NCBI GenBank assembly: GCA_000934665.2
Contig: JYFJ02001496.1
Coordinates: forward strand, 58,062 to 78,061
Direction: 5' to 3'
DNA length: 20,000 nucleotides
From: Catajapyx aquilonaris
Taxonomy: Eukaryota
The notes beneath the pieces were generated by a model. The model was not told the DNA's origin, did not search any database, and saw only the letters and a program-made list of their open reading frames with translations. Every line of letters starts with the position of its first letter. Position 1 is the first letter of the stretch. Shown here piece by piece: positions 1 to 20,000 of this stretch. The position numbers and the translations under genes are program-made.

Positions 1-683
1 CGTAATCGGAGGGCATGTCATAGTGGTGTAAAAGTAAGGGGTTGTTGGAGCAGTCATTGGCAATATGTGTGGGCAACAATAAACGAGTAGGCTACGAAGG
101 AATGGATGGAGCACCACCAAATCACCAGCCCAAGAGTCACTAACTAACCCAGTGGTGAAGCCTGGTTCACATGAAAGAATATTATTGTCATCCCATGTTG
201 CAAATGGTTTTTCATTTTTCTACGCGCAGCTACTGGCTGCTGCTAAGGGTAGGGAAAAAGTACTCGCTTGGGAAGCATGCAAAACTTGTTCGCTGCCCTT
301 GGACACACAAGCGGCAACTACAATTTCACATTATATTTCTGTCAGCATCATTTGTGAGAACATGCAGGAATAGTATTAGCAACTTTGGGTGAAAGTGCCC
401 ATAACTAAAAGGACCTGAATACTTGGAACGCACTGTATTGTGGTACGTATGTGAAACATATTAAAACTGCATGTGTGTCAGGGATGAACATGATGGCCAC
501 CCAAGCGATTTTGAACAAGTAACCGCAGTTTGTCCGTCCTATTGGCCGAGAGGTAGCGAATGTGTGTTCTGTTGACGGGATTATCATACATCGGCCTTCT
601 GAATATATGTTACTAGCAGCAAAGTGAAGTGCAAGTAATGAAATATTCACTATACTCTGAACAATTTCAGGAAGCCAGAAAGC

Positions 684-3391
684 ATGAATACGAAGTGGGT
701 AGGTAGATCTACTGTACCCAGGCTGTATAAGGTGGCCAGCAAAGTGCTGCAGCGAGCAAAGGAGGAAAAGGGCAGCCTGAAGACCTTCATATACGAAGCA
801 AATCACCCCGTAAGTCACATCATTAGCATGAGAGTGGATTGGATTTGTTGCTACAACTTGTTTCATGCTGAAATAATGCAGTGGACACAAACCAATTATT
901 TTGTGTGTTTGGCAGTCACAAACCTACTGTATAGAGCACAGTGTTAATGTAAATTAGTTGCCCTTGGAAGACAGCTTTTTTGTCAATTGGTTAATATGAT
1001 GTGGCAAATTCTTTTGACCATGCTCACTTCATCGTGGCAAAGTTATTCAGTAACTCAGTGTTTCTCAAACTTTTTTGATTGTGGCTCATGTATTGGGACA
1101 TCATGTGGGCTGCTCTGGCTACTAATTCCAGTCACCAAATTCTTATTTGCTAGTCAAATATATATTTTTTTAAATTAATTGTTGATCATGCTGTAGCCCA
1201 CCTTGAGGGCAGTGGGCCACAGAATGCACTGGGAGTACCATTGCATAAACAACTTCATCAGTCCCTGGTTTTAAAAAAACCTATAATCAGTTTTTTATCA
1301 GCTCATGGCCTGCAAGTGGGATATAAACTGAACTTTGAAAACAGCTGCTTTATCTCAATGTGAAACAGTGTTTTAGCATTATAGACCTGCATGATCTCAG
1401 TGACAATCTAACAAGTGCTTTAACATGGGAGGAGATAAAACAAGGCCCAAATTTAATACATTGCAGAATATAAAGGCCATTCATTCCCTTACTGTTGAAG
1501 CCCTGAAACGGTCTGCTCTGATAGATGACTTGGCTACAACTATTGGCCTCTTTGAGGCTGCTCCAAGACTCAATCCCCACCTGGCTCACATTCTCATAAC
1601 TGAGTTGCTATGGGGCAAGAAGAAACTCTCAAGAGCAAGTCAGCCTGAAAGACTTGTCACTGAGCTCATGCAGAAGCACCATTCCACAGTGGCATTCTAC
1701 CAAGAAGACAAATGTGAAGCAGGTATGCATTTATGTCCCAATTTGCTAATTCCAGAGCCACTAATCCAAAGCAATGGAGCCAAAGGCAGCAGGCAATAGA
1801 GGATGGTTTCAGCGTCCAGCCACAAACACCATAAGTGTGATGACTGGGTTCTGGGTGTGCACCATGGCCATGTTCACTCTGCCATTTGCATCTTTCTATG
1901 GCACACGTCATTGGCTGGATAGCCAAGGGTTTGAGGGTTTTCAAGTGACGGTGTGGTCAGTGGTAGCAGCAGTAGTGACTGTGCACATAGTGATTGCTGC
2001 ATATGTGTTTAAGGCATTCAGGGAGGAGCAGGCTGAAGTCAGACAGGCTGCCCTCATTAAGGATGCTATGAAACTGGAATAGAATGTGTATAACCCTCCC
2101 AATCGTTGGCCTCCGTGATTCTTGGGGGGTTTTGTGATTCCTTTTATTCAAAGGAAATTCCACAATAGAACTTAATAAAACAGGGTACCTGTGCAAATTA
2201 ATTCCTGTTTATGTAGGACCCAAGAAACCTCGCTACGTCCGGATTAACACAATCCTGTCTTCAATAAAACATGCCAAGAGGAGCTTTTCGAAGGATGGCT
2301 GGGAGCTGATCGAGTACGATTCTGAATCAGTGACCTACTCTGAGTACCTTGAGAGGATCAAAGAGCTTCAGGGGCACGAGTATATCATGGATTACCATGT
2401 GGAGGGGCTGTGTGTGTTTCCACCAGGCACAGAGTTCCATAAAGATTCCATGTACCACAGCGGGAGAATTTTTCTGCAGGACAAGGCCAGCTGCATTCCA
2501 ATGCTTCTCTTGAGAGCTGAGCCAGGATCAAGTGTCATAGATGCATGTGCCGCACCAGGAATGAAGACAACGCAGTTGGCTGCCATCATGCAAAATGAAG
2601 GGTAAGACATTTTTCTCTTTCATGAAGAGTTTCATTTTCCTATTATTGATGGTGGAAATGTAATGTTATCAAACAGACATATTCGTGCATTGGATTTGGA
2701 CTCCAGGAGATTTGAGACCCTCCAAGCCATGGTGGAAAAGGCAGGCGCCACTTGTGTTGAGAACCTCAACCTTGACTTCCTGACACTTGAACCAAGTGAA
2801 TATGCTGATGTTGATTACATACTGGTGGATCCATCATGTTCTGGCTCAGGTAAAGTGAGAATGGACCATTGTCCAGAACTCTGTCAACTCTGCACTGACA
2901 GCCTTGCAAAATTTGCATTCAGATGATGTGATAGGAGCAAAGGAACTGTCAATTCAACTCATAAACAAAAGTACCAGGTAGTGAACTGAACTCAAATTTT
3001 TTTCCTTCTCCCTTATGCAGGACAAGTGAATCGAATCAACTTGTCAGGAGGACAAGAAGAAGCTGACCCAGACCGCCTCCAACAGCTGGCATCTTTCCAA
3101 GCAATGATCTTATCTCATGCCTGCAGCTTCCCAAACGTGAAACGGATAGTGTACTCCACATGCTCATTGTACGAAAAAGAGAATGAGCAGGTTATTGAGC
3201 GTGTGCTGGAGAAGTGGTCAGGAAGTTTTAAAGTAGTGCGTGGGCTTGGTAAGAAAGTGTGGCCAAACAGAGGATCCAGGGAGTATGGATGGGCCAGACG
3301 GTGCATGTATGCTAGGCCCGAGGAGGATCTTTGTGATGGGTTCTTTGTAGCTGTCTTGGAAAGGGTTACATCACCAGACAATGACGAGTGA
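684..3391 (+). CDS. NSUN5: 28S rRNA (cytosine-C5)-methyltransferase NSUN5/Rcm1 homolog; exons 684-809, 1467-1722, 2217-2601, 2677-2849, 3021-3391 (436 aa)
   Basis: All introns are GT-AG, phases agree, and the total is 1311 nt. Motifs: PRYVRINT, LQDKASC, IDACAAPGMKT (SAM-binding motif I), LVDPSCSGSG (motif IV Cys), VYSTCS (motif VI Cys), DGFFVAVLER. The N-terminal LYKVASKVL..KGSLKT and LLWGK segments are typical of NSUN5. Confidence 0.95.
1056..1231. mobile_element. degenerate hAT/Charlie-like MITE in NSUN5 intron 1
   Basis: Starts CAGTGTTTCTCAAACTTTTTTG, a Charlie-type terminus, and ends ...AGAATGCACTG, a decayed reverse complement. No clean 8-bp TSD. Confidence 0.45.
1774..2082 (+). CDS. 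VMA21: VMA21-like V-ATPase assembly integral membrane protein (102 aa), single coding exon nested in NSUN5 intron 2
   Basis: Two hydrophobic helices with a VMA21-family pattern (AMFTLPFASFYGT ... WSVVAAVVTVHIVIAAYVFKAFREE). Good start context (GCAATGG), acceptor TCCAG at 1751-1755, AATAAA at 2174-2179. Lies wholly inside the intron 1723..2216. Confidence 0.85.
   Translation: MEPKAAGNRGWFQRPATNTISVMTGFWVCTMAMFTLPFASFYGTRHWLDSQGFEGFQVTVWSVVAAVVTVHIVIAAYVFKAFREEQAEVRQAALIKDAMKLE
2174..2179 (+). promoter_or_regulatory. intronic polyadenylation signal for the VMA21-like transcript
   Basis: AATAAA about 90 nt after the VMA21 stop and 37 nt before the start of NSUN5 exon 3. Confidence 0.55.
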
Positions 3392-3424
3392 ACTGAGGAC
3401 CAAGCATTATTGTGTTACTCGGAT

Positions 3425-3430
3425 AATAAA
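3425..3430 (+). promoter_or_regulatory. NSUN5 polyadenylation signal
   Basis: AATAAA 33 nt after the NSUN5 TGA. Confidence 0.6.
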
Positions 3431-3481
3431 CAGGTGATGAGTCACATAAAAGTCAATTTCCAGCCACCTTTCCTCATTCCC

Positions 3482-3979
3482 ATGATGAGCTATTATTACT
3501 CACCGCCAGCATGTAGTGGCAAAGCTGCTTGTTTTTCCAGTAATGGTACCAGGTTGGTACCTGTCACCAAATCATTACCTTTTTTTCCCACCCTGTCCCC
3601 CCTTCCAGCTTCCCATCGCTATGCAGCAAGCTACGCTGGGATTGGACAGCCACAAAGGAAGGCCGCCCCAAAAATGAGATGGATTGGCCTTGCTGTTTGG
3701 GGGGCAACCCACCATCCCCCAAAAATTGGTGTCAGGTTGTGTTAGGAGTCACATTGTTCCCAAACTTTTCAAAATGTTGACCTTTGGCCAATCAGGTGAA
3801 GGAAGAATTGCACCATGCGCCAATAGACCGACCCCTCTCTGGACCCAGATTTGTTTCAGGTTCACGGTACAGTGCAGCCCCTGCATTTTGTCTGGAGGTA
3901 AGTCCCGGCCACAACGGGGTTATAGGGTTATTGCAGCACTTTCCATTCATAGAGCCGTCTGGCATGGCACAGACCTTGA
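3482..3979 (+). CDS. putative small Cys/Pro/Trp-rich protein (108 aa); exons 3482-3552, 3609-3735, 3796-3897, 3953-3979
   Basis: Three GT-AG introns of 56, 60 and 55 nt (CAG|GTTGGT with a long pyrimidine tract, CAG|GTTGTG, GAG|GTAAGT) join into one open frame. No recognised homology, and the last exon is uncertain. Confidence 0.5.
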
Positions 3980-4033
3980 CACTACTTCCACCCCCAATTG
4001 ACCCGAATCGCTAACGACCCCTCGCTCTGAGGC

Positions 4034-4047
4034 GTCTCCCGGGCAAC
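4034..4047. promoter_or_regulatory. candidate RFX X-box
   Basis: GTCTCC-CG-GGCAAC resembles the X-box pattern GTNNCC-N2-RGYAAC and lies about 90 nt upstream of the predicted DCX-EMAP ATG. Confidence 0.4.
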
Positions 4048-4136
4048 TTGTGAAACATCGACACGCGTAGGTGTGTAACTAGCCCTTGCCATGTCTTGAC
4101 CGCCCTGCACGGTCTCCCTGGAATAAGTCTTAAGTC

Positions 4137-7100
4137 ATGCCCCGAATGGTCATTCAGTCCCATCGCAATGAGCCACCCGGCAAAGAAGTAAAGTCTGTCC
4201 AGGATAGTAAGGTGTCCATAACCGAGGATGTTAGGTCGTCTTTTCCGACGTGGCAACGCCGCGTCCAGTACCAGCAGGTAGGGGTCAATTATAGGGAAAA
4301 TGCGTCACGCGACAATCACTAGCAGCGCACTAGTTTAGTGGCCACCGCGAAAGGGTGGACACCATGCTCGAAGACAGCCGCAATGTGTCCTCCTCGATGG
4401 ACATCAGCCCAAGCATGGTGTCGTACAGTTCCTCCTCCTTCAGGAGCGAAGACGAGGACATGTACAGGGTCTTCGCCGACGACCCGGGGACAGGTGGACA
4501 GAGGCCAGGAGGGAGGATCAAGTCCGGACCACCGCCCAACCGAAGTTTCGCCCTGTCTGTGGCGGACGACGATACCGAGTTCAACATCGCAGAGGATGAC
4601 GACGCCATATACGTCGTGGGTCGACCCGGACGGATGGACGACCTGTACGGCGACGGACATCAGGACGGGGAAGGAGACAATAACCAGGAGGACCAGGAGG
4701 AGGTCTCCTCATCTCACCGGGTCAGCAGGTTGATGAAGGCCGCCAGGTAACTTCTTTGTCCCACTCAACAAAACACAACTGATGCGTGTGATGTCAATCT
4801 GAGTCATTGCATGCACTGTACGCGAAAGTATCGAGTTTCTTGGTAATACTGTACCAGCTCATGGAAATGGCGCAATGATATTTACCACGAGTATACCTAA
4901 ATCAAAACTGTAATTGTAAATGACACCGGTTATGACAATCAGTACCTGGTACTGTAGGCATTATGCCATTTTTTCTGTATAGGATGTGGTGTAAGTCATC
5001 CTACGAGCCATGCAACACAAGAGCCTCAATTGTTTAAAGAGCGGCCTGGTTTACAGGGGCTTCCTTTTCTACACGACCTTGACAAACATCAACCAAAATG
5101 CTCGGTAACGAAACAATGTTGTTAGTTTGTTTACGGACGATTTTGGCCTGCAATATAGTGAAAATGAGGTACGTCAAAAAAATAGCGGGTTTTTAAACTT
5201 ATTCTGCCAGTAAACAATCACGGTTGCAGGTAGTTAAATGGAACGTGATTATGCCTCACTAAACTAAAGTATCGATTCCTTAACGCGCAGTTATAGGTCG
5301 AAACGACAGCCCTTAACGACACATTTTACAACGCATGCAGTAAGAAAAACACACACTTGATCGATTCGGCTCTCCAATGACAACTTGCAATTTACTTGGT
5401 AACAAACCGGTCACAATCATTACTCACATCTTTGTCTTTGGGCATTGCAAGCTGAACCGGCTCACCTGCTGAACACTCGGTTAAATACACCCCATTTCGT
5501 GCCGCTAATATGATCCTTGAAGGGTTAATGGACAAGACGGGTTCGCATGATCCGTCCCTGATTGGCCTTTTACATGCAGTGTGAAGGCACCCGAAGTGTC
5601 CCCGATGGACGACCATTACCCCGAGTCACACGACGAGTACGAGCAAGACCAGCTCGAGCCTGAGAGGTGGTCTCGGTCAAGGCTGTCCAAGGATGACTCC
5701 ACCATCGGACTGACCAGCGAGAGGGACGTGGAGGTGGTGGAGATGAGGAACAAGTACGACGACCTCAAGGGATGGAGGGCCACGAAGGTCACCTTCTACA
5801 AGAACGGGGATCCTTTCTACCCTGGGTTCGAGCTGAGGTTCAAGCCAGGAATAGACATGCTGACCATGGAGGCACTGTACGACAAGGTCAACGCAAGACT
5901 GCAGCTGCCCCACGGGGTCAGGTACATATTTGACCTGGACGGATTCCGGATGCAGAAGCTGACTGATCTCAAGGACCACGGAAAATACGTGTGCTCATCA
6001 TACAAGAGGTTCAAGGTACGTTCATATGGGTTGTACCCAGTCTTTGAAGGAATAACCGGTGTCCGTTTCAGACCCTTCCGTACGGCGGCATCAAGACCAA
6101 ATCGTGGCATCCGGCCGGTAGCAAGCTCGCCCAGGAAAATGGTCCCAACTCCCCCAACAATAAGCCAGGCTCCAAGGAAGGCCGTGTCATCCGCATCATC
6201 AACAAAGAGGACACAACCATACAGGTGAGCAACACTTTAGATTACAAATGAAACCTGCTAAAACAGCGCACTGGTTTCAGAGCCGAGTTTTGCTCAACCT
6301 CAAGACCTCCCAGCCGTTCGAGGACGTCCTGGAAGACCTGGGGCAAGTTCTGGGTCAGCAGAGCACGTGGAAAATGACCACCATCACAGGACATGAGGTA
6401 ACGGTGCGGTGAAAATAAAGCCAAAGGTGGTATATCAAAATTGATTTTTACTCTGGTCAGGTGCGCAGCTTTTCCCAGCTGAGGAACGAATTTTCGGACA
6501 TCACCACTTTCTACCTGTCTTCCATCAAGCAGTACTTCGATCCCCATGGAGTGAAACGGCACAATAGCGAGCCGGAAATGAGGAGAAGGAGAGGTGCTTC
6601 TATAGTCCTCCCCCCCCCCCAACTGGAACAATTATAGACACTTTCTATCGAGCCTGTCGGAGCGTGTAACAAATCGTCGTTTCCCTTTTCGCAGACGCCG
6701 CTCGATGGGGAACTAAGAGTAAGGGCAAACCTGCAGTTCTTCCCTACCCGAATAAGCCAAAGCCGGTCACTGTCTTGGTTCAGGGGCTCAAGAGGTCGCT
6801 GTACCCTCCTACCAGGGTGCCTGAATCGGATCCGAGGAGGCCAAGTAGGCAGCTCAACTTGGATTGGGTGTATCCTTTTGATAAGGAGTCATTGTCATGT
6901 CGACCTATGGATATATATGCAATTCTTTAACTGAGGTGCAGGTACGGCTATAACAGCGGTGATGTCCAGCAAAACCTGTGGTCGCTGCCCTCCGGCCACC
7001 TTCTGTACTCGGTCGCGTCGGTGGCCGTCATTTACGACAAGAAGAATGTTCAGCAGAAGCATTACACCGAGCACACCGAAGACATCAAATGGTAATTGCT

Positions 7101-10100
7101 GCCATACCTTCGATCGCAATCATGTCGCAATAAACTAACGTTTTCGTGTCTACAGCATGGCGATGCATCCGAATGGAAAGTTGGTCGCATCCGGACAGGG
7201 ACCCGGGGTTGAAAAATACGGCTACATTCGGGTATGGCGCTGGTCCACCTTGGAAACAACGCACGTGGTCGGGCTGTACGACAGTCTCAACACGCTTCAG
7301 TGCATCGCATTTTCCGAGAAGGTAATTAACAAGAGACATGCAATCAGCAGGGTTGCTAACAATACCACATTTTTACACTAGGACTTTGGAGAGCACCTGC
7401 TGGCCGTGGATGCCGGAATGGAACATGTGCTGACCATATGGCAATGGCAAGACGATCTGGCTACCGGAAAAATCGCTGTAGGCGCTGTAGTTGTTAATTG
7501 TTAAATTAATTATTATTAATGCAATATTTGCACAGATGCAGCAAGATTTACTGGTTGGAGCAGTCTTCCACCCCTTGGACACCAACCTGGTCATAACGTA
7601 CGGCAAGAATCTTCTGGGCCTTTGGAACAGGCGGCGGGACGGCCTGTACGAAAAGCACGACATTGCGGCCGCCGTAAGTCCTGAACGAAACAGCATCGGT
7701 CAATATACGGCATGAATGTTTGATGACGGTTGCAATTTGTCGCCCTTCATTTAGAGGAACGGTCGATGGGTGACGGCGGTGGAATTCCTGGATAATGGGG
7801 ACCTCATCGCGGGAGACACGGAGGGATTTATATCCATTTACACGGTCACGAGCGACGGGAGTTACTACGTCAGGAAGCAGTTCCAGGCCCATCAGGAGAG
7901 CGTAAGCAACCTGAAATTGCTTCCGGAGGGAACCCTGCTGTCGACTGGGGAAGCTGACAGGCGATTAGTGGCATGGGACACCGCGACGGGGTGCAGGAAG
8001 GTCGTGGAGGCGCAGGTCAGTTTTGCAAGGTCAAAGGTCAATGGCGACATTTTGACACACTGTTGGTGTTGACAGCTGCCGGAGAATGCTGGGGAGATAC
8101 GGGAGGTGTGCTTCAAGCATCCTGGGCAGAACGACGGGATCATATACGTGGGGACGAGCAAGAACCTTATATTGGAAGGGACGTTGCAACGTCGTTTTTC
8201 TGTGGTAGGGTTGCTAGGGGAGTGAGTTGAAGGCTCTAAAGATCGATTAGCACACACGGTCTTTTTCCAGGTCGTTTTCGGACACAGCAAGCAGCTTTGG
8301 TCGTTGGCCATCCATCCGGACGAGGCGGCCTTCGTCACTGCCGGACACGACTGCATCGTGGCCAAATGGGCCAAGAGGCAGTTGCAGTGGAAATTGCAGG
8401 TCGGGAGACTGTACTTACTGTACTATACAATCGGATTAACTTAGGACAATTACCACATGAGATGTCGCGCACTTTCAGGTACAAAGCGAATGCATTTCTG
8501 CGGCCTACAATCCTCTGGGGACGGCGGTGGTCGTGGGGACAGTCGATGGGCACTTCGTAGTGCTCAATGAGGAAAGTGGGGACCATGTGACCACCCTTCG
8601 AGTCACCAAAAACAGCGCGATACAGAGCATGGCCTACAGCCCAGGTATAGTCTAAAATATTTATTTATCATCCGCTGATCCGCACTTGCACTTTCTTCCA
8701 TGCTTATACATTGTGGTGATTTGTAAAGTGCGATCTAGCTTCAAGTGTCTTTCGGATTTGCTGGTGTATATGCCACTTGACTTATCAGTGACGATTACCG
8801 CTATCCATTATCAAGAAGCTCTCACAAGTTGTCATATTTTCAGATAAGGTTTAGTTGTCGCGGTTCATTTTATAAATTTATTTAACTAGCTCATCAGTAC
8901 AGAGAATATGACATTCACTATCGGGGCTCCAGGAGCAATACCCGGAATTTTTTTTATGAGGACAAACCTACGCAAACCTACTGTATGTCACCATTATTGC
9001 ATTGATCGGTTGTGTTGTCCTGTACCTAATGTCGAGTGATGCAGGTCCATGTCAAATTCAAGGTTAACAACAATATTCTAAACAACGAACGACAAGGACC
9101 TACCTGGATTTACAATATCGATCCCACAACCGGACCAAAGGTGGTCACCATAGCAATGACACTAAACAATGCTAATTTGGTCCGGTCCGGTCCGCTCTTT
9201 AAAAAAATAAAAAATAAATAAATGTTGAGTCGATTCCAAACTGGTTTGTATAGTTCCAAACTTTTTAAAACGAAATGAGTTCGAAAAAGTTGTCGATTTT
9301 GTCTTCCAAAAAACCGACCCACGGTACGCTAAAGTACAATACACGGACTTTCGACTTCGCATCGGTGAGAACGAAATTGGTCTGCTCTTTTGAGTATCTG
9401 CAGTTGTACTGTATTAAATAACGAATGGACAAAAGGCCGCCAGTTGATTTGATTGATTTGATTGATTTCAGACGGTGACCAGATGGCCCTTGGAGGCGAG
9501 AACGGCAACATCTACCTGTACCACGTAACGTTCAGCGGTTTCTCTTACACCCTGATGGGTCGGGTGAACGGAGTGGCGGCCCATCCGATATGCCAGATGG
9601 ACTGGAGCACTGAGGGGCTGTACCTGCAGACTGTGACCAACGACTACCTGCTCACCTACTGTAAGTCGAGGTCCTCGGTGCTGGAGTCGCAGTCGGTCCA
9701 CCACCTGCTGGAGGTCCACTGCCCCGAGGAAGTCGATCCTTGGGGCAGGGGCATCAGACACGGCCGTCATCCGGCTCCTCTTCCTTGTTGGCTGGCTACG
9801 GCCCCGGGTGGCGCTGCCTCGGGTGCTTCCCATTCACGTTGTCGTACCGCGGAGGTCGCGACTGTGTCGTCCGTTCGGAACGAGTTGTTCTCTGGGAATG
9901 ACAATGTCAACAACTCTTTGTTGAGAGCTTGGAATTCGTTTTGGCAACACAAGCAGATGCTGCCAAACTGTGCGTCATATCCGAAAATAAGCTAATAACT
10001 AATATTGAACTGCTGCTGTCCTGTTTGGTGTAGGACGAGGCAGTATGACACACTATTTGACTAAACTAAATAGAGTAATGAGAGGCTACAGAGATCTTGA

Positions 10101-11101
10101 CATGAATCGATGCTCTGCTGTTCACAAGTTCACACAGTTTGAATCGTTATGAAACATTCTGTACATAATGTGCGCACCCCTTTTGTTAAGATTGGTGCAA
10201 CCCCAGCCACCTAAAAGAACTTACATGTTCGAGATGTATTAGCATGTTCAGCCACAAGATTTACTGTGCGCAGTATAAATGCCTCTGAGGCAAAAACGTG
10301 CAGGAAATGACGGACATGCATGGTAAATTCTCGTAACTGGGCAAGAGACGCGACTTTCATGTCATACCATTGTAGGGCAATGTAGCGTTATATAAATGTC
10401 AAACCTGCTGGTTTGTCTACGGACAGACGTGGCCTACCTTGACATGCACCTTATAAAATTGCATTGTGCTTGCAGGGAATGTGAAGTCACGCAGCCCGGT
10501 GAAAGATCCATCCCGTCTCCGAGATGTGCAGTGGGATACGCAGACAGGGGTACTGAACTACTATGTATCAGGTACGACTCAGTTCTATACCAATTCTCTA
10601 AACCCACACCACGAGAAGTTACTGATCTGAACAAGGTGTTCGCTCAAGCTCCAACATACTGACTTGATTTGTTGTCATAACTAAGCAATAAGTTGCAATT
10701 ATTGCAATGGAGCTTTGAAAAAATAGTGTTTACCATGTGGCATAATGAGGTGATCCGTAACAGGGATTTGGGACAACAACAACTACCCAGTAGAATCCAT
10801 CATAACCACCGTTCACAAATCACCCCTGAACTTGCTGCTTGCTGTTGGTGACTCCAATGGATACATCCGGCTCTTCAGGCAAGTTCATTGATATTGATGA
10901 CAGTGAGTGGGTTGAACTTTACTTATGTGACCTCTCGTTCTCAACAGATATCCGTGCACCGAACAAAAGGCAGCCTTCCATGAGGAAAAGGTTTACAGCT
11001 CAGGAGTGGCAGCAGTTCGATTCCTTTATGACAACTCAGCCCTCATTAGCATCGGTGGAAATGAGGCTGCTCTAATGGAGTGGTCATTGGATATAGAGTG
11101 A
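4137..11101 (+). CDS. DCX-EMAP: Doublecortin-domain echinoderm microtubule-associated protein-like (DCX-EMAP, EML family); exons 4137-4277, 4334-4746, 5580-6015, 6072-6224, 6281-6397, 6461-6593, 6695-6869, 6942-7091, 7156-7321, 7382-7477, 7536-7673, 7755-8015, 8076-8204, 8271-8399, 8479-8644, 9472-9660, 10476-10571, 10764-10878, 10948-11101 (about 1118 aa)
   Basis: Spliced frame is continuous (3357 nt). DCX1: [34 protein letters not shown]2: [54 protein letters not shown]40 repeats: [34 protein letters not shown]. The first two exons are less certain than the rest. Confidence 0.92.
6870..6941 (+). other. U12-type (minor spliceosome) GT-AG intron in DCX-EMAP
   Basis: 5' site GTATCCTTTT, branch site TTCTTTAAC at 6923-6931 only 10 nt before the exon, no pyrimidine tract. 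Its removal restores DWV|YGY. Confidence 0.9.
10879..10947 (+). other. GC-AG intron (last intron of DCX-EMAP)
   Basis: CAG|GCAAGT donor and TCAACAG acceptor. Its removal restores the EML motif IRLFR-YPC. Confidence 0.85.
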
Positions 11102-11893
11102 TAATGCTAATCAAAATAATCAAAGCAATAAGCATTCAAATAATACTGACAAAAGAGTGAAAAAAATGACATATTGGAGAAGCGCTTTCATTCCAATGAG
11201 TGTTCCCTTGTAAATATATTAGTTTAAAATATGACATACAACTTCAGATTTTTATTACTCCGAGTATTTACAGAGGCAACAAAATCCACTGAATAGGCAA
11301 CAGGAGAGACAACCAAGGATCCACACAGAAGAGGCATATAAAAATAACAAATCAAAAGCAATAAACTAATTAAACATAAAAGTGCAATGGAAGCTGCAAG
11401 TGTATCATGAGCACCTTGGGAACTCCTGCAAGTTCCGGGGGAAAACTGAGGTTTCAAGTCAAGCAGCTGTTGTAAAAGCCAGAAAGGTAATTGTAAAACT
11501 TGTGGAATGTGTAGAACTTACCAAAGGAGCCCTGGGGTGTTTAGGCTCTCCAACGAAAGTAAGCTAAAAAATTTTGACTAGAAAGGAGGCGATCAAGAGG
11601 CAAACTTCACCTTCTGAAATTCTACCATTTCTTTTTGGTGGCAACTTTTTATCTTCCCTTTATTTCATTTTCCGCACTGGGATTAACGCTTACTTAAACT
11701 TACATCCTGCCATATATGGCTCGAGGTCATCCAAATAAACTGTACACTTGTAGAGAAAAAAAATCATTGTTTTGGTTGCATCACAGCATTCCCTTTCAAA
11801 TACAACAAACAAAAAAAATGTATATGTACTGGAGTGTAAACAGATTCTGTAAGCAATCGGAGGGCCACTGCGTGAGTCTGGACAAAATCTACT

Positions 11894-14800
11894 TTACTTT
11901 TCGTCCCCTGCAATCATCACAGACTTGCCCTCTGCTTCACTTTCGCGGTCTACTTTCTTCTCCTCCACTTCCGTCTGGCTCAGTGCTTCATTCATTTCAT
12001 CCGTTTCCACCCTCTTCTCTTGCTTCACAGCAACCATTTTCACCTCGCCTTCCCCTTCTTCCTTTTTGGTCTTGTCTCCCTTCTCATCATCCGTTTCCAC
12101 CCGCTTCTCTTGCTTCACAGCAACCATTTTCACCTCGCCTTCCCCTTCTTCCTTTTTGGTCTTGTCTACCTTCTCATCATCCGTTTCCACCCTCTTCTCT
12201 TGCTTCACAGCAACCATTTTCACCTCGCCTTCCCCTTCTTCCTTTTTGGTCTTGTCTCCCTTCTCATCATCCGTTTCCACCCTCTTCTCTTGCTTCACAG
12301 CAACCATTTTCATCTTGCTTGCAGCGGCTTCCTTCTCAGTCTTCTCTCCCTTCTCAATGTCCACTTCCATCTTGCTTGTATTTCCTGCAGTCTTGCTTGT
12401 GCTGTCCGTGGCACCATCACCCTTCACAAAAAGCCGCACTGGCCTCTGGAATCCCATGGAACTGTGATGCGGAATGGCAATAATTTCTTCCTTCACAAAG
12501 CCCACCTGGTTGAGGAGGTAATTGCTAAAGTTCTTTGGGAAGAATTTGATGGCATTGTAGTTCTTGAATATGTCCTCCTGAAAGAAGAAAAGCCAAGATT
12601 TACACTGGCAATGAATAATGCCTATCTCGGCAACGTGGTTGACTGGGCCAGTGCACTGAAATATTGTGGCAACTCTAGCAGAGGTAAGTGAACAACCCTC
12701 ACCGTGACTTTCTTCTTTCTCTTGTATGAATCCCAAGGTTGTGCCTCAAGCAGCAGCTTCCCTCCTGGCCTCAGCTGTGCATACATGCGCTTGAAGGTTC
12801 GCTTGAGAGCCTCATCACCCCAGTTGAGATGGATCCACTTGGTCAAACTCAGACAGAGGATCACATCGAATTCAGGTACCACCGTTTCTAGCAGCTCATC
12901 AGATTCAAGTACATAGTTCCCCTACAATTCGGAAACAACTGTTGCATTATAACATATTACACATCATACGAAAGTTACTCTTATTTGGACCATCCCATGA
13001 GACCATAATATAGTTTTGCAAGCCATAAATTTTAGCATATTGTTCCCTCCCCCCATTTTAAACACATCTCTAACCATTTGCAAAAAAGTGCAATAATTTT
13101 TAATGAATTCATTTCTTTACTGTGAGTACTTCTTTACATAGAGTATATCAGTTCATATGCTCATAATCCCATCTGAATCACAGGACCTTGTCAGTTTGAA
13201 ATTAATCTTACATCAGTTCAAGACCTAAATAACTCCTGTTGGAACATTAAAAATGGTCATTTTCAGCTGCTTCCACCCAATTAGCAGATAAAATATTCAT
13301 CCCCAAGTCTTGCCCAATATAAAACTTCTGAAAGCATAAATGAAAGCGTACTTACAGATAGGAAAGTGACATTGTGTGGGAACCTTCTCCCTGCTTCTGG
13401 TGCCTTTCCCTGCCTCACACCAGGTACATCCAAGGCCCCATACAGGGCTGGCATAGAGGAAGGAAAGTCCTTCGGAGCTCTTGGCTCTCTGTTCAGGTAG
13501 TGCCTGACATTGGCCCTGGCTGCAGAAATGAGTTTTCGGTCAATGTCCAGTCCCACCATCCGACGAGGCTCGAAGTCTCTGGCCACAGCTAGTGTCACAT
13601 GGCCCACGTTGCAGCCCAAGTCCAGCACATCCTTGCCCTGAAACCACTCCCGCTTCATGTGGCGCAATCGCAGGTCCTCTTCCTGGTTTGGGTTGCGATA
13701 TCCGTAATAGCGAGTGTAATTACCGTACTTGAAGCGAGTGTCTTTTTCACGGAACTTGCCCTGCTTCACTGGCTGCAAAGGGCAATTGGAGAAATGTATC
13801 AGTGATACTGCATCAACAACCCTACCTCAGCAATTTGTTCAAATCCATGGCCATTGGTGCCAACGAAATTCTCACATTAAATCCTTCTCGAGCAACATGC
13901 TGTTGGAAATATCTGTACTCTATCCAGTTATGAAGAAATTCTCCATAAAAAAAATTGGAATGATATTGCTCATAAATAGAGACCGGATTTCTAGGTTTTT
14001 TACTTACTTTTTATTCTGTAGGCAGAACACTGGAACCAAAATATCTATCCATTTCATAACACAAGGACCTCAAAAGTCGTAGTTTTATACCGTTCAACAC
14101 ATTCCTCCCACTTCCATCTGTGAAGGGCGAAGGAGCTGTATAGGCATGCCCAATGAATTCGCTGTAGATATTTCACTTTTCGTGTGTGATCCGTTTACGT
14201 TATAATATGGCATCGAAATATCATTTTCAACCTTTTAAGATGTATAAATTGTCAGACAGTCGTTACCGACTAATCAACGAAAATATGGAATAACTGCTAG
14301 TTTGTTACTGTGCTGCAAAATTCCATGCCCAAGAGTAGGCTGTAATATTGTCTAGGAATGAAAATACATTACAAACTGCTTGATTTTTAGTGCCTATTTT
14401 GACTGTTTACAGGGCCTAAATGCCTACCTTTTCCGGGGGGTTTTAGAACCTAAAAATCCGTTCTCTACTCATAAACCATATGTAACATAATGTATACACC
14501 CAACAGTAGGAGGCTCAAGTGGTACCAAACCCAAGGGATATGATGGAGAAACAAACTGGCTTCAGAAAAAGCGCATGACCTCCAAATGTATACAGCGTCT
14601 AGTTCCAACTCATCCTGTTGAACTAATGGATTGAGGAAATCAATTACAATCGTAGTCCAAGAGTGTATACGAATACCTTGACAGGCTGCCTCCTGGTCTA
14701 ATTGTCCTTACACACTCCTCCAACTTGGTTAGTTTCCAGATGTCAGAAGTTGAAGCCTCTGTTATTCAATCTACCTAACTCACATCACAATACAATTTGA

Positions 14801-17097
14801 ACATACATGCATTTTTCTTGCATCTTAAAACTTTCCATTTGTTCCACTCTTGTTAAAATAGGAGACTCTTACTCAACAAACTGCAGCATCTCCAAGGCCA
14901 TATCAGAGACTGGAGCTACATTATCCTAGATCACATGAGTCTCTGAGCCACACAATCCAAATCTGACACATCTTTGGCCAATTAGCGTCATGTGACCAAC
15001 AAATGCCAATGATAATTGTCAAGGCAGGGCCTCCCACTGTTGATAAGCTCAGTCTGAGAGTCGGAAATATTGAAGGGATAATTTTATGAAGCTGTGCACC
15101 TACCAGAGCCTCATAAAACCAACCCTAAATGCCTAGAAACTCAAGGCGCACCAACAACCATTGCTTGCTATCACCAAATTATCCAATCTCATTTCTTGTG
15201 TGAACGGCGTACTTGTGAAACTATACCTTCTCTTTCAGGAAGAACAAACCACACTCAATGTTCAACAGTTGGGAAAACCGTGCAGCAACATTTCTGTTGG
15301 CACCTCTCATGTACAGTAGCCTACGGCACCACTTTCTCCAAGGCATCAATTAAGCTTCCATTGCAAGCAATCTTCGTCTACAGACTGAATAGGCACCACT
15401 GGAAACTCTTCCACTGGCACCATACTGATGACTGCCCATCTGGCAATCTCTGCTTGCACACCTTCAGCTGTGCCATGAAACAACAAGGTACAAGGCTAAC
15501 TCTTTCGACGTTTTATAACACAATCCTAAAGGAACCATTTTCAACTGTGAACTATCCCATGATGCTGTAAGTAGTGATATTACACTTGAGTTCCAAACAC
15601 ATGTGGCAGAGTGAGTCAATTTATTTACCAATGTCCTTTTAAAAAGTGCAGGGAAATCCAGTTTGGATCCAGTAAAGACCATGGTGTAACGGAGAATAGA
15701 AGTATGACTCACCCTACATGTGTCTACCCCACCACCAATAGCTGAACTGTCAGTGTAAAATCACTGTGGTAAACCAAATGCCCTCAGGTTATCATCTCAC
15801 CTGTGATGCTGCATTGGAATTGGCAGCCTCCCGAGAGTTGCTCCTCCCAAATCCCCACTTCCTGGCACCTGGCTGTGGAACAACAGGACTCACAATCCTA
15901 TCCCTTTCTGACCCTCTCCGGGTTCTTTTTCCTGGATCCTTATTTGCCAGTGCTGCAGGTGCGGCAACTACGTCAGACACTGGCGTAATGTCCAGTTTAT
16001 CAGGAGGTTTCATCACCACTGGGGGTGGAAGCAGCGGAGTTGAGGGAGGGGGCAATGGGTCTTGTTTCTTTGGGTCCACAGTGGCTTCTGGCAGATCCAA
16101 GTTTGCAGGTGCCTCTTCAGTCTTGGGTAGCGAGTCAGTTGACTCACCTGAAGCTCGCTTCTTCCTCTTGCGGGGCCTCTTCCTCTTGTTCTTGAAAGGG
16201 GACATGAGTTTGGATTCCAGGTCATCATCCTCATCCGCTGCATTCAGGTTCAATGGATCATTGACGTTGGGTGGGATCAAGACTTCCACCTGGCCCTTGC
16301 GGTGCTTTGGAGTTGGCAAGGGTGATGACTGTGGTGTCACTGCATTCAGGGCCCTTTGTACAAGTAAATGAGAGATGTCAGATTTCGCAAGTGAGTAACA
16401 CGACATAATAGCTGGAAAAGTATAGCCTCTGGTCAAATAAATAGGTTCCTGAGCAAATATGAGAACTAATTAGGGTGTAATTTACTCAACAGGAACATTA
16501 CCAATGCCACCATCTTGCAAAATGATGCATAATCAGCTCAAACACAGCTTGCTAGATAACAGGCATGAATCATGCTCCAATAAAATAACCTTGTAAATGC
16601 AGAAAAACTTTTAAAAGTCACAAAGCAATTTAAAAACCAGACCTGTTAACTTCCTCATTGGCCAAGCTCCCTAGATTGAGTGGATCTCTTATGTTGCCTC
16701 CAAGCAAGAACTTGGTTGGGGGCACAATGTCAGACTTCTTCCTCCTCTTCCCACCTCCTTCTGTTGCAGTGGCGGCTGCTCCTCCTCCTCCTCCTCCACC
16801 TCCACCCCCACCACCCCCTCCAATGCAGAAACTGGCTGCCCTCTTCCGTGTGCCCTTCTGGCCACGAACATCCCCGCTGCTCTTTGCCTTTTTGCTGGCA
16901 TTGTTGCTGGTGCTCGCAGCTGTACTGCTGCTCTGTTTTGGCGATGTGTTTCCTGTGTTGATCAGAGGAGCTGATGCCGATGACAATGATGCCAATGTGG
17001 CTCGCCTCTCTCGCTTATCCACAGGGTCAAACCTAACTCTCTTAGGGGCCTTTGGTATAGATAAGCCACCTGGTGGCTGAATCTTGGCTGATGCCAT
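11894..17097 (-). CDS. MEPCE: 7SK snRNA methylphosphate capping enzyme (MEPCE/Bin3); exons 17097-16643, 16353-15801, 13772-13356, 12921-12703, 12577-11894 (775 aa)
   Basis: Phases agree (2328 nt). N-terminal motifs [40 protein letters not shown]. Methyltransferase domain [60 protein letters not shown]. The exon 2 acceptor is the uncommon AAG. Confidence 0.95.
11997..12312 (-). repeat. coding tandem repeat, 90 bp (30 aa) x about 3.5 copies, in the last exon of MEPCE
   Basis: Units recur at 12001, 12091, 12181 and 12271 (CCGTTTCCAC...). Only two substitutions among the full copies, with a degenerate continuation to about 12356. Confidence 0.97.
13977..14467 (+). mobile_element. non-autonomous hAT DNA transposon (491 bp) in MEPCE intron, with decayed transposase C-terminal remnant
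   Basis: 21-bp TIRs match at 19/21 (TAGAGACCGGATTTCTAGGTT at 13977-13997; AACCTAAAAATCCGTTCTCTA at 14447-14467). Perfect 8-bp TSD CTCATAAA at 13969-13976 and 14468-14475. Confidence 0.88.
16780..16821 (-). repeat. poly-glycine (14 Gly) coding low-complexity tract in the MEPCE N-terminus
   Basis: Run of GGN codons on the minus strand (CCT/CCA/CCC-rich on the plus strand). Confidence 0.9.
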
Positions 17098-17908
17098 GCT
17101 CTCTTCTCACCTGCAGAGAAACAACAACTGTTAAGAGGTTGCCACAGGTTCAGTGCAAAAATTTCTTACAATTCTTGACACATTTTCAGTTGACATGGCA
17201 AACCCACATCAACAATGCTGTCAGAAACAAATAAAAATTCCCTAACAAAGAAGTTGCTACTGAATCCAGGTTCTAAACATACCTGTTTCATTGGATACAG
17301 CTACTGCGAGAATGTTAAGTTATTCATGTAATTATTTGTAATTCACAAGGCATAAACTTATTCAGTTAATTATTCACCCTGCACTTGTGCAATGTGAGCC
17401 ACACGTAACAAGCTGGTATAATACGTACGACCATTTATGCTAAGCTTGCCCTCAGGTAATTATACAAGGAGCTGAGGATCTCAAAAGTTATGTGAAATGA
17501 TACGAGGTCAGATCACAAAGAATCTCATTTCCCCCCACACTTTTCTGTACTTCACCCAACCCAACCCCCAAGCTCCACTGAACCTCAGTGCACAAGCCTA
17601 AATTTTTCTAGTACTACCAATCAACTTTAGTGGTGGACAAACAGCTGTTGTGTACACTGCATTCATTGCATTTTCTTCTAGTGCCACATTGACCAAACAT
17701 GTTCAGAACCACTGCTATTATTACAATACATTATGTTCCCGATACGCTTATCGAAACAATCAGGAAGATTCAGCATGCTTTTGGGAATGAAGCAATAGGA
17801 ACAACAAAAATAAAAGACTGCCACTATAGTTTTAAATATAGACGAACAAGTTGACAGAAACTAGGCATTCAGCACAGCAATTTGAAAATGGTTGTATTTT
17901 ACACATTA

Positions 17909-18078
17909 AGGTGCGTTTACATGTGAGCGATTTGATCGCCAAGCGATGAATCCAATTGTTTGAGGTGAAAGTAACAATCGGTTTTCGCCTCAAACAATAC
18001 TGGTTACTTTGGTTACGCAGCAATGTTACTACTGGCGACGACATCGCATGATCAAATCGCTCACATGTAAACGCACCT
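17909..18078. mobile_element. PIF/Harbinger (Tourist-like) MITE, 170 bp
   Basis: Perfect 29-bp TIR AGGTGCGTTTACATGTGAGCGATTTGATC (17909-17937 and 18050-18078) flanked by TTA on both sides (17906-17908, 18079-18081). Confidence 0.9.
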
Positions 18079-20000
18079 TTAGGTAATGCCATGTCTTGCA
18101 TTGCAATTCTGTGTACATGATCACAGACAGCATGAAATTATGTGTACCGTAGAATTTAAAAGCCAAGTCTGTTACTAATGAAAATGTGTGCAGACTGTGC
18201 AAGCCATTCCTCTTCTTTCCTGAATGCTTTCAGCCCATCTAAGGCAAGGCTTTAAATAAATATTGACAGGAAGCCTGACAGTGATTACTTTATGGTACAT
18301 ACTGTGTGCTGTGCAGTGCTCAGCCAAAAAAATTACCCTCTCCACTCCCAAATACAGTCAAACCGGTCCACCATATCACCTCATTCTCATAAAAAATTTC
18401 TGTACCAAACAGATGTCAGTAATGTGCAGCAATACATTTGAAAATCCCCCACCAGAACCACGATAAAAATCTGCACTGGCCAAGCTTCAGGCGATTCCAG
18501 GGTTTTATGATTAAATGCTTCAAGTTTGAAAGTTAAATGTAAGGCTGGGGGGTATTCTCCACAGTATGTATCAGAAGCATTTACCCTTTTTGTTCACTGC
18601 TGGAAACGATCTTATTATCTGCGAAAAACACGCCAATATTTCGCACCAAAAAAAAACCTACACAAGTTAATCAAGTTGTGCACACGTGTGACCTGATTTA
18701 GCTCAGTGATTTAGGTATGCAAGAATAAAGACACCAATGAACTGGAAGCACAACCTGATATGCTCGTCCCGTATTTCCAAGATTGGTTCCCGTTACGGTT
18801 AGTATTACCCACACGCGCAAAATGGCAAGAGGCGGGCCCATGGCAATGAAAAATATTGCGTCGACGCCAATCGGTTTTTTAAAAAGAAAATCCTTCGCGG
18901 GGTCAGGCACGACCCGTGGGTACCACCACATGTCGCCTCAAGAAGTGACTTTATCAAGATACAACGTGAGGCAATTATTACGGCAAAATACCCCCTTTGT
19001 CCAAAGTACAAACGACAGACACAATTCCTCGCCTGCAATGTTGTGATATGACATTTCGGTAAGTATATTAAATCGCACTTGTACTACTATCATCGCAACT
19101 TGACTCTGCCAGATTCGCATTTCAACCCCAGTGCAGTGTGCTACCACCCCATTTCTTGCACCTGACATCAAATATTCAGAGAAAAATTCCTAGCTAAAGG
19201 CATGCAATAAAAGAAGCCGAAGAAGGGGAAAAGGGGGAGGAAAAATAGGCACCCACTGGCATTTCCTTTGTTGACAGTAATGAATCACGCTTTGTTGGAC
19301 CATGAAGTATGAATTCATAACACCCCCCCCCCCCCCAAGGTTCCTGAAATACTTATGACAGNAAAAAAAAAGTGTGCATGCAATCGTCTGAAAACCCGAA
19401 GACAATTCCTAAGAGAAAGTTCGGTTGGAAGAATTTCTTCGGCAGTGATGCAGAGCAAATTTATAAAAAAAAAAAATGCAAAAAAAAATGCACAAACAGC
19501 CTTGTCGATGTCACTTGCCTGCAATAAGTCTAGGTTATCGCAATGGCACATGGGAGTTAAAAAAGCAGGCATAATGCGGGCTTATCATGCTATTCCTGCA
19601 CACTCTGTCTGCACACAAACCGATTCACCATTTCCCCGCCCTACTCATAACATGTCAAGCTTCTGAACGACCTTGATATGCCTTTAAAAAATTGCGATAA
19701 TCCTAATTTACAGAGATAATTATTTGGCAGCACAGTTTCAGCGATTTGTACAGTACAGTACTGTACACAGACAGGGCAAAATGCCAACCTTTGCATTTCT
19801 CCCATTGCACATTTAAAAAAAAAAAACAGTGCTACAAAAAAAAAAAAATGGATTGCTGCAGGTCCGCAAAAATACTGTATCAACATTGCTTCATTTTCAA
19901 CCGATGGCATTTTGACCTTTCCGACATCCAGGGGTCACTTCCTTAATCAGAAAATTAATTAATAGGTCAGTGAATTCCCCTAGTGTGTCCTTGAAATCCT

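Follow-up and report, generated by a model that had tools for sequence, protein, structure and literature searches.

Judged from its sequence, an intact open reading frame (ORF) in intron 2 of the Catajapyx NSUN5 gene is the Catajapyx VMA21, a real homologue that lies nested on the same strand as its host, and this ORF is expressed. The two unrelated genes, NSUN5 and VMA21, probably form one transcription unit. In the full reading, to which we assign a probability of about 0.6, VMA21 is carried by an exon that starts at position 1756 and that would be joined to a donor upstream of NSUN5 exon 2, with one promoter giving two mRNAs. Positions refer to the window, i.e., the whole stretch of 20,000 nucleotides that was analysed, and the features are collected in Table 1.

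Table 1. Features of the NSUN5/VMA21 locus, in window positions.
Feature	Positions	Strand	Description and evidence
NSUN5 exon 1	671..809	+	ATG at 684, 42 codons, ends in phase 0; contig joins 670-809 to 1467
NSUN5 intron 1	810..1466	+	657 nt, GT..AG; joint 809 to 1467
NSUN5 exon 2	1467..1722	+	256 nt, ends in phase 1; NSUN5_N PF21153, E 2e-9; contig joints on both sides
NSUN5 intron 2	1723..2216	+	494 nt; GT 1723-1724, AG 2215-2216; contig bridges 1722 to 2217
Spacer, exon-2 donor to VMA21 acceptor	1723..1755	+	33 nt; GT 1723-1724, TCCAG with AG 1754-1755
VMA21 exon	1756..2216	+	18-nt leader with phase-0 TAA 1762-1764, ORF, 3' UTR; unbroken into exon 3
VMA21 ORF	1774..2082	+	102 aa; ATG 1774, TAG 2080-2082; two-helix membrane hairpin
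AATAAA	2174..2179	+	Lies 43 nt before exon 3; candidate signal for intronic polyadenylation of a short VMA21 mRNA
NSUN5 exon 3	2217..2601	+	Ferredoxin-like PF21148, E 4.6e-20, and start of methyltransferase PF01189; joints 1722 to 2217 and 2601 to 2677
NSUN5 exon 4	2677..2849	+	Contig joints and reading frame
NSUN5 exon 5	3021..3434	+	TGA 3389-3391, AATAAA 3425-3430, contig ends at 3434; PF01189, E 2.4e-7

Transcript contigs of the NSUN5 locus

The transcript data consist of one public run holding Catajapyx DNA, of which the library type is unstated and for which the sample may have been that of the assembly; the run was taken as RNA-derived because its contigs skip four GT..AG introns. These are the four introns of NSUN5, all of which are spliced out, and the contig joints combined with the reading frame give an mRNA that consists of a leader followed by exons 1 to 5 and that holds 436 codons. 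The exons flanking the nested ORF present the Pfam domain order NSUN5_N, NSUN5_fdxn-like, and RsmB/F methyltransferase. At intron 2 exactly 494 nt with GT..AG ends are skipped, in agreement with the length given in the first-pass annotation of this DNA. The upstream non-coding exon that the same annotation had suggested from an acceptor at 670 was recovered as well: the AG at 669-670 is used by the NSUN5 mRNA, 59 leader letters precede position 670 in the contig, and this non-coding 5' leader exon, which is spliced onto 671, sits outside the window, a 30-mer from the leader being absent when searched across it. An Rfam search of the window returned no family, and thus no intronic snoRNA or similar element.

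A separate contig of 489 nt corresponds to positions 1756-2244 with 0 differences. It starts at the first base after TCCAG and passes through the VMA21 ORF, the AATAAA, and the exon-3 acceptor into NSUN5 exon 3; at least some molecules continue past the VMA21 exon into exon 3. Simple intron retention is ruled out by the start of this contig, which is not at the exon-2 donor. Contig cover is absent at 1723-1755, in intron 1, and at 3435-4000, and such holes prove nothing. Exons 1-2, the VMA21 contig, and exons 3-5 had contig depths of 30.8, 14.6, and 41.3, respectively; these values look additive, but depth cannot rank gene parts.

Identity of the nested ORF and conservation of the layout

VMA21 acts in the endoplasmic reticulum as a chaperone of the V-ATPase V0 sector. 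The first-pass annotation had called the ORF VMA21-like, and this identity was borne out by Pfam, in which the ORF matches VMA21 (PF09446; E 3.2e-15; 56.4 bits vs a cut-off of 29.5) over the whole profile (positions 1-64 of 64, matched by ORF residues 21-82), which puts the ORF far outside what chance would give. A phmmer search gave 157 relatives at E<=1e-3, and among the best 150 of these 157 matches the VMA21 domain is present in 146, in 145 above the cut-off. The likeness to yeast Vma21p comprises, besides the full-length domain, a two-helix hairpin of about 100 amino acids and a conserved MFTLPF core; moreover, a profile made from an alignment matched Vma21p (PDB 8eau, chain p) at E 3.6e-8. 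The profile was needed for this match, as the ORF as a single sequence gave nothing in PDB at E<=0.01 with phmmer, and with the ORF alone as query no homologous proteins were found that share three 5-residue words with it. The AlphaFold2 model of the ORF (51 sequences; mean pLDDT 88.2) has helices at residues 16-50 and 56-101, and its best Foldseek match among PDB chains was Vma21p (8eau_p; TM 0.75 on the target), with an E of 0.2 that is not significant. Yeast Vma21p bears a KKXX dilysine ER-retrieval signal, which is not required by the Pfam family. By comparison, the Catajapyx C-terminus (...AMKLE) has a K at -3 only and lacks the second lysine of KKXX; a K at -3 is found in 7 of the 7 aligned sequences. 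The coordinates of the ORF (1774..2082), of TCCAG (1751-1755), and of the AATAAA (2174-2179) as first annotated all hold on the sequence.

Sequence comparison indicates that the nested layout is conserved in other arthropods, several insect orders among them; conserved nesting across arthropods was a point that the first-pass annotation had listed for checking. NSUN5_N and VMA21 occur on one predicted protein in 3 of the best 150 of the 157 phmmer matches and in 7/120 among the profile matches listed; named species with such proteins are Callosobruchus chinensis, C. analis, Melipona quadrifasciata, and Frankliniella fusca. The same nesting is present in two of the five metagenome loci examined: one contig (L001, 1630 nt) holds exon 1, exon 2, VMA21, and exon 3 in that order on one strand, and another (L002, 1548 nt) holds exon 1, exon 2, and VMA21. 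In the other three, which are short contigs, VMA21 is found without NSUN5 exons nearby. The linkage is not universal, since the Drosophila VMA21 homologue, CG5969, has its own start site according to PMC10452791, whereas VMA21 of Catajapyx sits within NSUN5.

Splicing, promoter, and 3' end of the VMA21 RNA

The end of the VMA21 contig at 1756, directly after the AG at 1754-1755, suggests that the VMA21 exon uses its own acceptor. Splicing into 1756 had been proposed in the first-pass annotation, and of this proposal the contig start at 1756 stands, while an upstream exon joined to 1756 appears in none of the contigs of this single run; the shared-promoter step is therefore drawn from comparison between loci. 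The spacing within the locus bears directly on the choice of donor. As the 33-nt spacer is too short for intron removal, the only partners left for the VMA21 acceptor are donors that precede exon 2. PMC5740500 counts steric interference as potentially present when donor and branch point are less than 50 bp apart, and the donor-acceptor spacers in the window, L001, and L002 (33, 33, and 20 nt, respectively) all lie below that value. Exon 1 ends in phase 0 in all three of these genomic loci, the acceptor-to-ATG distance is 18, 14, and 14 nt, and a phase-0 stop occurs at codon 3, 2, and 2, with 9, 8, and 8 nt left to the VMA21 ATG, the chance of such stops being 0.129 x 0.112 x 0.099.

The junction frames also bear on the idea that the ORF belongs to a fusion protein with the NSUN5 N-terminal domain or is a decaying retrocopy, which we regard as extremely improbable. 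In-frame fusion models from beetles and a bee are present in the databases. In the window, however, a joint of exon 1 (684-809, ending in phase 0) with 1756 gives AGC CAC TAA, just as the first-pass annotation had it, and thus a stop after two codons, whereas exon 2 joined to 1756 is in another frame, would require a 33-nt intron, and ends at the previously reported read-through stop, located at 1797-1799; the stops in both frames rule out a fusion protein here. Decay into a retro-pseudogene, which had been considered at the outset, was not seen, the ORF being intact and matching the full profile, and in view of its expression and conserved position a retro-pseudogene is likewise ruled out. 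Two beetle records speak indirectly for a transcript that links the 5' exons of NSUN5 with the VMA21 exon, as do the conserved phase-0 stop and an E-box upstream of NSUN5 exon 1. In P0154 of C. maculatus, NSUN5 exons 1-2 are followed by the VMA21 exon in its +1 frame, with a frame-compatible run of 38 residues vs at most 8 in 20 shuffles, and P0153 of C. analis has exon 1 joined to the VMA21 exon.

Alternatively, VMA21 could be an independent nested gene with its own promoter and start in the end of exon 2 or in the 33-nt spacer, position 1756 then being a 5' end and not a splice junction. This would agree with the lack of a junction into 1756 in the contigs, which cannot show transcription starts, and with the own start site given for Drosophila CG5969 in PMC10452791. 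It would also agree with the NSUN5 contig, which is continuous from the leader to exon 3 and has no break at the donors of the leader and of exon 1; if either donor also fed a second, abundant junction, de Bruijn assembly should have interrupted the contig there, unless that junction was pruned. We consider such a gene unlikely, however: the contig starts at the exact base after the AG of a pyrimidine-rich run, strong polypyrimidine-AG acceptors lie 14 nt before the VMA21 ATG in both L001 and L002, and the promoter would have to occupy conserved NSUN5 coding sequence. Moreover, it accounts neither for the E-box that precedes NSUN5 exon 1 nor for the phase-0 stop that the loci have in common, and beetle gene models link NSUN5 exons to the VMA21 exon. 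A contig start exactly at the acceptor would fit, too, with several variants of a trans-spliced leader meeting one acceptor, by which a polycistronic precursor would be resolved in an operon-like manner. That explanation appears very improbable, given that the 59-letter leader stays in one contig with exon 1, unlike a leader common to many genes, and that the named relatives with the nested layout are insects. Spliced-leader trans-splicing is not known to occur in insects.

With respect to the promoter, the sole match to TCAYRTG/CAYRTGA in L001 (1630 nt) is located 18 nt before the NSUN5 ATG, that in L002 (1548 nt) is located 42 nt before it, and TCACGTG is present in the Catajapyx NSUN5 5' leader; the background is 0.6-0.75 matches per kb, and these matches, which cover 7 of the 8 positions of the published motif, were noticed after the fact. 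Elements of this kind (dCLEAR) are described in PMC10452791 for insect genes of the V-ATPase and its assembly factors, including Drosophila Vma21, where they lie within the 5' UTR or next to it.

In the favoured reading of one transcription unit, a single promoter that lies upstream of the window and bears an E-box of the MiT/TFE type within the 5' leader would give two mRNAs. Exon 2 would be unable to splice to an acceptor 33 nt away, and the VMA21 exon would join the donor of exon 1 or of the 5' leader, with NSUN5 exon 2 and the VMA21 exon being mutually exclusive through steric constraint. The VMA21 mRNA would consist of the leader, with or without exon 1, and the sequence from 1756 onward. 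In an mRNA with exon 1, two more codons would follow the 42 codons of the NSUN5 start before the TAA closes the frame, and VMA21 would be translated via re-initiation at the ATG 9 nt downstream of the TAA; re-initiation after a 44-codon upstream ORF would be inefficient. In an mRNA whose leader is spliced straight to 1756, the first ATG after 1756 would be that of VMA21. A further-reaching version holds that this is an old two-protein locus, shared by at least three insect orders and Catajapyx, in which a CLEAR-type MiT/TFE promoter, re-initiation after the 44-codon upstream ORF, and a spacer-driven steric choice would together decide between an rRNA methylase and a V-ATPase chaperone; taken as a whole, we consider that version rather doubtful.

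At the 3' side, the VMA21 RNA would either end after the AATAAA at 2174-2179 or continue with NSUN5 exons 3-5 as its 3' UTR. Intronic polyadenylation had been advanced in the first-pass annotation, of which the presence of an AATAAA holds, but the contig with the ORF (1756-2244) reads through the signal and the exon-3 acceptor, and intronic polyadenylation is thus a candidate mechanism. It is a tentative but serious alternative that the VMA21 mRNA is polyadenylated inside the intron and has only 5' sequence in common with the NSUN5 mRNA. The canonical AATAAA 43 nt before exon 3 is followed by a T/GT-rich stretch, a weak AATAAT is found at the equivalent site of L001, 38 nt before exon 3, and poly(A) tips are trimmed in contig assembly, by which intronic poly(A) ends would be invisible. 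Apart from the read-through contig, L001 argues against it, as just 69 nt separate its VMA21 stop from exon 3 and these hold no canonical poly(A) signal. Some VMA21 RNAs may carry NSUN5 exons 3-5.

Comparison with known gene pairs and significance

We read NSUN5/VMA21 as a new example of a gene pair of the type of the cholinergic locus, in which VAChT is located in the first intron of ChAT, a first exon is common to both, and alternative splicing selects the product. In ticks, according to PMC7524744, the two genes have exon 1 in common, and the entire VAChT ORF is located on the second VAChT exon. In both loci, one exon within an intron of a same-strand host gene bears a whole ORF. In the cholinergic locus, however, the shared exon has been confirmed experimentally and both proteins act in one pathway, whereas for NSUN5 and VMA21 the shared exon is deduced and a common pathway is not known. 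In addition, and unlike the cholinergic locus, the nested VMA21 exon adjoins the donor of a coding exon (20-33 nt), and a conserved stop closes the host frame before the nested ATG. With donor-acceptor distances of 33, 33, and 20 nt, below the 50-bp criterion of PMC5740500, the arrangement resembles sterically enforced mutually exclusive exons. The classic cases swap homologous exons of one protein, whereas the swap at NSUN5/VMA21, where exclusivity is itself presumed, would change the whole protein.

In Drosophila, the pair CG42358/CG42359 serves the FlyBase authors to illustrate genes that overlap or are nested (PMC3964969); CG42358 is dNsun5 (PMC4317494), and the VMA21 homologue is CG5969 (PMC10452791). 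CG42359 was encountered in the literature only in PMC3964969, and its product was not found. The literature search found no paper that names both VMA21 and NSUN5. For Tribolium castaneum, PMC10452791 states that no Vma21 ortholog was found.

According to published abstracts, assembly of the proton pump responsible for lysosome acidification requires VMA21, and mutations of VMA21 in humans lead to myopathy and liver disease. NSUN5 methylates large-subunit rRNA, and lowered NSUN5 alters lifespan in yeast, worms, and flies, as reported in PMC4317494. That ribosome modification and V-ATPase assembly are functionally linked is speculation at this stage. Should many arthropods express NSUN5 and VMA21 from one transcription unit, genetic or RNAi experiments on either gene may affect the other. 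If the two-protein locus is real, NSUN5 knock-downs or promoter mutations in such species would also hit VMA21, and ribosome modification would be tied to lysosomal acidification at one pre-mRNA. Annotations that fuse NSUN5 and VMA21, or that miss VMA21, need correction. Finally, the locus would offer a compact natural case of a splice choice forced by spacing and of translation after an upstream ORF.

A VMA21 gene within intron 2 of NSUN5

NSUN5 occupies the first 3.4 kb of the window with five plus-strand exons, which encode the NSUN5_N domain (Pfam, E 2e-9), the NSUN5 ferredoxin-like domain (E 4.6e-20) and the RsmB/F methyltransferase domain. The first-pass annotation had placed a complete VMA21-like gene on the same strand in intron 2, and this observation is confirmed: the product of the nested ORF (P0001) covers the entire Pfam VMA21 profile (E 3.2e-15; 56.4 bits, cut-off 29.5), and the ORF lies inside the intron. 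The predicted smaller features were likewise found, namely the TCCAG acceptor (1751-1755), the AATAAA (2174-2179), the acceptor at 669-670, the stop that follows joining of exon 1 to 1756, and the stop at 1797-1799 that ends read-through of exon 2.

Coordinates of the NSUN5-VMA21 features in the window and in two metagenome contigs (L001, L002)
Feature	Sequence	Position	Strand	Details
NSUN5 exon 1	window	671-809	+	ATG 684, 42 codons, ends in phase 0
NSUN5 exon 2	window	1467-1722	+	ends in phase 1
NSUN5 intron 2	window	1723-2216	+	494 nt
VMA21 ORF (P0001)	window	1774-2082	+	ATG 1774, TAG 2080-2082; 102 aa; same strand as NSUN5, in intron 2
NSUN5 exon 3	window	2217-2601	+	
NSUN5 exon 4	window	2677-2849	+	
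NSUN5 exon 5	window	3021 to about 3434	+	stop 3389-3391, AATAAA 3425-3430
NSUN5-VMA21 locus	L001	exon 1 54-191, exon 2 332-599, VMA21 647-922, exon 3 from 992		one strand, this order
NSUN5-VMA21 locus	L002	exon 1 642-782		followed by exon 2 and first VMA21 exon

A phmmer search with P0001 against 1.84 billion cluster representatives (E<=1e-3) retrieved 157 proteins, with identities of 41-58% for the best; the VMA21 domain was present in 146 of the 150 matches listed (above cut-off in 145), the remaining four being long low-complexity proteins. As a single sequence P0001 gave no match in the PDB, and a 51-sequence profile matched yeast Vma21p in the VO-Vma21p structure 8eau (E 3.6e-8). AlphaFold2 predicted a confident two-helix hairpin (pLDDT 88.2; helices 16-50 and 56-101), for which the top Foldseek match among 350,542 PDB chains was the Vma21p chain of 8eau, at a non-significant E of 0.2. 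Moreover, P0001 contains the conserved MFTLPF core, and its C-terminus MKLE, which is not a full KKXX signal, has the lysine at -3 that is invariant in the aligned sequences (7/7). Judged by its sequence, P0001 is a typical VMA21-family protein.

A single public sequencing run (X1), of which the library type is unrecorded and which may share its sample with the assembly, matches the window DNA. Each of the four NSUN5 introns is skipped in its contigs, with GT..AG at the intron ends, and these contigs are therefore taken to be RNA-derived. One contig (record 3) consists of 59 letters matching nothing in the window, followed by 670-809, 1467-1722 and a continuation into exon 3; the unmatched letters, the last 30 of which were not found in the 20-kb window, therefore represent a 5' leader exon of NSUN5 outside the window, which bears out the upstream exon suggested earlier. 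Record 4, another contig (489 nt, 0 differences), corresponds exactly to 1756-2244: its first base directly follows the TCCAG acceptor, it spans the whole VMA21 ORF together with the AATAAA and the acceptor of exon 3, and it ends in 30 letters in common with the exon-3 contig. Thus, RNA contains the ORF, the exon that carries it begins at the predicted acceptor, and at least some molecules continue into exon 3.

The layout in other genomes

NSUN5_N precedes VMA21 on one predicted protein in three of the 150 listed phmmer matches (P0057, P0107, P0042), and both domains occur in 7 of the 120 proteins listed by the profile search; the named two-domain proteins are those of the beetles Callosobruchus chinensis and C. 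analis, the bee Melipona quadrifasciata and the thrips Frankliniella fusca. Some of them are plain read-through ORFs, with a short linker and an acceptor-like word before the VMA21 methionine. In P0153 (C. analis), the VMA21 exon is attached to the start of NSUN5 exon 1; in P0154 (C. maculatus), it follows exons 1-2 and is read in the +1 frame, with an overlapping-frame compatible run of 38 residues versus a maximum of 8 in 20 shuffles. A scan of metagenome contigs yielded five VMA21 loci, including L001 and L002; NSUN5 exons beside VMA21 were absent from the other three, which are short contigs. The VMA21 ORF is intronless in the window and L001, whereas in L002 a GTAAGT donor splits the coding sequence (1290-1548) after '...STAW', the second helix lying outside the contig.

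Since databases already contain fused gene models, the arrangement is implicit in annotations; it is undescribed in searchable literature texts, and a literature search found no paper on VMA21 and NSUN5 together. According to FlyBase authors (PMC3964969), CG42358 (Nsun5) and CG42359 are overlapping or nested genes. The Drosophila VMA21 homologue is given as CG5969, with its own start site (PMC10452791), and the linkage is therefore widespread, not universal. A figure legend in the same paper reports no Vma21 ortholog found in Tribolium castaneum, an annotation that might have been missed because of a nested position inside NSUN5. VMA21-like proteins of Tribolium madens and Tenebrio molitor are among the listed profile matches.

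A proposed splice choice at the VMA21 acceptor

The fine structure around the acceptor is conserved. In the window, L001 and L002, respectively, the exon-2 donor lies 33, 33 and 20 nt from the VMA21 acceptor, a spacer too short for an intron; this resembles sterically enforced mutually exclusive exons, for which PMC5740500 gives a donor to branch-point distance of <50 bp as the criterion for interference. The ATG follows the acceptor by 18, 14 and 14 nt. NSUN5 exon 1 ends in phase 0 in all three, and phase-0 reading from the acceptor gives AGC CAC TAA, TTC TGA and GTC TAA, with the stop 9, 8 and 8 nt before the ATG. The chance of stops so early is 0.129 x 0.112 x 0.099, calculated from each sequence's own composition and for a phase picked post hoc. 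This pattern would be expected if exon 1 splices to the VMA21 exon, the NSUN5-derived frame closing before the ATG.

We propose that the acceptor at 1756 is paired with a donor upstream of exon 2, that of exon 1 or of the leader, so that exon 2 and the VMA21 exon would exclude each other and one promoter would supply both mRNAs; for this chain as a whole the probability is put at roughly 0.6. With exon 1 included, VMA21 translation would need re-initiation after a 44-codon upstream ORF. The locus would then probably work like the cholinergic gene locus, which it resembles in having a whole ORF on one exon inside a host-gene intron: according to PMC7524744, the first intron of ChAT contains a single exon that holds the entire VAChT ORF, and exon 1 is shared.

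The first-pass interpretation, mutually exclusive mRNAs from one promoter, is thus partly supported: nesting, RNA and the acceptor at 1756 speak for it, but no X1 contig connects 1756 with an upstream exon. The NSUN5 contig shows no break at the leader end or exon-1 end, and contigs are unable to show transcript starts or ends. A separate start site just upstream of 1756 would agree with the missing junction; it is nevertheless unlikely, being at odds with the exact AG boundary, the conserved acceptors, the phase-0 stops and the beetle gene models. Trans-splicing at 1756 is very improbable, and a fusion protein or pseudogene hardly credible, the latter two being excluded in the window by the reading frames and by an ORF that is both intact and expressed. 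In the proposed splice choice, the VMA21 mRNA would end at the intronic AATAAA or at the NSUN5 poly(A) site. That it ends mainly by polyadenylation in the intron, as first modelled, is possible yet rather doubtful, as record 4 reads through into exon 3 and the 69-nt gap in L001 lacks a canonical signal.

Neighbouring features and a candidate promoter

Downstream, the plus-strand gene at 4334-9995 appears from its domains to be DCX-EMAP-like: a doublecortin domain lies at 5551-6228 (E 1.8e-14), and exons of an EML-type beta-propeller come after it, at 7755-8072 and 9462-9995. The minus strand carries a Bin3/MEPCE-type methyltransferase gene (11894-13826; Bin3 E 2.2e-27), in which ORF 11894-12745 carries 4.0 copies of a 90-nt repeat (11997-12356, 94% matches) that encodes a charged 30-aa unit. 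Long minus-strand ORFs at 15792-17106 gave no Pfam match; near 16800-16850, they include about 14 consecutive glycines, a stretch that reads as proline on the other strand. An assembly N at about 19360 gives an X in the translation of 19313-19666. A 40-nt piece (398-438) is matched by two other X1 contigs at 90-95% likeness with both flanks unlike the window, and looks like a short dispersed repeat.

Perfect TCAYRTGA words at 14931 (TCACATGA) and 14988 (TCATGTGA), 57 nt apart, lie in the interval from the Bin3-like gene to the minus-strand ORFs that come next, and this pair (14931-14995) may be a MiT/TFE-type promoter element. Another perfect TCACATGA (167-174), one of only three full matches in the 20 kb, lies in the intron between leader exon and exon 1. 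It falls inside a contig of its own, which covers 74-392 (319 nt) with 0 differences and could represent an alternative first exon or the end of another gene.

The visible part of the leader contains TCACGTG. The sole TCAYRTG/CAYRTGA matches in L001 (1630 nt) and L002 (1548 nt) lie 18 and 42 nt before the NSUN5 ATG, against a background of 0.6-0.75 matches per kb and in loci scanned after the leader word had been noticed; the three matches cover 7/8 positions of the published element. PMC10452791 reports Mitf-bound dCLEAR elements in or at the 5' UTRs of insect genes for V-ATPase subunits and assembly factors, that of Drosophila Vma21 being TCATGTGA at -11. These motifs hint that NSUN5 exon 1 may be preceded by a promoter belonging to the V-ATPase regulon, which, if true, would suit expression of VMA21 from that promoter.
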